Origin: a virus
Lineage: Duplodnaviria; Caudoviricetes
Virus record (IMG/VR): IMGVR_UViG_3300032241_001240
Span: 1 to 62,864 of that record
Direction: 5' to 3' (one strand)
DNA: 62,864 bases
In this document: piece by piece, positions 1 through 62,864 of the stretch
Position numbering within the stretch: the stretch's first letter is position 1
Layout: each line of letters begins with the position of its first letter
Position numbers and translations under genes: made by a program
The notes under the pieces: model-generated
Seen by the model: the letters and a program-made list of their open reading frames with translations, nothing else
Database searches by the model: none
What the model was told of the DNA's origin: nothing

Positions 1-1175
1 CCGCCTAAATTATTTTGCTGTGCATCAACAATTATATTAACAACTCCGTTGTCTCTAACACAAGGAAGAGCATCAAACACATCACCCATACTTCCATTTA
101 ATGTTGCGCCGGTGCCCCAATATATATGATAACCTCCTGTGTTATGGCCGTTACTGTTGAACATATTACCAAAACTTGTTACGCCAGGATTTGTACTTTC
201 TACTATTATACCAAAATTATCTAAACTGTAAAAATAACTCTGAGTTACTGTTGTCCAGCTAGGACCGTTATATGCCGGTGTTGTACCAACAGAGAGCCCA
301 TAATAGCAATATTCAAAAATACTTCTGGCTATTGTTGTATAAGAAACAGGATCATTTATGAGAATACCATTTGTAAAATTTTGAAACTGACAATCGATAA
401 ATTGTGCATCATATGTTGAAACAGCATTGCCTATACTTTCAAGTGTAACAGCAGAATCAGTAAGTAAGCCATCTCCATTAGACCAACCACCAATAAATGA
501 GACTCGTTCAAATCTAATATGATTATAACGCACCAACTGAGCTGCATTTATTCTTGCACCGTTGGTATTAACGGTAATATCTGTTACTCGTATTCTAGTT
601 GGCAAAATTGCGCTATTCAACCCAATATTTGCCGCAGTTTGACCTAGATTATCTGCGGTCTGGATCATATAATATAAATCACTATTCCCGCATAATATTG
701 TGGTACCGCCTTCGCTGTCGCCAATTAAATTCAAATACGGATATAACAATATCGGGCTGTTTATTAGATATGTACCTGCCGGCATGTGCAATTCTGTCGC
801 GGTAAGACCATTCCTCGGATAATTTTTTAGCAAGCTGGTTATAGCGTTGTTAATAGCTGGAGCATCATCCGTTATCCCATCCCCAACTGCGCCAAAATCT
901 TTTACACTAGCAATATCATTTAACTTGTCATTGAGAGTTCTAACAGAGGCAGCAGCTAGTTGGGCAGAGGAATTATTATATATTGTGGTAATAAGTGTGG
1001 TATTTGGACTATATTGCGTTAATATTTCAGTATTACCGCCATAACCGTTACTGTTACCGATAAACAGTTCTCTAGTGTCCAAACACCAGCCTAATTCTCC
1101 TTCTGCTAATGCGGTTGGCAAATCGGCATATAAACCTCTGCGATTTTGAATTCTTGAGATGGTTGTTACAGCCAT
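1..1175 (-). CDS. Virion/baseplate-associated protein with pectate-lyase-like beta-helix domain (3' end outside window)
   Basis: Not in the ORF track because it runs off the edge. ATG at 1175 follows a GGAGA SD and TAAATA. Translates MAVTTISRIQNRRGLYADLPTALAEGELGWCLDTRELFIGN (tail-protein N-terminal motif) ... SVKDFGAVGDGITDDAPAIN ... PAGTYLI (pectate_lyase_3-type entry motif). Confidence 0.8.
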   Translation of the reverse strand, partial: MAVTTISRIQNRRGLYADLPTALAEGELGWCLDTRELFIGNSNGYGGNTEILTQYSPNTTLITTIYNNSSAQLAAASVRTLNDKLNDIASVKDFGAVGDGITDDAPAINNAITSLLKNYPRNGLTATELHMPAGTYLINSPILLYPYLNLIGDSEGGTTILCGNSDLYYMIQTADNLGQTAANIGLNSAILPTRIRVTDITVNTNGARINAAQLVRYNHIRFERVSFIGGWSNGDGLLTDSAVTLESIGNAVSTYDAQFIDCQFQNFTNGILINDPVSYTTIARSIFEYCYYGLSVGTTPAYNGPSWTTVTQSYFYSLDNFGIIVESTNPGVTSFGNMFNSNGHNTGGYHIYWGTGATLNGSMGDVFDALPCVRDNGVVNIIVDAQQNNLG

Positions 1176-1263
1176 ATTGTTATTATCTCCGTTGTGTTAG
1201 ATATTTACCTAAGATTAGATATCAATTGACCTATTTTTAAATCTATGTTACAAACGTTAAACT

Positions 1264-2457
1264 ATGGAAAAATTCACAGTGAACGAACCAAACATTATAA
1301 CGCAATCTCTTCGAAATCTACGAGCACTTTTTGTTGATCGTGGGTTCGATATTCGTCTTGTGGGCGGATGCGTTCGTGATCTTATGGCAGGAGTTGAACC
1401 AAAAGATATCGATCTTTGCACTGATGCCAATCCTGATGAACAAATCGAGATTTATAAATCTGCTAATATTCGATATATTGAAACCGGTCTTAAACATGGT
1501 ACCATTTCTGTAGTGCTAGACAACACTACCTATGAAATTACCAGCCTAAGAACTGATGTAGAAACAGACGGTAGGCATGCCACTGTGGCTTATACTCGCG
1601 ATTGGTTAATTGATCTAGAGAGAAGGGATTTTTCAATTAATGCTATGAGCCTAACATTTGACGGCGAACTGATTGATCCGTTTAATGGCCTTGCTGATTT
1701 GCATCAAGGATTGGTAGCATTTGTCGGAGATCCAGAACGACGAATTAAAGAAGACTATTTGCGTATTCTTCGTTGGTTCCGTTTCCGCGGCAGATTTGGC
1801 ATGAGTATGAGTTACAGCAGCCGTCGTGCTATTGAAAAATTGATGCCCGGGCTGAATAATATCAGTAGAGAACGTGTATGGAGTGAAGTCCGCCAGATAA
1901 TTTCAGGAAATAATGGCCCTTACATTATGACAGAAATGCAGTTAATGGGCATCAATCAATATATTAATTTACCAAATGATTATAATTGGTTTGATGTAGC
2001 AGAACCAGTCCATGCTATTAGTAAAAATCCAGTTACACTTCTGGTAGCGATGTATAAACCTTCAGTTTTAGAAACGTTAACCGCTTGGAAAGCAAGTAAC
2101 GAAGAAATGAAATTAGCATCCTGGCTGTGTAAAGCATGGTGGTCAAATGAGAAAGAATCAGAACTCGCATTATGGTCACCTTTTAAATACATGGCTGTAA
2201 AAGGTATCAGTAGAGAATGGGCTCTAGAACTTGCGGCATTACGACAAATGGATGGATTTGACCGTGCTATTTTAGAAGTTTGTAAAGTGCCAATTTTTCC
2301 AGTAAACGGATATGACCTTATTGCATTGGGTATGAAACCTGGACCACATTATACCGAAATCATGTCAGATTTAAAAGAAAGGTGGGCAAATAGCAACTAT
2401 ACATTGTCAAAAGAAGATCTTTTGTCATTCGTAGATCATCTTTATAAAATTAAATGA
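1264..2457 (+). CDS. cca: Class II CCA tRNA nucleotidyltransferase
   Basis: Motifs VGGCVRD, DIDL, EITSLRTD..TDGRHA, RRDFSINAM and the intact templating motif EDYLRILR; C-terminal FPVNGYDLIALGMKPGP. Confidence 0.93.
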   Translation: MEKFTVNEPNIITQSLRNLRALFVDRGFDIRLVGGCVRDLMAGVEPKDIDLCTDANPDEQIEIYKSANIRYIETGLKHGTISVVLDNTTYEITSLRTDVETDGRHATVAYTRDWLIDLERRDFSINAMSLTFDGELIDPFNGLADLHQGLVAFVGDPERRIKEDYLRILRWFRFRGRFGMSMSYSSRRAIEKLMPGLNNISRERVWSEVRQIISGNNGPYIMTEMQLMGINQYINLPNDYNWFDVAEPVHAISKNPVTLLVAMYKPSVLETLTAWKASNEEMKLASWLCKAWWSNEKESELALWSPFKYMAVKGISREWALELAALRQMDGFDRAILEVCKVPIFPVNGYDLIALGMKPGPHYTEIMSDLKERWANSNYTLSKEDLLSFVDHLYKIK

Positions 2458-3144
2458 TCAAATCAGATTGTAATATTCTGCTACTCGTCTCCACCAACGA
2501 TTAGTATATTCTTCAAATTCTTCTCCTCGTACTATCCATTGTTGCGGATCTAAATCTTTAGAACACATAAGGATTACTCCTTGTTTGATGTCGGTTCCGT
2601 AAATTACATTATGCGATAATGCATAAGCTACCAATTGTGCCTTGTAATCCTCTACCCGTTCATCTGTTTTTGGACGATTAGTTTGTTTGAAATCAACAAT
2701 GCTTGGTATCCCTTGATACACACCTAGTAAATCTGTGGTACCTGCATACAGTTCTGGATAATATAGGTTTACTTCTAATCCCCATATTTCGTCTAAAAAT
2801 GGTTTAAGATAATTTTCTAGAATGACATTAGCCATTTTAGAGCTTTGTTTATGATAAAAATTGGTACCTGGTGTTGGATTTTCGCCATTTAGATATCTTT
2901 CTAAAAACGAATGCATAAGTGTACCTCTAAACGCAGCCTCTTTTGTAATTTCTGCCGCTTTCTTATCTCCTACACTACGTCTCCATGCTTCGAGAGCTTT
3001 TTTTGACTCTTCTGATTTTGTTTTATCCAAGATAGTCGTAACAGAAGCGAGCCTATTTCCGTTTGGATCAACATACTTTCTGCCATCCTGACCGCCGTCT
3101 TCGCGTGTTAATGGTTGATAGTTATATTTGTTCGTTATTATCAC
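2458..3144 (-). CDS. PD-(D/E)XK exonuclease (phage exonuclease/Cas4-like fold)
   Basis: SVTTIL, RGTLMH, E..LY...YAGTTD, IVDFKQT, QLVAYA motifs. Confidence 0.85.
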   Translation of the reverse strand: MIITNKYNYQPLTREDGGQDGRKYVDPNGNRLASVTTILDKTKSEESKKALEAWRRSVGDKKAAEITKEAAFRGTLMHSFLERYLNGENPTPGTNFYHKQSSKMANVILENYLKPFLDEIWGLEVNLYYPELYAGTTDLLGVYQGIPSIVDFKQTNRPKTDERVEDYKAQLVAYALSHNVIYGTDIKQGVILMCSKDLDPQQWIVRGEEFEEYTNRWWRRVAEYYNLI

Positions 3145-3185
3145 TTGTTTTTAACCTTTGATAGAAAAGAAAACTATATATGATT

Positions 3186-3734
3186 TTATATTAGGCTATT
3201 TCGTCTGGCATCTTCTAATTGTTTAAATTCAATTGTATCGGAAGTTTTGATAAATTTGCTAGACTGAATCAACATATCAAGAATTTGTTGCGTAGCTGCA
3301 ATATAATTGTTGCTTATAAGTATTTGTTTATTTTCTAACCATATCCAATACCATCCTTTTTTCACTTCAAGATGTGTAGAATTGATTGATACCCAAGTTC
3401 CTTCTGCAGCAATTTGATATATATTACCGTTCATTATCAATGGACCTTGCGAATTATTTCTAGATCTCTCCATAAGATTTGCAATTTTCTCAGGGATAGT
3501 TAGTTTTGGTCCATTTTTGCCAAATTCTTTAATATACAACAATCCTTTAATGGTGTCTGACTTTTCGTGTAACGATTTTATCTCATCGATACTTAAAGTG
3601 TCTACCATTTTTACCAATTCAATGATGTGAGGTTTTTTGCTGGCCAATAATAATGTATCTGGCCCATACATTGATCTCACACTATCACCATTGCAGAACC
3701 CAGGTAAATGTGTTACTTGTTGAAGTATTGACAA
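3186..3734 (-). CDS. Hypothetical protein (true start may be ATG ~3670)
   Basis: ORF fills the gap between co-directional genes; no motif recognised. Confidence 0.55.
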   Translation of the reverse strand: MSILQQVTHLPGFCNGDSVRSMYGPDTLLLASKKPHIIELVKMVDTLSIDEIKSLHEKSDTIKGLLYIKEFGKNGPKLTIPEKIANLMERSRNNSQGPLIMNGNIYQIAAEGTWVSINSTHLEVKKGWYWIWLENKQILISNNYIAATQQILDMLIQSSKFIKTSDTIEFKQLEDARRNSLI

Positions 3735-4368
3735 TTCGATTTACAATATAACCAAGTGTTGCAAAATAATTAATCACAGCATTCATTTGTGTATTATATG
3801 GCGGAGACAATAATGGATTACTCATAATTTGCCCCTGCCAAGCCCCGTAATAATCCTGACTTGGATAATAAGCATATACATAAAATATACCAGAACCAGT
3901 AGAAGTTAGTGGAATATAAATTGGTCTCTGAGCTATAGAATTTGCATAACTAGCTGCCAACATAATTGTATTAACATCAACATAAATTACATAGTAATAT
4001 GTGGCTTGCATCAAAGGATCTGGCAATGTTTCTGTGCTGCTAACAGTGACAATATCTCCTGTATTAAACGGATGATTTGGTATTGTTAACATATTGCCGC
4101 TAACAGTCCATGTTAACGGTATGAAAGGAGTACTATATGTCATCAATGTATTATTCGATACCTGCACTTGATAAACACCTTGGCTAATTGCGCCGTAAAC
4201 CGCTTGTTGTAATTTATTAATTTCTCCATTTACAGCTTCATCTGACGGCAAACTATTGCGTACATCTATTGCATTAGTGAAACTTGACGAAGGTGCCGGC
4301 GACGGATTATAAGCGTAATTATAATAGAAGCTGGTCCAATAATTTGCATTGTTTAGCGAACAAGACAT
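3685..4368 (-). CDS. Putative virion structural protein
   Basis: Low-charge, N/S/T/Y-rich. IPNHPFNTGDIV...LPDPL...YYVIYVDVNTIMLA is a beta-module typical of large-phage tail/baseplate proteins. AAGGA SD. Confidence 0.7.
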   Translation of the reverse strand: MSCSLNNANYWTSFYYNYAYNPSPAPSSSFTNAIDVRNSLPSDEAVNGEINKLQQAVYGAISQGVYQVQVSNNTLMTYSTPFIPLTWTVSGNMLTIPNHPFNTGDIVTVSSTETLPDPLMQATYYYVIYVDVNTIMLAASYANSIAQRPIYIPLTSTGSGIFYVYAYYPSQDYYGAWQGQIMSNPLLSPPYNTQMNAVINYFATLGYIVNRIVNTSTSNTFTWVLQW

Positions 4369-4384
4369 GATTTTATATCCTTGA

Positions 4385-4750
4385 TCATAACTCTAACTCA
4401 CCCGATTTGACTGCTTTTTCGGCTTGTTTATCTGCAGTTTTTGCAATAGTCTCTGCTTCTTTTTCGGCTGATTTATCACTTAGGGTGTCGGGTATGCCGG
4501 TTTTTATTTTGATGTTTTTTGGGCCGCTGCGTTCTACAATATCAGCAAACATAGGACCTGATAATAACTTCATGAGATCGTCAGCAGTCACATCATGCCC
4601 TAACTTTCTCATGTAAGTTACTGCTCCATCTTCCCCTGACATCGGTGCCCAAGGTTTATTTTTACTGTGATATGTTATAACAAAATCCATAAGATTATTG
4701 TTCATATCATCAGTAATTTCACCTTCTTGTAGTAGTTCTCTAATTAACAC
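4385..4750 (-). CDS. Hypothetical, putative head-internal protein
   Basis: N-terminus MLIRELLQE resembles a capsid-targeting leader. Confidence 0.65.
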   Translation of the reverse strand: MLIRELLQEGEITDDMNNNLMDFVITYHSKNKPWAPMSGEDGAVTYMRKLGHDVTADDLMKLLSGPMFADIVERSGPKNIKIKTGIPDTLSDKSAEKEAETIAKTADKQAEKAVKSGELEL

Positions 4751-4754
4751 GCAA

Positions 4755-7700
4755 TTAGGCCTTTATTTTATTGATAATTGCTTGATCAAATGTTTCTGGT
4801 TCGATCATACGTACATTAGAAATCTTACTACCGTGTAGCTCTAACCAATAAGCACGAGTGTCTGCACTTTCGAACATTTTTTTACTTTTACGACCGACGG
4901 CTGTGTTATAATGTACTCCGTAAGGTGTTGAATTTTTAACAGCTTCTAATTTTCGAGCTTTATTAAGAGCGTTGATATTTTGTATCATGCCTATTACACC
5001 TTCTTGCATGATTTGTCTCACAACACTCTTTTGTTCAGCAATCTTTTTGTTAGCGAGTATCATCTGTTGGCGAATTGCTTCTCCTTCTAGTCCATAACCA
5101 ACATTTAGCGGATCAGTTGCTAGACCTTCTGATACCATCTGTTTGAACGAAATTTTATGAGTTTTCATTTCCGAAGTTAGCTTTTCTAGGTGCAATTTAG
5201 TTTCTGCTAATGCTGCTAATGCTTGCTCATAGACTTCATGTTTCGGGCCAAATTGTTTCCATGCTGTAGCATATAGAACCCGTTCCCAGTTCTTGCCATA
5301 TCTCTTCTTGAAATCTTCCTTTCGATCATTGATAAATTCTTCAGCTTTTTTTCCAGGAGGTGCAACTTCAGTAACCTTAGACCCAGACTGCTTGCGCAAG
5401 TAAGCTGGGACATCTTCTTTATCAATGGCCTGATCAGGAGACATCTTTGTTATACGTTTTTCACCAGGTCGCATAGGCACTGAATTTTTAGCCGCTATCA
5501 TCGACGGAGTATCTGGTGATATTCGTGTTAAAACAGGCTTAGATTTTTTTGAAAAAATACCTTCAACAACAGGATGATCGCTATTAATCTTGGTGATTGA
5601 ATTCCATTCTTTGTCGGTGCGACTCATAACCTTTTTTTGATTAGCTATATTCTTCTTATAACCCGGCCAACCTTCTGACATCATCATAGCACCGCATTCA
5701 TTGCAACGCATCTGGCCATCCTTATCTTCCATATAAGTACCTGTACCACATTCTGTGCAAGTCATTGCGCCTTCTTTAATTTTGCCCCAGTGATCTTTTT
5801 GTTTAGCACGTATAGCAAACTCAATCTGTTTAACCTCTTTTTGTTCAGCGGCTGTGCGAGATTTCTTCTTCATTAACTTGTCTTTTTTAGCTTTTAATTC
5901 GGCAATTGTAAAGTTGTCCCACTTACCTTTGTCCTTCTTAGCTGTATGCATTTTTGTATCCCAAGCTTCTTCTAGCTCTGGCTTTTTAGCACGACCAAGA
6001 GCAGGTTCTTCAGATGCTGGTTCTTCAGCAGTTAAATCGCCCTCTGGCGGAGTACCCGCCGGAGCAGCCTGTTCAATATCAGTGGTTTCTGCTGGTACTC
6101 CCCCGCCTTGCAAGGTAGTTACAGCAGAATCTATTGTATCTTTAGTTTGTGTTGTTGTATCTAGCAATTGATCTAGTGCTGCTTTGACGGTTTCATTGAA
6201 CCCAGATGCAGATTCTGGCCCAAATTGAGTTCGCATGCTATCAACTAACGGCATAAGATCATTAACACTTAATTTAGCAACGTCTTCTGCCATATCTTGA
6301 ACTTTTCCGGATAGAGCTTTAGCATTTAGAATTAATTGTGCCTTGGCTAAATCTTCATTGTTAGGATCTTCATCTTCTAGTAATTGTGATTCTGAAACAG
6401 ATTTGCGCGTAGCACGACGTGCTTCATCAAAATGGTCATCCATTGCATGTTCTTCAAATTGAACATAATCCATATAATGTTTGCTACTGCTAATACATTC
6501 GCTTGCAGTTGTCAGCTTCATTGCTACCCACCCTTCTAATTTGTCTCCGGGTTTGATCATGTTAAACAACTTTGTACTGTATTCCATGATTAACATTAGA
6601 TTTTCGCGCGCAATGCTACCACTTGTTTCACCGAGTTCCATATCACTACCCATATCTTCTGGTAACTGTTGAGGCTCGAATGTTTTATAATAATCTAAAT
6701 AATGAAAGATTTTGTCTAAAATGTTTGCAGATTTTGTTAAACAACCGGCTATCCATGGTGGCACCTCACCGTTAGGATCAACTTGTTTAATCATGCTCAT
6801 TGCATATTTGGCATTGCGATATAACTCGCTACGAGCCATACTGGCTTGATATTCATAATGATGTGCTTGACTAAATGTAGCCTGCCCCGGCATTGATGAG
6901 GTATCAACGGTTCCTCTTGATAATGTATCGCTTTCTGCTAATACACCTTCTTTGTTGTAGCTCTTATTCTTTGTTTTAGCAATAGCTTCTGCGCGACTCA
7001 TACCGCTCCTCATCATTCTAGCAATCATTACGTCTGCAAAATCATGATCGCCGTCATGATCTTGATCAAGTGTGTCTTCATGAACATTATCCATGCCTGG
7101 ATTAGCAACATCATTTGTTTCAGCTGTCATTATTTCGAGGTCTTCATCTAAATCTTGATCTAGTTGGCCAGCAGCTTTCATTTTCAATTGTGCCAATTTA
7201 ACAATTTTTTTCTCATTATCTGTTAGTCTGCTTGGTCCAAATGCTGTACCCATATGTGATAGTTTATCACCAACTCTGCTAATTGCATTGAGACTGGTTA
7301 ATTCTTTTGCATCAGTGCCATGCGTTTTAGTTGCGTAATCAACCATAGCACGACCGAGGGAAACTATTTTGTTCAACTGATCAGGCGATAAATTTTCATT
7401 TATACGAGTTTCTTTAGCTGGCACTTTTGTACGTAAACCATATCCTGGTACACCTAGCTTACCACGTGCTAGATCTAGACCTCGTTCTCTCTTTTGCATT
7501 CTTTTTTCTGAATCAGGGTCAACTGTTGTGCTAGTATAATCACTTGAATGCTTTTTATCGGCGTTGTCGTAAGTTTTCCAATAATCATCGTGTGCTGCTT
7601 TATCATATCTTTTAGCGAGATCTTTTGAAATTTCATTCAAATCATCGCGATTTGCTGGTGCTGCACTGAAATTAAATCCGCCTTTTCCTTTATTTTTAGC

Positions 7701-8447
7701 TTTAACAGCTGATATAGCTGTTTGCGCATCTTGTGCAAAGATATATTGGGTTTGCGGTTTTCCGTGTTCGTTGTCAAAATTCACTTCCCAATAATTACCT
7801 TTTTCATTTTCTTCATCTAGGTCAACCTTTGGCAAACTTTTAACATGAGCCATGCGTTTGGCTAACAAATCTGAACCAAATTTTTCAACCCCAGATTTAA
7901 TCATATTACCGACATGTATTGGTCTAGGTAATGTCTTGATCCAGCCTAGGATCATTTTTTCATCTGGATCTAATTTACTGTCGTGAGTTGCAAATGCGGT
8001 AGTACTGGCAGCTAGTTTATCGGCTATACTAGCTAGTGCATTAGAAAATGCAGTTGCAGATTCACTGGTTTGTGGTACCTTTGCAGCAATTGCGCTTAAT
8101 TGTGTTGATATAGTTGGTTTGCCTTCCATAGCTTCATCCATTGTTGATTCGTTCATTTTCTTGGTTCTGCGACGTTTTGGAGCAATTTCTGTTAGCATAA
8201 GTTTAACAGCTTCAAGAATCAACATGCTTTTGATATACTCTGGATTCTGCTGATAACTATTGAAATCACTTTCTCTAACAATACGATCTCGCATTGTTTC
8301 ATATGATTTTTTGCATTCTGCTAAGTTAGATGCCGCATTAGAATTGTTGAGATCTATGTTAATTTTTATGCCATGAATATTTTCAAGTGTAGCCAGTATC
8401 TGAGATAATCTGACTTTATCGGTTGATTCAAACTGGTTTAAGTACAT
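4755..8447 (-). CDS. Large modular putative prohead-core/internal protein (1230 aa)
   Basis: Preceded by TAAATA. Has internal duplicated modules, many (L/I/V/M)xE sites between modules, a DQDHDGDHDFAD EF-hand-like loop and a CTECG..CNECG Zn ribbon. Confidence 0.75.
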   Translation of the reverse strand: MYLNQFESTDKVRLSQILATLENIHGIKINIDLNNSNAASNLAECKKSYETMRDRIVRESDFNSYQQNPEYIKSMLILEAVKLMLTEIAPKRRRTKKMNESTMDEAMEGKPTISTQLSAIAAKVPQTSESATAFSNALASIADKLAASTTAFATHDSKLDPDEKMILGWIKTLPRPIHVGNMIKSGVEKFGSDLLAKRMAHVKSLPKVDLDEENEKGNYWEVNFDNEHGKPQTQYIFAQDAQTAISAVKAKNKGKGGFNFSAAPANRDDLNEISKDLAKRYDKAAHDDYWKTYDNADKKHSSDYTSTTVDPDSEKRMQKRERGLDLARGKLGVPGYGLRTKVPAKETRINENLSPDQLNKIVSLGRAMVDYATKTHGTDAKELTSLNAISRVGDKLSHMGTAFGPSRLTDNEKKIVKLAQLKMKAAGQLDQDLDEDLEIMTAETNDVANPGMDNVHEDTLDQDHDGDHDFADVMIARMMRSGMSRAEAIAKTKNKSYNKEGVLAESDTLSRGTVDTSSMPGQATFSQAHHYEYQASMARSELYRNAKYAMSMIKQVDPNGEVPPWIAGCLTKSANILDKIFHYLDYYKTFEPQQLPEDMGSDMELGETSGSIARENLMLIMEYSTKLFNMIKPGDKLEGWVAMKLTTASECISSSKHYMDYVQFEEHAMDDHFDEARRATRKSVSESQLLEDEDPNNEDLAKAQLILNAKALSGKVQDMAEDVAKLSVNDLMPLVDSMRTQFGPESASGFNETVKAALDQLLDTTTQTKDTIDSAVTTLQGGGVPAETTDIEQAAPAGTPPEGDLTAEEPASEEPALGRAKKPELEEAWDTKMHTAKKDKGKWDNFTIAELKAKKDKLMKKKSRTAAEQKEVKQIEFAIRAKQKDHWGKIKEGAMTCTECGTGTYMEDKDGQMRCNECGAMMMSEGWPGYKKNIANQKKVMSRTDKEWNSITKINSDHPVVEGIFSKKSKPVLTRISPDTPSMIAAKNSVPMRPGEKRITKMSPDQAIDKEDVPAYLRKQSGSKVTEVAPPGKKAEEFINDRKEDFKKRYGKNWERVLYATAWKQFGPKHEVYEQALAALAETKLHLEKLTSEMKTHKISFKQMVSEGLATDPLNVGYGLEGEAIRQQMILANKKIAEQKSVVRQIMQEGVIGMIQNINALNKARKLEAVKNSTPYGVHYNTAVGRKSKKMFESADTRAYWLELHGSKISNVRMIEPETFDQAIINKIKA

Positions 8448-8517
8448 GCGACTAGATCTCCCGGCCCTTCGGCCATTTTATTGTTCGGTTATTTATATCA
8501 AATAGCCTGGAGATCGA

Positions 8518-8835
8518 CTAGATCGAAAAAGAAACTCCACAACCGCACGTACTTGACGCCGAAGGAATGTCAACTGAAAAATATGAACCATTTAGCTCAT
8601 TTTTATAATCGATGACTGCTCCTTGCATGATATCAAGACTTATCGGATCTATGAGCAATTTACCGTCGTCTAATTCCCATACTTCATCGTCATCTTCGAT
8701 GTGATCTGTTAAATCCCATACTTTTGAAAATCCCTGGCACCCGCCACTGTTGATAGATAGTCGAACAATTTTGCCAGTTTGTGCACAAAGAAGGCTGATC
8801 TGTTTACTTGCAGACGGTGTAATATTAATTTGCAT
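8518..8835 (-). CDS. HesB/IscA/ErpA-family A-type Fe-S carrier protein
   Basis: ITPSA..., GGCQGF, IDY....GS.F and C-terminal CGCGVSF. Confidence 0.92.
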   Translation of the reverse strand: MQINITPSASKQISLLCAQTGKIVRLSINSGGCQGFSKVWDLTDHIEDDDEVWELDDGKLLIDPISLDIMQGAVIDYKNELNGSYFSVDIPSASSTCGCGVSFSI

Positions 8836-9490
8836 TTCCTGCCAACATTTTAATAGTTTTTTTAGCGGTCATGCAACGATCCATACTACCTTGCATACGA
8901 CTTTCGTAAATATCACGTTTGGTAGAATCTGTTACAGTTGATAATCTACGTTTATATCTAACCGCATCAACTTTATGACTGGTATAAAGATCATCTTGCT
9001 CAAACAATTGTCTTATTTCTGGGCAATTAGCAAATTTGCCACTATTTAAAAGTTTTACAACTGTTATAGCTGTTTCATAAAGGCTTATATCGTCAGCTAT
9101 TGTGTCATTTGTTAAACTGTTATATATGCTGAAAAATTGCTTACCTGCTAGGCGTGTTTTATCTTCTTTAATAAGAATTTGATAACGTCCAACCTTAACG
9201 CCATTTTGAATTCGTTCGGTTACTATAGCATCTCTTACAATTGTATTTTGTGCAGACTCTGTTATCATGTCATCTACAACATGATTGCTGAGGCTGTTTA
9301 ATCTAGTTAAAACAGATGCCATCGCATCAACATCAGCAGATGTCACTTGTCCAGGACCTGCTAATTCAACAACAGTGGATTCACTCAACGACCTGTTATT
9401 ATTTTTAGTTGGCAATTGCTCTGGGACCGTGCCTTCCATGATGCTACGTAAACGTATCATAGCATCACGCTCTTCTGGTGTTATTGTCAT
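8825..9490 (-). CDS. Hypothetical protein
   Basis: ORF in a tightly packed operon; LSES and ITES putative processing sites. Confidence 0.7.
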   Translation of the reverse strand: MTITPEERDAMIRLRSIMEGTVPEQLPTKNNNRSLSESTVVELAGPGQVTSADVDAMASVLTRLNSLSNHVVDDMITESAQNTIVRDAIVTERIQNGVKVGRYQILIKEDKTRLAGKQFFSIYNSLTNDTIADDISLYETAITVVKLLNSGKFANCPEIRQLFEQDDLYTSHKVDAVRYKRRLSTVTDSTKRDIYESRMQGSMDRCMTAKKTIKMLAGNAN

Positions 9491-9491
9491 A

Positions 9492-9722
9492 TCAACTCTC
9501 CCATAACTCTTCTAAATCGTTAACAACAAAACAAAGAATACCTTCATGCATAAAACGAGTCAAGAATCCTCGTTTAACCAAATTGCGCGCAAGTTCTCGT
9601 TCTCGTTCATCTAATACAGCTTTTGGTAAAGGTCCAGAATGACCCCTGACTCGTTCTAATACAATATTTTCTTCATTACTAATGGGTTGTAACCAACCGC
9701 CATTTACTTCGATAAATTTCAA
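9492..9722 (-). CDS. Hypothetical small protein (winged-helix-like, LDERERELARNLVKRG)
   Basis: ORF in operon. Confidence 0.65.
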   Translation of the reverse strand: MKFIEVNGGWLQPISNEENIVLERVRGHSGPLPKAVLDERERELARNLVKRGFLTRFMHEGILCFVVNDLEELWES

Positions 9723-9725
9723 GTA

Positions 9726-10469
9726 TCATGCTCCCGGTTGCTGAGGTTTCAACATAGCCTTTGCGGCGGTTATTAATGCAGCACCAAGGCCTACTGCTAC
9801 ATTGAGCTTGCTTTCTAGATCTGGTGTAACCTTACCGTGTAATGGTGTAATCTGACTTTCTAAGCCTACCATAATATCTCCTATGGTCGCAAGTCGTGCG
9901 GCATCAGGATTATTGCGATATTCTCCATTTAAATTGGCTCTAAACAATGATTCAAACATGTTAGTAGAATCAGCTTCTTCTAATATATCGTCAACAACAT
10001 CTTCATTATTAATAGCAGACCCTGCAGATTCTTCTGTTCTTTCTGCAGCAGGTTCTAACGTCGCTGGTACACTTATTCCTGCTAATTGCATGATACGATT
10101 TATAGGATTAAGAGGTTGCATACCACCCAATACATTTTCATCTAATTTTGTTAATTTTGATGTCATAACCATTTTGGTACGACCTTCTAATATAATACCT
10201 GTTGTACCATCTGGTCCATCTGGAATAGATATTTCAACTTGTTGAGATTCGTATATTGCTATTTCACCTTGTTCCCAAACAACAGGATTTTCAATAGAAA
10301 TTTCATTTATACGTAACGGATGCTTTGCTCGACGACTCCACCTATCTTGTTCGGTATTCCATAATGCAATACCCTGGTCGTTTTGCTCAGCAACAATTTT
10401 CTTAAGTCTCATGTTAGCATCCCCCGTGTTAACCTGCAAATTTTCAAAATAATCTTTGAGTGTTTTCAT
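9726..10469 (-). CDS. Putative head-internal protein
   Basis: MKTLKDYFE leader and RIMQLAGI motif. Confidence 0.7.
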   Translation of the reverse strand: MKTLKDYFENLQVNTGDANMRLKKIVAEQNDQGIALWNTEQDRWSRRAKHPLRINEISIENPVVWEQGEIAIYESQQVEISIPDGPDGTTGIILEGRTKMVMTSKLTKLDENVLGGMQPLNPINRIMQLAGISVPATLEPAAERTEESAGSAINNEDVVDDILEEADSTNMFESLFRANLNGEYRNNPDAARLATIGDIMVGLESQITPLHGKVTPDLESKLNVAVGLGAALITAAKAMLKPQQPGA

Positions 10470-10624
10470 GATCTATCCTTGCTTATAGGAAATAAAGGTT
10501 TGTCCGATTGGTCATTATCAGTAGTTTGGGGTAGAGGACGTACTTCATGTTTTAATTGTCCGTCTTTACGAATGATGACAATTTCTTGAGGACCCGCTGG
10601 TCTAAACATATGATCTAATAGCAT
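10466..10624 (-). CDS. 52-aa hypothetical protein
   Basis: MLLDHMFRPAGPQEIVIIRKDG...; TGA overlaps the ATG of the next gene (ATGA); TAAATA 7 nt upstream. Confidence 0.55.
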   Translation of the reverse strand: MLLDHMFRPAGPQEIVIIRKDGQLKHEVRPLPQTTDNDQSDKPLFPISKDRS

Positions 10625-10649
10625 GATCTGATATTTATGACTTGATCGT

Positions 10650-10679
10650 TAAGAAAGGCGCATTTCTGCGCCTTTCTTA
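10650..10679 (-). terminator. Intrinsic terminator-like hairpin
   Basis: taagaaaggcgca-tttc-tgcgcctttctta, just downstream of the 10704-11510 gene. Confidence 0.75.
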
Positions 10680-10703
10680 TTAATATACCATTTAACCCAC
10701 GTA

Positions 10704-11510
10704 TTACGGAGTAGGTAGTGCGTTTTGATTTGGTACGTTTGGCGAACCAGCGGCTGCCAATGTAGCAACGTATGCAACTGTATTTAGATAGGTTGTATCT
10801 GCCTGATTTGTTACAAAATAATTTGGATACAAACTTACAGTCTGATTGCTCAGTGATGTTACAGATCCGCTTGCAGGTGTAAGAACACCTGAGGAATTGT
10901 AAATAACCTGACTTGTTGCATTGTCATAAACGTTTACTCCAGACGAGCTAGCTGCACCAATTGCATCAAGTAATTGATAACCAGTTGTATTGCTATCCCA
11001 ATTTGGGCTATCGTATGTCGATCCGCTTACATACCAATACTGTGTACGTTCAGTAATAAACTTAACATAATATACAGTCTGGCTACTGCTATAAAGTGAA
11101 CCAAAATTGCTGCTATAACTATAGTTGGTTGTTTGGCCAAGCTGTGTTGCTGTTAAGGCAACAGCACTTGGGTTACTTGACGTTGCATAGTTGACGCTAA
11201 CTGCAACAGGATTTACATTCTGTGCAAAAAGCTGTGTAAGCAGGTTTAGGTTGTACTGCTGAGTAAAAGCAGTCTGATACGCTGCTGCTGTATTATAAGT
11301 CTGTGCAGTTCCTGTTCCGTCAATAACGGTTACAGGCTGCCAGGTGCTGTAACCTTGCTGAGTATAAAGCAAATTGATCGGGGTATCAACGTTGGTCTGG
11401 AAGCATGGTACCAAAGTAGCAATGGTGAAAAAATCCATACTACCTGTGAGGAAGTTACCTCCAAGAGCTCCACCGTTAACTTTGTTAGATGTGCCTGTAT
11501 TGTAGGCCAT
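10704..11510 (-). CDS. Putative abundant virion structural protein (capsid decoration/fibre-like)
   Basis: Has its own TAAATA promoter, strong AAGGAG SD and terminator. Very low charge, T/S/N/Y-rich, N-terminal KVNGG. Confidence 0.7.
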   Translation of the reverse strand: MAYNTGTSNKVNGGALGGNFLTGSMDFFTIATLVPCFQTNVDTPINLLYTQQGYSTWQPVTVIDGTGTAQTYNTAAAYQTAFTQQYNLNLLTQLFAQNVNPVAVSVNYATSSNPSAVALTATQLGQTTNYSYSSNFGSLYSSSQTVYYVKFITERTQYWYVSGSTYDSPNWDSNTTGYQLLDAIGAASSSGVNVYDNATSQVIYNSSGVLTPASGSVTSLSNQTVSLYPNYFVTNQADTTYLNTVAYVATLAAAGSPNVPNQNALPTP

Positions 11511-11572
11511 AGTGTGTTCTCCTTAATAAAGTGCAAACTTTGTTTTGCGAGTTATTTATTCCAAAATGTTTT

Positions 11573-11770
11573 TTAGCTGCGTTTAGCCTTTTTCTTTTTA
11601 ATTTTTGATTGTTTTGGGGGTAAAGTGCCAGCAGGACCGAAAAAGCTTTGACCAGCAGGCATCCTACGTATGACCGGCATCATAGGACCGCCAGCCCCGG
11701 GGATGCTTGCAATGCTACCGGCAGATGTACTTCCACCAGAAGCATATTCTAATAATTCTCGAATTTTCAT
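11573..11770 (-). CDS. Small putative head-internal protein
   Basis: MKIRELLE leader followed by ASGGSTSAGSIA; basic C-terminus. Confidence 0.65.
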   Translation of the reverse strand: MKIRELLEYASGGSTSAGSIASIPGAGGPMMPVIRRMPAGQSFFGPAGTLPPKQSKIKKKKAKRS

Positions 11771-13563
11771 ATTAATATTATCCTTTTGGTTTTGTTTTCT
11801 CTAATAGCACGCCGATAACCTAGGTGAGCCCAGCTTATGTGGTATTCTTTTAACATTTTATCGATTTTGTTAAATGTTGATTCTTTCATTTCGGTAACTT
11901 TTGGTGCGGTACTTATCAAAGTTACAAGAGATTTCTTTTGTTTGTCATCTAATTCTTTAGAGTTGTTTATATCAAACTTTATAGAGTTTTTGGCTCTTTG
12001 AGATATCTGGCCTTGCGTCTTGATAATTTCTTTGGCGCTATCAAAATCGCCAGCATCTAACGCTTTAGACATTTTTATAATAAATGTATTTTCATCGTCT
12101 GGTGCAGATTGTGACACCGAGTTATCTGAAGTTTCTGGTTCAATTTTTTTCTCAAGCTCGGGAAGTTTTTCTTTCCAAAAATCATCAAATGCTTTTTCGC
12201 CTTTTCTTTTAAATATTTCTTTAGCTTCTGAATCTAAAGATTCAATGCCACTAACAAACGGAACCTCTATATTATCGTCAGATTCGCCGCTAGCTAAACC
12301 TTTCATTGTTGCATCAACATCTTCTGGAGATAAACCGGCTTTGGTCATAAGATCGCGAATATCTTCGTCAGACATGCCTAAATTGGCCATCATTTCCGCA
12401 ACATCGACACTATCAGTTGGCCTGCCAGCTTGATTCCAAATCTTCATTAATTTGCCGGCACCAAATTGTAATGTTAAGTCACTCCATAATCCTTCCATAA
12501 CCGCTTGAGGTAATCGTTGAGTTTCTGCAGTTGATTTACGACCATTGACTTCTCCAGCAGCACTTCCGAGACCTTCGGCAGCCGCTCTAACAACAGTACC
12601 GATATGTTGCACACTGTCTACAAATGCTTGTTGTTCAATTTCGTTAGCAACCGCTTTTCCTGCTGCTTCATTAAGTTGATCAATGTAATCGGCACTCTGT
12701 AAATGCTGACTGAATTTTAATAATTCTTGATAAGCGGTGCCAATTTTTGTTGGATCGCCAAAGTCAGTTACCAATTGTTTTAGATGTTGATAATCTTTTG
12801 CGTCGGTCATTACATCTGGCAAATGAAATTCTGATGCAACTCCGTGTATGTTCTGACTTGCATTTATTGATACATGAACTACATCCGGAGCAACGGTATT
12901 ACCTGTTACATTCAATCCTTGGGCCCACCCTACAATAGACCCAACAATGTGACCAGCTAAATATCCAAAAGCGGCTGTTTTAATACCTTTACCTAATGCT
13001 GTGCTTAATTTTTCTCCTTTAAGCAATTCTGCACCGCCTTTAAGAAGAAACCCTACAATAGGTACACTAGCTGGGCCAAGCAACAAGCTTGAAGCAGCAA
13101 CAATAATACCGATAATAGCCGATTGCCAAACAGGGTGAGCTTTAGCTGAATTACCTAATTGATCTACAAAATTTAATATTTGTTGACCTTTTTCAGTTTG
13201 TCCAAGTTTCGACTTTATATTTCCTTTTAATTGTTCAAATTTTTGATCAAATCCTTTAACAGGGGTAGAATTTTGTAATGATGTACCAAATTTATTTAAA
13301 ACACCGTTAACCTTGACCAATGCATCTTTTGGTAAACTAACAGACTTACCAAAATTTGTTTTAAGGCCTTTTTCTTTACTGAGATTCTCAGCATTTTTAA
13401 ACAGTTGTTCGATTTGATCGTTTGAAAGCTCTGCCTCTGTTATAATTCTAATATTTCGCAGTAAAGGCATGGTATCTAATTCAATGCTTTCAAATAAAAA
13501 TTTGTTAGCTGGGGTCAAGTCTTCCCATCCATATTGCTTGTATGCCCATTGATGCTTTTTCAT
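11767..13563 (-). CDS. Putative ejection/internal protein with hydrophobic helices
   Basis: LFES, ITEA, VMEG and VTEM sites; hydrophobic segments WQSAIIGIIVAASSLLLGPASVPIVGFLL and AAFGYLAGHIVGSIVGWA. Confidence 0.7.
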   Translation of the reverse strand: MKKHQWAYKQYGWEDLTPANKFLFESIELDTMPLLRNIRIITEAELSNDQIEQLFKNAENLSKEKGLKTNFGKSVSLPKDALVKVNGVLNKFGTSLQNSTPVKGFDQKFEQLKGNIKSKLGQTEKGQQILNFVDQLGNSAKAHPVWQSAIIGIIVAASSLLLGPASVPIVGFLLKGGAELLKGEKLSTALGKGIKTAAFGYLAGHIVGSIVGWAQGLNVTGNTVAPDVVHVSINASQNIHGVASEFHLPDVMTDAKDYQHLKQLVTDFGDPTKIGTAYQELLKFSQHLQSADYIDQLNEAAGKAVANEIEQQAFVDSVQHIGTVVRAAAEGLGSAAGEVNGRKSTAETQRLPQAVMEGLWSDLTLQFGAGKLMKIWNQAGRPTDSVDVAEMMANLGMSDEDIRDLMTKAGLSPEDVDATMKGLASGESDDNIEVPFVSGIESLDSEAKEIFKRKGEKAFDDFWKEKLPELEKKIEPETSDNSVSQSAPDDENTFIIKMSKALDAGDFDSAKEIIKTQGQISQRAKNSIKFDINNSKELDDKQKKSLVTLISTAPKVTEMKESTFNKIDKMLKEYHISWAHLGYRRAIRENKTKRIILI

Positions 13564-14255
13564 TACACAACTCCCTCCTTGCTAGCCAAATAAGTTTTTA
13601 TTTTATCAACAGCTTGCTTGATTTGTTCTGGATTTTCACTAGGTCCGGAACCTGTTGTGGGAGATTTCTCAGGTTCTGCTGTTTTGGTAGCTGCTGTAGG
13701 TGTAGGTGTTTGACTTTGGGGCTGTTTTTCGTTATCGGCAGCAGCGCTTTGTTCAATATAAGATAAACCGTCAATAACGGCAGTTGCAATAGCTTTTGAT
13801 AGATATTGTCTAGTTTGTTTGTCAATTGTTGCTGATATAAACCCAGTGTTGTTTTTAATTGTTGCACCGCTTAATGGGAGTGTAGGTTTTACAGTGTCAG
13901 CTGGTAATGTACGAAATAGTTGTTTGAGATTATTAGTGACTATCGGATTTTTAAGAGCTCTGTCTATGTCATTATCTGTAAATCCACTATGTTTTGCAAA
14001 GTCGTATAAATTTTTATACGAAAGTTTTGCCCACATCCAATCTTTGTTTGATTTTTGAGTTTGTTGTGGTACCGTAGCAGAATATTTAGATCGCAATTGA
14101 CTTGCGAGTTGTGCCGTTAATTCTTGGCCGCGTTGCTTAACGGGGTTTCCTAAACTTTGTACCCAATTTTTAATACTGTCTAATATACCTTCGTGTATGA
14201 TAGAATAACGATCTCCTACAAGATCGAGATAATGACGCATTTCATCAGTACTCAT
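13563..14255 (-). CDS. Putative head-internal protein
   Basis: MSTDEMRHYLDLV...IIHEGILDSIK leader. Confidence 0.65.
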   Translation of the reverse strand: MSTDEMRHYLDLVGDRYSIIHEGILDSIKNWVQSLGNPVKQRGQELTAQLASQLRSKYSATVPQQTQKSNKDWMWAKLSYKNLYDFAKHSGFTDNDIDRALKNPIVTNNLKQLFRTLPADTVKPTLPLSGATIKNNTGFISATIDKQTRQYLSKAIATAVIDGLSYIEQSAAADNEKQPQSQTPTPTAATKTAEPEKSPTTGSGPSENPEQIKQAVDKIKTYLASKEGVV

Positions 14256-14497
14256 CGGTCTTTCCTAATCTCTTTTATTTTTCTGGTAAATTTACGATCA
14301 TCTTCGCTCATAATACTACGATATAGCCTCTTGACAAGATCATCTGCTTGTTCAGTTGGATAGCTCTCTCTAATAAGATGCACTAGATTGACAGCACTAG
14401 CTATAAGGTGAGTAGCACGGCTTTCAATAACAGTGTGCTTGTTTTTTGCCGGTATAATAGCATCAAGCTCATCTATGAAATTTTTAATCGAATCCAC
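14252..14497 (-). CDS. Hypothetical protein
   Basis: GTG start after AGGAAGG; first gene downstream of a TAAATA promoter. Confidence 0.7.
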   Translation of the reverse strand: MDSIKNFIDELDAIIPAKNKHTVIESRATHLIASAVNLVHLIRESYPTEQADDLVKRLYRSIMSEDDRKFTRKIKEIRKDR

Positions 14498-14521
14498 AGT
14501 ACCTTCCTAATTAATCGTGAG

Positions 14522-14556
14522 GTATTTATGCATTGATACACCAAATGCATAAATAC
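14522..14556. promoter_or_regulatory. Back-to-back TAAATA late promoters forming a 13-bp inverted repeat
   Basis: gtatttatgcatt (14522-14534) and aatgcataaatac (14544-14556) between divergent genes. Confidence 0.7.
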
Positions 14557-14578
14557 TTGGTTACTTCGGAGTATAACA

Positions 14579-15319
14579 ATGAGTCAATATACCGCAGCAG
14601 ATTTTAGAATCCTCGCTAATAAACTAAACGAATACACGTTCAATGAGGACGCCGATGACGATTCTGCTCCACAAGGCGATAATCAACCCATTGATAAAAT
14701 GTTAACCAAACCTGCTGGCATTCAGAAAATAACAGGAAGCTTAGACGTTGACGCACTTGTTAACAAGTTGAATATACCATCTAATCTTCAAAATGATTTT
14801 AAAAGTGCAGTCAGTTCTCTGCAGGACGATAACCCAACATTGAATGCTAACCAGGCAATGGCACTTGCTACAGCATTTGATCACATCCTTGCAGATAATT
14901 CTGCCGAAAAAAACTCTGTGGTATCTGACCTAAACAATGTATCAGCTGCAGAAGTAACAGAAGGTGATGACGATATTGATAATAGAAATATCAATATCGA
15001 ATCTGTAATTAAATCTATTAAATCAGCAAGCAACGTTAGTCCGGTAGCTAAATTACAGGCAGTTAAACTGGTTGATCATCTTACAAAAGGCGTTCATGGT
15101 AAACACAAAAATGGCGGTATCAGCCATGTACTGTCTGGTATAGTTACTGCAATTACCTCGGCTCAGCAAGGCAACGAAAGTGATGCGTTAAAACATATCG
15201 CATCAATGGTCAATCATACCGAAGGCGACAAACATGCTATCGACAGCAAAGAATTCCCTAATATAGTTGTTACATTGATGCTTTTAGTTGGTGATTTGTT
15301 ACAGCACACAGAAGAATAA
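14579..15319 (+). CDS. Putative head-internal protein
   Basis: GGAG SD; leader ...FRILANKLNEY; FNED and VTEG sites. Confidence 0.7.
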   Translation: MSQYTAADFRILANKLNEYTFNEDADDDSAPQGDNQPIDKMLTKPAGIQKITGSLDVDALVNKLNIPSNLQNDFKSAVSSLQDDNPTLNANQAMALATAFDHILADNSAEKNSVVSDLNNVSAAEVTEGDDDIDNRNINIESVIKSIKSASNVSPVAKLQAVKLVDHLTKGVHGKHKNGGISHVLSGIVTAITSAQQGNESDALKHIASMVNHTEGDKHAIDSKEFPNIVVTLMLLVGDLLQHTEE

Positions 15320-16732
15320 TTAACGTCTAACCAGTGATGTTAACGCACTGAGATCTTTGATACTTTTATTCTGATCTAATACTTTTGTTTCTGTTTCAGC
15401 TTTCTTTGCTGCTGCGGTATTCTTCCTGCGTAAATCTGCAAATACATCAGCGGTAGTACCCACATTCGATATCATAGATTGTCCGTCGCCATCTCCATCA
15501 AATATACGCAATGTGTTTGGGTCAAATCCTAGATTAACTTTGCTACCAACACCACTCGACGAGCGTGTTTTCAAAAACTGTACCTGATATTGACCACGTT
15601 CCTTCATCGCAGCACTGGCAAAAATAGATATAACGTTGTCAGCTGTTTGAATTTTTGAAATCCCTCCTGAAATATGACTGTGATCATGTTCTTGCTCTTG
15701 AACAGCAGACCTGTTTAATTGTGCGGCGGTCATACCTAATAACTGCCGATCAACCATCAAACCTCGCAATTCTTCTGTGACAAATTTGTCTTTAACAAAT
15801 AAGTTGCTAGGATCAATTTTCTTGTTATTTGGGAATAACAAATCTAAATAATCAACAACCAATGCATCTGGCCGTTTACCTGTTTCAATTTCATATGTTT
15901 TGAGATATGCTTTGATATCGTTACATGTACTACCTTGCGGCATCTGTTTAATATGCAAACTACCACTTTTATGACTTGCTTGTTTAACACGTATTTCAAC
16001 TTCGTCAATTTTGCGAAAAATTTCTTTAGTCGATACCTCACTGATCATACTGTCCATACGCATTGAACATAATTCTTCGCTTAATTCTAGAGATATGTAG
16101 ATTACGTTCAAACCCTGTTTGATAAAATTTATTGCTAAATTTTGCAAAAACACACTTTTACCTGTGCCGCTTGCGCCGCACCATATAGTAATTTCGCCTC
16201 GATTAACTCCGCCGTATAATTTATCATCTACATCTTTCCAGCCTGTGCTAATTTGACCGTTGTTATTTTTGATTCTCATTAATCTAGCACGAGGGTCTTC
16301 AAAATAATTGGTACCAATATCGCTTTGTAGGCTAATCAGAATAGCGTCTCTAACTAATTTTTCTACCTCACTATAATTACCTTTTTCAATTAAATCTACG
16401 GCATTTAGAACGGCATCTGCTAAAGCACGATTTTTACAAAATTCTTCTATTTCATCTAAAAACGCATCTTGATGCTGTATCGTGATATTTTCAATTCTAG
16501 AGAAATTTATTCCGGTCTCTGCTGTTACCTGCTCAAATTTTGGCAAGACCCTGTATTTCTCAGCATGAGACATGATGTATCTCACAGCAGGTCTAAATTT
16601 ATTAATGAAGTATTTTGCATTGATAATATTCTGACATTGTGCAAAAATTTCTTCGCTGCTCAACAGCACGTCTATCAAAAGTTTTTGCTTATCTTCGGTA
16701 TATTCTTTAATTTCGGCCGGCTCTTTTGTCAT
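15320..16732 (-). CDS. DnaB-like replicative helicase (T4 gp41-like)
   Basis: Walker A GASGTGKS, ISLELSE, VVDYLDL, AAQLNRS, SKIQTAD, LKTRSS. Confidence 0.95.
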   Translation of the reverse strand: MTKEPAEIKEYTEDKQKLLIDVLLSSEEIFAQCQNIINAKYFINKFRPAVRYIMSHAEKYRVLPKFEQVTAETGINFSRIENITIQHQDAFLDEIEEFCKNRALADAVLNAVDLIEKGNYSEVEKLVRDAILISLQSDIGTNYFEDPRARLMRIKNNNGQISTGWKDVDDKLYGGVNRGEITIWCGASGTGKSVFLQNLAINFIKQGLNVIYISLELSEELCSMRMDSMISEVSTKEIFRKIDEVEIRVKQASHKSGSLHIKQMPQGSTCNDIKAYLKTYEIETGKRPDALVVDYLDLLFPNNKKIDPSNLFVKDKFVTEELRGLMVDRQLLGMTAAQLNRSAVQEQEHDHSHISGGISKIQTADNVISIFASAAMKERGQYQVQFLKTRSSSGVGSKVNLGFDPNTLRIFDGDGDGQSMISNVGTTADVFADLRRKNTAAAKKAETETKVLDQNKSIKDLSALTSLVRR

Positions 16733-16733
16733 C

Positions 16734-17756
16734 TTATCCTCTAATCATCTGTCGTTTCATACCAATTTGCAATTTACTATCAGTTTTTGATTGTATAATA
16801 CTATATAAGGTATATAGTTTTCCGTATTTTTTGCTAGCATCTGCTGCATCTTTAATACCTTCTTCCCATTCTGGAAAACTTACTGACCATCCTTGATCTA
16901 ATGCTACATCAATTAACTCTTGATTCTTTAATTGTCTATCTGGTACAATTATTTTTTCTTGTTCGCTAGAATTTAGCCATTCGATTTGCTGTTTGTTCAT
17001 TTTACTACCTAACGTAGCAACACCATCTACTGCAATAGCATCGAACGGTCCTTCTGATACTAGAACATACTTTCTAAATTTATTGGTTAATATTTTATTG
17101 TTGAACAGATAGCCCGTCGGTAGATCACTGTTGAAATATCTAGGTATATTTTTTGGAGGTACACCTGCATATCGACCAGTCCATCCTATTATTTTATTTT
17201 GATGATAAAATGGTATAATAATTCTGCAATTGAGATCCCAACGGTGGTTAGGTGTCCAGTGATACTGGTATCCTTCTGCAACGGCTCTACCTCTGGTTGT
17301 TAAATATTCTACACAAGCAGCAAATTCATCAGGAATTTCGTCTGCTTGCAACCATTCGTCAAATGAGTTGGTATATCTAGGTAGTTCTACTTCTGAAAAA
17401 TTCTCGGCTCGAAACCAGTTGCTGTTATCAATATTTTCTAATTCGCCGTTAAGTTTTTTGCTGAGTATCTCTAGTTTAGCTTCCTGAATTCGCGTGCGAG
17501 GTATTCCTAGATAAGTTAACCACAGCTCAAAATTGTTGGTTATATCGCCTCCTCGATAACCTGTTTTGAATCCACAATTATAACAATTAACAATTATAGC
17601 ACCATCTGCTGTTATCAATAAATTTCCACGAGAGCGTGTATCGTGATTATGGCCTCGATGATGACAGCAAACCGAATCGAATATCCACCAACCTTTAGGA
17701 TTTTGACGACGCTTAGACGGCAAATATTCTTGAACCAATTGATGTAATAACAGCAT
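16734..17756 (-). CDS. DNA primase (T4 gp61-like; Zn finger plus TOPRIM)
   Basis: CCHH...CYNCG, RIIIPF, GWTGR, VSEGPFDA, KDAADA; adjacent to the helicase. Confidence 0.85.
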   Translation of the reverse strand: MLLLHQLVQEYLPSKRRQNPKGWWIFDSVCCHHRGHNHDTRSRGNLLITADGAIIVNCYNCGFKTGYRGGDITNNFELWLTYLGIPRTRIQEAKLEILSKKLNGELENIDNSNWFRAENFSEVELPRYTNSFDEWLQADEIPDEFAACVEYLTTRGRAVAEGYQYHWTPNHRWDLNCRIIIPFYHQNKIIGWTGRYAGVPPKNIPRYFNSDLPTGYLFNNKILTNKFRKYVLVSEGPFDAIAVDGVATLGSKMNKQQIEWLNSSEQEKIIVPDRQLKNQELIDVALDQGWSVSFPEWEEGIKDAADASKKYGKLYTLYSIIQSKTDSKLQIGMKRQMIRG

Positions 17757-17798
17757 ATTAATGATCAGTTTAATGCTGATAACATTGATCGCACAATA

Positions 17799-18962
17799 TT
17801 AATTTTTATAGAGTATTCCTGAGAAATATCCGTGATTGCAACGAGGAAAAGTTGGTATACCAGGCTGTTGAGGATAAGGGATCGGCGCAGGTGGCGGCGG
17901 ATATGGACTCGGCGGCGGCGGATATGGAGCAGGAGGATACGGCGGCGGCGGAACACATGGTATAGGCGGCCATCCCGGCTGTGGATTTGGACCGCATGTC
18001 CATGGTCCAGACAATGGTTTAAATGCACGGTTATTTTTACTGCTGCACGGAAATGGTAAAGGTCCGCAGGGTATTGGACCGCACGAAGGGTATACAGGTG
18101 TGCATTGATAATATTGATCGCATTGGCTGCATTGTCGATACATTGGATTTTCAAAAACAGCTCTGACCCAATAATAATTGCCAGTAAAATTAAAGGCTTT
18201 TATTGTAGGACTATTATACGGAGGTATGTACTGAAAATAATCAGTTCCATTTCCTATAGGAATATTCGACCAATCAACTGCTGTCGGCGGACTAAGAGTC
18301 AAACTAACTTGAATCCAAAGCTTCCCAGCATATCCGTTGCCTGTATATGCTACTATAGTATGCATGCCATTACTACGTTCAGATTGAGCATCACCGGCCA
18401 ATGCTCCGCTAGCAAAAACATATTGATTAGTTAAGTCATCTATGGTTTCTGGAGTGAATTGGTATGCTGGCACATTAATAGCAGGAACAAGTGATGTACT
18501 CATACCTTCTATTAGTTCAAAATTACCATAGGTGCTGCGATTGATATCAGTGTAAAGAAATGTTTGAGCACCAGTTACATCTGTCAATCTAATTGTATAT
18601 CGGTAATATCCGCCGAGCCAATGCCCTATCTCGAGGTCAGTTAGTGTTAACCTGCAAGTTCCTGCTGTATCTTGCAGTGTTTGAACAGGTTGTATCAATA
18701 ATAATTCTGCAAGCGGCGAATACCCGTTACCGGAAACAGTTGTTACGCTTTCTACTCGTTGTATAAGAGCGTCAATTTGATAACCAACAAGATTAACTGG
18801 TTTTCGATCATTATTCCGTACCACGAAATCTATGTTGTTTGTTGCGCCCTTGTAGACTTTGGTATCATATTGTATCATTGGTCCATTTATGTTAGGAGCA
18901 TTGCCATTGGTGAACCAGAGTTGAACGTACTCTTTGAATTGAAACAAAACTTGGTCTACCAT
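17799..18962 (-). CDS. Putative virion protein (Ig/BppU-like N-terminus) with Pro/Cys-rich insertion
   Basis: VYKGATNNIDFVVRNNDRKPVNL N-domain; near the C-terminus PPPPYPPAPYPPPPSPYPPPPAPIPYP and multiple Cys; TAAATA upstream. Confidence 0.75.
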   Translation of the reverse strand: MVDQVLFQFKEYVQLWFTNGNAPNINGPMIQYDTKVYKGATNNIDFVVRNNDRKPVNLVGYQIDALIQRVESVTTVSGNGYSPLAELLLIQPVQTLQDTAGTCRLTLTDLEIGHWLGGYYRYTIRLTDVTGAQTFLYTDINRSTYGNFELIEGMSTSLVPAINVPAYQFTPETIDDLTNQYVFASGALAGDAQSERSNGMHTIVAYTGNGYAGKLWIQVSLTLSPPTAVDWSNIPIGNGTDYFQYIPPYNSPTIKAFNFTGNYYWVRAVFENPMYRQCSQCDQYYQCTPVYPSCGPIPCGPLPFPCSSKNNRAFKPLSGPWTCGPNPQPGWPPIPCVPPPPYPPAPYPPPPSPYPPPPAPIPYPQQPGIPTFPRCNHGYFSGILYKN

Positions 18963-19107
18963 CTGTTGCCATCTGCCTCTCTTACAAGTATTTATGGTTA
19001 ATAGATAATAAACTCGAGCAAGTTTCGATAAGACTTATAATATTTTATCTATTTCGATTTCAGCTGTAGATTTTGAATATAAATACCATATAACCAAATT
19101 AGCAATT

Positions 19108-19485
19108 ATGACACCAGAAACACATAAACTACTACAGGAAAAATTTCCATTCCTGACTATCATAACATATCTCAATGCAGAATATATAGGTATTATGCAA
19201 AATGCTGACAATCAATTTGTCAGCATTTACATATTAGAGCCTACATTGCCTCAGCGTGTCAAAAAAGATTTTCTTTCGTGCGGTGAGACATGGTGGTGGG
19301 AAAGTAACAGAACTATACCAATCAATCTATTTCTTCGTGAAAGATTTAAACCATTCAAAAAATACCTAAAAACTTTTGCTAAGAAAGAGGTTACTATTAT
19401 TGAAGGTCCAACTGTTAATGTAATGGACCTTATCAACAAAAAATTGAAACGTCGTACCATACAACTTGTTAAGAATATGAATTAA
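19108..19485 (+). CDS. Hypothetical protein (WWWESNRTIPINLFL)
   Basis: Divergent ORF preceded by TATAAATA at ~19078. Confidence 0.75.
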   Translation: MTPETHKLLQEKFPFLTIITYLNAEYIGIMQNADNQFVSIYILEPTLPQRVKKDFLSCGETWWWESNRTIPINLFLRERFKPFKKYLKTFAKKEVTIIEGPTVNVMDLINKKLKRRTIQLVKNMN

Positions 19486-19976
19486 CAATCTAAAGTTGTT
19501 ACAGATATCTTACCAACTAACCTTCCATCTTTTGTAATCGTGAGTTTGGTTGGTTTACGTGTAAACTCCTTTTGTGCGTCTTTTTCTTGTGCATCGCTCC
19601 ATTTTTGCCATTTTTCTACGTTAGCCCATGCAAATATTGCAGCATCGTCTTTGTTTTCAAAACGAATTAATCCAACTACCATATCTTCAGTATTTTTATT
19701 ATCATCGTTCGAGCTGCTGCGGTAAGCTTTGGCTTTGATAGAAAATTTACCATCAATCCTATCCAAAGTTTTAAGCATTTCTGCCCAATCTTCGGATTTA
19801 ATATTTGGACTTCTAAACAGGTAACCACCAGTCATTCTAGATTTGTTGTTACTTAGTGGATCTGTTTCTAGTCCTGTGACAAGACAAACTTCGTATGAAC
19901 CGTCTTTAGCAAAAAGATTGACCGACGTCCCCAGACTATTTGTCTTGCTAGCAAGGTGAAGAATTTTAGTTTTCAT
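19482..19976 (-). CDS. Hypothetical protein
   Basis: AGGAG SD; complete ORF. Confidence 0.7.
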   Translation of the reverse strand: MKTKILHLASKTNSLGTSVNLFAKDGSYEVCLVTGLETDPLSNNKSRMTGGYLFRSPNIKSEDWAEMLKTLDRIDGKFSIKAKAYRSSSNDDNKNTEDMVVGLIRFENKDDAAIFAWANVEKWQKWSDAQEKDAQKEFTRKPTKLTITKDGRLVGKISVTTLDC

Positions 19977-20013
19977 ATTGAACTCCTACACTATTTTAAA
20001 CAAATATAGAGTC

Positions 20014-20625
20014 TTAATCAACGCTGTCAATGTTATTTGTGGCTTGTTCGACAATTAGATTGGCATGTACCTTTACCAACATTGCATAACTTGTTGCATG
20101 GCTTTTGTGAAAGCTATACGATCCGTCAGATGAATCTAACCATATCTCACTTGCAATAGAATCAAATCCGTTTAGTTTGCATTTTTCTACCAAATGTCTT
20201 TTACCTGGGCGAATAAGGGCTAATATCATTGCTACATCTTGAATATTCTTTGGGCGCAAACTTGCAACCATGTCAGCATGTTTACCAAGATGTATCAGTT
20301 TCTCTGTAAATTCTGTATAGGAAAGTAGATTCCAGTCAAACTCTCTAGACATTAGATCTAATAAATGTTGTTCGTTTTTGACCATTTCGTACACATAAAC
20401 ATTGAGTAAATCTATTTTATACAACCCTTGCTGTTCTGCTGTTTCATAATGTAAACTAGCTAATCCTGTAATAGGATCTGTGGGAACAGTATGAAAATAA
20501 ACACCTGTGTTATGTTTTGTAATGGTATTATTTCGTATAATCGCCGCTGGTATATGATATAAAAATTTCAATGCTCGATTGCGATCTGCAAAATCTATAT
20601 CAACATCGCCTGCTAATTTAGGCAT
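20014..20625 (-). CDS. Miniature DnaE (Pol III alpha)-like catalytic-core protein
   Basis: GDVDIDF, KHNTGVY, YKIDLL, ALIRPG and YSFHKSHATSYA occur in DnaE order in ~203 aa; ATG at 20625 follows GGGGAGA. Confidence 0.8.
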   Translation of the reverse strand: MPKLAGDVDIDFADRNRALKFLYHIPAAIIRNNTITKHNTGVYFHTVPTDPITGLASLHYETAEQQGLYKIDLLNVYVYEMVKNEQHLLDLMSREFDWNLLSYTEFTEKLIHLGKHADMVASLRPKNIQDVAMILALIRPGKRHLVEKCKLNGFDSIASEIWLDSSDGSYSFHKSHATSYAMLVKVHANLIVEQATNNIDSVD

Positions 20626-20852
20626 ATAATATCTCCCCATGTTAGAACAAATTCTGCAGCAGTTTGCTGATTAACATCGATGTAAATTTGCCAAGGATTA
20701 ACTGGAATAAGTTCATATCTGATATTTCTATCTTCTAACCATTTACCTAACGGCGATTGGCTGTTGATAAAAGGTACAGAATATATAGACATTAACGGCT
20801 CGAACTGATAGACAATCCAGTCTTCATCTATTTCGACAAAGAACTTTCTCAT
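20613..20852 (-). CDS. Hypothetical protein
   Basis: Coupled ORF (ATGA overlap). Confidence 0.6.
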   Translation of the reverse strand: MRKFFVEIDEDWIVYQFEPLMSIYSVPFINSQSPLGKWLEDRNIRYELIPVNPWQIYIDVNQQTAAEFVLTWGDIICLN

Positions 20853-21160
20853 TCATAGCTTACCTTATTATCTAACTCTCGATTAATTGATTGAATATGT
20901 CGTTCATTACTATTGATTCTATTCCTCAAGGAACGCAAATCGTTTTCAAGCTTTGCAACAGTAGCTTGCAGAAGTTTTACAGTATTCTCAAGTCTCAGAA
21001 CCAATGTTGATTCAACAATAGAAATTTTCTTCCCATTAACTTCTATTTCTGTTACCATGCCATGTTCGTGTAAGGCAATTGCCGGCGGTTGCTGAGTGGT
21101 GTAACCAACATCATATTCCTCTCCGTCGTCTTCATACATGCCGTTATATGTATCACTCAT
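20849..21160 (-). CDS. Hypothetical coiled-coil protein
   Basis: Heptad-like C-terminal half. Confidence 0.65.
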   Translation of the reverse strand: MSDTYNGMYEDDGEEYDVGYTTQQPPAIALHEHGMVTEIEVNGKKISIVESTLVLRLENTVKLLQATVAKLENDLRSLRNRINSNERHIQSINRELDNKVSYE

Positions 21161-21163
21161 TTA

Positions 21164-21850
21164 TTACATCCCATTTTCTCTAAGTGTATTGCGTATAAAT
21201 TCGCAACTGTCTCTGTTTTTATTGAATCGTATTTTCCAAGGCCCCGGCGGTGCATATTTTTTAATCATACTTATTTGTTCGGGTGTGCATCTTTCAAAAA
21301 AATCAACTGCGCTATCAACATTATACAACAGCCACGGTGATATCCTGCCACTGCGTATCCATGCTACTGCTTGATTGGTATTAACCTGTCTAAAAAATTC
21401 TGGCCACGGCTCCCCTGATTGCATGCTCCATTCATTCATTAACATGATATTTCGTTCAAGGGCATCCTCTGCTGATTCTTGTCGTGTTAATTCTCGAACA
21501 TATTGTTCGTAGACAAAATCATGAGTCCATTTGTCAAGAGGCAAATTGTTTTTGATAACATAATCAATAAATTTAGCAGGTTCCACTGCATTAAGATCTC
21601 TCATATGCATGCCAAATTTAACAAATGCAAGATAATATTGGCTATCTATAAAATTTCTATAATTATTTTTAAAATTCGTGTTTTTATTGAATGTGTTTAA
21701 TTCATAAAATCTACTCCAAGCTAGAAATCCAAATCTCACATGAGGATCGTCTCGTTGAAACCATCTTCGCTTTTTTTCACAACTATGATTTACAAGGCTT
21801 GATTCTTTAACAAATGTGCGTTTGCAAAATTCACATTCAAAAGATGTCAT
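21164..21850 (-). CDS. Hypothetical protein with N-terminal C2HC Zn finger
   Basis: CEFCKRTF....LVNHSC; probable start at ATG 21850 overlapping the upstream stop. Confidence 0.75.
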   Translation of the reverse strand: MTSFECEFCKRTFVKESSLVNHSCEKKRRWFQRDDPHVRFGFLAWSRFYELNTFNKNTNFKNNYRNFIDSQYYLAFVKFGMHMRDLNAVEPAKFIDYVIKNNLPLDKWTHDFVYEQYVRELTRQESAEDALERNIMLMNEWSMQSGEPWPEFFRQVNTNQAVAWIRSGRISPWLLYNVDSAVDFFERCTPEQISMIKKYAPPGPWKIRFNKNRDSCEFIRNTLRENGM

Positions 21851-22371
21851 GCACTTTGTTGCTTCTTCCATGTGTCGATTAAATCCTTGACCTCTGCATC
21901 ACTTGCACCACTTCCTTTTACCAAGCTAGTCCAGCTTTCAATATCATAAGATGATTTTAGAATAGATAATTCATCGTCATTTAATTGAGGAAAACGATCT
22001 AACAACCATTGATCAATTTTATTTGATTGTTTGGTATTTTTCGCAGCTAACCAACTACGGTATTGTTTACTCCCTAAACCAGCTAAACACAACAATTTGT
22101 GTTGTAATTCGGGGTGCTTTGTTAAATTCCAAAATCCAAGATTAACAATCTCGTTTGTAGCCATAACCGCATATGCTGCGTTTGGATTTTGAGAATTTAA
22201 CGAACTCATATAACGCATGAGCACAAGTGGTGAGTAACCTTTTTTTTCGTCTTCTGTTAGGTTGTTATAATAATCAAAATTTCGAGTATCTATTGCGTGC
22301 AATGTTTCGAAAAGATCTAACTTTTGCGTTTTTTGTGATTTTTGTGATTTTTGTGATTTTTTTTCGGCCAC
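21847..22371 (-). CDS. Putative clamp-loader small subunit (T4 gp62-like)
   Basis: YSPLVLMRYMS...ATNE...HPELQ...QYRSWL resembles the gp62 pattern; replication context. Confidence 0.5.
   Translation of the reverse strand: MAEKKSQKSQKSQKTQKLDLFETLHAIDTRNFDYYNNLTEDEKKGYSPLVLMRYMSSLNSQNPNAAYAVMATNEIVNLGFWNLTKHPELQHKLLCLAGLGSKQYRSWLAAKNTKQSNKIDQWLLDRFPQLNDDELSILKSSYDIESWTSLVKGSGASDAEVKDLIDTWKKQQSA
22322..22357. repeat. 9-bp tandem repeat (TTTTGTGAT x3 plus one variant) encoding KSQ repeats
   Basis: Seen directly; protein begins MAEKKSQKSQKSQKTQK. Confidence 0.85.
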
Positions 22372-22526
22372 GATGCATGTCTCCTAATATAATTGTTACT
22401 TAAATATCGTAGTAATACAAGACACAAAATGGTCTCTTTTTGATTATATTAATAAATAATATCATCTAGCATTATGCGGCTACCCAACCGCGTAGCCCTA
22501 GAACGGCAACACAAAGGAGAAACAAC

Positions 22527-23621
22527 ATGGGACGCCCGATTAATAACAGATATATTGGTAACGTAAGCGGTTCTGGCCAACAAATAGAAGCTACTGCATA
22601 TTTTACATGCAAGCCTGGTGCAGCTCTAGCATATATATGCTCTCAAAAAGCAACAAATACTTATAATATGGTTTCAGTTTGCGGAAATTATAGCAATCGC
22701 GTTGAATTGACCAACGGCGGAGTTGCACTACAACCTGGACAAGCTAACGTCACTGTCAAACCGTACGGATTTTCTGGTAGTGGGGCTACTGCTACTGCTA
22801 ATTTAGGTGCTACAAGTTTCACAGTTGTATCTGGTGGATCAGGTACTTATGCAAATGGTTATGTTCCTGGACAAATTTTATGTGTGTCAGGTGGTACTCA
22901 TACAGCTAATAAACAATCTAATGCCACAGTAACATCAGTCTCGCTAGGCGCTGTAGGCAATATATACTCTGACACCGGATATACTGTAGGAGACACATTT
23001 ACGTGGAATTACGCAGGTTGGTCGACACCTACCATTATTACAGTTGCAACAACAACAGGTAATGGTAATATCAGCGGCGTAACACTTACATCAGTAGGAT
23101 CAACAACTAATACCAGTGTTAGTAATACCACAGTATACAGCAGTGCAACTACAACTAACGCATGGGCTAATAGTGCAACATTTGGTCTAAGATGGGATGC
23201 CAGCGGACTTACGGTAAATCACGAAGGCGATTATACATCTCCACCAAGTAATCCTGTATCCTTTACAGCAGCGTCTGGTCACGGTACCGGTGCTACAGCG
23301 ACGGTTGGATACGGTCTATCGTCTGTACAGGTTACAGCCGGCGGCAGTGGTTATCAAGCTGTTACAGCAACCGTAAGCGGCAACGGCGGAGCCAGTGTTG
23401 GTGCTACAGTTACATGCGGCGCGGTTACAGCACTTTCAATTTGCGGACCAGGGTCGTATGGACCAACTCGTCCAACAATAACAATTGCACCTATTGCAAG
23501 CTTAGAATATGCGCAAGTTATCAGGAACCTTACGGTAACAACATTCTTATATAATACATATGAATGGGTTCCAACAGGTTGCACACCTCGACCAGGCCAA
23601 GCTGTTCTACAGACTGCATAA
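22527..23621 (+). CDS. Putative virion structural/fibre protein
   Basis: TAAATA promoter and AAGGAG SD; G/T/S-rich with GSGY and GATATA repeats; almost no charged residues. Confidence 0.8.
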   Translation: MGRPINNRYIGNVSGSGQQIEATAYFTCKPGAALAYICSQKATNTYNMVSVCGNYSNRVELTNGGVALQPGQANVTVKPYGFSGSGATATANLGATSFTVVSGGSGTYANGYVPGQILCVSGGTHTANKQSNATVTSVSLGAVGNIYSDTGYTVGDTFTWNYAGWSTPTIITVATTTGNGNISGVTLTSVGSTTNTSVSNTTVYSSATTTNAWANSATFGLRWDASGLTVNHEGDYTSPPSNPVSFTAASGHGTGATATVGYGLSSVQVTAGGSGYQAVTATVSGNGGASVGATVTCGAVTALSICGPGSYGPTRPTITIAPIASLEYAQVIRNLTVTTFLYNTYEWVPTGCTPRPGQAVLQTA

Positions 23622-23652
23622 TAACTGTCCTGCAAAAGCAGGCAGGCTCAGT

Positions 23653-23693
23653 GAAACCCCATTGATTAGCCCGAGCGACATCAATGGGGTTTC
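23653..23693. terminator. Hairpin between convergent genes (probable bidirectional terminator)
   Basis: 14-bp stem gaaaccccattgat / atcaatggggtttc. Confidence 0.7.
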
Positions 23694-23699
23694 TGCTAT

Positions 23700-24200
23700 C
23701 TAGAACATTTTGCGAATATCTAAATTGTCAGGTATTTTGCCAACTTCTTTGACAAAAAATGCACATAAAGGATTTTCTCCGTCAGTTAGCGGTACCGATA
23801 ATAGATGTCCATTTTTAAGTTTAGGGAAATACCATTTTACATCTGGCCAAGTGTTGATAATTTCAAGTTTTAAAAATTTAGGCATATACCCTCGTATTGG
23901 GTTGAAGCAAAATACATCAAAGTCTTTATCCATTAGATATACCAACGGCATTACTTCGAGATCACCTAAATGTATATCACCTATGATAACACTCCAATCT
24001 AACGGCATTTGAATGTTGTATTCTCCAATTTTAATATCTATGCAAGGACTGTTGAAACTTTCTAGAAATATCAATGGTAAAAAATAATAATCAACATCAG
24101 ATTGATTTGAATAATCAAGTACGCAATAACGCAGATCTTCGACACGATCAGGTATTTGATTTATTGCATATGATCGATTTTCATGAGTTAAGATCCGTAT
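23700..24200 (-). CDS. Hypothetical protein, probably initiating at an ATA codon
   Basis: Frame stays open 42 codons upstream of the tracked TTG start, to ATA at 24200, 7 nt after AGGAG: (M)RILTHENRSYAINQIPDRVEDLRYCVLD... Confidence 0.7.
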   Translation of the reverse strand: MRILTHENRSYAINQIPDRVEDLRYCVLDYSNQSDVDYYFLPLIFLESFNSPCIDIKIGEYNIQMPLDWSVIIGDIHLGDLEVMPLVYLMDKDFDVFCFNPIRGYMPKFLKLEIINTWPDVKWYFPKLKNGHLLSVPLTDGENPLCAFFVKEVGKIPDNLDIRKMF

Positions 24201-24266
24201 AGCTGTTCTCCTACTAAAATATGTCAGCAGGTATTTACAGCTATTTTCGATAAAATTGTTTAAAAA

Positions 24267-25724
24267 TCAATAGACTATCTTTGAAATACTAGACGGATAC
24301 TGTACCTCTGTATAAAATTTACGTCGTTTTAATAAATGCTTATTACTGAATTTGCATTTACTAGCTATATCATATATAGAAACTTCGTTTTTATCATCGG
24401 CTTTTCGTAAGCCTCGACCAATACTTTGTATTACTCGAACAAAACTTTTACCTGGTTCTAGCAATATTAGATTGAATATTCGATTTATTGAGATTCCGGT
24501 ACTTGTGGTACCGTATGTAGCTATCATTATAGCATTGTCAGCGAGATTGATATCTTTATAATGTGCCTTACGTTTGGTACTTTTCATTTTCCCACTGATA
24601 AAGGTAGCATCAGGTATTAATTCTTGTAATATTTGGCCAGTTTCGATACGATCTATTAATACGAGTGTGTTGCCAGTTTTAGAAATTTCTATAATTTTTT
24701 CAGACAACCATTTCATTCGATCTCTATTGGTTACCAGATATTTTAATTCCTCTTGATAATTGTTGTATACTACTGATTCTTGTGTATGTAAAATATTCAC
24801 ATGACACTGAGCTAAATGTCCTTGATCTTGCAATTCTTTTGCAGTGAGTTGGCCAACTAATGGACCAATTGCACTATATAAACTTACTTGATTATATTCT
24901 TCTTCTGGTATTGTACCAGTTAACCCCCAGCGTATAGGTATGTTAGAAAATGTCGTTGTCAATAAACTGTGTAATACATTCATATTTTTTACTGAATGAC
25001 ATTCGTCGCATATCACAGCTACCAAATTGTCTAAAAACACTGTCATTTGTTCGTCGTCAAGCGCATCTTTGTGTTTTTTATCTAACACCATCAAACTTTG
25101 CCATGTACAGATAGTATGCGTTCGATCATATTCTTTACGATCACCGTATAATACACCAACATCTAACCCAATATTTCGATAATCTTCTTCTGTCTGTTGA
25201 ACTAGATTTTTGTTGGGGACTATAAGTATAGTTCTGCCATATCTTTCTGCTACCTTGGCTAGAGTGGCACTTACAATTGTTTTTCCTGAACTGGTAGGAG
25301 CAACACTAATACTCTGTAGATTATTGATACACTCGTTAATTGCTTGAACTTGATAATCTCGCAGAACAATAGGCTCTCCAGCAGCTCGGTGACCTACTGG
25401 CCATACAATATGACTTAGAAAGTTTTCGGTAATTTCGCTGAACTCGAATGTATGAGTAGGTCTCTGATCAACGAGTTCAAGTTCATAACCGTGATCAGTT
25501 AATATTGGAAGAATTTTGTCTAATAAATTTAGATAAGTTCTGCCACCTAATGTACAAAAACTTGTTGTACCGTCCCATCGACCAAGCTTATAAGCAGGAC
25601 TATAACGTGCATGAGGGAGAAAATATTTTACTGCATTTACGCATGCTCGGCGAGTCGGTAAATCTAATCCTTCTAGTTTTACAGATGTCTCATTTTCAAT
25701 AATTATTTGCGCAATTTTAATCAC
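24267..25724 (-). CDS. uvsW: UvsW-like SF2 DNA helicase
   Basis: WDG, LRDYQ, APTSSGKT, DECH, GLTGT, QSIGRGLR. Confidence 0.92.
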   Translation of the reverse strand: MIKIAQIIIENETSVKLEGLDLPTRRACVNAVKYFLPHARYSPAYKLGRWDGTTSFCTLGGRTYLNLLDKILPILTDHGYELELVDQRPTHTFEFSEITENFLSHIVWPVGHRAAGEPIVLRDYQVQAINECINNLQSISVAPTSSGKTIVSATLAKVAERYGRTILIVPNKNLVQQTEEDYRNIGLDVGVLYGDRKEYDRTHTICTWQSLMVLDKKHKDALDDEQMTVFLDNLVAVICDECHSVKNMNVLHSLLTTTFSNIPIRWGLTGTIPEEEYNQVSLYSAIGPLVGQLTAKELQDQGHLAQCHVNILHTQESVVYNNYQEELKYLVTNRDRMKWLSEKIIEISKTGNTLVLIDRIETGQILQELIPDATFISGKMKSTKRKAHYKDINLADNAIMIATYGTTSTGISINRIFNLILLEPGKSFVRVIQSIGRGLRKADDKNEVSIYDIASKCKFSNKHLLKRRKFYTEVQYPSSISKIVY

Positions 25725-25751
25725 ATTAGCCTCTTATAGTTGCAATATCTG

Positions 25752-26225
25752 TTAATTTATACGTGTGTTATTTTCGAGAGTTACTGTTTCGAGACCAACT
25801 ACGCGCAATTTTACAATGTGGCCAATTTGCCAAGCCTTGATATCTAATCCTTTCATAAGTGCTAGATATTTGTTGCGCACAAGACCTACTTCATTAATTA
25901 TTATCGCCATACCAACTACATCGTCTTCGCCATCTATATATTTTTCTATCGATCTATCAGTTAATTGGCGATTATATCTTTCTAGATATCTTCTATAATG
26001 ATCGCTTCTTATTTTATCATATTTGATATTTAGATGTTTCAATATCGCTTCGATTTCTTGTAGTTGTCCAAATCTATGAGAGGTTATACCAGATAGTTCT
26101 TGTGAATTCTTTTCTAGATTACCTATAATTTTCGTTTCATTCTTTGCTAATTCTAATTCATTATTATAGTAATCTATTGCAAACGGAATATCACTAAGAT
26201 TTTCTACTACCCGGTTATACCACAT
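25752..26225 (-). CDS. uvsY: UvsY-like recombination mediator
   Basis: Helical protein with IEKYIDGEDD...KGLDIKAWQI, between uvsX and uvsW. Confidence 0.7.
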   Translation of the reverse strand: MWYNRVVENLSDIPFAIDYYNNELELAKNETKIIGNLEKNSQELSGITSHRFGQLQEIEAILKHLNIKYDKIRSDHYRRYLERYNRQLTDRSIEKYIDGEDDVVGMAIIINEVGLVRNKYLALMKGLDIKAWQIGHIVKLRVVGLETVTLENNTRIN

Positions 26226-26257
26226 ATTTCCTCAAACTTGTAAAATATTAAAAGATA

Positions 26258-26497
26258 TCATTCTTCGTTGTAATCTAAATCATCGTTATAATCGCCATCT
26301 AGATCATTTTTAAGTTCGTCTAGTGCGTAATCAATATGTTCATCTTCTTCGCGTAAATCCTCTAAATCATTAAGTTCAATATCTTGATCAATTAAGATAC
26401 GTAAAAACCTAGACGCAGCATCGTTCTTTTTACCCAGTGGAATAAAATCTGAGAAGTGCTCCCAGATTTCTAAAATTGCACGATCAGTAATTTCCAA
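26258..26497 (-). CDS. Small acidic hypothetical protein
   Basis: ORF in operon. Confidence 0.65.
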   Translation of the reverse strand: MEITDRAILEIWEHFSDFIPLGKKNDAASRFLRILIDQDIELNDLEDLREEDEHIDYALDELKNDLDGDYNDDLDYNEE

Positions 26498-26500
26498 TTT

Positions 26501-27025
26501 TCATTCTCCTGTTTCTTCTGAAATATCATGTTCTTCATCTTGTATAGGATTTATCCTACGTTCATCCCATTCATCCATAATCTTATCTAAAAAGTCATTT
26601 GTGATGGAATTACGAAAATATTTGTGTTCTACATTCGACTTGTCAATATACTTGAGTTTATTCCCGTCTTTAACCAAAATACCTTTCTTCTCAAACAACT
26701 CAATCAATCCGCTATAAGGATCCATACCTGTTTCCCAAGGAATTTTGATTTCAACGTTTTCAAATGGCTTGTTATATCTAGTCTTCATAATTTTGCATGC
26801 AGCACGAATACCACGAACATCTGTAACCTTTTTACCATCTTCGTCTTCTTTAAGCTTGCGCTTTTGCATAGCTACAACAATTGATGATGCATAGATGAAT
26901 CCTGAGTTATGGCTGACTATTCCGCTATCTAATAGATAATGATGTGCAACAGGAACTGATATATCATATACTTTCTTAATACCTATATTTTTTTTACTTT
27001 TAATTCTAATTTTTTGTAGTGACAT
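26501..27025 (-). CDS. uvsX: Split-intein C-fragment (40 aa) fused to the RecA/UvsX C-terminal extein
   Basis: MSLQKIRIKSKKNIGIKKVYDISVPVAHHYLLDSGIVSHN|SGFIYASS...KTRYNKPF; the intein ends HN at 26906 with Ser+1. Confidence 0.92.
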   Translation of the reverse strand: MSLQKIRIKSKKNIGIKKVYDISVPVAHHYLLDSGIVSHNSGFIYASSIVVAMQKRKLKEDEDGKKVTDVRGIRAACKIMKTRYNKPFENVEIKIPWETGMDPYSGLIELFEKKGILVKDGNKLKYIDKSNVEHKYFRNSITNDFLDKIMDEWDERRINPIQDEEHDISEETGE

Positions 27026-27995
27026 TTTTGATATACTCCTTTATCATTTTAATTGATTCTAGTTTGTTATCTGATTCCCAAACTACTATAGTATGATACC
27101 CCTTGGTGTTCGACATACACTGCTGCTTATTCTTATCTCTGTTCCATATTTCTTGCGCTGTTAAATTTGTCTGTTTATGTAAGTATTCAGAATTATATTT
27201 TTTTGGATTACAATGCCAATAGTCTCCATAAAACTCAACACAAAGATTATATGCTGGGACAACAAAATCGAAGAAATAATAACAATGTAAATTTGAATCT
27301 AAAATTCCATATTCACCATTTTCATTGCATGCACTATAAATTTTGCAATCAGGAAATAAATTACTCAATTCTAAAAAAAATTTATTTGCTTTTTTAGAAT
27401 TATGTCTATTTTTAAATTTTTTAGACCATAACTTTCGTCCTGCATCGTCTCCGTGATTGTTAATATACCCTTCCAATGTATAATTTATTTTTCTAGATTC
27501 ACATAGAGCATTATATTTCAACGTTCCTTCAGTTTCTCCAAATTTTGATATAAAATATTGCAAAGACATATTATCAGAACGTTGCATAATGTATGATTTA
27601 GCTTCTTCCTCACTCATTCCTCGTTCCATCCAATATTCTTTGCAAAATGGAGATCTACGTTTTCTTTCATCTGTATCATATTTTTCTAATCTCAGTTTAC
27701 TGTTAGCACGTTGTACTCTAGAAACTTGCTCTACAGCACTTTCCATTGTGTAACCTAACTTGACCCAATAATCGATGCTACGTGGACTTCGAGATTTCTG
27801 AAGTTGAGATATTTTTTCTTGAGATTCCTGCAATGATAAGCCTCTTTTGATCCAATATTCAACCGAAGTTTGACCGATTTTTTTAGGCAGTTTTAACTTT
27901 CTGCTGTTTTTGCACAATGGCGAACATACATATTGTATAGTCATTATACTATCTTTTTTTCTTATCATTTTTCCGCATTCAACGCACGGTTTCAT
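27006..27995 (-). mobile_element. Free-standing Vsr-like homing endonuclease gene between the split-intein halves
   Basis: N-terminal CxxC...CxxxC, three YWxxxGxxxxE repeats, C-terminal FDF...VEFYGDYWHCNPK...GYHTIVVWE. Confidence 0.82.
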
Positions 27996-28003
27996 GTGAT
28001 TAA

Positions 28004-28049
28004 CCTCCAGTAATTTGTGTGTTGTAGATATTTAGCAAATTACTGGAGG
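28004..28049 (-). promoter_or_regulatory. RBS-sequestering hairpin with a late promoter in its loop
   Basis: Perfect 14-bp inverted repeat cctccagtaatttg / caaattactggagg. On the minus strand the 3' arm carries the GGAGG SD of the endonuclease, and the 18-nt loop contains TAAATA. Confidence 0.85.
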
Positions 28050-28063
28050 GCAAGGGTTATTAG

Positions 28064-29014
28064 TTACACAACTTGTAATATTTCATCATTTTCAGACAAT
28101 TCTGCTACAGTTTTCCACACCAATTGATTATCAAGCTGTTGCGTTAAAAACTTATGTTCGTTAGTGGCCTGAATTATTTCACCAGTTTCTAATTCAATTT
28201 CAATTACTTCTTTGTCATCAAATGTAAACGTTTCTGAAACATCGATATCACCATCTAATGTAACAACAACATCCCCTTGCTGAATATCTTCAATATTCTT
28301 TGATGAACCGTCTGCCATCCAGATTTTATGCCCGGCTGTTAAACAACCTCCACTAATTTTGTCATCTGGATCAAACATATCTTGACTAGCATAGCTATGA
28401 TTGGTTACTACCATACCAACATCATATTCACCAAACATATTCACACAGTTACGAACTAGGGCTGTAAGTGCCTTTGGTTTACGACCCATATCACCCTTTA
28501 AATCGCCTGCTTCGAATTGATTCACATCAGTTGGGGTTAATAACATACCGAGACTGTCTAACACAAACAAAATCTTTGGTCGGTCCTCTTCTGGTACGGT
28601 GTCAAACCGCGACTTGTAATCTTTCATAAAGTCACTCATTAATCTAGCTACGTCGTCAATCATAGACATATTAACCTTAAGTAACTTTTCTTCACTGGTA
28701 TCAACACCAAGTGGCTTTAACCAATTTTCGTCAAGTGCATTTTCTGTGTCAATTAATACAACGAAAATACCCTGTTTTTGTGCATTGCGCACCAAATTAC
28801 CCGAACAAATATACGATTTACCGCTGCCTGACTGGCCTGCAAACATAGTAACCTTTCCTAGAGGGATACCGCGTCTAAAGTTACCAGATATACCATAATT
28901 AAGTGCATAGTTGCCGCTATCAATCCAATGCTTTGGATCGTGGAATCCAAGAGAAATACCTGGAATACTTTTTGTTAGGTCACGTCTAAACTTTGAAAGA
29001 TCAAACGGTTTCAT
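28064..29014 (-). CDS. uvsX: RecA/UvsX N-terminal extein fused to split-intein N-fragment (93 aa)
   Basis: Walker A GQSGSGKS, IDTENA, LDSLG, VTNH, then DKISGG|CLTAGHKIWMADG...ATNEHKF (intein blocks A and B; Cys at 28345). Confidence 0.93.
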   Translation of the reverse strand: MKPFDLSKFRRDLTKSIPGISLGFHDPKHWIDSGNYALNYGISGNFRRGIPLGKVTMFAGQSGSGKSYICSGNLVRNAQKQGIFVVLIDTENALDENWLKPLGVDTSEEKLLKVNMSMIDDVARLMSDFMKDYKSRFDTVPEEDRPKILFVLDSLGMLLTPTDVNQFEAGDLKGDMGRKPKALTALVRNCVNMFGEYDVGMVVTNHSYASQDMFDPDDKISGGCLTAGHKIWMADGSSKNIEDIQQGDVVVTLDGDIDVSETFTFDDKEVIEIELETGEIIQATNEHKFLTQQLDNQLVWKTVAELSENDEILQVV

Positions 29015-29070
29015 GTTATTCTCCTGTTAATAAAATGACGATAGATAATGTGAGTTGTATTATTTAAAAA

Positions 29071-29099
29071 TATGGGGGAGGTCGTACACCTCCCCCATA
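29071..29099 (-). terminator. Intrinsic terminator
   Basis: tatgggggaggt/acctcccccata stem followed by a T-run on the minus strand. Confidence 0.8.
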
Positions 29100-29103
29100 A
29101 TTA

Positions 29104-30156
29104 TCACTTTTGTTGCTGACGCTTACGAATCGCAGCAATGATCTCGTCTGGAGTCTGCATCTTTTTCTCAGAAGCAGGTGCAGACGAAGCCGTAGTATTA
29201 GGCTCTTCCCACGGTGGAGAATTATCTTCTTCAACTACTGCAGGCTTGGTAGGCAATCTATTTAGAATGCTGCTTGCAGTAACCTTTGGAGTAGAAACTG
29301 GTGTTGATACAGCAGTTGACGAGCTGTTATCGGAATCATTGTTAGCGTTATCTAAACGCATACCATTTGGTCGATAGAATTGACCCCATCGATCAACATC
29401 GTACAATTCCTCATCTACACTTGCTCTGAATAATTCCATAATAGCAGCTAAATGTGCATCATCAGGCTTCTTTGGTAAGAAACTTGATAAATTCCACAAA
29501 CCATGTTGGTTAATAGCAGTAATCTCAGCATCTGTTAAAGCACGCTCTTTCATTGCCCATTTGCTGCTAGCATAATTTGCATAGTTACCTTTTGAACTTT
29601 TGAGTAGATAAAAATCTCTACCTTTATCATAGTCAGTAGGACTGTGCTCGAGATCCTGGTCCATGAGAATAGACTTGACAATATCAAATACCGACGTATT
29701 TATGACAAATCGACGAATAGGATTCTCTGGTTCTTGATCATCCTTGTTAGGGTTTGACGTTACAAATCCTTGAAATAAATAGCTCTTCTTACGGTAATAC
29801 TTGCGAGCCATGTCTTCTAAGCTTTTGTCCTTCCACCAAGGACGAATTTCAGCTGTTATCGGACAAGTACCCGACTTCCACATATCGGTGCAAGGAACTT
29901 GAACTTCAACAGGCTTTGAAATTGGATCGCCTTTAACACCTGGGAACGGAAGCTTAATAATAAGTCGTTCTATCCAGAAAAAGTCATTTGATTCGTCGCC
30001 ATCTGGAAGGAATCGTAATGTTGCGCTTGATCCTTCAGGATTATTCCAGAATGGATAAATGGCATTATCGCCACCGAAGCCGCCGCTTTTTGCGCGGTCT
30101 TTATTAGCTTGTTGAGCCAATAGTTTTGCTTGTATTTCTTTAAGAGTTAGTGCCAT
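29104..30156 (-). CDS. Single-stranded DNA-binding protein (T4 gp32-like)
   Basis: LRFLPDGD, FFWIER, VPC..MW...CPI, YLFQGFV, YANYASSKW; precedes uvsX. Confidence 0.88.
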   Translation of the reverse strand: MALTLKEIQAKLLAQQANKDRAKSGGFGGDNAIYPFWNNPEGSSATLRFLPDGDESNDFFWIERLIIKLPFPGVKGDPISKPVEVQVPCTDMWKSGTCPITAEIRPWWKDKSLEDMARKYYRKKSYLFQGFVTSNPNKDDQEPENPIRRFVINTSVFDIVKSILMDQDLEHSPTDYDKGRDFYLLKSSKGNYANYASSKWAMKERALTDAEITAINQHGLWNLSSFLPKKPDDAHLAAIMELFRASVDEELYDVDRWGQFYRPNGMRLDNANNDSDNSSSTAVSTPVSTPKVTASSILNRLPTKPAVVEEDNSPPWEEPNTTASSAPASEKKMQTPDEIIAAIRKRQQQK

Positions 30157-30272
30157 ATTGTGTGCCTCCTTGTGTGCCTATTAATGGGTTTAAGATAACA
30201 AGGGAAACTCCTTCGTCCCTTGCTAACAATACTATTTATACCAGACAGGTAATGCAAATTTAATTAAGGAAT

Positions 30273-30302
30273 AAAAAAAATGGACCTTTCGGTCCATTTT
30301 TT
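30273..30302 (-). terminator. Intrinsic terminator
   Basis: aaaaaatggacc-gaaa-ggtccatttttttt on the minus strand. Confidence 0.85.
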
Positions 30303-32544
30303 ATAATCCTGCTAAACGTTTAATACGCTCTAGCATTACCTCGTTAACATCGTCTGCTTGCATGTTGTTATTTGTAGATGTTTCGTTATTACTATATTTT
30401 TTTACAAACATATCAACAGCTTCTCTAGGTTTAGCATACGGAGATATATCTAAGTGTTCTATCTCTGTAAACTTATCCCCGTCCTTTTTCCACACATACC
30501 ATTCATTTTTTGTTGTATGTCTATCATATTGATCCTCGGCATGCAAAAGATAATAATCTCCAGCTTGTGCAACGACCTCGCCGCGGGCATAAGGATCCCA
30601 AATATATTTCGTATCCGGGGTATATGAATTTTCTTCTAAATCACTGTCAGCCGGTGTTTCATCTTCTACAGGTTCACCAAAATTCCAACGTTTTTCACGT
30701 TGACCGTCGTTATATGTAATTTCTTCTCTTCTTTCGCGAGCTTTTTGTGTAATACCGTGAGAGTCATTTTCATCTATATCATCGTCATACTCACCTTCGC
30801 CTGAGTCTAACCCTAACTCGCGTGCATGTTGCATTGCTTCGTGTTCGTCAGTAAACGGACCTTCTACATGATTATAATTGCCGTATTCTCGTTTAATCCA
30901 TGTCATTACATCATCCGGCGATAGATAACTTTCATACCCACTAACACCCCAATTCTGCGGAGTATTCCCAGCTATTGTAGATTCTTTCCATTTTCCGCCT
31001 TCTTTGGTAACCATGCCAACGAACACGCCATTATCTTCATTACCTATAATAACAAAGAATCCATCGTCTGTGTCACCTATATTATTATAGTCGTCATTTT
31101 CAACAAGTTCTAAATCTTCGGCTGGCGTATAATAAATTTCCGGATCATCACCAAATCTCACAGGATATTCGTTGCCTTCGAGATCGGCAACTATTCGACC
31201 TGCTCCTAACTTTTGTGTTTTGTGCCTGACTTTATCTCCAATTATAAACTGGGATGTTGTTTCAGATTCTGCGGCAAAAATAACTTCTGGAGAAAATTCA
31301 CTAAAGAATTCATTTAATTCAACTTCTTCAGGTAGAACAGTTTCGGCTTCTGTATATGTCAAGCTACTAGCAATAGCTTCTCGTACCAAAGAGATATCTT
31401 CATCTGTTGGCTTCACATTGTCGGCGATCATTTCGGCAATTTCTGATAATCTAGCCGCTGCATGCGGATCTGAGCAAGCATCCGCTAATTCACTGATTTG
31501 CCAATGCAAGCGTTCTAATACTTCCTGCTTGTCAGGTGCACCACTGATGTTTGGTTTACGATTCCATGAAAATGATATAGGTTGTGGTTGATTATCAATG
31601 CCGCTTAGGTATTTTGCTGCAACGCCTAAATCACCGTAAAAAGGTTCGTCTTGACCACACGAGCATTCTTCTGCTAATTTTTGCCACATGCTGTTTGTTG
31701 CAGTTTCGTCGAGAATAATAGCCTGTGTTGCAAGAATAGATTCGGCTCTGGCATACCCTTTTGGACCGTGTAGACTTTTTAACCGACGATTAATATCGTT
31801 CATATTTTCTCTAACACTTACAATCCATTCTGTAACAATTTGATTCTGACGCATAACATGCGCTGCACGGCGTAGACTAATATAATCGCTACTCAAATTC
31901 ATAATACCTTCTGCGATTGCATCATGATTGCTGCCGCCATTGCTTATATGCCGTGCAAATGCCCTAGCTCCGCTCATATGTAAATGAGGATACGAAAAAC
32001 GTTCTCCTAATTTGTTTTCAACAAACAATGCACGAATGTGGCGTGTTCTTGCACCTGATTTTTCTTCATTTACAACATCACTATGTCGTATGATTAATTT
32101 AGCTTCGCCAATTCGTTGGAAGGAACTTTTGGTGGTTCCAAACCACTTGCTAACGTCTTTACTTTCCTTAATATTATGCACAGCTTCCTCCCTGGGGTCA
32201 ATAGCGTGATCAAATACTTGCCAGACCACTTTGATACCTTCTCGTTGGCTAACAGCTTTTCTTATATGATTTCTAAGTTGATATACAGTTTTAAAATCAT
32301 CATCATCTTTTAAATTAGGTGTTTTAATGTTAATATAACTGTTTTGGCCTTGATCGTGTAATGCTACCAATATAGTGAAATCATCTAATTCAGGATTGTA
32401 ACTAGTAAATGTAGCAAAAAATCTCGTAGCATCATCTGGGTCGATAGTCTTGTTGCCTTTGGCATCGTACATGACAAGTTTTTCACAAGATCCTTTGATG
32501 ATCCAATACAGTTTGTCTGTAACGATTTTCCAATTAAAACTCAT
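30301..32544 (-). CDS. Large acidic modular putative head-internal protein
   Basis: TAAATA promoter; IKES, VNEE, LDET, LNEF, LVEN, IDEN and LEEN sites; SH3-like module FIIGDKVRHK...; ends ERIKRLAGL. Confidence 0.75.
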   Translation of the reverse strand: MSFNWKIVTDKLYWIIKGSCEKLVMYDAKGNKTIDPDDATRFFATFTSYNPELDDFTILVALHDQGQNSYINIKTPNLKDDDDFKTVYQLRNHIRKAVSQREGIKVVWQVFDHAIDPREEAVHNIKESKDVSKWFGTTKSSFQRIGEAKLIIRHSDVVNEEKSGARTRHIRALFVENKLGERFSYPHLHMSGARAFARHISNGGSNHDAIAEGIMNLSSDYISLRRAAHVMRQNQIVTEWIVSVRENMNDINRRLKSLHGPKGYARAESILATQAIILDETATNSMWQKLAEECSCGQDEPFYGDLGVAAKYLSGIDNQPQPISFSWNRKPNISGAPDKQEVLERLHWQISELADACSDPHAAARLSEIAEMIADNVKPTDEDISLVREAIASSLTYTEAETVLPEEVELNEFFSEFSPEVIFAAESETTSQFIIGDKVRHKTQKLGAGRIVADLEGNEYPVRFGDDPEIYYTPAEDLELVENDDYNNIGDTDDGFFVIIGNEDNGVFVGMVTKEGGKWKESTIAGNTPQNWGVSGYESYLSPDDVMTWIKREYGNYNHVEGPFTDEHEAMQHARELGLDSGEGEYDDDIDENDSHGITQKARERREEITYNDGQREKRWNFGEPVEDETPADSDLEENSYTPDTKYIWDPYARGEVVAQAGDYYLLHAEDQYDRHTTKNEWYVWKKDGDKFTEIEHLDISPYAKPREAVDMFVKKYSNNETSTNNNMQADDVNEVMLERIKRLAGL

Positions 32545-32604
32545 TGAATACTCCGGATATAGGTAAAGTATATTTAGTCTTCAGGACATTTAGACAACAA
32601 CAGA

Positions 32605-34317
32605 TTAATTTATTATCACAGAGAACGGCAGAGGATCTCGATGTTCAGTTTCATTGTCATCGAACACATCTTTCATCAATTCTCCAACTTTATCATCCCA
32701 ATTAGTGACCATTTGCATCATACGTATACACAGGATTGTAGCCATAACACAGTCATCATTTTCGCCTTGTTTAGCCGAAAATCCATCGCCTTTGGATATG
32801 AAAAATTTCAATTGTTTGATTAACATTTTGCTTTTAATTTGCAATCTATTGCTTTCTACAAGACTCTTTAGTTTGCTACAAGCATTAGCTTTGCTGCGAC
32901 CATTCGTGTTCAAACCTTTACGATATCGCACTAATCCAGTTCTACGAGTTTCATTCAACAATTGACCCATAAAATTTTCTTCGCCTATATCATTTATCGT
33001 TTGTAGAGCAGCTTCTCCCCATGTATTGTTTTCAAAGGTAAAATAAATGTCTGGTTCACCTTTGAATCCAGATTTTTTACAATCGTCGTAAATCTTATTG
33101 ATGATAGTTTGCATTGTGCGTACCTGATTGGGGATACTGGTTTTACTACTGGTCCATTCTGCTATTTGTGACATATCTGGTAAACTCCAGACTTCGATAG
33201 CAGCAGGATCTTTCCCTACACCTGCACTCGGGTCTAGACTTACTAGATAAGTTCGATCTGTGGTTATGCGATCATACCAACGTATTTCGCCAGTTTTATA
33301 AAGAGGATCAGATCCTCGTAACCGTTGTAATGTAACCCCGCCTATAAGTGTACTTTCTTCACCGGCGAATTGACAGCAATATTCTCTTAGAAATCTCTCC
33401 TCTCCAATTTTAGCACGCTCAACATCTGCCCAAACTTCGTCGCGGCCTGGTACATCACTATAATGAGCAGAGAATCCTTTGAAGCCATTAACACCCACTC
33501 CATTCAGTATTTCATTACCGTGCTCATCAATGGTGTTTATGGCGCCAAACCATAATTCTGCAAACATATCTTCGTCACTTGCCGGAGTTGATGTTATGAT
33601 ACATTTACCACCTGTTGCCAATGTCGGTGCCATAGCCGTCCAAAATTCTCTTGCAACTCCTGGCCGAACGAACGCAAATTCGTCTAGATATAATAAACTA
33701 ATAGCCATACCTCGACCGCTATCTGGTGTAGTAGTTGTAGCAACTATGCGCGATCCGTTGTCAAATCTTATGCTTGTTACGTTATACTCTGTAACACCTG
33801 CACGTATATGATTTGGCATTTCTTCATATGCATATTTGATACGCATCATTATTTCGTTAGCTGCTTTGAATTTGTTTGCTGCTATTAACACTGTAACATC
33901 GTCGTGATACATAGCATACCATAACAAATAACCGGCCGCAGTCGTTGTATTATGACTTAAAATACCATTTGTATAATAACGATGATCGGGTGATTCCACC
34001 GAAACATCATACATGTTGTCATATAAATCACTGATTTTTAACGATTTTACTGATACTACACCAGAATCTGTTTGTATCAAACAACCAGGGGTTAGATCTT
34101 TAACAAAGATCTCATTATAATTTTCGTCAAATACAATATGATTGTCTGCACAAAAAAGGTGATACCCGTTGTCTAGCAACAATTCGTATACTTGATATTC
34201 TATGGTTTTTGATATTTCTGTACAAGGCTGCCAACCAGAGTCTGTTAATATATCCCAATCATCCAGGGATATTTGATCTATAAATTTTCGATCTACTGTT
34301 TCAGACATTGCATGCAT
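32605..34317 (-). CDS. terL: Split-intein C-fragment (~123 aa) fused to terminase large subunit C-extein
   Basis: Probable start ATG 34317 after AAAGGT (alternative 34362). ...CADNHIV...MYDVSV...YYTNGILSHN|TTTAAGYLLWY; LDEFAF (Walker B), ITSTP, LDPSAG, NDDCVMA. Confidence 0.92.
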   Translation of the reverse strand: MHAMSETVDRKFIDQISLDDWDILTDSGWQPCTEISKTIEYQVYELLLDNGYHLFCADNHIVFDENYNEIFVKDLTPGCLIQTDSGVVSVKSLKISDLYDNMYDVSVESPDHRYYTNGILSHNTTTAAGYLLWYAMYHDDVTVLIAANKFKAANEIMMRIKYAYEEMPNHIRAGVTEYNVTSIRFDNGSRIVATTTTPDSGRGMAISLLYLDEFAFVRPGVAREFWTAMAPTLATGGKCIITSTPASDEDMFAELWFGAINTIDEHGNEILNGVGVNGFKGFSAHYSDVPGRDEVWADVERAKIGEERFLREYCCQFAGEESTLIGGVTLQRLRGSDPLYKTGEIRWYDRITTDRTYLVSLDPSAGVGKDPAAIEVWSLPDMSQIAEWTSSKTSIPNQVRTMQTIINKIYDDCKKSGFKGEPDIYFTFENNTWGEAALQTINDIGEENFMGQLLNETRRTGLVRYRKGLNTNGRSKANACSKLKSLVESNRLQIKSKMLIKQLKFFISKGDGFSAKQGENDDCVMATILCIRMMQMVTNWDDKVGELMKDVFDDNETEHRDPLPFSVIIN

Positions 34318-34363
34318 TGTTCTATTACCTTTTTGGGTTTGATTTATATTACGATCAACCATA

Positions 34364-34789
34364 CTACCGTCGTCGGGCTGTACTGACTGTGTCTCTTCTT
34401 TTGTATTGACTGATATCTGGTAAGGTTGTTCCTGCTCGCATACAAGCAGCCCATTCGTAATAGGTCCCAATTGGGATATCATAAATTTCTCCTGTGGATT
34501 GTTGTTTAATACTAATTAAAGTATCATGTACAACACATTTCCCACTCTGCCTCGGAATCATAGCCAGCACGTTTCTGTATTCATCATAAGCGTGTACCAA
34601 ATCACGCTGAAACAGATATGCTTCAAAAGGTACTTTACCTTTTGTTGGATGCTGGATATACATAAAATGTTCCATAAACCATAAAGGGTCTTTGTGACAT
34701 TTGACTAGCTCTTGTAGCTGTTCTTTAGTCATCGGAACTTTTAATCCAGGCGGTTTTAATTTTTCAAAATCTGTTGTATTCTTTCCCAT
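34364..34789 (-). CDS. terL: Terminase large subunit N-extein fused to a short split-intein N-fragment
   Basis: gp17-like KCHKDPLWF...YIQHP...PRQSGK|CVVHDTLISIK...IPIGTYYE; Cys at 34537, stop 57 codons later, in a different frame from the C-part. Confidence 0.9.
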   Translation of the reverse strand: MGKNTTDFEKLKPPGLKVPMTKEQLQELVKCHKDPLWFMEHFMYIQHPTKGKVPFEAYLFQRDLVHAYDEYRNVLAMIPRQSGKCVVHDTLISIKQQSTGEIYDIPIGTYYEWAACMRAGTTLPDISQYKRRDTVSTARRR

Positions 34790-34796
34790 TTTCTCA

Positions 34797-35045
34797 TCAA
34801 TTCAAGGAGAACAACTCGTCTATCGATCTGTAAGATTTTACATAGTCTCCCGATATACTTATCAGTACTTCGTTTATAACTGCTTCTATATTAGTGTGCC
34901 AATGTTTTAAAAATTTATGAGTTCGATATAATTCCGGAATATGATCCTCAAAACCCCAGCAAAATTCTTGCAATAAACTGGGATGATCTGGGATGTAATA
35001 ATAAACTTTGAGCAATACAGGTTTGGTACTAAAAATCAACATCAC
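34797..35045 (-). CDS. usg: Usg-family protein
   Basis: YYIPDHPSLLQEFCW..ED..PE....KFL..W...IE pattern; AGGAGG SD before GTG 35045/ATG 35042. Confidence 0.8.
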   Translation of the reverse strand: MMLIFSTKPVLLKVYYYIPDHPSLLQEFCWGFEDHIPELYRTHKFLKHWHTNIEAVINEVLISISGDYVKSYRSIDELFSLN

Positions 35046-35090
35046 TATCCTCCTTTTGTGAAAATAACACCAATAGAGGCCGTGCATTCA

Positions 35091-35813
35091 TTATTTGAAA
35101 GCGTGTTGCCTCACAATGGTACTCATCGGACTATGACTACCATCATCAACAGGCTCCTCATCACTAAGCGGATCTTTATCGAAACTTGGTTTGGTTGGGT
35201 CACTAAGAGGACTCATTACGCCCGTGTCATTTTCTCGTTCAGTTTCTTCGAGATATTGTTGATATTCTGTAGTCAAATGTGCATGCAATTCTTGAATCAA
35301 ACCGTTATCGCCAGCAGAACCTTTAATGCGTTGCGGGTTTTCTACTGCTTGCCAAATTAAATCTGGCTCGTCAATTTCTTCACCTTCGTCTTTGAATATA
35401 CGGTGCCCCCAGTCATATTCTGCAACATCTTCGTCTAGTGATAAAATTTCGTCAATTTCGTTATCGATATCTTGATCTGCATCGTCGATAGAATCATCGG
35501 TAATTGCATTTGTATCATCAATGTTATTGTTGGTAGGTTCTGCAGCCGGACTAGCCATTGGAGGCATACCAGCGTTTTTACGCATTACCGCTAGATCAGA
35601 ATCATAATCGTTAGTAGGTGACTGTACACTTGTTGTTGGTTCTGCAGGAGCAGCAGATAATGGGTCAGCACCGACTGGACCAGAAGCGGCAGATGTATTA
35701 GATGGTGCCATGCCTGCTAATTGAACAATACGCGCTACTTCGTCGGCATCAACACTGCTTACATCAATGTTGGTTGTGTCACTTGTTACTGAAAGTTGAT
35801 AATGTCTTTCCAT
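35091..35813 (-). CDS. Acidic putative prohead-core/internal protein
   Basis: RIVQLAGM and MRKNAGM motifs; LDED and LEET sites. Confidence 0.7.
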   Translation of the reverse strand: MERHYQLSVTSDTTNIDVSSVDADEVARIVQLAGMAPSNTSAASGPVGADPLSAAPAEPTTSVQSPTNDYDSDLAVMRKNAGMPPMASPAAEPTNNNIDDTNAITDDSIDDADQDIDNEIDEILSLDEDVAEYDWGHRIFKDEGEEIDEPDLIWQAVENPQRIKGSAGDNGLIQELHAHLTTEYQQYLEETERENDTGVMSPLSDPTKPSFDKDPLSDEEPVDDGSHSPMSTIVRQHAFK

Positions 35814-35814
35814 G

Positions 35815-36603
35815 TTAGTTCTTCTCCGCTGGTTGCACTACTTGCTTGGCCTTGCCAGTTTTTGGATCCTTAAAGAACTTTACCTTTGGGATAGAGTTAT
35901 CTGACATAGAACCCTTGCTGTTGACAAATTTGTCGTCAACAGGCTTGCGGTCACTGCCGCGGGTTGTTGGCTTAGGTGTATCAAACTGTGCGTTGAAATC
36001 ACTTGTGTCTTGAATAGGTTCACCGGGTGCAATATCTTCCATTTGCAACCAATTGAACAATGGAGCCGAAGGCTCTACCTGCATACTAGGTCTACTATCT
36101 GCTACTCCGGCTAGATATGATAATAGGTTTTTATTATATTCGTTGCCAAATAATGGCTCTACCGGTGGCTGCTCAGACGCATCATATTCTCGATTGGTGC
36201 TGAGACGTGCTGCATGAGCTTCTCCTGCGTTTTCTGCAGCAGCATCTTCTAGACGATTCCATACATCGTATTCAGCATATCGTTCAATCGGCTCGTTGGG
36301 TGATCGTACTACTATATATTTTTCTGGAATATTTGTGCAAAGACGTAAATCCTGCTGTAGTATATACGATACACAAGGTGTACCAATGGTAAATGTCATC
36401 ATGAATACATCTTTATTCGGAATATCAATAAAATCCTTATGATCCATTGGAACTTTTACTGGTGTTGTTATAGATTTTAGATCGTATCTCTTTAACCATT
36501 CACCGATAATCTGAACCTGTTCTTCAGTAGGTTGCTGAGAAAATTTAATCACATAATTGTGATCTTTCGAGCTTTCTTCTAGATACTCTTTAAAACTCTT
36601 CAT
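35815..36603 (-). CDS. Putative head-internal protein
   Basis: MKSFKEYLEE leader, similar to the T4 internal-protein capsid-targeting sequence. Confidence 0.72.
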   Translation of the reverse strand: MKSFKEYLEESSKDHNYVIKFSQQPTEEQVQIIGEWLKRYDLKSITTPVKVPMDHKDFIDIPNKDVFMMTFTIGTPCVSYILQQDLRLCTNIPEKYIVVRSPNEPIERYAEYDVWNRLEDAAAENAGEAHAARLSTNREYDASEQPPVEPLFGNEYNKNLLSYLAGVADSRPSMQVEPSAPLFNWLQMEDIAPGEPIQDTSDFNAQFDTPKPTTRGSDRKPVDDKFVNSKGSMSDNSIPKVKFFKDPKTGKAKQVVQPAEKN

Positions 36604-36624
36604 GTTAAGTGGCTCCTATGTTGT

Positions 36625-37086
36625 TTATTTATCATTGGTGCCAATTTGACGTAACTGTTTTAATATCTCATTGCGATCTAAAGTTACAGCAGTACCTTCT
36701 ACAGTTTTATCATTGCCAGCAATTCTATCAAGTTTCATTTTTTCTAATTGCAAGCGTAATAATTTTAACTTTTTTTCGACTTTGTTATTCTTAGCATCTA
36801 CTGCTATTTTCAACATTTGACTCGAACTTGAAAATATTTCCCCTGCATATCTAACTTCAACATTCATACCGAGATCTTGTAGATCTTTGTGTGATTGTAT
36901 AGCTAGATCTGCTAGCTCATCCATTTCGATATCATGTTGATCATACCCATCTATTTGATCAAATTGTTTTTCTAAATCTTTAGCATGCTCTAACGCTGCT
37001 TCAATATCTTCTGATGTAGCCTCGCTAATTTCGCTAATCGATGGCAACTCAAATGTTTCTTCTAATTTGTTAAATTTATTGCTCAT
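36625..37086 (-). CDS. Putative terminase small subunit (gp16-like)
   Basis: Helical protein ending ...VTLDRNEILKQL, a few genes upstream of terL. Assignment is from position and pattern only. Confidence 0.45.
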   Translation of the reverse strand: MSNKFNKLEETFELPSISEISEATSEDIEAALEHAKDLEKQFDQIDGYDQHDIEMDELADLAIQSHKDLQDLGMNVEVRYAGEIFSSSSQMLKIAVDAKNNKVEKKLKLLRLQLEKMKLDRIAGNDKTVEGTAVTLDRNEILKQLRQIGTNDK

Positions 37087-37116
37087 GCAAGTATTTACAC
37101 TAAATTTAGTAATAAT

Positions 37117-37563
37117 TTATTTTTTCTTACGTTGAATGCCTTTTTTGACAAAGATCTGATCTTCTGTAAGAATCCTAAAAGATAATCCATTCTTTTTACA
37201 ATAAGACATCGCAGCCGCCCATTTAGCAGTATTCAATAATAATGCCGCTTTATCTCTCTTGCTTTTGGCATTTTCGGCAATAGCTTCTTTAGCAGGTTTT
37301 ACCTCTACTAATTCTGCTCGTTGTTTTCCAGATTTATCATTATATACTATTAAAAAATCTGGAATGTACCTGTGAATTTTCCCGTCCAATGGACTTCTAT
37401 ATGGTATTGCAATACTTTCACTAGCCCAATTAATGACATTTGGATGTTGATCTAATAATGTCATTACTCTAAGTTCCCACCCAGATCTAAAAACTATTTT
37501 AGAATTCCCTACAATTTTATGTGGGTTCTTTGGAATAAATTCGCCCTGATTATATTTGCTCAT
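37117..37563 (-). CDS. Head-completion nuclease (T4 gp4-like, TnsA-type)
   Basis: F.PKNP.K, FRSGWE, WASE.I.IPY, YIPDF, VEVKP, N.AKW.AA, F.ILTE. Confidence 0.9.
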   Translation of the reverse strand: MSKYNQGEFIPKNPHKIVGNSKIVFRSGWELRVMTLLDQHPNVINWASESIAIPYRSPLDGKIHRYIPDFLIVYNDKSGKQRAELVEVKPAKEAIAENAKSKRDKAALLLNTAKWAAAMSYCKKNGLSFRILTEDQIFVKKGIQRKKK

Positions 37564-38036
37564 GCTTGATCCGTAATAGCTGCTGCAATAGAGCCACGCA
37601 ACGTTGGATTATTTTCCCAAACAGGTGCAGTATTAATCATGGTAACTCCTATCTGAGATCCAACAGGAGCAAGTGCATTATATGCTTGTAAAAATGCTAG
37701 AGTTACACCATTTTCATCAAATAACATACCAATCGGAATACCTTGTGTTGCATTGATGTATGCTGCAACCGAAGCAATTGATTGTACAAGTGCAGGAGGT
37801 ACATTGGTATTAGCATAATAACCTTGTGCTAATGCTAGTGCTTGAGCAGACAAACGAGGATTAGCGCTTGTTATCGGATTATTAAGTATTGCAGACGAGT
37901 ACGGCGGTAAATTTAGAATTCGACCGTCTAGAGAATTGGTATATTGAAACCCCCCGCCGACTTGTGTTATAGCAATTTGTCCGCTTTGTTGTGCTATCTG
38001 TTGCTGTATGGTTTGTTGAGTGAAATTAACTGCCAT
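37560..38036 (-). CDS. Putative virion protein
   Basis: Low-charge ORF in the tail/head operon. Confidence 0.65.
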   Translation of the reverse strand: MAVNFTQQTIQQQIAQQSGQIAITQVGGGFQYTNSLDGRILNLPPYSSAILNNPITSANPRLSAQALALAQGYYANTNVPPALVQSIASVAAYINATQGIPIGMLFDENGVTLAFLQAYNALAPVGSQIGVTMINTAPVWENNPTLRGSIAAAITDQA

Positions 38037-38060
38037 GATATACCCGATTATTCAAAAATT

Positions 38061-39446
38061 TCATAAGCCAGCTGCGCACGAATTTATATACTGAGCTGCT
38101 TGATTACCAGCCGCTGAAACACAACCTGCTATGCATGTTGGAATTTGCGACAACGAACTAGACGTTGATGGTGTTTGACTACCAGACCCAGAGAATAATG
38201 AAGTCACTTGTTTTACACTGCCTGATGCAAACGATGATATCTGATTAACTCCGCTATTTAAATATGATGAAAATTGTGTTGGATTAGTCAAAGCTGCACC
38301 AAGACCTACAGACCCAAACGATACTATTTTACCGAGAACAGATGGGTTAAGCGCACCAAGTGCAGTGGTAGTACCAAGTAACGGAAGTGGATTAAAAGAC
38401 CCAAGTGCTGCAAGAGGATTAGACGCACCAGGAGCCAGTGATGCTTGTTGATTAATAAGAGTTTGAGCCGTTTGTGTAAATTGAGTAGGCGTAGGAATAT
38501 TACCACTTGGGTTTGATAAATTAGTAGTCAAATTAACAGGAGGTGTAGTGATATTTTGTGTAGCCGGAGAATTAAAGATTCTAGATTTTGCATCTGGATT
38601 TTTTATAACAGTTGAATTGGTAACACCATTGATGTAATCATCGGTATTATAGCCAAAATTTGGCATAAATCCAAGCGCATTATTTGGTGAGTTTGATCCA
38701 TTGTTAATTGGTTGGCCAAATGCAATATAATTGATAGCCTCATATTTAAATTGCACATTCACCTCTTCGGGATCGCTAGAAGAATAGTCAAATTGTTGCC
38801 AATCTATAGATGTAATTTTTGGATTCACATAACTCCATGCCGTAAATGTATTAGCAAACATTGCGTAAACTATGATATTAGTGAAAAAATTAGTATCATT
38901 GTTTACAATCGGTTGAAATCCCCATCCAGAATCCCAAGTCATGCTACTTGAATAAGGAGATTGCTCATAAGCCGCTGCTGGTGTAGAAGATTGATTAGAA
39001 AAACCAGCTTTTTGTCGACTATCAGCAAAATAATACGTAAAATAATCTACCCAGGTTGCTAATATACTATCGTCAACTGTATCGTGTAATCTAACAGAAG
39101 CTTCTCCGTATTCTATTTTCTTATAAACCAAAACTTTTTTATTATATTGGTTTAATTCTTCTGTTTGTAAATTTACCTTTGGTTTATCAACAGTTTTTAC
39201 TTTGAATGACATACCTCTACCACTAGGATCGGCGTAATTAGCCAATTGCGCGTTAGTCCCTATCATTTGCTGAGCAGACGGACCTAGAACGAATTGTACG
39301 TAAAATTCAAATTTAACTCGCGGAACTGCTTGCATAACATTTCCGGGAGAATTTACTCCAAATGCTCTAGTAGCAATCTGAGGAGATCGAAGACGTGTTA
39401 TGCCGCCTGCTGGCACAGTTGGATTGGTTGTAGTGGTACCGCTCAT
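38061..39446 (-). CDS. Tail-tube-related baseplate protein (gp54/gp48-like) with low-complexity C-terminus
   Basis: PRVKFEFYVQF, VKTVDKPK, LNQYN, HDTVD, FDYSS, F.YE (tube fold); probable start 39446. Confidence 0.72.
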   Translation of the reverse strand: MSGTTTTNPTVPAGGITRLRSPQIATRAFGVNSPGNVMQAVPRVKFEFYVQFVLGPSAQQMIGTNAQLANYADPSGRGMSFKVKTVDKPKVNLQTEELNQYNKKVLVYKKIEYGEASVRLHDTVDDSILATWVDYFTYYFADSRQKAGFSNQSSTPAAAYEQSPYSSSMTWDSGWGFQPIVNNDTNFFTNIIVYAMFANTFTAWSYVNPKITSIDWQQFDYSSSDPEEVNVQFKYEAINYIAFGQPINNGSNSPNNALGFMPNFGYNTDDYINGVTNSTVIKNPDAKSRIFNSPATQNITTPPVNLTTNLSNPSGNIPTPTQFTQTAQTLINQQASLAPGASNPLAALGSFNPLPLLGTTTALGALNPSVLGKIVSFGSVGLGAALTNPTQFSSYLNSGVNQISSFASGSVKQVTSLFSGSGSQTPSTSSSLSQIPTCIAGCVSAAGNQAAQYINSCAAGL

Positions 39447-39464
39447 ATATCTATTTATCAATTA

Positions 39465-39491
39465 AAAAACGGTGCAAGAAGCACCGTTTTT
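39465..39491 (-). terminator. Intrinsic terminator after the tail tube gene
   Basis: aaaaacggtgc / gcaccgttttt stem. Confidence 0.8.
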
Positions 39492-39518
39492 ATTTGAGCA
39501 ATAGAAGGTATAAATTTA

Positions 39519-40250
39519 TTAACCAGCAGCATTGGCACCAGAGGCTGCTGGTACACCAGTGATAGCTTCGTCACCTTGTGTTGCGTTGTCATACCGCACC
39601 GTTAGTGTGATCATTACAGGTTCAGAACTAGAAAAATCCAAACTGTCGTACGAAACTGTTTCCAAATAACAACCTTCGAGATACCATTGCTCAATAACAG
39701 GGCTTGAACTTACACCAGCGGCACTGGCAACAGCACCTATAACTGCACCTGCTGCTCCTCCTATTCCTGCCGCAACACCGCCGACCAATGCTCCTGCAGC
39801 ATTGGTAGCACCAACATTACCATTTAATGTTGAGATCATCATTTGAAATTTATAGTTATAACCAGCAGAGGCAGCCGACTGCGTATAATGGTTCATTTGT
39901 TTTTGAAGTTGATAACTTACACTAGATGTTATACCATTGGTGATATCATCTCTAAGAGTCAATTCAATTGGTTGCCATTCTGGCTTTTGTGCAATATACA
40001 TCACGTTGTTATAACTATGCAACGGAGTATTATTGAACTGAATACTCGGGCGACCGCAGGTAGCAACCTGTTGAGTGAAAATCTGAGGTGTAGTTGCTAT
40101 ACCAAAGTTAGTTACAGTTACCTGAAACCTGTGTTTAAGCTTTGGCATTAATATACCAAGGCCTGATCCAGACGCGTTTGGTAATACAGGTACACCAAAC
40201 TTATTAAGTGTGGTTCCTTGAGTGTTAAATTGCGGCACGCTAGCAGCCAT
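39519..40250 (-). CDS. Tail tube protein (gp19-like)
   Basis: LMPKLKHRFQV, RPSI, WQPIELTLRDD, W.LEGC, LDFSSSEPV.I.LTVRYDNA. Confidence 0.88.
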   Translation of the reverse strand: MAASVPQFNTQGTTLNKFGVPVLPNASGSGLGILMPKLKHRFQVTVTNFGIATTPQIFTQQVATCGRPSIQFNNTPLHSYNNVMYIAQKPEWQPIELTLRDDITNGITSSVSYQLQKQMNHYTQSAASAGYNYKFQMMISTLNGNVGATNAAGALVGGVAAGIGGAAGAVIGAVASAAGVSSSPVIEQWYLEGCYLETVSYDSLDFSSSEPVMITLTVRYDNATQGDEAITGVPAASGANAAG

Positions 40251-40313
40251 GTGATACCTCCATATGTGTATAGCTATTTATGTCGTGCGACAATTTTTTG
40301 AAATGGCGGTATA

Positions 40314-40868
40314 TTAGGCCGGACAACACACAAGATGGATACGAGGTGTCCATCTACCGTTATAGATAAAATGTTCTCTAGTTGTATCTACTTTATACCA
40401 ATAACCGTCAGCCGGAATATGATAACATATTGAGCGTACATTGTTGTTATCAAAACATTCTCCGAAAATACTGTTTTGATTAGTTTGCAAGACTAAATGA
40501 TATCTCGGTTCTTTGTCGATATGCATACTTAAACCAGTTTTTGAGTTAGACAGTCGAAAGGTTACTCTACCCCACGAAATACCTTCTAATTGTGCTAGTT
40601 CTTCAAGTAATGACCGAGTATATAACGGACAATTGTCATTCCATTGCGAAAAATCTTTTTCAACAGCAGTAAATTGTTGAGTAGATCTATCATATAGCGT
40701 GCTTGTTGACGAATCTATCCATTGGTCTGCACAATTTGGTCTATGCCTAAGTCCTATGATATTGTCTGGTTCCCATTTTTTAAAATTTTCAGTAATATAT
40801 GTAAGATCAGCAAGAACCGACGTTATATCTGCTTTATAAGAAAGTTTTTGAATAAAATCGGTCATCAT
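40314..40868 (-). CDS. 2OG-Fe(II) oxygenase (AspH/proline-hydroxylase-like)
   Basis: GRV...LSMHID...RYHLVLQTN...DTTREH..YN....RIHLV (HxD...H triad). Confidence 0.8.
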   Translation of the reverse strand: MMTDFIQKLSYKADITSVLADLTYITENFKKWEPDNIIGLRHRPNCADQWIDSSTSTLYDRSTQQFTAVEKDFSQWNDNCPLYTRSLLEELAQLEGISWGRVTFRLSNSKTGLSMHIDKEPRYHLVLQTNQNSIFGECFDNNNVRSICYHIPADGYWYKVDTTREHFIYNGRWTPRIHLVCCPA

Positions 40869-41428
40869 GTTTTTCCTATAATCATAAATCTAGAAAATTT
40901 CCAGGTAGGGTAATCAAAATTTAACTGACCTTTATAAAATACATGGTCAAGTTTAAAAGCGTCAGTAAATTGATCACATGTATCGAAACAAAAATGATGA
41001 TCCTCGTGGACCATATTATTACTTTGAAGCGCAACCAATGTACCAGAAGGTATAACATCAAACCATTCTGTTGATGTAAAATGTTCTGTGCTGCAATTAA
41101 TTATTAGATCAGGTTTTTCGTTTTCGAAGTCAACTTTATTACAATCAGCGGTTATTGCTTTGAATTGCCATTGTTGCCATATCCAATTTTCTAACAATGC
41201 ATCTGCTATAGGTTCACAATCAGGATCGATATCGAAACTACGAATATGTTTAATTGGAAATTTTTGTCTCGATAATAATAAAAAACTTGCTATACCATAC
41301 CAGCCGCCATATACCCAAATAATTTGCGGCGTTTGCAGATTAAGATTTTCAAGTTCTTGACATAACCAAAGTTTACTAGAAATTTGCCCGCTGCTATATG
41401 CATCTGTATCTATTTCTATTTTAGACAT
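40865..41428 (-). CDS. Class I SAM-dependent methyltransferase-like protein
   Basis: VYGGWYG, IRSFDIDP, ITADCN, DLIINCSTEH, LQSNN, RFMIIG. Confidence 0.75.
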   Translation of the reverse strand: MSKIEIDTDAYSSGQISSKLWLCQELENLNLQTPQIIWVYGGWYGIASFLLLSRQKFPIKHIRSFDIDPDCEPIADALLENWIWQQWQFKAITADCNKVDFENEKPDLIINCSTEHFTSTEWFDVIPSGTLVALQSNNMVHEDHHFCFDTCDQFTDAFKLDHVFYKGQLNFDYPTWKFSRFMIIGKT

Positions 41429-41454
41429 ACCTGGTGTATCTCCATTATATAATC

Positions 41455-41483
41455 ATAATAGCATCAAAACATTGTCAGATCAA
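41455..41483 (-). promoter_or_regulatory. Sigma70-like promoter TTGATC-N17-TATTAT
   Basis: Immediately after the sheath terminator and upstream of the MTase/oxygenase pair. Confidence 0.55.
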
Positions 41484-41484
41484 T

Positions 41485-41510
41485 AAAAAAGGGGCCTTAG
41501 GCCCCTTTTT
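41485..41510 (-). terminator. Intrinsic terminator after the tail sheath gene
   Basis: aaaaaggggcc-taa-ggcccctttttt. Confidence 0.85.
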
Positions 41511-41511
41511 A

Positions 41512-44500
41512 TTAGCCAACTCCACCGCCTGGCAACGGTGCACCAGTAGCTAGAACTCTTACAGGTATATAAATGAATTCAATTGCTATTTCTGGCTGTA
41601 TAGCTACGTCGATCCAAAGCTGGTTTGCATCGATGGTAGCAGGTGTGTTATTGCTGCTATCACAAACAACCGAGAAATCGTATAGTGCTCGTAATCCAAC
41701 CAAACTTTGTAGATACGAATTAAATACCGCCGTAACATTTTGTTGTGTTGTTGAATCGTTTTGTTCAAACAAGAACGGCTGCGCCAAGTTTGCCAGGTTA
41801 TAAGATAGATAGGCACACAATCTTGCAACATTGATACGATCGAGTGCGGTTTGTAGAGGATCAAGAGTTTTTTGACCAAACACAACAAGACCGCGACCTA
41901 CCATATATGCTATTGGATTAATGTCGTTAGAGTATAACACATCTCTCTGACCTTGGTTGAGTGTTACTGGTATGTAATTACCAGAAGAATCAAGATATCC
42001 TACACTTGATACCACACTAACTAGACCTCTGTTAAACCCTGCCGGTGCAAACCATACATAACTAACCGAATCGCTGTATGCAATTGTGGTAAGAGCAATT
42101 AAACTTGGCGGTACAACAACATTGTTACCTTGTAAATCACTGGTAAGACCCCATGGGTACCAAAGAGCAAGATAAGAGCTGTGTGTCACTAATCCAACTG
42201 ATCCGTCTGTTGCTGCATTAGCAGCATTGGTTGCCCAGTTCTGTATGCTTGTTCCAGTTGGTTGTAGAGTACTCGGGGTATCTCCTACTACAAATGCAAC
42301 ATTATTAATGTCAACATTTAATTGAACCATTTGTGCAATACATTCTGGATAACCAGGAGTTGAAATTAGGTTGAAATAGTTTTGCTCGGCTCTTGCATCT
42401 GTGCTGTCTTCTATTGCTGCATTTAATGCATTAACAATTACTGCTCGTTGAGCAGCAGAACCCATATAAGGTGTACCATCTGGCGCATTACCACTAAAGG
42501 TTACCCAAGTATCAGTAGGATATTCCGTACCATAATTTTGTGGGAAGTAATTAACTGTCCATCTTTTTACGTTATATGTGCTGTAACGAGTATTGAATAG
42601 CAGTATATACGGAGGATATAGTAATGCATCGGGGCAATCTGGGTCAACATAATTGCTTAGAACCATTGCCGACGGTAAAGTTGATCCGTCTGTCATACCA
42701 TTTGATGTGTAACGTGCATCTGCAAATATTACTCCGGCACTATTGATGTGATCAGTATTATCAATCAATACCCATGTTGCAGTTGATGCATTGTAACGAT
42801 ATATAGCTGGATATGGTACAATGTCGGTGTTTACCCAAATATCATAATCAACTAGTGCAGCACCTGTGCTTTGTGTTGTTGGTGTAGCAGAGCTCAATAT
42901 AGGTCCATTCGGGTCTGTTCCAGGATACATATTTCGATAACCTACCCATTCCTGCCCATTGTTGACCATTATATCAACCTTCAATGCGGTATTGTACCAT
43001 AGTGTACCATCTAACGGAGGTCCGGCTGGGGCAACTAGACTCGGAACGTATACCAATGATTCCCAAGCAGAACCGCTCCAAACTCGCAACATGATGTTGC
43101 CAATGCTTGGGGTAGAACCGTATGCATTATATTGTCCGTAAATGCTTCCTAGGCCTTTTAGAGCACCAAATGCAGTATTAGCAGCAGCATCCGAACTATA
43201 AAGAGGAATAGAACCAGTATTTGGGACCGTATTTTGTTGTACCCATGTACCGTTTTCATAACGCTTAACTACAATATTAGCTCCTAATCCGCCTGCCGTT
43301 GTGTTGATCCAAACATTGTTTGCTTTCAACGCTGCAGGTGTCGACGGTACAGTATTTGTAGGTTGATAACCTTGATATATCAATCCTCTAGCAAATTTTG
43401 TGCCTGTTGCTATTCCGGAATTATGTAACGGGGTACCATGTAGATCTTGCACAGCAAATGCGGTGCCGTTGTTGTTTGTTATAACCAATTTATTATTCGA
43501 AACCGATGCTACAATTGGCCCAACTGGGAACATTAGATTGATCTGATTTGCAACATCTGCAACAGACACTGATGATTCACTAGATGTTAATGCTGGTACA
43601 TGAACTATAGTAGGAGATAACCCAGGAAGCGCAATACTGAAACTATCACTGGTTAGCCATGTTGATGTTATATTAAATAATGCATCTGATCCACTTCCTC
43701 CGGTGATTGAGATCGGATTTGTTGGATATACACTATAATTACCAGGAGTAGACACTGTTACAGTGTTAATACCCCATGTGAGGTCAACAGTTGCTCCTAT
43801 ACCACTACCACTTGTTGCACTAGGTGATGTGTTGGTTGTTGGCGGAGTAACTCCTGTATATTGTCCAGATTGTGTACCTAGAATGCTTACACTTGTAATA
43901 CCACCAGATCCATCGATCCCGTCAACAACAAGTATAGCAGGAGTTGTGTAATTTATATCATTGCTACCGAAAGTAAGAGTATCATTAACACGATAACCGC
44001 TGCCTGCAGAATTTGGTGAAGCGCCTACTACTTGAAGACTTGCAACAGTCAATGCTGTTTGAGTATTATATATGCCACCGACTACTGTTAGTATGTCACC
44101 GTTTAGATAATTGGACCCAGGTGTAACTACAGATGCAGACAATGTTTGCAATGTAGCTGCATTATAAGTTGGGTTTGCAACACTGCCTGTTACAGTAGCC
44201 CAGTAATTGTTACTAGTAGAAATACCAGCGTCGGCCCATATTGAACCAGGTTGTCCAGGAGGTGTTACGCCATTACCGTATTGATCAACTATATCATGTA
44301 AAAATATCTGCGAAGCATCATAATTTGTTATAGTCAGGTAATTGTTACCTCCTATGGTAGTGATAGATGCTACAGCATTGGTCCCTGATCCGCTATTTAA
44401 TGCGGTGTTTATTGCACCGACAACACCCGATAATGTAGGATTAAGTGACGGCACTGTAATTGTTAACGGAGAACCTGTTCCAATTTGTATAATAGCCATA

Positions 44501-45657
44501 TCATTAGCATTAAAGGTTGGATTAGGTGTTGATCCTATTAATACAGACGGGACTGCGCTGGTCCACGAAAAACCTGGATTTTCACTTTCTGTTGTTCCTA
44601 CTTCGAACCACCAATTTGTTGTTGTATTGCTAGTAGTTAATGTAAGCATTTGAAACATAGTGTTATTCATTTCAAATGTTACTTCGCCTTCGTCGTTGGT
44701 AATTGCATCATACAATGTGTTGATAGCATATGTACCGGTACTGCCGAACGATGTCACAGGTTGTATGTAGTTAGCTGGTGAAGGGTTACCGTCACCTAAG
44801 TTGGTTGTAAATCCAAGATCTATAAGTATTTGATTAGTCGAGTTAACAAAAGAAATAGGTTGCTGATAATTACTGCTGATGACTCGTAAGCTGAAAATAT
44901 CTCCAGTAGCACTAGCAGTAGGAGAATATTTTCCTTGTCTAACAAATATAACTGCTGAAATACCAATTAATTGTAGGTTAGTGTTGGTGTTGATATTGCT
45001 AGCTACTTGTGCTAGACTTTGACCTGCTGTCATACCAACAGCTATTCCGTTAATTACGAGGTTACCTGACGAAGTAATGCAAGGTGCTGATCCGCTAACA
45101 ATAGGAACGGTACTATTACCTTGAACTAACAAGTTCAGCTGAGCTGCATTAGATATTATACTTGGAGTCTGAGACTGCCAAGTATACGCGGGATTTATGT
45201 TGCCATTGCTTTGAAAAATTCCCCAAGTTGACTGAGAAGTATCTAACCAATATGTACCGTTAACAGTTGGTCCAGTTGGTGCTACCGTGGTTGGTATCAA
45301 TTGATCTAGATCGATGTCAGCTCTTATGACATATGCGGTTGTTGCAACACCAAGATATGTATACAACGTAAACAAACCAAGTTCATTTAATTCATTGTTG
45401 TATTGCACAGATCCTGCGGCACTATAGAATGTTGGATTACCAAATGTTTGTAATGCATCACGTTGGCTGGTAATTAGATATAGATCTCCTGCGTTTTGCG
45501 GAAGAGTTCCGGGGGCCACAGTGGTGCCACCTGGTGCAATTTTATTAGCAGATGTAGCTATTACGATTAGCGGTACAGTTCCAGGACCTGACGTGCCATA
45601 AGCAGACTGATCGATTATACTTACTTTTACGCCCGGAGAAACTAATGAACCTGACAT
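41512..45657 (-). CDS. Tail sheath protein (gp18-like), expanded to 1381 aa
   Basis: LVSPGV.V.IID N-terminus; WFAPAGFNRG, INPI, VFGQKT, DRINVARL, FEQND, CD.SNNT, IEFIYIP C-terminus. Confidence 0.95.
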   Translation of the reverse strand: MSGSLVSPGVKVSIIDQSAYGTSGPGTVPLIVIATSANKIAPGGTTVAPGTLPQNAGDLYLITSQRDALQTFGNPTFYSAAGSVQYNNELNELGLFTLYTYLGVATTAYVIRADIDLDQLIPTTVAPTGPTVNGTYWLDTSQSTWGIFQSNGNINPAYTWQSQTPSIISNAAQLNLLVQGNSTVPIVSGSAPCITSSGNLVINGIAVGMTAGQSLAQVASNINTNTNLQLIGISAVIFVRQGKYSPTASATGDIFSLRVISSNYQQPISFVNSTNQILIDLGFTTNLGDGNPSPANYIQPVTSFGSTGTYAINTLYDAITNDEGEVTFEMNNTMFQMLTLTTSNTTTNWWFEVGTTESENPGFSWTSAVPSVLIGSTPNPTFNANDMAIIQIGTGSPLTITVPSLNPTLSGVVGAINTALNSGSGTNAVASITTIGGNNYLTITNYDASQIFLHDIVDQYGNGVTPPGQPGSIWADAGISTSNNYWATVTGSVANPTYNAATLQTLSASVVTPGSNYLNGDILTVVGGIYNTQTALTVASLQVVGASPNSAGSGYRVNDTLTFGSNDINYTTPAILVVDGIDGSGGITSVSILGTQSGQYTGVTPPTTNTSPSATSGSGIGATVDLTWGINTVTVSTPGNYSVYPTNPISITGGSGSDALFNITSTWLTSDSFSIALPGLSPTIVHVPALTSSESSVSVADVANQINLMFPVGPIVASVSNNKLVITNNNGTAFAVQDLHGTPLHNSGIATGTKFARGLIYQGYQPTNTVPSTPAALKANNVWINTTAGGLGANIVVKRYENGTWVQQNTVPNTGSIPLYSSDAAANTAFGALKGLGSIYGQYNAYGSTPSIGNIMLRVWSGSAWESLVYVPSLVAPAGPPLDGTLWYNTALKVDIMVNNGQEWVGYRNMYPGTDPNGPILSSATPTTQSTGAALVDYDIWVNTDIVPYPAIYRYNASTATWVLIDNTDHINSAGVIFADARYTSNGMTDGSTLPSAMVLSNYVDPDCPDALLYPPYILLFNTRYSTYNVKRWTVNYFPQNYGTEYPTDTWVTFSGNAPDGTPYMGSAAQRAVIVNALNAAIEDSTDARAEQNYFNLISTPGYPECIAQMVQLNVDINNVAFVVGDTPSTLQPTGTSIQNWATNAANAATDGSVGLVTHSSYLALWYPWGLTSDLQGNNVVVPPSLIALTTIAYSDSVSYVWFAPAGFNRGLVSVVSSVGYLDSSGNYIPVTLNQGQRDVLYSNDINPIAYMVGRGLVVFGQKTLDPLQTALDRINVARLCAYLSYNLANLAQPFLFEQNDSTTQQNVTAVFNSYLQSLVGLRALYDFSVVCDSSNNTPATIDANQLWIDVAIQPEIAIEFIYIPVRVLATGAPLPGGGVG

Positions 45658-45776
45658 GATTTACCTCGCCATGAAAAAATGTGTTGTATCCTATTTATCA
45701 AAGCCTTCTTAAAATCATGAGGATTTCGTACCGACTATAGTTGACCTATCAACGATTATCATATAAGTTTATAATT

Positions 45777-46382
45777 ATGTCACAAAAAATTATAGGTATT
45801 GTAGGTTTCATTGGTAGCGGTAAGGGGACCGTCGGAAACTATCTAGTAAATAATTACAAATTCAAATCAGTTAGTTTTGCAAGCAGTCTGAAGGATGTAA
45901 CTGCTGCAATATTTGGATGGCCAAGGACTTTATTAGAAGGTGATACTGAAGAAAGTAGAGAGTGGCGAGAACAGGTCGACACATATTGGTCTAAGAAATT
46001 AGGATGCCAAATAACCCCTAGACAGGCATTACAGCAATTGGGCACCGATGTTATTCGAAATAATTTTTTTGATAATATATGGGTCGCAAGTCTCGAACGT
46101 AAAATAATGCAAGAACCCGGCAACATTGTTGTTACTGATGCGCGTTATCCAAATGAAATTGAAATGATACGCAAAATGAACGGCGAATTATGGTGGGTAC
46201 AACGCGGAGATTTGCCTCAATGGTATCAGTGTGCATTACACCTGCCATTGAATATGCCTTCTGCATGGCCGTCAGTGCATTCTAGCGAATATATATGGGT
46301 AAGTTGTGGCCCGTTTTCACTTATAAAAAACGACGGATCTTTAGAAGATTTGTATAAACAAGTAGTAGATGCATTGATATGA
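45777..46382 (+). CDS. Deoxynucleoside monophosphate kinase (T4 gp1-like)
   Basis: IIGIVGFIGSGKGT, SFASSLKD, TPRQALQQLGT, TDARYPNE, NDGSLEDL. Confidence 0.9.
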   Translation: MSQKIIGIVGFIGSGKGTVGNYLVNNYKFKSVSFASSLKDVTAAIFGWPRTLLEGDTEESREWREQVDTYWSKKLGCQITPRQALQQLGTDVIRNNFFDNIWVASLERKIMQEPGNIVVTDARYPNEIEMIRKMNGELWWVQRGDLPQWYQCALHLPLNMPSAWPSVHSSEYIWVSCGPFSLIKNDGSLEDLYKQVVDALI

Positions 46383-46942
46383 CACCGATATGTTTTAGCG
46401 GCGGCGCACACGGTGCCGATCATGCATGGGGATTAATGGCAATTGATCGCGGGCATGATCTCATACATTATTCGTTTCCTAAACATAAACCTGCAGAAGA
46501 TAAATTTGTCAGGAGACTGAGTCGAGAAGAGCTTGATGAAGCCAACGACTATGTTGCACAAGCAGCAAAGACTATGAGAAGGAAATGGCCTAGCAAAAAT
46601 CCAATAGTCAATGACTTATTACGAAGAAATTATTATCAAATTCGTGATACTGAGAGAGTATATGCTATAGCCAATTATATACCAGATGATAAGAGCCCAT
46701 TAAAAATATCCGGCGGAACTCACTATGCTTGTCAAATGTATGTAGATAGATGGTACAGAGATCCAACTTTAAAAGAATGCGAATTATATCTATATGATAT
46801 GGTAACAAATAAATGGATGCAATGGTGGGAAACGTGGGAGGAGATAGCATCTCCTCCGGCCCCATATGGTCGTTATACAGGAATAGGTAGCAGAGATATA
46901 ACAGACGACGGCATACGTGCTATTTTTACAGTTTATGGATAA
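46379..46942 (+). CDS. SLOG/DprA-like nucleotide-binding protein
   Basis: SGGAHGAD, LLRRNYYQ, SGGT, GIGSR. Confidence 0.65.
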   Translation: MTPICFSGGAHGADHAWGLMAIDRGHDLIHYSFPKHKPAEDKFVRRLSREELDEANDYVAQAAKTMRRKWPSKNPIVNDLLRRNYYQIRDTERVYAIANYIPDDKSPLKISGGTHYACQMYVDRWYRDPTLKECELYLYDMVTNKWMQWWETWEEIASPPAPYGRYTGIGSRDITDDGIRAIFTVYG

Positions 46943-47424
46943 AGAGAAAGACCTTTGAAAATAGCAGTAAATTTAGGATCTTTACGATCTCCTAAATAAT
47001 ATGCACAAGTCAATTCTGGTCTAACCATTAAAACTTTACCGTTTTCTAAAACCTCAACGATCCTTATCTCAGAATATGGATGTTGAGGTATCAATTGAGC
47101 AATTTCCATATTTTCTACAATAAACGGATAGCTTGGATCAGTAATACTGCCGGTAAGACATTCTACATTAGATGATTCTTGCATTAACTTGCATTGTATA
47201 ATATCATCGATACTAGCACCAAGGACTATTGTAGTATTGAACCCATCTGCCCCGCTAGCTGCACCGTCGTCGATGTAATCTAATAAAAGCTGTCTTCCGT
47301 TGTAATGATGTGTTAGCTGAACGCCTGCGTGATGCACTTGCGCGGCTGCCTTTCCGGGATTCATGCTAGGCAAATCTGTACGCAATAAAACATAAACCGC
47401 TAGATTTCGTTCATTATTTTCCAT
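46933..47424 (-). CDS. Peptidyl-tRNA hydrolase 2 (Pth2)-like protein
   Basis: YVLLRTDLPSMNPGKAAAQVHHA matches the Pth2 N-terminal signature; TIVL, TD, LTC..LG, LSLYP. Confidence 0.7.
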   Translation of the reverse strand: MENNERNLAVYVLLRTDLPSMNPGKAAAQVHHAGVQLTHHYNGRQLLLDYIDDGAASGADGFNTTIVLGASIDDIIQCKLMQESSNVECLTGSITDPSYPFIVENMEIAQLIPQHPYSEIRIVEVLENGKVLMVRPELTCAYYLGDRKDPKFTAIFKGLSLYP

Positions 47425-47470
47425 GTAATAACTCCTATTATTAGTAGAGTAACATGAAATATTTTAGACG

Positions 47471-48223
47471 TCAACCTATAACAATTAATGGAGGATTACT
47501 TGCATCAATATAATTATCTAATTCTTTTTCAAGCACTTCTCTCTCGGCTATTGCTTCTTGTTTCAATGCGTCGCCTTTGAGAGTTGTGCCGCCGCCGGGG
47601 CCAACAATTGTGTTGAATTTACTGTATGCTTCACCAAGTTGAGTTTTACACCATGTTAATGCATATGATCTAATCCAAGGACGTATAAACGGATCTTGCA
47701 ACAATTCCTCATCAACTCGTATGCGTTGACACCATAGCACAACAGTTTCTCCGCCAGTTGGTTTGCGAATTAATTGTAAAACTTTGGTAACAGGATTGAA
47801 CGTGTAATTCATATAAGCACCAAACATACGTCCAGCTTGCTTCAGATATTCGTTAAACAATTCGTATGTTAACAACCCGGCCGTATATCCGCCGCCGGCT
47901 CCTGCTTGCAACAAATACAAATTAGTATATGCAAGAGAAAAAGGATCTAGATAGGTACCACCTTGAGTTTCACCTAGACCGCGTCTATAAATTCCTCTCA
48001 CTTGAATAATTTCTTCTGGTAACGTATATTGGTTGGTTTCGTATAAAATATGTAAGAAATAATAAGATTCTTCTGACGAATTTCCTGCTCGTTGTCTATA
48101 GCGATCAAAAGCTAATGTCATTGCATTTTCATAATGCTCCGGATCAAGTTCAATATCAACTAATCCGCCGCCCATCATAAGGCGCATTTGATCAATAATT
48201 TGTTGTCTTAACGGAGTTGCCAT
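47471..48223 (-). CDS. Neck protein (gp13-like)
   Basis: MGG.LVDIELD.EH, Y.LP.EI..V, LGEAYSKF..I.GP.GGT.L.G..L..EA. Confidence 0.85.
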   Translation of the reverse strand: MATPLRQQIIDQMRLMMGGGLVDIELDPEHYENAMTLAFDRYRQRAGNSSEESYYFLHILYETNQYTLPEEIIQVRGIYRRGLGETQGGTYLDPFSLAYTNLYLLQAGAGGGYTAGLLTYELFNEYLKQAGRMFGAYMNYTFNPVTKVLQLIRKPTGGETVVLWCQRIRVDEELLQDPFIRPWIRSYALTWCKTQLGEAYSKFNTIVGPGGGTTLKGDALKQEAIAEREVLEKELDNYIDASNPPLIVIG

Positions 48224-48343
48224 GTGTTGTTCCTATATAAACCTATTTAGCCATTAACCGCAACAGACTGTTGCCTTTTTAGACCGACAGTATTCATTCT
48301 TTTAACAGATAGGTAAATAAATTCAGTATTAGAGGATTATAAA

Positions 48344-49498
48344 ATGCCACCGTTAAGTCTTTGGCGAGGCCAAGCAGTTAGAACAAACGATTTTAAATTT
48401 TTTGATCGAGTAATTTCTGAAATGTATGATGTAGGTGGCACAGAATTTTATATACACAAATCTATAGGTGTATATCAACAAGATACTGGAGCAGATGATT
48501 CTCTCCCATTGAATGTCACAACATCAGGTTTGCCAGATCCAAGCGCAACTATACAAGACGTACTCAACATGGAAAATCGAGATCGTAAATATGATCCAAA
48601 TGTTTATAGTCTTAAAGGTCACTATAATGTGCAAGATTTAGAGTTTGACCTTCGTCAATTTGGTCTTTTTCTCAGTAATGACACAATATTTATTACATTT
48701 CATTTAGGCAAGATGCTAGATATGATCGGTCGCAAATTAATGAGCGGAGATGTGATTGAAATATTACATCAACGCGACGATGCTATTTTAGGATCTGATG
48801 TAGCTGTTAATAGGTATTATGTAGTAGAAGACGGTACTAAACCAGCCGAAGGTTACAGTCCAACGTGGTGGCCTCATTTATGGCGTGTAAAGTGCAATCC
48901 AATTACCGATAGTACAGAATTTAGAGACATCATGCAATCGCCGTTGTTAGATGCAAGCGGTGACCCGGTTCCTGCATTAGATGGCCAAGGAGGATTCGCT
49001 ACATTGGGCGATGCTCTTAGTACCCGTAATGCAGAAAATGCAATCAGCAACGAAATTGCAGCGGCAGCACAAAAAGAAGTTCCTTTTTATTATTTTCAAA
49101 CTCAACACTGGTATATTTTGCCAGGTCAGCATTCAACCGTCGGTAGCCCAATTATCGGCGATAATGATATCTGGACAGGCGATGGTATACCACCAAACGG
49201 AAGTAAACCAGTTCAAATGGGAACTTCGTGGCCTGCAACACCTCTCAATGAAGATTATTTTTTACGTACAGATTGGTCTCCGCCGCAATTATTTCAATAT
49301 AGAAATAAAATATGGCATTGGGTACAAACTGACTTTAGAAATCAGTGGTTACCTGCAAGTCAAGGTCTGGTTAGCTTCATAAATAATAAAAACATTACAA
49401 CCCTTTCTAACGGAACAGTGATTCCGGAACAACAAAATCTGCGTAATGTTGTTAAGCCTAGACTTGATCCAGACATTATACAAGGAGATTCTAAATGA
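48344..49498 (+). CDS. Neck protein (gp14-like)
   Basis: IQDVL.MENRDRKYD, FDL.QFGLFL, GRKLMSGDVIE, W.PHLWRVK. Confidence 0.8.
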   Translation: MPPLSLWRGQAVRTNDFKFFDRVISEMYDVGGTEFYIHKSIGVYQQDTGADDSLPLNVTTSGLPDPSATIQDVLNMENRDRKYDPNVYSLKGHYNVQDLEFDLRQFGLFLSNDTIFITFHLGKMLDMIGRKLMSGDVIEILHQRDDAILGSDVAVNRYYVVEDGTKPAEGYSPTWWPHLWRVKCNPITDSTEFRDIMQSPLLDASGDPVPALDGQGGFATLGDALSTRNAENAISNEIAAAAQKEVPFYYFQTQHWYILPGQHSTVGSPIIGDNDIWTGDGIPPNGSKPVQMGTSWPATPLNEDYFLRTDWSPPQLFQYRNKIWHWVQTDFRNQWLPASQGLVSFINNKNITTLSNGTVIPEQQNLRNVVKPRLDPDIIQGDSK

Positions 49499-50124
49499 GT
49501 TTTGATTTCGATTTTACTCAACAAAAACTCGAAGATTGTATTGATAATTCAGATATCGATGATTGGTTTCAGCCGATATGTGATATTCTTCCTAGTTATC
49601 AAATAACATCAATGTTACGAGTTGCAGCATGGCTAGCACAAATGGGGCATGAAAGCGAAGATTTCTGTGTTCTCGAAGAAAACCTTAATTACAGTGCAAA
49701 AGGTTTAAGAACCGTATTTCCTCGTTATTTTCCAACAGATGCACTAGCACTACAATATCAGCGCAATCCAGAAAAAATTGCCAACAGAGTTTATGATAAC
49801 CGTATGGGAAACGGCCCAGAAGAATCTGGCGACGGATGGAAATTTCACGGTCGCGGATTGATACAAATTACCGGGAAAGATAATTATACACATTGCTCTA
49901 ATGCACTGTACGGAGATCTACGTTTACTTGATAATCCAGAATTAATTTGCGATATGGACGGCGCTATTAGAAGTGCTTGTTGGTTCTGGAATAGCAGAGA
50001 ATTAAATGATTTCGCTGATAATAAAGATATGATTACAATTACACGTCGTATTAACGGAGGCACGAACGGTCTTACTGAGCGTGTTGAACGATATCAACGT
50101 ATATTAAATATTTTGAATTCTTAA
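49495..50124 (+). CDS. GH19 lysozyme/chitinase-family endolysin
   Basis: LAQMGHES, EENLNYS, GRGLIQITGKDNY, WFW, INGGTNG. Confidence 0.92.
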   Translation: MSFDFDFTQQKLEDCIDNSDIDDWFQPICDILPSYQITSMLRVAAWLAQMGHESEDFCVLEENLNYSAKGLRTVFPRYFPTDALALQYQRNPEKIANRVYDNRMGNGPEESGDGWKFHGRGLIQITGKDNYTHCSNALYGDLRLLDNPELICDMDGAIRSACWFWNSRELNDFADNKDMITITRRINGGTNGLTERVERYQRILNILNS

Positions 50125-50205
50125 TTTATCGCTATTATCAAATATAACAATAAGCTGCTAATAGTTAACAACACCGTATAAATATACCCAAAGAAGGTGT
50201 AATTA

Positions 50206-52116
50206 ATGCAATATTGGTATTCTGCTCAGTTAAGACAATATCGTCTACAATTTATCAGAGCATTTAGCGGTTTTTCTGTCAAGACTGGCCGTGGCGGGCC
50301 AAATAACACCGAAGAACTTTTAAAGGTGCCATGCCGATATGGTGATCCATCTAGAGTAGCTGCATCAATAGTTAGAGGTAATAGCGAAAATAAGGTATTA
50401 ACCGTACCATTCATCACATGCTATATCAGTAGTCTAGTGATGAATGCAAGTCGCAGGCAAGATCCTTATTTTTCTAGATCAGTACAGGTTAATGAACGTT
50501 TATACGACGAACAATTAAACAGATATACAAACGAAATTGGTAATCGTTATCGAGTTGACATGTATATGCCTGTGCCATATGATGTAACCATGCAAGTTGA
50601 CATATGGACAAATAACGAGGATATAAAAGAACAACTTCTCGAACAAATAATGGTATTGTATAATCCAACTATAGATATTCAGACCTCGAATAATCCAATA
50701 GACTGGACCGTATTAACTTATATTGAAATGATGGAAAATATCAATTGGAGCTCTAGAACCATACCAGTTGGTACCGATAATCCTATTGATGTAGCAACAA
50801 TACAATTCAAATTTCCTATATGGATCAATCCTCCAGCTAAGGTTAAAAAACAAGTTCTTATAGAAGAAATTATAACCAACATTGTGCAAGGATATAAGTA
50901 TCCGAATGCTATGGAATGGTCTGAATATGAATTTCTAGCACGAGATATAACAACACCAGATGATGCAATTATACGCATTACAAACGTTGATCCTACTACA
51001 TACGCATTAAGTTTATGCGGGAGCAATGGATCGCCAATAGATTTATTGTCGCAACCAACCGTCACATTCGCTGCTGAATATCCAAAATTATTTGTTGGTA
51101 TGGTGTTTTTATGGAATACTATACAAATAACAATATCACACGATACATTAGCCGGAGCTATATCAGATATAAGAAGCTTTCTAGTAGGGACTCAATTAAA
51201 CTGTGTAATTTATAATAATACCAGTATGCAATTCATCAACACTGATGGAGGAGATAATGTATTTGTTGATATTGTACCAGGGTCTTTGAGCGCATTAGGG
51301 TTAGAGGGAACAACATATCCTGGAGGTAATCTTGCATGGTGGAGATTATTACAATTATACGGGACATTAAAACCTTATAGTCAGTATGGTGTGAATGCTA
51401 GTCAAATAAGACTGAAAACTATTGATGATCTAACCCAAACAAATACTGATCTAGTTGGTTGGATAGAAATTAACCCAACCAATCAAAATATACTTTATTG
51501 GTTTGCTGATCCAGAGAGTTTCCCGTCACAAACATTACCAGCAATAAATGCTATAGTAGATCCAACTGTAAGTGGTCCAAATATCAATTTACCAGCTGCT
51601 AGTATTGGGCAACGATATTTGTTGACTGATAATATACCAATAATTAGCCAGGCTTGGGGTAACATAAGTATCCCAGATTCGACGCCAGTAGCAATACAAC
51701 CTGCAATCTGGCAAGCTGAACAAACTGTTATTCAACTTAATTCTCCAAATGTACACATCAAATCTGGCCAACTTGTTACAAGCGGTAATGTCGGCATTCC
51801 TGATGGTACTGTTGTTTTAAATGTAGAAAATACAAAAATACAAATAATTAACGAACTAACACCGTTGTCTAGCAATTTAACCGTTACTAATAGTAATTTT
51901 GCGCCAGTAAATTTCTATTCTAGAGCAACCGCTAATGATATTATTACATACGATGGGAATAATTGGGTTGTTACTTTTGATTCAATAGCCGAGATCAATA
52001 CAACTCAATATACATTAAATTTAACGTCAAATCGATTGTATGTATGGAAAAATGATTTCTGGTCACCTGTAGTTGATTCTAAATATACTCCCGGATATTG
52101 GACAATATCTCTATGA
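50206..52116 (+). CDS. Tail terminator/sheath stabiliser (gp15-like) with C-terminal extension
   Basis: VPCRYGD, MPVPYD..MQVDIWT.N...K.QLLEQI..LYNP, PIWINPPAKV. Confidence 0.85.
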   Translation: MQYWYSAQLRQYRLQFIRAFSGFSVKTGRGGPNNTEELLKVPCRYGDPSRVAASIVRGNSENKVLTVPFITCYISSLVMNASRRQDPYFSRSVQVNERLYDEQLNRYTNEIGNRYRVDMYMPVPYDVTMQVDIWTNNEDIKEQLLEQIMVLYNPTIDIQTSNNPIDWTVLTYIEMMENINWSSRTIPVGTDNPIDVATIQFKFPIWINPPAKVKKQVLIEEIITNIVQGYKYPNAMEWSEYEFLARDITTPDDAIIRITNVDPTTYALSLCGSNGSPIDLLSQPTVTFAAEYPKLFVGMVFLWNTIQITISHDTLAGAISDIRSFLVGTQLNCVIYNNTSMQFINTDGGDNVFVDIVPGSLSALGLEGTTYPGGNLAWWRLLQLYGTLKPYSQYGVNASQIRLKTIDDLTQTNTDLVGWIEINPTNQNILYWFADPESFPSQTLPAINAIVDPTVSGPNINLPAASIGQRYLLTDNIPIISQAWGNISIPDSTPVAIQPAIWQAEQTVIQLNSPNVHIKSGQLVTSGNVGIPDGTVVLNVENTKIQIINELTPLSSNLTVTNSNFAPVNFYSRATANDIITYDGNNWVVTFDSIAEINTTQYTLNLTSNRLYVWKNDFWSPVVDSKYTPGYWTISL

Positions 52117-52871
52117 TTAAAAATTTATTCGAAATAGAAAAATCAATTGACATAGAAACTTTCAGCAAGATTTTTACGCCAGATATCAAGAGAACCATCG
52201 AAATTATTCGAAAATACGGCTTTGATTTAAGAGTGGTAGGTGGTGCTGTTAGAGATTTTCTACGAGGTGTAATACCAAGAGATGTTGATTTCGCTACAGA
52301 CGCAGAACCAGCAGAATTAATTTTTATTTTTGATCTAGAAGGAATTGAATACGATGCAACAGGTATAGGACATGGGACTATAAAAGCCGTATTTGGTAAT
52401 GATAAAATTGACGTAACGAGTATAACTTATAAGATGCATGTAGTAGGTAATAAAATTAAAATTGCTAGATCAAAAGGTTGGGAATTTGATAGCTTACGGC
52501 GGGATCTCACGATCAATAGTATGAGCGTAGATCTTCATGGTAATTTATATGATTATCAAAATGCACAACTAGATTTAGAACGCGGTTTGGTAAAATATTG
52601 CCCAAACTCGCAAGAAAAAATTGATCAAGATCCTTTGGCAATATTGCGATGGTTTAGAGCCATGACATATTTTGATAACCCCAGATGGTTGAAAAAAGAT
52701 CGAAAAGTTATCGAACGCAATGCTGAAAAAATTGTAGATGTAAAAGATGACAAACGAGCAAAATTCTTGCTTTCCGATATATTGTCATCAAAAAATTCAA
52801 AGCAAATTTTTGAATTGATGTGTGATACTGGTGTTGCACAACCTCTCGATATAACTTGCAACATAAACTAA
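52113..52871 (+). CDS. Second, truncated class II (CCA/PolyA-type) nucleotidyltransferase
   Basis: VVGGAVRD, DVDFATD, RRDLTINSM; templating motif reads QDPLAILR; ATGA overlap with the gp15-like gene. Confidence 0.85.
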   Translation: MIKNLFEIEKSIDIETFSKIFTPDIKRTIEIIRKYGFDLRVVGGAVRDFLRGVIPRDVDFATDAEPAELIFIFDLEGIEYDATGIGHGTIKAVFGNDKIDVTSITYKMHVVGNKIKIARSKGWEFDSLRRDLTINSMSVDLHGNLYDYQNAQLDLERGLVKYCPNSQEKIDQDPLAILRWFRAMTYFDNPRWLKKDRKVIERNAEKIVDVKDDKRAKFLLSDILSSKNSKQIFELMCDTGVAQPLDITCNIN

Positions 52872-52894
52872 TTATCTATTATAATTGATCTATA

Positions 52895-53752
52895 ATGAAT
52901 CAATTATCATCTCGCGACTTAATAATCGGAGCCTACACTAACTACAACTGGAATCAGATAAAATATTGGGCAAATAGTATCGACCTTTGCGGATTCTCTG
53001 GAGATAAAGCAATGATCGTTTATAATAGCGATAAAGATACTGTTCAACGACTGATCGATCTAGGATTTAAAGTTTGGGCATTTAATCAAGACCCTGTAAC
53101 CGGAAACTATTTTTGGCCACATGATTTAATTATCGTTGTGCAGCGTTTTTATCATTTATGGTACTATCTAGACCAATTACCGGAAAACACTTATCGTTAT
53201 GTAATATCAACTGATGTTAAAGATGTTGTATTTCAAACTGATCCAAGTAAATGGTTAGAAAAAAATCTAGGTGACAAAGATATTGTTGCTTGCTGCGAAA
53301 GCTTGCTATATAAAGATGAGCCTTGGGGTGCCGATAATATGCAAGGCAGTTATCCGATGATATGGAATCGGATAAAAAATCAACCAATATGGAATTGCGG
53401 TGTTCAAGCAGGACGTGTAAATTCGCTCAGAGATTTATGGTTAAATATTTGGCTCACATGCCGCGCTGGCGGCAGACCTAATCCCGATCAAGCAGCATAT
53501 AATTTACTTCTCAATACCAAAGCATGGTCAAATATAACACTGAAAACAATGAGCGAAGAAGGTTTTGCTGCTCAAGTAGGAACAACAGTTGATCCCACCA
53601 AAATTAATAATTTTAGGGTTAACTTACTTGAACCAGAACCTATATGGAACGGAGAATTTTGTTGTACAAGTAAAAATATTCCTCATGCAATTTTACACCA
53701 ATGGGATCGTATACCTAATTGGAAAGCAGCAATAGAACAAAGGTACGGATAA
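52895..53752 (+). CDS. Putative GT-A glycosyltransferase
   Basis: RFY, STDVKDVVFQTDP, NCGV.AG, DQAAYN, HQWDR. Confidence 0.7.
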   Translation: MNQLSSRDLIIGAYTNYNWNQIKYWANSIDLCGFSGDKAMIVYNSDKDTVQRLIDLGFKVWAFNQDPVTGNYFWPHDLIIVVQRFYHLWYYLDQLPENTYRYVISTDVKDVVFQTDPSKWLEKNLGDKDIVACCESLLYKDEPWGADNMQGSYPMIWNRIKNQPIWNCGVQAGRVNSLRDLWLNIWLTCRAGGRPNPDQAAYNLLLNTKAWSNITLKTMSEEGFAAQVGTTVDPTKINNFRVNLLEPEPIWNGEFCCTSKNIPHAILHQWDRIPNWKAAIEQRYG

Positions 53753-54738
53753 TGGAAATTAATCTCGATAAACTACATCAATCTAAAGAATATGTATTAA
53801 ACAATTTACTTCCTATACCAGAATATGAACCAAATAAAAGTATTGTAACAAGTTGTTATAGAAATGAAATCCCTGGTATGTTCATTCTTCTTAACGAACT
53901 TCAACGACTTGATTTTAACATACCTATTGAGGTTTTTTATCGAAATGGCGAATTAGATTCTAATGAAATTAATGAAATGTCTAACGTTTGGCCAGGACAC
54001 ATTGAATTCAAACAGATCAAAGCCAATGCTAAAAATTTTCAAGATCGATGGGGCAATACCAAAGGATGGAGTACAAAAGTACATGCCATCTGGGAAAGCA
54101 AATATCAAGAAAATTTTTGGATAGACGGGGATAATTTTCCTATTAGAAATTGTTTAGAGTTATTCGAAGATTCAGAATATAAAGAAAAAGGCAGTTTATT
54201 TTGGAGAGACGTATACAGCGTTGATAGGGCCAATCAATATCACGACGGTGGCCAAATGTGGAAAATATTTGATGTACCACCGAACGACGGTGAACCATTT
54301 GAAAGCGGCCAATTTCTCATAAACAAATCTAAGATTTGGCCCCAATTATGTTTGATGATGCATTTTACAGAAAATTGTGAAATATACTACAATTTTGGCG
54401 GTGACGCAGAATGCTGGCGAATGGCATGGCAATATGTATCTAGTAAAACTGGCGGATACCACGAACGTTTCAATTATCATGCTAGTGATAAGGTTCCGTA
54501 TGGATTCATCGAATATGGCCCGTTTCATAAAGGTGTACAAAATCCTTGGCACAAATATGGCGGAGGTACCGTAATGGTACAACGAGATAGAAGCGGAAAA
54601 GAACTATTCAACCACAGAAATATACACAAATTTAGATGGCAAGGAGAAAATCCTTTCAACGAAGATGTTGCTAATGAGATGACATATCACATGATTATGC
54701 GCCATCTCAAGACAAAATATGGGGTAAACGATGCCTGA
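53752..54738 (+). CDS. Putative alpha-mannosyltransferase (GT71/MNN-like)
   Basis: PIEVFY, K..AI..S, WIDGDN.P, GSLFWRD, FESGQ.LINK, GD.E.WR.AW. Confidence 0.72.
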   Translation: MEINLDKLHQSKEYVLNNLLPIPEYEPNKSIVTSCYRNEIPGMFILLNELQRLDFNIPIEVFYRNGELDSNEINEMSNVWPGHIEFKQIKANAKNFQDRWGNTKGWSTKVHAIWESKYQENFWIDGDNFPIRNCLELFEDSEYKEKGSLFWRDVYSVDRANQYHDGGQMWKIFDVPPNDGEPFESGQFLINKSKIWPQLCLMMHFTENCEIYYNFGGDAECWRMAWQYVSSKTGGYHERFNYHASDKVPYGFIEYGPFHKGVQNPWHKYGGGTVMVQRDRSGKELFNHRNIHKFRWQGENPFNEDVANEMTYHMIMRHLKTKYGVNDA

Positions 54739-55897
54739 AATACTGAGTAAATTTACTTATCCAGATCAATGGGGATTCAAACGAACCCCTGCAAGACCAA
54801 AAAATTTACAAGTGTTAGATTTTGATAAAAACTATGATTACGACACTGTATGGAATGATGCTATACAAGTGAGTTCAGATTCAATGCTGCTGATAGGGCC
54901 ACCTCTTTATAAAACAGCACAATGGATTTACGATAATTGCAAATTTACCGACATGCAGGGGCGCGAATTATCATGGCAATACAGCGAGATAGACCGTGCA
55001 TGTGTTGTTCGTATAGCAACATATAGTTGGATGAAAGATTTTGTTTTTGAAACTCCCACAGAAAAATATATTGTTAAAGTAAATCATGCTCGTGGAGAAT
55101 TTTCTGGATTAAAAACTATTGTTACTATCAGCAAAAATCATCCAATTTCTTGGTTAAAACAATGGATAGATTATCATAGAACTGTCCATAAGATTGAAGG
55201 TCTATTGTTATACAACAATCAAAGTACAATATACACTAGCGAAGAATTAGAACATGAATTAAGTCGCAATGACATGACTATTAAAGTTGTAGATTATGAT
55301 GTTCCGTTTGGTGTTATGGGAGGAGGTTTGTGGGAATGGCAAGGAAAATCTGGAGATTATTTGCCGTGGGATAGCGATTTCAGCCAGTATGTTATGCTCG
55401 AACATGCAAAATGGAGATATCTATATTGTGCAAAACTTGTTATAAACGCTGATACAGATGAACTACTTGTCATAAAAAATTCCAATTTAGACGGAGTTGC
55501 AGATTATTGTGCAGTAGGCGAGCATTCTGTCTTATTGTATGACGGTGTGTGGGTAGAACCGGTCGATAGTCGTACAGGTATAATAGCCAAAAATATACCA
55601 TTTGATAATAGGCATTTTTCAAACTATTGGCATACTACAAATGGTGACGGCCGAGGTATCGGAGTGAAATGGATGCTGAACCCACAGCGCAACATGCAAT
55701 ATCAATGGCATTTGCATAAAACCTACGGGCCGCATGTCAAAACAAACGAGATAACATTTGGGCATTACTTTGCTATGAATACTAGTTGGAGCTATACCCG
55801 CGACGAGTTTTTAGGTGATACTAATAATTTAGTAGAATTTAGCGAATTAAAAGACAATTTAAGGTTGTGGGAACAACTATCTGGAGAACGTAGATGA
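54731..55897 (+). CDS. Putative glycosyltransferase (GT92/GT2-like)
   Basis: WIDYHR.....LLYNN.S and DTDELL. Confidence 0.65.
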   Translation: MPEILSKFTYPDQWGFKRTPARPKNLQVLDFDKNYDYDTVWNDAIQVSSDSMLLIGPPLYKTAQWIYDNCKFTDMQGRELSWQYSEIDRACVVRIATYSWMKDFVFETPTEKYIVKVNHARGEFSGLKTIVTISKNHPISWLKQWIDYHRTVHKIEGLLLYNNQSTIYTSEELEHELSRNDMTIKVVDYDVPFGVMGGGLWEWQGKSGDYLPWDSDFSQYVMLEHAKWRYLYCAKLVINADTDELLVIKNSNLDGVADYCAVGEHSVLLYDGVWVEPVDSRTGIIAKNIPFDNRHFSNYWHTTNGDGRGIGVKWMLNPQRNMQYQWHLHKTYGPHVKTNEITFGHYFAMNTSWSYTRDEFLGDTNNLVEFSELKDNLRLWEQLSGERR

Positions 55898-56544
55898 AAG
55901 CTGCTGTACTAACAACACACGATGAGAATTATAAAATACTTGCTGATCTAACTTGGGATAAAAATCGATCGTTATATGCACGTAAGCATGGGTACGGAGC
56001 TCTTGCTAAAACAGACAATTTTCAGCAACCAATTATTGGCTGGGAAAAAATAGTGTTTTGTTTAGAGGTAATGAATAATAGCGATTATGAACTTCTTCAT
56101 TTCAGCGGTACAGACACATTAATTACTAATTGGCATATACCACTCACAGAATTTGTATACCCTAATTATCATATTACTATTGCAACAGACTTTAACGGAA
56201 TACAAATTGACAGTTTTGTAATTCGTAACACACAAGAAAGTCGAAATTGGTTGCAAATGATCATGGATAAACAAGCCGAATTCAGTCGGCATCCTTATTT
56301 TGAGCAAGGTGTTGTAATGACAACATATCCGCAATATAAGGATATTATCAAAGTTGTGCCGCAACGCTATCTTAATGCATATCACTATCCATTATATAAA
56401 AATAAAGGAGCAAAAAATAATCTTGATGCAATGGGTTTTAGCGGCCAATGGCATAAAGGTGATTTTTTAATTCATTGTCCAGATCATCCAATGCATGTAA
56501 GATTGGCATTATTCAACGAAATTCTACCAGAAGTTATTACCTGA
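55894..56544 (+). CDS. Putative GT34 (GMA12/MNN10-like) glycosyltransferase
   Basis: YARKHGY, WEKI, F.IRN, FEQ, PQR.LNAY, W..GDF.IH; the DxD position reads GTD. Confidence 0.7.
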   Translation: MKAAVLTTHDENYKILADLTWDKNRSLYARKHGYGALAKTDNFQQPIIGWEKIVFCLEVMNNSDYELLHFSGTDTLITNWHIPLTEFVYPNYHITIATDFNGIQIDSFVIRNTQESRNWLQMIMDKQAEFSRHPYFEQGVVMTTYPQYKDIIKVVPQRYLNAYHYPLYKNKGAKNNLDAMGFSGQWHKGDFLIHCPDHPMHVRLALFNEILPEVIT

Positions 56545-56545
56545 A

Positions 56546-57370
56546 ATGAAAATTTTTATTACAGGGTCGACCGGATTTATTGGTCGAAATTTAGTTGAAT
56601 ATTATAAAGAACATGAGGTATTCGAGCATAAACGCGAAGATTCATTGATTGATAATTTGTTATCTGCTGATCCCGATGTAATCATCAATTGTGCAGCAGA
56701 AATATACAATCCAGATTTTATGTGGGAAGCCAACATAAACATAACAGCGTCTTGTTTAAATTTTCTTAAACAATCTAAAAAAAAGATGATACAAATAGGA
56801 TCTAGTTCAGAATATGGTCCAATGTCTAGAGCCAGTGCAGAAGTTGATCGAATAAATCCTATAGATATGTATCAGACTACAAAAGGTATGGCAACAATCT
56901 TGTGTCAGGGTATGGCTAGAACATATAATTTAGATGTCAAAATTGCTCGCCCATACAGTGTATATGGCAAATATGAAAAACCTCATAGACTGTTTCCTAG
57001 ATTATGGAGAGCTTTTTATCTTAACGAACCTGTGACATTGTATGACGGCGAACACGACTTTATCTATATCAACGATTTTGTTAGAGGTATAGATCTATTG
57101 GTCAATTCTGACAATAAAAAATACGGTGATATTGTTAATCTCGGATCTGGCACCCAGTATTCTAATGTAGAGGTTTTAAATATATTTGGTCAAATAATTG
57201 GCAGGAGTGCACCGATCACACATGTACCCAAAATGATAAAGAGCTTCGAATCAGAAATTTGGAAATGCGATATAAATTATGCACGAAATGAATACGGATT
57301 TAAATGTAGATACGATTTACCAGCCGGAGTTAGAGATTTTCTAAAAACCGCATATTATAATAAGGAATAA
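56546..57370 (+). CDS. NAD-dependent nucleotide-sugar epimerase/reductase
   Basis: ITGSTGFIG, GSSSEYG, YQTTK, RP.SVYG, DFIY.ND. Confidence 0.9.
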   Translation: MKIFITGSTGFIGRNLVEYYKEHEVFEHKREDSLIDNLLSADPDVIINCAAEIYNPDFMWEANINITASCLNFLKQSKKKMIQIGSSSEYGPMSRASAEVDRINPIDMYQTTKGMATILCQGMARTYNLDVKIARPYSVYGKYEKPHRLFPRLWRAFYLNEPVTLYDGEHDFIYINDFVRGIDLLVNSDNKKYGDIVNLGSGTQYSNVEVLNIFGQIIGRSAPITHVPKMIKSFESEIWKCDINYARNEYGFKCRYDLPAGVRDFLKTAYYNKE

Positions 57371-57372
57371 CA

Positions 57373-58086
57373 ATGAAGCTTTTTCGCCAACTTGTGACAG
57401 CAAATAAAAGTGTGGTTACAATAGATACCGAAGATAAACGTATAGTCGATCATTTTGCTAATCCGGCAAATTATGCAGATGTTGTACTGGATATGTTCAA
57501 CAATGATAGATTTTATGATCAATTTTTTAAAGGGTGGTCTGATATTACTGTTTTAGACATCGGAGGAAACATAGGTTTGTTTTCACTTTATGTGCACGAC
57601 ATAGCTAAAGTTGTTTATACACTAGAACCCACTACTAGCCATTATGCTATTTTACAAGAATTGACAAAAAATTATCCTACAATTTGTCCAATCAATATAG
57701 CGTTGCATAATAATGACGAAGATATTCCGTTTTATATAAGCAACGAAAATAGCACCATGAACAGTACCGTTAATCAATATGGTACAAAAACCATGGTAAA
57801 AGGTCGAACATTGAATACCATAGTTAACGAACTTGGACTAACCACTGTAGATTTTGTAAAGTGTGATATCGAAGGATCTGAAATGATTGCATTAACACAC
57901 GAAACGATTTCGGCAGTCAAAGACAAAGTTAAAGTATGGAGTATTGAGGTACATGCCACAGATAAAAATTTGCATCCAGAAATTAGTTTAAATCTCAATA
58001 GAGATCACATAATAAAAATCTTAGAAGATAATGGTTATAATGCATACCGTCATAGGTATGACTGTATATATGCATATAAGGTTTAA
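57373..58086 (+). CDS. FkbM-family methyltransferase
   Basis: VLDIGGNIGLFS, LEP, VKCDIEGSE, IEVH. Confidence 0.88.
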   Translation: MKLFRQLVTANKSVVTIDTEDKRIVDHFANPANYADVVLDMFNNDRFYDQFFKGWSDITVLDIGGNIGLFSLYVHDIAKVVYTLEPTTSHYAILQELTKNYPTICPINIALHNNDEDIPFYISNENSTMNSTVNQYGTKTMVKGRTLNTIVNELGLTTVDFVKCDIEGSEMIALTHETISAVKDKVKVWSIEVHATDKNLHPEISLNLNRDHIIKILEDNGYNAYRHRYDCIYAYKV

Positions 58087-58088
58087 TA

Positions 58089-58697
58089 ATGCATCCTATA
58101 GAACAAAGAATAATTGATATAACATATCAAGAAAAATTAAGCCATTTAAGCAGTGTGTTAAGTGCATGGCCTATTATACACGAAATATATAACGAAAAAG
58201 CAGAAGATGAGATATTTGTGTTAAGCAATGGCCACGCAGGATTGGCATTGTATTGCGAATTAGAATATAGATACGGTATTGATCCAGTCATGCTGCTGCA
58301 TAAACACGGAATACACCCCGGAAAAGATCTAGAGAACAAAATTTATTGCAGCACAGGAAGTTTAGGTAGTGGATTACCTATAGCTGTTGGTCATGCACTA
58401 GCTGATCGTTCAAAAAATGTTTATTGCATGATATCAGATGGTGAAGCAGCGGAAGGTAGCATTTGGGAAAGCCTGAGATTTATTAATACATCAAAACTTG
58501 ATAATTTACAGGTTTTTGTTAATGTTAACGGAATGAGCGCATACGAATACCTAGATGTAGATTATCTCATTCAACGTTTGTTGGTATTTTTGCCGTCTAT
58601 ACGAATAAGAATTTCTAAGCCTCCTGAATGGAATTTTGCCAAAGGATTGCTGTCGCATTATTATGTCCTTAAAGAAGAGGATTACAAACTATTATGA
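58089..58697 (+). CDS. Transketolase N-terminal (ThDP-binding) subunit
   Basis: SHLSS, LSNGHA, STGSLGSGL, SDGEAAEGSIWE..N. Confidence 0.9.
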   Translation: MHPIEQRIIDITYQEKLSHLSSVLSAWPIIHEIYNEKAEDEIFVLSNGHAGLALYCELEYRYGIDPVMLLHKHGIHPGKDLENKIYCSTGSLGSGLPIAVGHALADRSKNVYCMISDGEAAEGSIWESLRFINTSKLDNLQVFVNVNGMSAYEYLDVDYLIQRLLVFLPSIRIRISKPPEWNFAKGLLSHYYVLKEEDYKLL

Positions 58698-59176
58698 GAA
58701 AAGAATGTGCAGATTTACTTTTTAATTCGATGGCAGATAATGAGAAAATTGTGGTGCTCACAGCTGATCTTGGGTTCGGTCTGCTAGATCACATACGCGA
58801 CACATATTCTAACAGATTTTGGAATGTGGGAGCTGCAGAACAACTTTTGATTGGTGCAGGTATAGGATTAGCCGAATCTGGAAAGATTCCAATTTGTTAT
58901 AGTATGAGCAGTTTTATTTTATATCGTCCGTTTGAATTACTACGCAACTATCTAAATTACGAAAATATTCCAGTTAAATTAATCGGTAGTGGTAGAGATC
59001 GAGATTACTCGCACGACGGCATAAGCCATTGGGCACACGATGACGAAAATGTGTTACAAGCACTACCTAATATAGAGATTTACAAACCAAAAGATTTGAG
59101 AGATTTAGCAGAGAGTTGGCCCAGTTTTTTATTCAACAATAAACCATCTTATCTTAATTTAACGAGGAAAATATGA
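58694..59176 (+). CDS. Transketolase pyrimidine-binding subunit (short)
   Basis: LTADLG, NVGAAEQ, G.SH, P.YL.L. Confidence 0.88.
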   Translation: MRKECADLLFNSMADNEKIVVLTADLGFGLLDHIRDTYSNRFWNVGAAEQLLIGAGIGLAESGKIPICYSMSSFILYRPFELLRNYLNYENIPVKLIGSGRDRDYSHDGISHWAHDDENVLQALPNIEIYKPKDLRDLAESWPSFLFNNKPSYLNLTRKI

Positions 59177-60123
59177 ATACCAAAGTAGTTTATATAGCTG
59201 GTTGTCTTGGATTTATAGGTGGATATGTTACACGTACCTGTTTGATGCGAGGGTGGCAGGTTATGGGCGTAGATTGTCAAACTTATGCAGCGAATAAAGA
59301 TCTACTTAACGAGTTCGATCAATATAAAAATTTTACCTTTTGTAATAAAAATATTAACGATCTCAATATGTTATACGACTGCGATTATATTTTGAATTTG
59401 GCCGCGGAAACACATGTTGATAATAGTATAACAGGTAGTACCGAGTTTATTCGCAGCAATATTGACGGAGTACACAATTTATTGCAGTTGATACAAAACA
59501 AACATCGTTTTAAAATGCCAATGCTTGTGCATTTTTCTACCGATGAGGTCTATGGAGACTCTGTAGAAAAAGGATTTGACGAAACTCAACTATTAAGACC
59601 TAGTAACCCATATTCGGCGACTAAATCTGCAGCAGATATGCTGATAACCGCTTGGCACAGGACTTACGGAGTACCATATCTCATTGTAAGGCCAAGTAAT
59701 AATTACGGTGTTGGTCAGTATATAGAAAAATTTATTCCAAAAAGTATACAATATCTATCATTAGGAAAACGAGTACCGTTGCACGAACACGGTACTCCTC
59801 GCAGAACCTGGCTACATGCACAAGATACAGCAGATGCGGTAATGTTACTGTTAGAAACAGGTGCAGAAAATGAAATTTACAATATTTCTGGAAATTATGA
59901 AGATAGCAATCTAAATATTTTTAAGAAAATACTGCATTGTATGAGTTTTAATCCAGACAATTATCTTGATTATGTAGATTTTTCTGTTATGAGACCAGGG
60001 CAAGATGTTAGGTATAGCATAGATGATACCAAGCTTAGAAATCTAGGTTGGACTAACAAAAAGATCTTTGACAAAGAATTGTCAGAAATTGTAGATTATC
60101 ACAGAACGAGGTTCATCTGGTGA
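59173..60123 (+). CDS. rmlB: dTDP-glucose 4,6-dehydratase (RmlB/RfbB-like)
   Basis: GCLGFIG, TYAA, AAETHVDNS, STDEVYG, PYSATK, NNYG, RPGQD.RY. Confidence 0.9.
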   Translation: MNTKVVYIAGCLGFIGGYVTRTCLMRGWQVMGVDCQTYAANKDLLNEFDQYKNFTFCNKNINDLNMLYDCDYILNLAAETHVDNSITGSTEFIRSNIDGVHNLLQLIQNKHRFKMPMLVHFSTDEVYGDSVEKGFDETQLLRPSNPYSATKSAADMLITAWHRTYGVPYLIVRPSNNYGVGQYIEKFIPKSIQYLSLGKRVPLHEHGTPRRTWLHAQDTADAVMLLLETGAENEIYNISGNYEDSNLNIFKKILHCMSFNPDNYLDYVDFSVMRPGQDVRYSIDDTKLRNLGWTNKKIFDKELSEIVDYHRTRFIW

Positions 60124-60833
60124 ATATTGCGTTACAACTTAGTGGTAGATTGAGATTCACAGAAGCAAGCTTATCTAGTCTTATCGGTGCTATAATTGAA
60201 CCTCTTAGGCCAGATATATTTTTTAGTTTTTGGAATCCAGAACAACTGTCTACATTATACTATTATAAACAGGTACTTGAGCCAAAACTTGTTGAGGTCG
60301 AAAATCAAAATATCATAAAATCTTACCTCGACGATTTGTTTCATTTTAATGTACATAAAAATATGCCATCTATGAGTTATAAATTTTATCGCGTTAGTCA
60401 ACTGCGAAAATCATGGGAAATAGCAACCGGAACAAATTATGATTTAGTGATTCAAGCACGCAGCGATAATATATTTTATGAAAAACTTGATTTAGAGAGA
60501 TGTAATCGTGCAATTGAGGAAAATGCAATACTTTGCGCTAACCAAGGTTATAATCAAATAATAGACGATTATATACCGCAGCCTAGAATGGTAGACAATT
60601 TTTATCTTGGTCCAACATCACTAGTTGATCAAGCAAATGAAACTTTTTGGCAACTTAGATATCAAGCACAAGAATGGACAGAAAAAGGAATGCTGCATCA
60701 AGTAAGAATTCCAGAAATCATTCAATCTAAGATATGGCAAGATTCTGGTATAAAAATTAGAGGATTACCCGGTAGTGGGCATGTTGGTAATTTTTGGTAT
60801 GACATTGATAGATCGGAGACTAAGTGGAAATGA
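60120..60833 (+). CDS. Hypothetical protein of the glycan cluster (IALQLSG..R, RSD; putative GT)
   Basis: Coupled ORF in the operon. Confidence 0.6.
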   Translation: MNIALQLSGRLRFTEASLSSLIGAIIEPLRPDIFFSFWNPEQLSTLYYYKQVLEPKLVEVENQNIIKSYLDDLFHFNVHKNMPSMSYKFYRVSQLRKSWEIATGTNYDLVIQARSDNIFYEKLDLERCNRAIEENAILCANQGYNQIIDDYIPQPRMVDNFYLGPTSLVDQANETFWQLRYQAQEWTEKGMLHQVRIPEIIQSKIWQDSGIKIRGLPGSGHVGNFWYDIDRSETKWK

Positions 60834-61780
60834 AATTATTATTTGTTGTTCATAGATACGGATATCCTGGCGGTAGTGAACAATACACAAAATCAATGGC
60901 CGAAGAAAGTCTACGCCGAGGTCACACCGTAGCTGTTTTTGCCGGAGAACATACTGGGGATATAAATGGTATTCATGTAACCAATAATACCAATATACTT
61001 GCTGCAAACTGGGATCTTATAATTGTCCACGGTGGAGACGTGGCTGTACAAAATTTTGTATTATCGAATGCAAAAAATATACCTAGCCCTATTTTGTATT
61101 TAATTGTGCTACCTAGCACCACAGATGTTTGTATTAAAGCATTACAAGATTGTGCATTTATAGGATGTAGTACACGGCAAGATTGGATACATTGTGAAAA
61201 ATATGGTGTAACGAACAAGGCAGTAAATGTAAGACACGGAATTGCATGGCAAGATTGCATGGGGAAATCTGGGTTTAAAGTTAAACACGGAATAACCGGT
61301 AAAATGTTTTTGAGTTGTGGTGGTTATTGGCCGAACAAAGCAATGAAAGAACTTGCTACTGTATTTGAAATTTGTAATCCACAAAATGCCACTTTAGTAA
61401 CAACCGGGTACGATAATCGAATGAATCTCATGCCAACTCATTCATCTCTCGTTAGACCAATGTTGATCAATAATCGAGAAGAAGTTTTATCAGCAATATA
61501 CGATGCAGATTGTTTGTTGATGCACAGTTATCAAGAAGGGTTTGGTCTTGTATTATTAGAAGCAATGTTGAATCAAACACCGTGGATAGCTCGAAAAATT
61601 GCAGGAGCCGAGTTGATGCAGCAATATGGTTGTACATACGAAAGTGACGCAGAACTTATATTTCACATTCGCACGTTTAATCGCAATGATTTTGATATTA
61701 AAGGCGCTTACGATTATGTCTGTGCAAATCATTTGATCTCACACACAATAGACGATATTGAATTAATCACAAAGTTGTGA
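60830..61780 (+). CDS. GT4-family (GT-B) glycosyltransferase
   Basis: GGSE, K, EGFGLVLLEAM....P.IA. Confidence 0.85.
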   Translation: MKLLFVVHRYGYPGGSEQYTKSMAEESLRRGHTVAVFAGEHTGDINGIHVTNNTNILAANWDLIIVHGGDVAVQNFVLSNAKNIPSPILYLIVLPSTTDVCIKALQDCAFIGCSTRQDWIHCEKYGVTNKAVNVRHGIAWQDCMGKSGFKVKHGITGKMFLSCGGYWPNKAMKELATVFEICNPQNATLVTTGYDNRMNLMPTHSSLVRPMLINNREEVLSAIYDADCLLMHSYQEGFGLVLLEAMLNQTPWIARKIAGAELMQQYGCTYESDAELIFHIRTFNRNDFDIKGAYDYVCANHLISHTIDDIELITKL

Positions 61781-61781
61781 A

Positions 61782-62468
61782 TTATAAATCAACTGCATCG
61801 AATAATTCTAATGGATGTATTTTTCCACAAAATTCATTTGGAATCCACTTGTCATCTTCTTTTTTGAACCAAGTTACAAAACTCAAGATTAAATGTATTC
61901 TCGAAATAGAACTAGGTTCTGCAGTGAAAACACGATGATATTGACTTTGGTCAAATGCATAAACGTTTCCGGGTTCTAAGAAAAAATCTAGTTGATTTTC
62001 CATTTGAAAACGATAAGATTGACTGCTGATAATCGGAACTATAACACGCAACACCTCAAAAGGTGTTTCATCTTTATGCCAGTTGTTTATATTATATTCA
62101 GGCAATGTTCTTCCATCTAAACATCCAATTTTACACCTAACCAAACAAAAATTTCCAAGATCGTCTAACAAATCTTGTTCTATTAATTGATCATACTGCA
62201 AAGTATCTTGATAATCTTGCCTATTACCGTGATTACCGCACAACTGTTTTGTATATGGCTGTAACGAACAATACCTATTATAGTGAAGACCAGTGCCTGT
62301 ATAATATGCAGCATTGGGCCATGTATGATGCTCAACAGATTCCCAATAGGTTATTACCTTATTGATTAATTCTGTCTTTACCAAAGGTCTTGATAATATC
62401 TTGTTATGTTTCCATGGTATAGATTTGAATTTATAGATTTTTTTCAAACTTTTAAAAACAGTCACCAA
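61782..62468 (-). CDS. 2OG-Fe(II) oxygenase (AspH-like)
   Basis: WHKDE...RV.VPI...LEPG..Y.FD....HRV......RIHL. Confidence 0.72.
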   Translation of the reverse strand: MVTVFKSLKKIYKFKSIPWKHNKILSRPLVKTELINKVITYWESVEHHTWPNAAYYTGTGLHYNRYCSLQPYTKQLCGNHGNRQDYQDTLQYDQLIEQDLLDDLGNFCLVRCKIGCLDGRTLPEYNINNWHKDETPFEVLRVIVPIISSQSYRFQMENQLDFFLEPGNVYAFDQSQYHRVFTAEPSSISRIHLILSFVTWFKKEDDKWIPNEFCGKIHPLELFDAVDL

Positions 62469-62864
62469 TATCCGCCTTTGGCACTGCTGCTAGGTGCCCT
62501 ACAACTCCAGTATCGAGCAGTTTTCGGATCTTTTGCTGTAGAACAATGATGTCTAGCTGCAAAGCTTTTCCTTCGTGATGCGCTGCCTTTCCTGATACGC
62601 AGTTTGCTACCATGAGGACTGCCAAACTCAACCTTTTTAGCTATAACATGCCCTTCTTTATCCTTGCGACCGCTGTTCACATATACCTTATGACGTTTCG
62701 AGTCACCTTTCATTACCTTACGTAATGGTACGGTTCTCCCAGCATATACCGCTTCTTCCACGGTGTCCCTGCCGTCCTCGATCCACCCATAGCGCAGGAA
62801 AAACCTGTCATCATCATCATATTGTTCATCCAACACGGTAGTGGATTCATTCAAGGTGTTGTAG
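62462..62864 (-). CDS. Basic putative head-internal protein (5' end probably outside window)
   Basis: KVYV...KKV.FG, RRKSFAARHHC..AKD...ARYWSC; frame open to the window edge. Confidence 0.65.
   Translation of the reverse strand, partial: YNTLNESTTVLDEQYDDDDRFFLRYGWIEDGRDTVEEAVYAGRTVPLRKVMKGDSKRHKVYVNSGRKDKEGHVIAKKVEFGSPHGSKLRIRKGSASRRKSFAARHHCSTAKDPKTARYWSCRAPSSSAKGGYW

Follow-up and report, generated by a model that had tools for sequence, protein, structure and literature searches.

The C-terminal unit of a probable two-gene split minimal DNA polymerase III alpha in a likely T4-like jumbo phage

A 203-amino-acid (aa) protein encoded on the reverse strand of an uncultivated phage genome (positions 20014..20625) is most likely the C-terminal unit of a two-gene, split minimal DNA polymerase III (Pol III) alpha of T4-like (group 2.2) jumbo phages, in which a distant gene supplies the N-terminal unit and a single active site is rebuilt from the two. 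We put the probability of this reading at about 0.8. The C-terminal unit (C unit) corresponds to residues ~397-784 of E. coli DnaE, comprising the Mg2+-binding palm strands and trimmed fingers, and is half an enzyme rather than a self-sufficient miniature. Established here are the identity, conservation and fold of the C unit and the position of the split, along with the N-terminal unit (N unit) and fused forms of both units in relatives. The stretch analysed (the window) is a whole IMG/VR record of 62,864 b with an estimated completeness of ~15%, from which we infer a phage genome of ~400 kb.

Identity, compaction and conservation of the C unit

The open frame of the C unit spans 20014..20640 on the reverse strand in the ORF listing (208 aa), and an in-frame ATG at 20640 would yield a 208-aa product. 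The ATG at 20625 is the better start, because a Shine-Dalgarno sequence (GGAG, 20633..20636, reverse strand) lies 7 nt upstream and because the database gene call for a protein 100% identical to that of the window (P0001) is 203 aa long. The frame is open throughout 20014-20625 and preceded by this GGAG, so the intact, well-initiated ORF reported in a first-pass annotation made from the sequence alone holds up. The five motifs listed there are likewise all present, in the order given and on the reverse strand: DVDIDF (residues 7-12, 20590..20607), KHNTGV (37-42, 20500..20517, with HNTGV at 38-42), KIDLL (70-74, 20404..20418), ALIRPG (136-141, 20203..20220, with IRPG at 138-141) and YSFHKSHATSYA (170-181, 20083..20118, with HKSH at 173-176). 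The translated E. coli K-12 dnaE reads ...FERFLNPERVSMPDFDVDF, with D401, D403 and D405, and this translation together with the alignment equates D7 and D9 with the catalytic D401 and D403, and D72 with the third catalytic Asp, D555. D11 corresponds to D405, HNTGV to H511-A-G-G-V, K70 to K553, ALIRPG to the fingers motif ALFRPG (636-641), and K174-S175-H176 to K758-S759-H760; the catalytic D401, D403 and D555 and the H760 steric gate of E. coli DnaE are named in excerpts of PMC8485763. This motif set and the family matches described below go far beyond chance.

Relative to DnaE, the C unit is strongly compacted. The motifs start at residues 401, 511, 553, 638 and 757 of the E. coli enzyme, and 360 DnaE residues (D401-H760) compare with 170 in the C unit (D7-H176). 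Spacing is 110 residues in E. coli and 31 in the window between DxD and HxxG, 42 and 32 between HxxG and KxD, 86 and 69 between KxD and RP, and 119 and 35 between RP and KSH. The segment removed between DxD and HxxG is the thumb, and the shortening between RP and KSH removes the distal fingers, which agrees with the earlier description of an internally compacted protein missing its thumb and part of its fingers (31 vs. 110 and 35 vs. 119 residues). The PHP, OB and clamp-binding regions had also been described as absent, and they are: the structural alignment of the C unit stops at DnaE residue ~784 of 1160, and the PHP domain (PF02811) was detected in 0/4 records (the window, the phages Atu_ph07 and Phosso, and the IMG/VR relative G001), with a control positive in 14/14 genomes.

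Profile and structure comparisons support the C unit as a C-family (Pol III alpha) catalytic-core protein. When a 91-member profile was compared to the PDB, all nine distinct sequences matched at E <= 1 were Pol III alpha (best E 1.3e-5), from E. coli, Thermus, and Mycobacterium. The resulting alignment places KIDLL on VKFDF (K553, D555), ALIRPG on ALFRPG (636-641) and YSFKKSH on YGFNKSH (K758-S759-H760), and hhalign agrees. A profile was needed here because a single-sequence phmmer search of the C unit against the PDB gave chance-level matches, with DnaE at E 0.49-1.1. An AF2 model based on the 91-sequence alignment was confident and compact (pLDDT 95.8, pTM 0.89), and with this model Foldseek ranks 1-12 were all Pol III alpha (prob 0.92-1.00, TMq 0.44-0.57). 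VIA-align superposed it on Taq Pol III alpha 457-869 (Z 10.7, rmsd 4.2 A, 200 residues), E. coli DnaE 396/397-779/784 (Z 9.8-10.1) and PolC 967-1296 (Z 9.9); rows 1-14 of this search were all C-family polymerases (Z 6.6-10.7), and the next unrelated chain scored Z 3.0. A DnaE palm/fingers fold is therefore what AF2, Foldseek and VIA-align predict for the C unit, as the reading in the first-pass annotation required.

The C unit is a real and widespread family under purifying selection. It matches phrog_11778 ("DNA polymerase", 197 positions) at E 1.6e-57, with protein residues 11-200 on profile positions 7-195, and scores below curated thresholds against Pfam DNA_pol3_finger (PF17657, 17.5 bits, cut-off 22) and TIGR00594 (18.7 bits, cut-off 434.35). 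A tblastn search returned 96 phage records, 95 of them at >=80% coverage and all at <60% identity. Among the 40 rows listed, most are jumbo phages (284-490 kb), and these include PA5oct-like phages, Asteriusvirus (PBECO4-like), GAP32, CBB, Atu_ph07, and Phosso. Identity between the window protein and proteins of phage isolates is 36-46%. Large protein collections hold 904 near-length homologues (194-216 aa in the 120 listed), represented by 394 sequences at the 50% level. We aligned the window protein with 90 of 150 listed representatives (183-222 aa, n = 91), leaving out 60 that were shorter fragments or longer, including two fusions. Across this alignment, 88-91 of the 91 sequences keep each catalytic and finger residue: the catalytic Asp residues, as previously anticipated, are near-invariant (D7 90/91, D9 90/91, D72 91/91), as are D11 (89/91), H38 (89/91), G41 (90/91), K70, R139 and P140 (91/91 each), a Lys or Arg at position 174 (88/91), and H176 (89/91). 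Nei-Gojobori dN/dS was estimated for 16 coding sequences (the window and 15 IMG/VR loci; 120 pairs, with the 40 of lowest dN listed). The sole unsaturated pair (dS 0.18) gave 0.037, and every pair listed with a finite dS fell within 0.03-0.19, indicating purifying selection; the window gene itself gave 0.061 and 0.121 against two of these loci (L005 and L006, respectively), with dS near saturation in both.

The N unit, natural fusions and a predicted complex

Both structural and sequence alignments place the start of the C unit right at the DxD strand, at the counterpart of E. coli DnaE ~396/397, so the protein lacks the N-terminal palm half that carries GRGS (E. coli 361-364). A search with PF07733 found one extra locus in both Atu_ph07 and Phosso (2/2), and also in G001, a 452.8-kb, 100%-complete relative with 67% identity between its C unit and that of the window; no such locus was found in two fragmentary relatives (40% and 27% complete). 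The corresponding ORFs of 177 aa (Atu_ph07), 177 aa (Phosso), and 173 aa (G001) end in ...W/KGVGRGSS...D(F/I)xE(F/W)L(N/E/K), and hhalign places positions 105-179 of the N-unit profile on E. coli DnaE 322-396, ending ...FERFLNPER. Since the N unit ends at the equivalent of residue 396 and the C unit starts at ~397, the split lies at 396|397.

The two genes are 31-274 kb apart overall, with distances of 182 kb in Atu_ph07, 224 kb in Phosso and about 274 kb in G001 from the profile search, and 44 kb in PA5oct and 32 kb in phage A4 from tblastn. The N unit was identified in 3/3 complete relatives by profile search and in PA5oct-like phages and phage A4 by tblastn; its family counts 396 homologues, with PF07733 present in each of the 120 listed. 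A tblastn search started from the phage A4 N unit returned 95 phage records, at least one of which is a phage with a full-length DnaE. The genus tallies of these records (Escherichia 34, Pseudomonas 11, Klebsiella 10, Salmonella 8, Erwinia 8, Xanthomonas 4, and Yersinia 4) are nearly mirrored by those of the C unit for the same genera (34, 11, 11, 8, 8, 4, and 4). The N unit adjoins a GroES-like gene in G001, Atu_ph07, Phosso and phage A4, and in phage A4 it is also near a clamp-loader subunit.

Within the window, neither the PF07733 profile nor a search with the Phosso N-unit protein found an N unit, and a degenerate GRGS pattern matched three times against 2.9 matches expected by chance. Because the record is only ~15% complete, this absence says nothing, and for the same reason the N unit of this particular phage is one we infer. 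The first-pass annotation had described the gene as a minimal C-family nucleotidyltransferase, perhaps with neighbouring small proteins as subunits, and had counted large complementary DnaE pieces elsewhere in the genome as evidence to the contrary. The Pol III alpha core stands, while the notion of a complete enzyme gives way to a half whose GRGS-bearing palm partner is a separate ~173-aa gene; similarly, a complementary piece does exist in relatives, but it is this small one, and no large piece was found (no other DnaE domain, PHP in 0/4 records). The likely partner of the C unit is the distant N-unit gene and not a neighbouring small protein.

The two units also occur joined in nature. Two of the 150 listed representatives are fused forms, P0140 (375 aa) and P0259 (336 aa): in the former, the N unit occupies residues 6-180 (E 2e-21) and the C unit residues 190-371, and the latter is joined likewise. 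The fusion junction reads ...EFIKD-(6-10 residues)-D(F/Y)DI(D/E) and is colinear with E. coli ...ERFLNPERVSMPDFDVD. In P0140, residues 92-206 form one continuous match to a DnaE model over this junction (TIGR00594 302-417, E 7.6e-15), and PF07733 matches at E 4.8e-16. A cluster look-up traced both proteins to short contigs of 2.4 and 8.0 kb, and no genomic locus was recovered for them in viral contigs (P0140 and P0259) or metagenome contigs (P0259). A word-index search for longer fused forms yielded 0 of 426 candidates, which is weak evidence; the full scan found two. A joint MAFFT alignment of the fusions with both halves placed N units over the C-unit region and was set aside.

We further predicted a complex of the G001 N and C units, giving each chain its own family alignment. 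All three runs reached an ipSAE of 0.88, whereas the highest-scoring of three controls gave 0.00; partner pLDDT was 89-90, and at least 95% of contacts were in agreement between runs. In calibration, the mark applied to such complexes was reached by 58/80 solved complexes and 2/110 mismatched pairs, a calibration that is rough for user-supplied alignments. In the model, the N-unit strand that runs up to GRGS (residues 136-139) contacts C-unit residues 12-14 in the DxDxD strand. Resemblance to solved single-chain DnaE, and not real binding, may lie behind this score: the halves of a split gene can pass through their DnaE likeness, and the model shows a DnaE-like fit, not binding.

Genomic setting, proposed mechanism and competing readings

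The C unit lies in a conserved replication gene block. The block opens with the UvsW helicase gene (24267-25724), followed by p124, p364 (+), a 174-aa protein (phrog_11758, 21847..22371, reverse strand) and a 235-aa Zn-finger protein with an N-terminal C2H2-like finger (phrog_11058, 21164..21871, reverse strand); it continues with a ~100-aa coiled-coil protein, the C unit, a 164-aa protein, p125 (+), a virion-protein-like gene, a 340-aa DnaG-type primase (16734..17756, reverse strand; phrog_47, E 4.8e-29) and a 470-aa DnaB-like replicative helicase (15320..16732, reverse strand; phrog_19, E 9.5e-67). Gene order and strands are conserved across the 34 loci (32 from IMG/VR, with Atu_ph07 and Phosso) on which we mapped 13 proteins by tblastn. 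The Zn-finger gene is upstream of the C unit in 31/34, the other three loci beginning within or just before the C unit, and the primase is downstream in 24/34, the other ten stopping within about 1 kb of their last match. The coiled-coil, 79-aa and 164-aa genes were absent or weak by tblastn in the more distant loci.

The Zn-finger, primase and helicase neighbours reported in the first-pass annotation are thereby corroborated, and its gp62-like neighbour is a lead only. The latter candidate for a clamp-loader small subunit is the conserved upstream protein at 21847-22371, for which an Atlas search scored 0.93 with PF16790 in 11-13% of top-cluster members. Its neighbour, the Zn-finger protein, has C13, C16, H29 and C31 invariant in 14/14 sequences; its AF2 model was poor, with a pLDDT of only 68.2, Foldseek gave no PDB match at E <= 0.001, and Atlas matched only unnamed phage clusters. 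The window also encodes a gp32-like SSB, UvsX, UvsY, a tail sheath, and a tail tube in addition to UvsW, DnaB, and primase. A family B polymerase was not found in this 15% fragment and is present in 3/3 complete relatives. The need for a thumbless, clamp-free polymerase beside a full family B polymerase is not evident.

In the mechanism we propose, the C unit would supply the three metal-binding Asp residues (D7, D9, and D72), the strand bearing H38 and G41, and trimmed fingers (R139-P140 and K174-S175-H176), whose equivalents in DnaE hold the dNTP and include the sugar-discriminating His. Alone it would be inactive, the phosphate-binding GRGS half of the palm being a separate ~173-aa protein encoded off the window. 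The two units would dock strand against strand, with the GRGS strand on the DxDxD strand completing the palm sheet in trans; GRGS from the N unit and R139, K174 and H176 from the C unit would then hold the dNTP, D7, D9 and D72 would hold two Mg2+, and the rebuilt site would extend a templated primer with dNTPs. The heterodimer, its DNA polymerase activity and any part in replication beside the family B polymerase are all putative. Retention of the steric-gate His argues for use of dNTPs rather than rNTPs, and loss of the thumb, clamp-binding, OB and PHP parts argues for a distributive enzyme dependent on the phage replisome. The fixed linkage of the C unit to primase and DnaB suggests a role in priming or primer extension, which is therefore a reasonable specific guess; repair synthesis and non-polymerase nucleotidyl transfer are possible roles as well. 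A bolder version, which we advance tentatively and would not expect to hold as it stands, is that the split Pol III is a polymerase dedicated to primer extension ("hand-off") within a T4-like replisome that uses two polymerases, and that, with the C unit fixed beside primase-DnaB and the N unit encoded elsewhere, assembly of the active site would itself be regulated.

Three other readings were weighed against the split polymerase. That the 203-aa protein makes up a whole C-family nucleotidyltransferase, by itself or together with small proteins encoded next to it, would accord with its intact, conserved ORF, its complete set of three acidic residues and finger motifs, and its conserved neighbours. 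We nevertheless consider it very improbable, as the protein starts at the DxD strand with no equivalent of DnaE 322-396, GRGS included, a matching N-unit gene occurs in the complete relatives examined, natural fusions unite the two units, and in the complex model the N unit covers the DxDxD strand. Still less credible, to the point of being negligible, is a decayed remnant or mis-called fragment of a former full-length phage dnaE: DnaE models do match weakly and below thresholds, but the 904 near-length homologues, a dN/dS of 0.04-0.19, catalytic residues kept in 89-91 of 91 sequences, and a confident, compact model all contradict decay, and PHP or other DnaE parts were found in 0/4 records.

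A more serious competitor, although an unlikely one, accepts that the two units rebuild an enzyme and makes it some other Pol-beta-superfamily nucleotidyltransferase, engaged in template-independent tailing, nucleotide signalling, or nucleotidylation of proteins or DNA ends, rather than a replicative or primer-extending polymerase. The thumb and all C-terminal domains that hold DNA or the clamp are indeed gone, and the complete relatives already possess a family B polymerase. Against this, the dNTP-holding finger motifs are retained, with the steric-gate H176 in 89/91 sequences next to a Ser or Ala, and the gene has a constant place in a block of replication genes that includes primase and DnaB; a split polymerase remains our preferred reading.

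Relation to known systems

The window gene is an uncultivated member of an already published kind, not a new type. Iyer et al. 2021 (Viruses 13:63; PMC7824862), in the sections available, describe a split minimal Pol III alpha in group 2.2 jumbo phages that also carry a family B polymerase, suggest that the two enzymes may cooperate, in synthesis of one strand or in repair, and regard the phage form as a model of the ancestral Pol III. As far as those sections go, the published systems have the same ~200-aa standalone C-terminal Mg2+-/template-binding unit as the window and, like the relatives examined here, a distant N-terminal NTP-binding gene, no further Pol III domains and a family B polymerase; we see no essential difference between them and the window copy, whose phage is uncultivated. 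Our additions are the 396|397 split, the 336-375-aa fusions, the complex model and the primase-DnaB block, some of which may already be present elsewhere in that paper. The Atu_ph07 paper (PMC6102473) notes a Pol III alpha subunit, gp316, which by position we take to be the N unit.

Bacterial DnaE and PolC share with the phage form a Pol-beta-like palm with D401/D403/D555 and the HxxG, RPG and KSH motifs in the same order (Z about 10). Bacterial DnaE is one chain of 1160 aa, whereas the phage form amounts to about 376 aa in two chains and is missing the PHP domain, thumb, distal fingers, HhH, beta-clamp-binding, OB and tau-binding parts; taken strictly as a DnaE or PolC, the C unit has no GRGS palm segment in the same polypeptide and scores below the curated Pfam and NCBIfam cut-offs. 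In cyanobacteria, a split-intein dnaE is encoded by two distant genes whose protein halves are rejoined by trans-splicing. The cyanobacterial split site lies elsewhere than the phage 396|397, and the phage units leave no room for intein parts, because residues 1-203 of the C unit align to DnaE and the N unit ends at DnaE-396. Another viral polymerase with a Pol-beta fold, the African swine fever virus Pol X, has been cut down to a nucleotidyltransferase fold plus fingers, according to parts of PMC11646218. It offers an analogy only, as it is a single-chain, X-family enzyme with a repair role, whereas the phage form belongs to the C family. For function, the nearest analogy is B. subtilis DnaE, a C-family enzyme described in the abstract of PMC5627055 as briefly extending primase-made primers before hand-off to the main replicase; it is full-length and binds the clamp, and a corresponding hand-off in the phages is hypothetical. 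A chimallivirus "split DNA polymerase" preprint (PMC13648687) contains none of the terms "polymerase III", "Pol III", "C-family" and "DnaE", and apparently concerns another family.

If a pair of ~175-200-aa proteins does rebuild a working site, it would represent a minimal catalytic core of the bacterial replicase, free of PHP, thumb, clamp-binding and OB parts, and T4-like giant phages would run family B and family C polymerases side by side. The split Pol III thus bears on the division of labour in two-polymerase replisomes and, because Iyer et al. treat the phage form as an ancestral-enzyme model in the sections cited above, on the origin of Pol III. Were the hand-off proposal true, no known C-family polymerase would be smaller than the 336-375-aa fusions, which would also serve as a tractable model for the ancestral core of Pol III. 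The case also illustrates that a "miniature" enzyme on a fragmentary contig may be one half of a split gene. Our literature search found no biochemical study of the split minimal Pol III family, and the PA5oct omics paper does not mention the polymerase and hence gives no expression timing. In several phages, GenBank labels both units "DnaE-like DNA polymerase III alpha" or "DNA polymerase".

Neighbourhoods and annotation of the split Pol III alpha in relatives

The N unit, the separate ~173-aa, GRGS-bearing half of the split minimal Pol III alpha, has a conserved gene neighbourhood of its own in four distant relatives (L037 1198-2498; L003 1195-2576; L004 744-2040; L038 1489-2758). All four carry, directly downstream of it, a gene for a ~120-153-aa protein followed by one for a GroES-like co-chaperone, and phage A4 has a gene for a clamp-loader subunit after the GroES-like one. 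The C unit, which bears the DxDxD motif, corresponds to gp074 in Atu_ph07 (L001, NC_042013.1), where the region examined spans locus positions 5001-5561 and the RefSeq CDS positions 5067-5561. The tblastn match begins at locus position 5001 (query residue 12, the first Asp), 66 nt before the gp074 CDS start. Because the CDS thus begins inside the match, annotated gp074 appears to be without the DxDxD motif, and this apparent loss suggests that its start was mis-called in RefSeq.

Apparently divided and intein-like genes

The family B polymerase, too, seems to be divided into two genes in Atu_ph07 and in G001, a complete 452.8-kb IMG/VR relative. Pfam DNA_pol_B matches two separate neighbouring open frames in each, of 755 and 351 aa in G001 (C1:294678-297558) and of 418 and 578 aa in Atu_ph07 (212336-213688). 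The DNA polymerases listed for Atu_ph07 include gp276 and gp277 (PMC6102473).

The window uvsX region (26501-29026, minus strand) appears from its sequence to be a "fractured gene" whose intein is split, and it consists of two same-frame ORFs with a third between them. ORF 28064-29026 encodes a RecA-like N-extein up to ...KISGG, followed by a Cys and the Hint/intein N part (Pfam Intein_splicing, 226-313). In ORF 26501-27025, the first ~40 aa, ending ...GIVSHN|SGF, form the intein C part, after which comes the UvsX C-extein (phrog_97 344-474). The intervening 329-aa ORF (27006-27995) lies in a different frame and matches phrog_22677, of unassigned function. A split intein with a free-standing endonuclease is a published arrangement, and the window region appears to resemble such arrangements. 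The UvsW-like helicase is 849 aa long in G001 (L014 3771-6320), where it contains an intein-like insert ending ...VVTHN|T; the window's 485-aa version has no such insert.

Other nucleic-acid enzymes in the window

Two paralogous tRNA-nucleotidyltransferase/poly(A)-polymerase head-domain proteins (PF01743) are encoded on the plus strand, at 1264-2457 (E 4e-30) and 52098-52871 (E 2e-22); only the former carries the RNA-binding domain PF12627. A 228-aa exonuclease on the minus strand (2458-3144) matched phrog_298 (E 1.9e-49) and had no Pfam match. A standalone Pol III epsilon-like exonuclease has been mentioned for related phages (in papers including PMC6102473).

Follow-up and report, generated by a model that had tools for sequence, protein, structure and literature searches.

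The window (the whole stretch of 62,864 nucleotides analysed here) is a fragment of an uncultured jumbo phage representing ~15 % of the estimated genome. Its terminase large subunit (TerL) is written as two adjoining genes on the minus strand, and this was the one terL seen on the fragment. The features of the locus were as follows, a slash marking the splice junctions throughout the text:

34364..34789, minus strand: gene 1, TerL N-precursor, 141 aa (84-aa N-extein and 57-aa IntN), from the ORF list and the sequence
34538..34789, minus strand: N-extein coding part, residues 1-84, ending ...PRQSGK (first half of Walker A), from alignment with T4 gp17
34367..34537, minus strand: IntN, 57 aa, with block A, an IPIG-YYEW helix, a tail ...PDISQY and a variable basic end, from alignment A2
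34318..34363, minus strand: intergenic spacer, 46 nt, from the sequence
33949..34317, minus strand: IntC, 123 aa (MHAMSETVDRKF...GILSHN), net charge -15, start taken from homologues
32605..33948, minus strand: C-extein, 447 aa and stop, with Thr+1 (33948-33946), the remaining part of the ATPase domain and a nuclease domain
34318..34482, minus strand: stretch of open C frame ahead of IntC, reaching back to an ATG at 34482 and overlapping the end of gene 1, judged non-coding in the C frame

The product of gene 1 matched the PHROG terminase large subunit, and its N-extein aligned with T4 gp17 as far as K166 of SRQLGK/T (via the cis homologue P0075). Directly after GK follows Cys85 of gene 1 (codon 34537-34535), which is Cys1 of IntN; the gene ends with ...AMIPRQSGK/CVVHDTLISIKQQSTGEIYDIPIGTYYEW...KRRDTVSTARRR and stop codon TAG (34366-34364). 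An initial sequence-only reading had described an N-gene in which PRQSGK is followed by a 57-aa IntN, block A being its only block and its tail being basic. This gene was found in ORF-N (34789..34364), but the basic part comprises only the last 12 residues while the whole IntN is nearly neutral (+2). The acidic IntC of ~123 aa which the same reading placed in a second frame, with CADNH, YDVSV, GILSHN and TTTAAGY, was likewise present. It displayed block B CADNH with His60 (codon 34140-34138) and block F MYDVSV with Asp104, and ended in His122-Asn123 (Asn codon 33951-33949). TTTAAGY comes next, its Thr+1 completing Walker A as GK/TTT. The break is N-terminal to block B: IntN consists of block A and a helix, IntC of blocks B, F and G. 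The C-extein displayed Pfam domains Terminase_6N and Terminase_6C, and its alignment with T4 gp17 started at T167. Gene 2 thus encodes 570 aa, IntC and C-extein together.

The second ORF lies in the +1 frame relative to ORF-N and spans the last 39 codons of gene 1, leaving the C frame open for an unusually long 165 nt upstream of the IntC start. A Shine-Dalgarno sequence AAAGGT (34332-34327) precedes the IntC ATG at 34317 by 9 nt; an additional in-frame ATG was found at 34362, one base past the stop of gene 1. As already claimed from the sequence, no endonuclease gene separates the halves, the 46-nt spacer being all that lies between them. The two genes are probably co-transcribed, and a promoter/terminator scan of the minus strand between them revealed no such site, the counts being no higher than expected from shuffling. 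Searches of the window for a further IntC-family copy and for tRNA genes found neither. The GC content was 0.346 for the element, 0.393 for the exteins and 0.372 for the window, and was not informative.

Removal of the 589-nt element yielded a TerL of 531 aa whose P-loop, PRQSGKTT, is intact. These joined exteins had the same length as an intein-less orthologue (L009), with which they were collinear and shared 472 out of 531 residues (89 %). GK/T or GK/S was read at 72 out of 80 related viral loci without intein, and intein-less relatives continued from GK straight into TTTAAG. An intein-less allele is present in the same run: a second contig joined 33933 to 34634 by 111 letters, and 700-111 = 589 nt is the length of the element. 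Judged from these alignments, the insertion is precise and separates the invariant Lys of Walker A from its Thr.

The start of IntC was deduced from alignment A3, composed of the window C protein and 22 homologues. A start of the form M-x-x-(I/L/M/P)-S-x-x-(V/I)-x-RKF was displayed by 20 of its 23 rows, and by two more within two residues. The true IntC start is therefore ATG 34317, not 34482, and the genes do not overlap but lie 46 nt apart. The downstream frame had previously been described as open from 34482; an ATG indeed occurs at that position, but it is not where IntC begins. Separate starts were also the rule among homologues, IntC coming first in 90 out of 103 classified hits and beginning within 25 residues of the start in 117 of the best 150 representatives. 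The C frame opened just 15-33 nt before the IntC ATG in all four split loci compared (L006, L007, L008 and L046; L005 was left out for having no C gene in its available DNA), and 48 nt before it in Agrobacterium phage Atu_ph07.

Residues expected of an active intein were highly conserved. Cys1 (C85) was invariant in all 11 N fragments of alignment A2, as were P106, I107, G108, Y110, W113 and D125 of IntN, while P124, I126 and Y129 were nearly so. The 23 C precursors of A3 had A57, D58, H60, D104, H122 and N123 in common, H112 and T124 (Thr+1) being nearly invariant. Position +1 was occupied by T in 91 and by S in seven of the classified hits. In the block B TxxH motif, His60 and Asp58 were invariant and the Thr position was Ala57 (ADNH) throughout the family, aligning to CSDNH of CatC.

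Eleven metagenomic homologues of the N protein were gathered, of which ten had a length of 131-143 aa and the same end. IntN, 57 aa long in the window, ranged from 47 to 59 aa in ten homologues, which also kept the tail ...YYEWAACMRxGxxPPDISxY at 51-67 % identity. Tail codons compared with those of L007 displayed 13.2 synonymous and 4.8 non-synonymous changes. Ratios of dN/dS were 0.065 (IntN) and 0.08 (IntC) against L007, and 0.26 and 0.15, respectively, against L008. This substitution pattern indicates that the N frame is really read as far as its stop and that the IntN tail is under purifying selection.

The family proved to be large and the likeness far beyond what chance would give: with window IntC as query, E <= 1e-3 was reached by 1112 cluster representatives and E <= 1e-10 by 596. 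Members were also found in SbcC-like and DnaB-like proteins. The two-gene split layout is common in uncultured phages and of an already known kind. The distance between the halves varied widely, from 11 nt (Atu_ph07) through 56 nt (L008), 240 nt (L006, L007) and 1107 nt (L046) to ~170 kb (Salicola phage SCTP-2); their relative frame was 0, +1 or +2 according to the relative. Among the 103 classified hits, 13 were cis forms; natural cis forms with N/Q/S-rich linkers of 25-35 aa include P0018, P0056 and P0075. Cis forms were scattered among split forms in a quick, poorly resolved tree (10 of 92 inner branches starred), which gave no order of events. A Vsr-like endonuclease gene was encountered between the halves of L046 (396-aa ORF, DUF559 at E 5e-7), and a 128-aa ORF of L007 with matches to PHROG endonuclease families is possibly a remnant. 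P0016 carried a second short IntN at an 'RE../CEF' motif ~190 residues downstream, a motif unoccupied in the window (REYCCQF). The native C-extein of AceL-TerL and GOS-TerL, which we take to start with CEFL, would fit this downstream motif.

Both halves were modelled as a complex, which reached an ipSAE of 0.88 in three runs, the best of three controls staying at 0.00; the mark used is passed by 116 out of 157 solved complexes, compared with 2 out of 215 for mismatched pairs. The runs shared at least 78 % of their contacts, with a partner pLDDT of 77 or more. On this basis the halves are predicted to associate, similar complexes being already solved, so that the model may have passed on likeness alone. 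The modelled interface takes in both splice junctions and blocks B, F and G. Residues 82-118 of gene 1, that is IntN up to about position 34, were in confident contact with IntC, which suggests that ~34 IntN residues may suffice. In the same model the conserved tail residues 119-132, and 119-141 overall, made no confident contact; a proposed beta-hairpin between the tail PDISQY and the N-terminus RKFID of IntC found no confident contact there either. Secondary structures were assigned from the alignment to solved inteins and from this complex model.

Among solved inteins, window IntC was closest to VidaL (1.6e-6), followed by CatC (6dsl_B, 6.6e-6) and gp41-1 (2.2e-5). Residues 16-123 aligned with CatC 12-112, including C(A/S)DNH and YYTNGI(L/V)SH. 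Like the window, AceL-TerL and GOS-TerL, with their consensus Cat (PDB 6DSL), reside in T4-type TerL of uncultured phages, possess a long, nearly complete IntC and are broken between blocks A and B, after helix alpha1 (S2). They differ in several respects. The IntN of AceL-TerL and GOS-TerL measures 25-37 aa versus 48-57 aa in the window family, and the IntC of Cat 104 aa (PMC11766414) versus 123 aa. Position +1 is Cys in AceL-TerL and GOS-TerL (PMC11766414) and Thr in the window; with Cys+1, these two have no seat at the Walker A Lys/Thr junction. VidaL (PDB 6VGV), also naturally and atypically split, matched the C half of IntC better than any other solved intein (51-123 of IntC versus 71-142), but is split after beta2 (S1) with a 16-aa IntN (PMC13014065), whereas the window is split after alpha1 with its 57-aa IntN. 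Natural atypical split inteins used in semisynthesis have IntN fragments of 15-37 aa according to the same source. The likeness to short-IntN TerL inteins drawn in the sequence-only reading thus holds for the atypical break and not for IntN length, the 57 aa of the window lying outside this range.

The core of that reading was borne out by every test made. It had also considered the insertion site and the Thr nucleophile to make this a distinct variant, which was overstated. Lys/Thr of the P-loop is called the 'classic' intein insertion site, terminases included, in Kelley 2016 (PMC5050341), and the same split layout occurs unremarked in Atu_ph07, SCTP-2 and hundreds of metagenomic clusters. 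Mycobacteriophage TerL1-a shares the Walker A Lys/Thr insertion, with splicing needed for the active site; elements of its type are contiguous, in terminase_1-type proteins, some being reported active endonucleases (PMC5050341). The window element is, by contrast, split, endonuclease-free and located in a terminase_6 (T4-type) protein. A fractured GOS 'Terminase' gene was reported by Dassa 2009 (PMC2677866), with a length given there that is almost that of window IntC (123). The layout given there, a Vsr-like endonuclease gene between the halves, was seen in relatives of the window such as L046, while the window itself lacks this gene and has its 46-nt spacer instead. If the GOS 'Terminase' sits at the window's site, the type has been in print since 2009.

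Closest in organisation were two cultured phages, Atu_ph07 (MF403008) and SCTP-2 (MF360958), which displayed the same insertion point (GK/...SHN/T), the two-gene layout and GILSHN. Atu_ph07 differs by Ser1, a diverged 40-aa IntN, a 148-aa IntC and a Cys in place of the block F Asp, its two precursors measuring 123 and 602 aa; SCTP-2 differs by its distant pieces and a further break at Walker B. The annotation of both gives the pieces as individual terminase genes and leaves the intein unmentioned, and the words 'intein' and 'split' are absent from the Atu_ph07 paper. Among the papers searched, none brought together a split intein, Walker A, a phage and a terminase.

Taken with the anatomy of the halves, the precise insertion and the homologies, the element is very probably a genuine class-1 intein of the naturally, atypically split kind, located between the Walker A Lys and Thr of TerL. 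It would act through two precursors, of 141 aa (N-extein and IntN) and 570 aa (IntC and C-extein). We infer that IntN (beta1, beta2 and alpha1) docks in vivo into IntC, whose HINT domain is acidic and nearly complete. Cys1 would then form a thioester, which would be attacked by the hydroxyl of Thr+1; Asn123 would cyclise with assistance of His122, and an O-to-N shift would leave a normal K-T peptide bond. The product would be the 531-aa TerL with its P-loop PRQSGKTT, and before splicing no DNA-packaging ATPase would be possible. The break falls in a hypervariable linker after helix alpha1 ('S2' position); some relatives have a free-standing gene for a Vsr-like homing endonuclease in this linker, and the window is a putative endonuclease-free descendant.

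An indel was an early worry over 34300-34540: the C frame being open from 34482, one base lost or gained within 34482-34364 would fuse the frames into a cis mini-intein with a ~33-aa linker, and natural cis forms with 25-35-aa linkers do exist, P0018 being among the nearest relatives of the window in the weakly supported tree. This worry was largely set aside and such an assembly or sequencing error is extremely improbable. Over 33900-34800 the sequence was matched with 0 differences and 0 gaps by an independently assembled contig (Logan, 19,871 bp, word depth 27.8), an agreement which tests the assembly and not the sample, as the Logan run may be the source sample of the contig. Runs X2 and X3 provided nothing, or short pieces of ~90 % likeness only. 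An identical N protein was recorded from two contigs, ten homologous N fragments have stops only a few residues apart, and the N frame is under purifying selection to its end, where the window tail TVST matches VVST of L008/P0006 in that frame. These last observations also weigh on a leaky or programmed +1 ribosomal frameshift, which would give a cis precursor alone or beside the split products and had likewise been raised from the sequence. The C frame, offset by +1 from the N frame, is open over the last 39 codons of gene 1, and tandem AGA-AGA Arg codons in ...YKRRD... offer a candidate site; tandem rare AGA codons promote +1 slips in E. coli. The opening is nevertheless not kept in relatives, the C frame being closed until 15-33 nt before the ATG in L006, L007, L008 and L046 and the relative frame itself varying (0, +1, +2); IntC has its own Shine-Dalgarno sequence and a family-typical start, and neither a slippery heptamer nor a stimulatory structure was recognised. 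Frameshifting is consequently most unlikely, and this worry too was largely set aside.

It is also very unlikely that the element is decaying or inactive, its halves still produced yet unable to splice and TerL function being ensured by non-covalent halves or by another terminase gene in the remaining 85 % of the genome. A second intact terminase gene may exist elsewhere, since the record covers only ~15 % of the genome; no homing endonuclease is left in the window and the block-B position commonly held by Thr is Ala. Every nucleophile and assisting residue is nonetheless invariant in diverged relatives and dN/dS is low in both halves, while a P-loop cut between Lys and Thr would hardly work unligated. 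Cultured Atu_ph07 and SCTP-2 propagate with the same break, and tblastn with both halves detected one place per record in Atu_ph07, a count which a very divergent second copy would escape.

The split intein of the window might further belong to a distinct, undescribed clade of Walker A Lys/Thr split inteins which moved among at least three ATPase families and carries an extra IntN segment unexplained by the canonical fold, a proposal that is tentative and rather doubtful. The families would be the TerL, SbcC/gp46-like and DnaB-like ATPases of large phages, with Thr or Ser at +1 throughout, and the selectively maintained segment PPDISxY may be an affinity clamp or a relic docking site of the endonuclease-bearing linker. 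If this clade is real, its members in cultured phages make it testable; Atu_ph07 (Ser1, Thr+1), without cysteine at either junction, could then be a source of Thr+1-compatible or cysteine-independent tools for semisynthesis.

Protein chemistry gains a further natural template in a Cys1/Thr+1 split intein whose IntC is long, although the 15-37-aa fragments in use are handier than its 57-aa IntN. For annotation, the two genes are to be labelled as one split terL. The split state appears stable and widespread, not a curiosity, as indicated by the 596 clusters at E <= 1e-10. As read from these genes, an essential phage motor may depend wholly on post-translational ligation inside its ATP-binding loop.

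Both genes for the terminase large subunit (TerL) were located on the minus strand. As the sequence-only reading had described, TerL was broken inside Walker A, with IntN and IntC in separate genes and different frames, and the corresponding ORFs and motifs were present:

34789-34364, minus strand: gene 1 (ORF-N), 141 aa, ...AMIPRQSGK followed by CVVHDTLISIKQQSTGEIYDIPIGTYYEWAACMRAGTTLPDISQYKRRDTVSTARRR and a TAG stop
C-frame ORF residues 143-178: Intein_splicing (Pfam, weak match)
C-frame ORF residues 180-379: Terminase_6N (Pfam)
C-frame ORF residues 415-586: Terminase_6C (Pfam)

The second frame, +1 relative to that of ORF-N, encoded the block B motif LFCADNH, the block F motif NMYDVSV and then GILSHN, after which came TTTAAGYLLW and a complete T4-type terminase body. 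It was open from an ATG at 34482, which bore out the earlier observation. The IntC start was placed at the ATG at 34317 (MHAMSETVDRKF) because M-x-x-(I/L/M/P)-S-x-x-(V/I)-x-RKF formed the start of 20 of the 23 rows in an alignment of the window's C protein with 22 homologues (another two started at most two residues away), and because hits to the first 185 residues of the long ORF spanned only ~70 % of that stretch. This start, with AAAGGT 9 nt upstream, gave an IntC of 123 aa and a C precursor of 570 aa. The two genes did not overlap, being separated by 46 nt; since no terminator-like site was found between them on the coding strand, they are likely co-transcribed.

The end of the N frame was conserved. 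Ten N fragments from metagenomes, 131-143 aa long and 51-67 % identical, had ...IPIGxYYEWAACMRxGxxPPDISxY in common, with stops within a few residues of each other. Tail codons 114-132 displayed 13.2 synonymous and 4.8 non-synonymous changes in a codon comparison with the related viral locus L007. With synonymous sites near saturation, the dN/dS of IntN was 0.065 against L007 and 0.26 against locus L008, and that of IntC was 0.08 and 0.15; the comparison shows purifying selection on the N frame up to its end. The break recurred in relatives with variable spacing:

Atu_ph07: spacer 11 nt, relative frame +2
L008: spacer 56 nt, relative frame +2
L006 and L007: spacer 240 nt, relative frame 0
L046: spacer 1107 nt, relative frame 0

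In SCTP-2 the TerL pieces were ~170 kb apart. Among the split loci compared, only the window displayed a C frame open far upstream, which therefore looks like chance.

The earlier reading had worried about an indel or assembly error over the split. Against this stood a 19,871-bp contig of sequencing run X1 (different assembler, word depth 27.8), which matched 33900-34800 with 0 differences and 0 gaps, a test of assembly only since X1 may be the source sample. An indel artefact or hidden cis intein was considered very improbable, and +1 frameshifting at the paired AGA codons (AGA-AGA) just as improbable: both readings are at odds with an N frame conserved to its end, with the independent assembly and with an open C frame that is not conserved. 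That the element is an inactive relic, or that the two pieces complement each other non-covalently, was rated slightly less improbable but still unlikely, given invariant catalytic residues and low dN/dS. Four concordant lines, namely N-frame conservation, codon selection, the recurrent break and the independent assembly, thus indicate from sequence that the split is not an artefact.

The window's IntC matched the solved inteins VidaL (6vgv, 1.6e-6), CatC (6dsl_B, 6.6e-6, residues 16-123 against 12-112) and gp41-1 (6qaz, 2.2e-5), and a profile search returned the same set. The consensus Cat (AceL/GOS-TerL) is broken after helix alpha1, the S2 position, according to PMC13014065; given the match to CatC among these inteins, the C side of the window's break is equivalent to that of Cat. 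Gene 1 residues 75-141 modelled with C-precursor residues 1-135 reached an ipSAE of 0.88 in three runs (best of 3 controls 0.00). Of 157 solved complexes, 116 attained the benchmark mark, as did 2 of 215 mismatched pairs. Partner pLDDT did not fall below 77, and contact agreement between runs was at least 78 %. On the gene 1 side, the confident part of the predicted interface covered IntN/N-extein residues 82-118; on the IntC side it took in the strand at 14-24, blocks B (54-61) and F (100-105), and block G together with Thr+1 (114-124). No confident contact was predicted for gene 1 residues 119-141, where the conserved PDISQY lies. As similar complexes are already solved, this pass indicates likeness and is not proof of binding.

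Via the cis homologue P0075, the N-extein could be aligned with T4 gp17 as far as K166 of SRQLGK/T (slash, junction), the C-extein from T167 onward. Among 80 related viral loci, 72 read GK/T or GK/S without insert, five (L005-L008, L046) displayed a short IntN then a stop, and three (L018, L044, L057) carried a different, contiguous, Ala-first intein at the same point, reading GK/ALDIRTPIATPTGW... or GK/ALPLYTKIPTPNGW...; its first residue suggests a non-class-1 rival for the Lys/Thr site. The window's joined exteins were 531 aa long, as in intein-less L009 (472/531 residues identical). A second X1 contig (1,882 bp) joined 33933 to 34634 via 111 other letters. The difference, 700-111 = 589 nt, is exactly IntN coding, stop, spacer and IntC coding (34537-33949), and the contig therefore represents an intein-less allele of a relative in the same sample.

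Terminase inteins with an atypical split have been on record from 2009-2015 onwards (PMC11766414, PMC2677866, PMC13014065), and Lys/Thr of the P-loop is a 'classic' intein site, terminases included, according to Kelley 2016 (PMC5050341). AceL-TerL and GOS-TerL use Cys+1 (PMC11766414) and must therefore be sited elsewhere in TerL. No description of a split intein at the terminase Walker A was found in the literature searched, the 2009 supplement and the 2014 and 2015 papers lying outside it. The window's intein is thus of a known kind; compared with the characterised examples, it has a different insertion site, a different +1 residue and a longer IntN. The proposal that site and Thr nucleophile make it a distinct variant was overstated, as the site is a classic one and the same split layout occurs in Atu_ph07, SCTP-2 and hundreds of metagenomic clusters.

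The closest named relatives were jumbo phages (Atu_ph07, Phosso, the PA5oct group, Rak2-like phages, SCTP-2). Agrobacterium phage Atu_ph07 (MF403008, 2058-4249) carried a homologous split intein running from GK/SVHKSTDITY... to SHN/TT, hence without cysteine at either junction, and its block F read MYCLSV, with Cys replacing the family-invariant Asp. This intein could be a natural, atypically split one that is cysteine-independent, or its chemistry could be class-3-like; the words 'intein' and 'split' were absent from the phage's paper. SCTP-2 TerL (MF360958; L002 2474-2866, L003 2492-3385) seems to be divided into three or more pieces. Its gene 534, coding for the N-extein and IntN, lies ~170 kb from gene 267, which begins with the matching IntC and has another short IntN at its end, at Walker B (...SISLLY/CLDGETTVKL...).

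The record was a linear contig of 62,864 bp (completeness estimate 15 %) with one terminase match and no tRNA genes across the whole window. An unusual terminase-gene neighbour, a 96-aa ORF (34797-35087, minus strand) immediately upstream of terL, matched the Usg-like family (PF06233, E 5e-12). Other neighbours were:

29104-30156, minus strand: gp32-like single-strand DNA-binding protein gene (phrog_1192 at 3e-62)
37117-37563, minus strand: TnsA-like / 'head closure' nuclease gene (PF08722 at 1e-23; phrog_218 at 8e-46)
38061-39461, minus strand: tail-tube-like protein gene

At E<=1e-3, a search with IntC alone among 1.84 billion cluster representatives retrieved 1,112 (596 at <=1e-10, 58 at <=1e-30). 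Among the best 150, IntC started within the first 25 residues in 117, at residues 29-46 in 10 and at residue 128 or beyond in 23. Classification was possible for 103 members of a set made up of the window and the 120 best word-index hits, with hosts assigned by extein motif: 90 split (59 TerL-like, 30 SbcC/gp46-like, 1 DnaB-like) and 13 cis, the latter with a variable 25-35-aa linker exactly at the split forms' break position. Of the 98 junctions found, 91 had T at +1 and 7 had S, and none had C. Members 53-59 % identical to the window's IntC headed other ATPases (P0039, P0046, P0077, P0083 and others; P0071), with SHN/TTIINALSYALY in SbcC/gp46-like ATPases and SHN/TLVLGNLAV in a DnaB-like helicase, each time at the Walker A Lys/Thr junction. 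Several relatives (P0016, P0019, P0022 and others, 343-351 aa) displayed a second atypical break ~190 residues downstream (...DREYN/CVSAHTIINV...), a 36-aa IntN at an RE../CEF motif with Cys at +1, possibly the AceL/GOS-TerL site; it was unbroken in the window (REYCCQF).

L046 displayed a free-standing 396-aa ORF (3260-4450) between its IntN and IntC genes, whose match to DUF559 (Vsr-like nuclease, E 5e-7) exceeded the Pfam cut-off. A 128-aa ORF in L007 (3308-3694), overlapping the N-gene end, matched PHROG endonuclease families and is possibly an endonuclease remnant. Such an arrangement corresponds to the 'fractured gene' of Dassa 2009 (PMC2677866). In the window the nuclease is either lost or was never present. 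Taken together, L046, L007, the window with its 46-nt spacer and Atu_ph07 with its 11-nt spacer resemble stages in the gain and loss of an endonuclease.

IntC was strongly acidic in all 23 relatives (net charge -7 to -18; window -15), and IntN was near neutral with a basic end. Following the established class-1 pathway, the two precursors would associate, Cys1 would form a thioester that Thr+1 would attack, and Asn123 would cyclise before an O-to-N shift yielded K84-T and a TerL of 531 aa whose P-loop reads PRQSGKTT. Because the Walker A Lys and Thr lie on separate polypeptides, packaging ATPase activity should need splicing.
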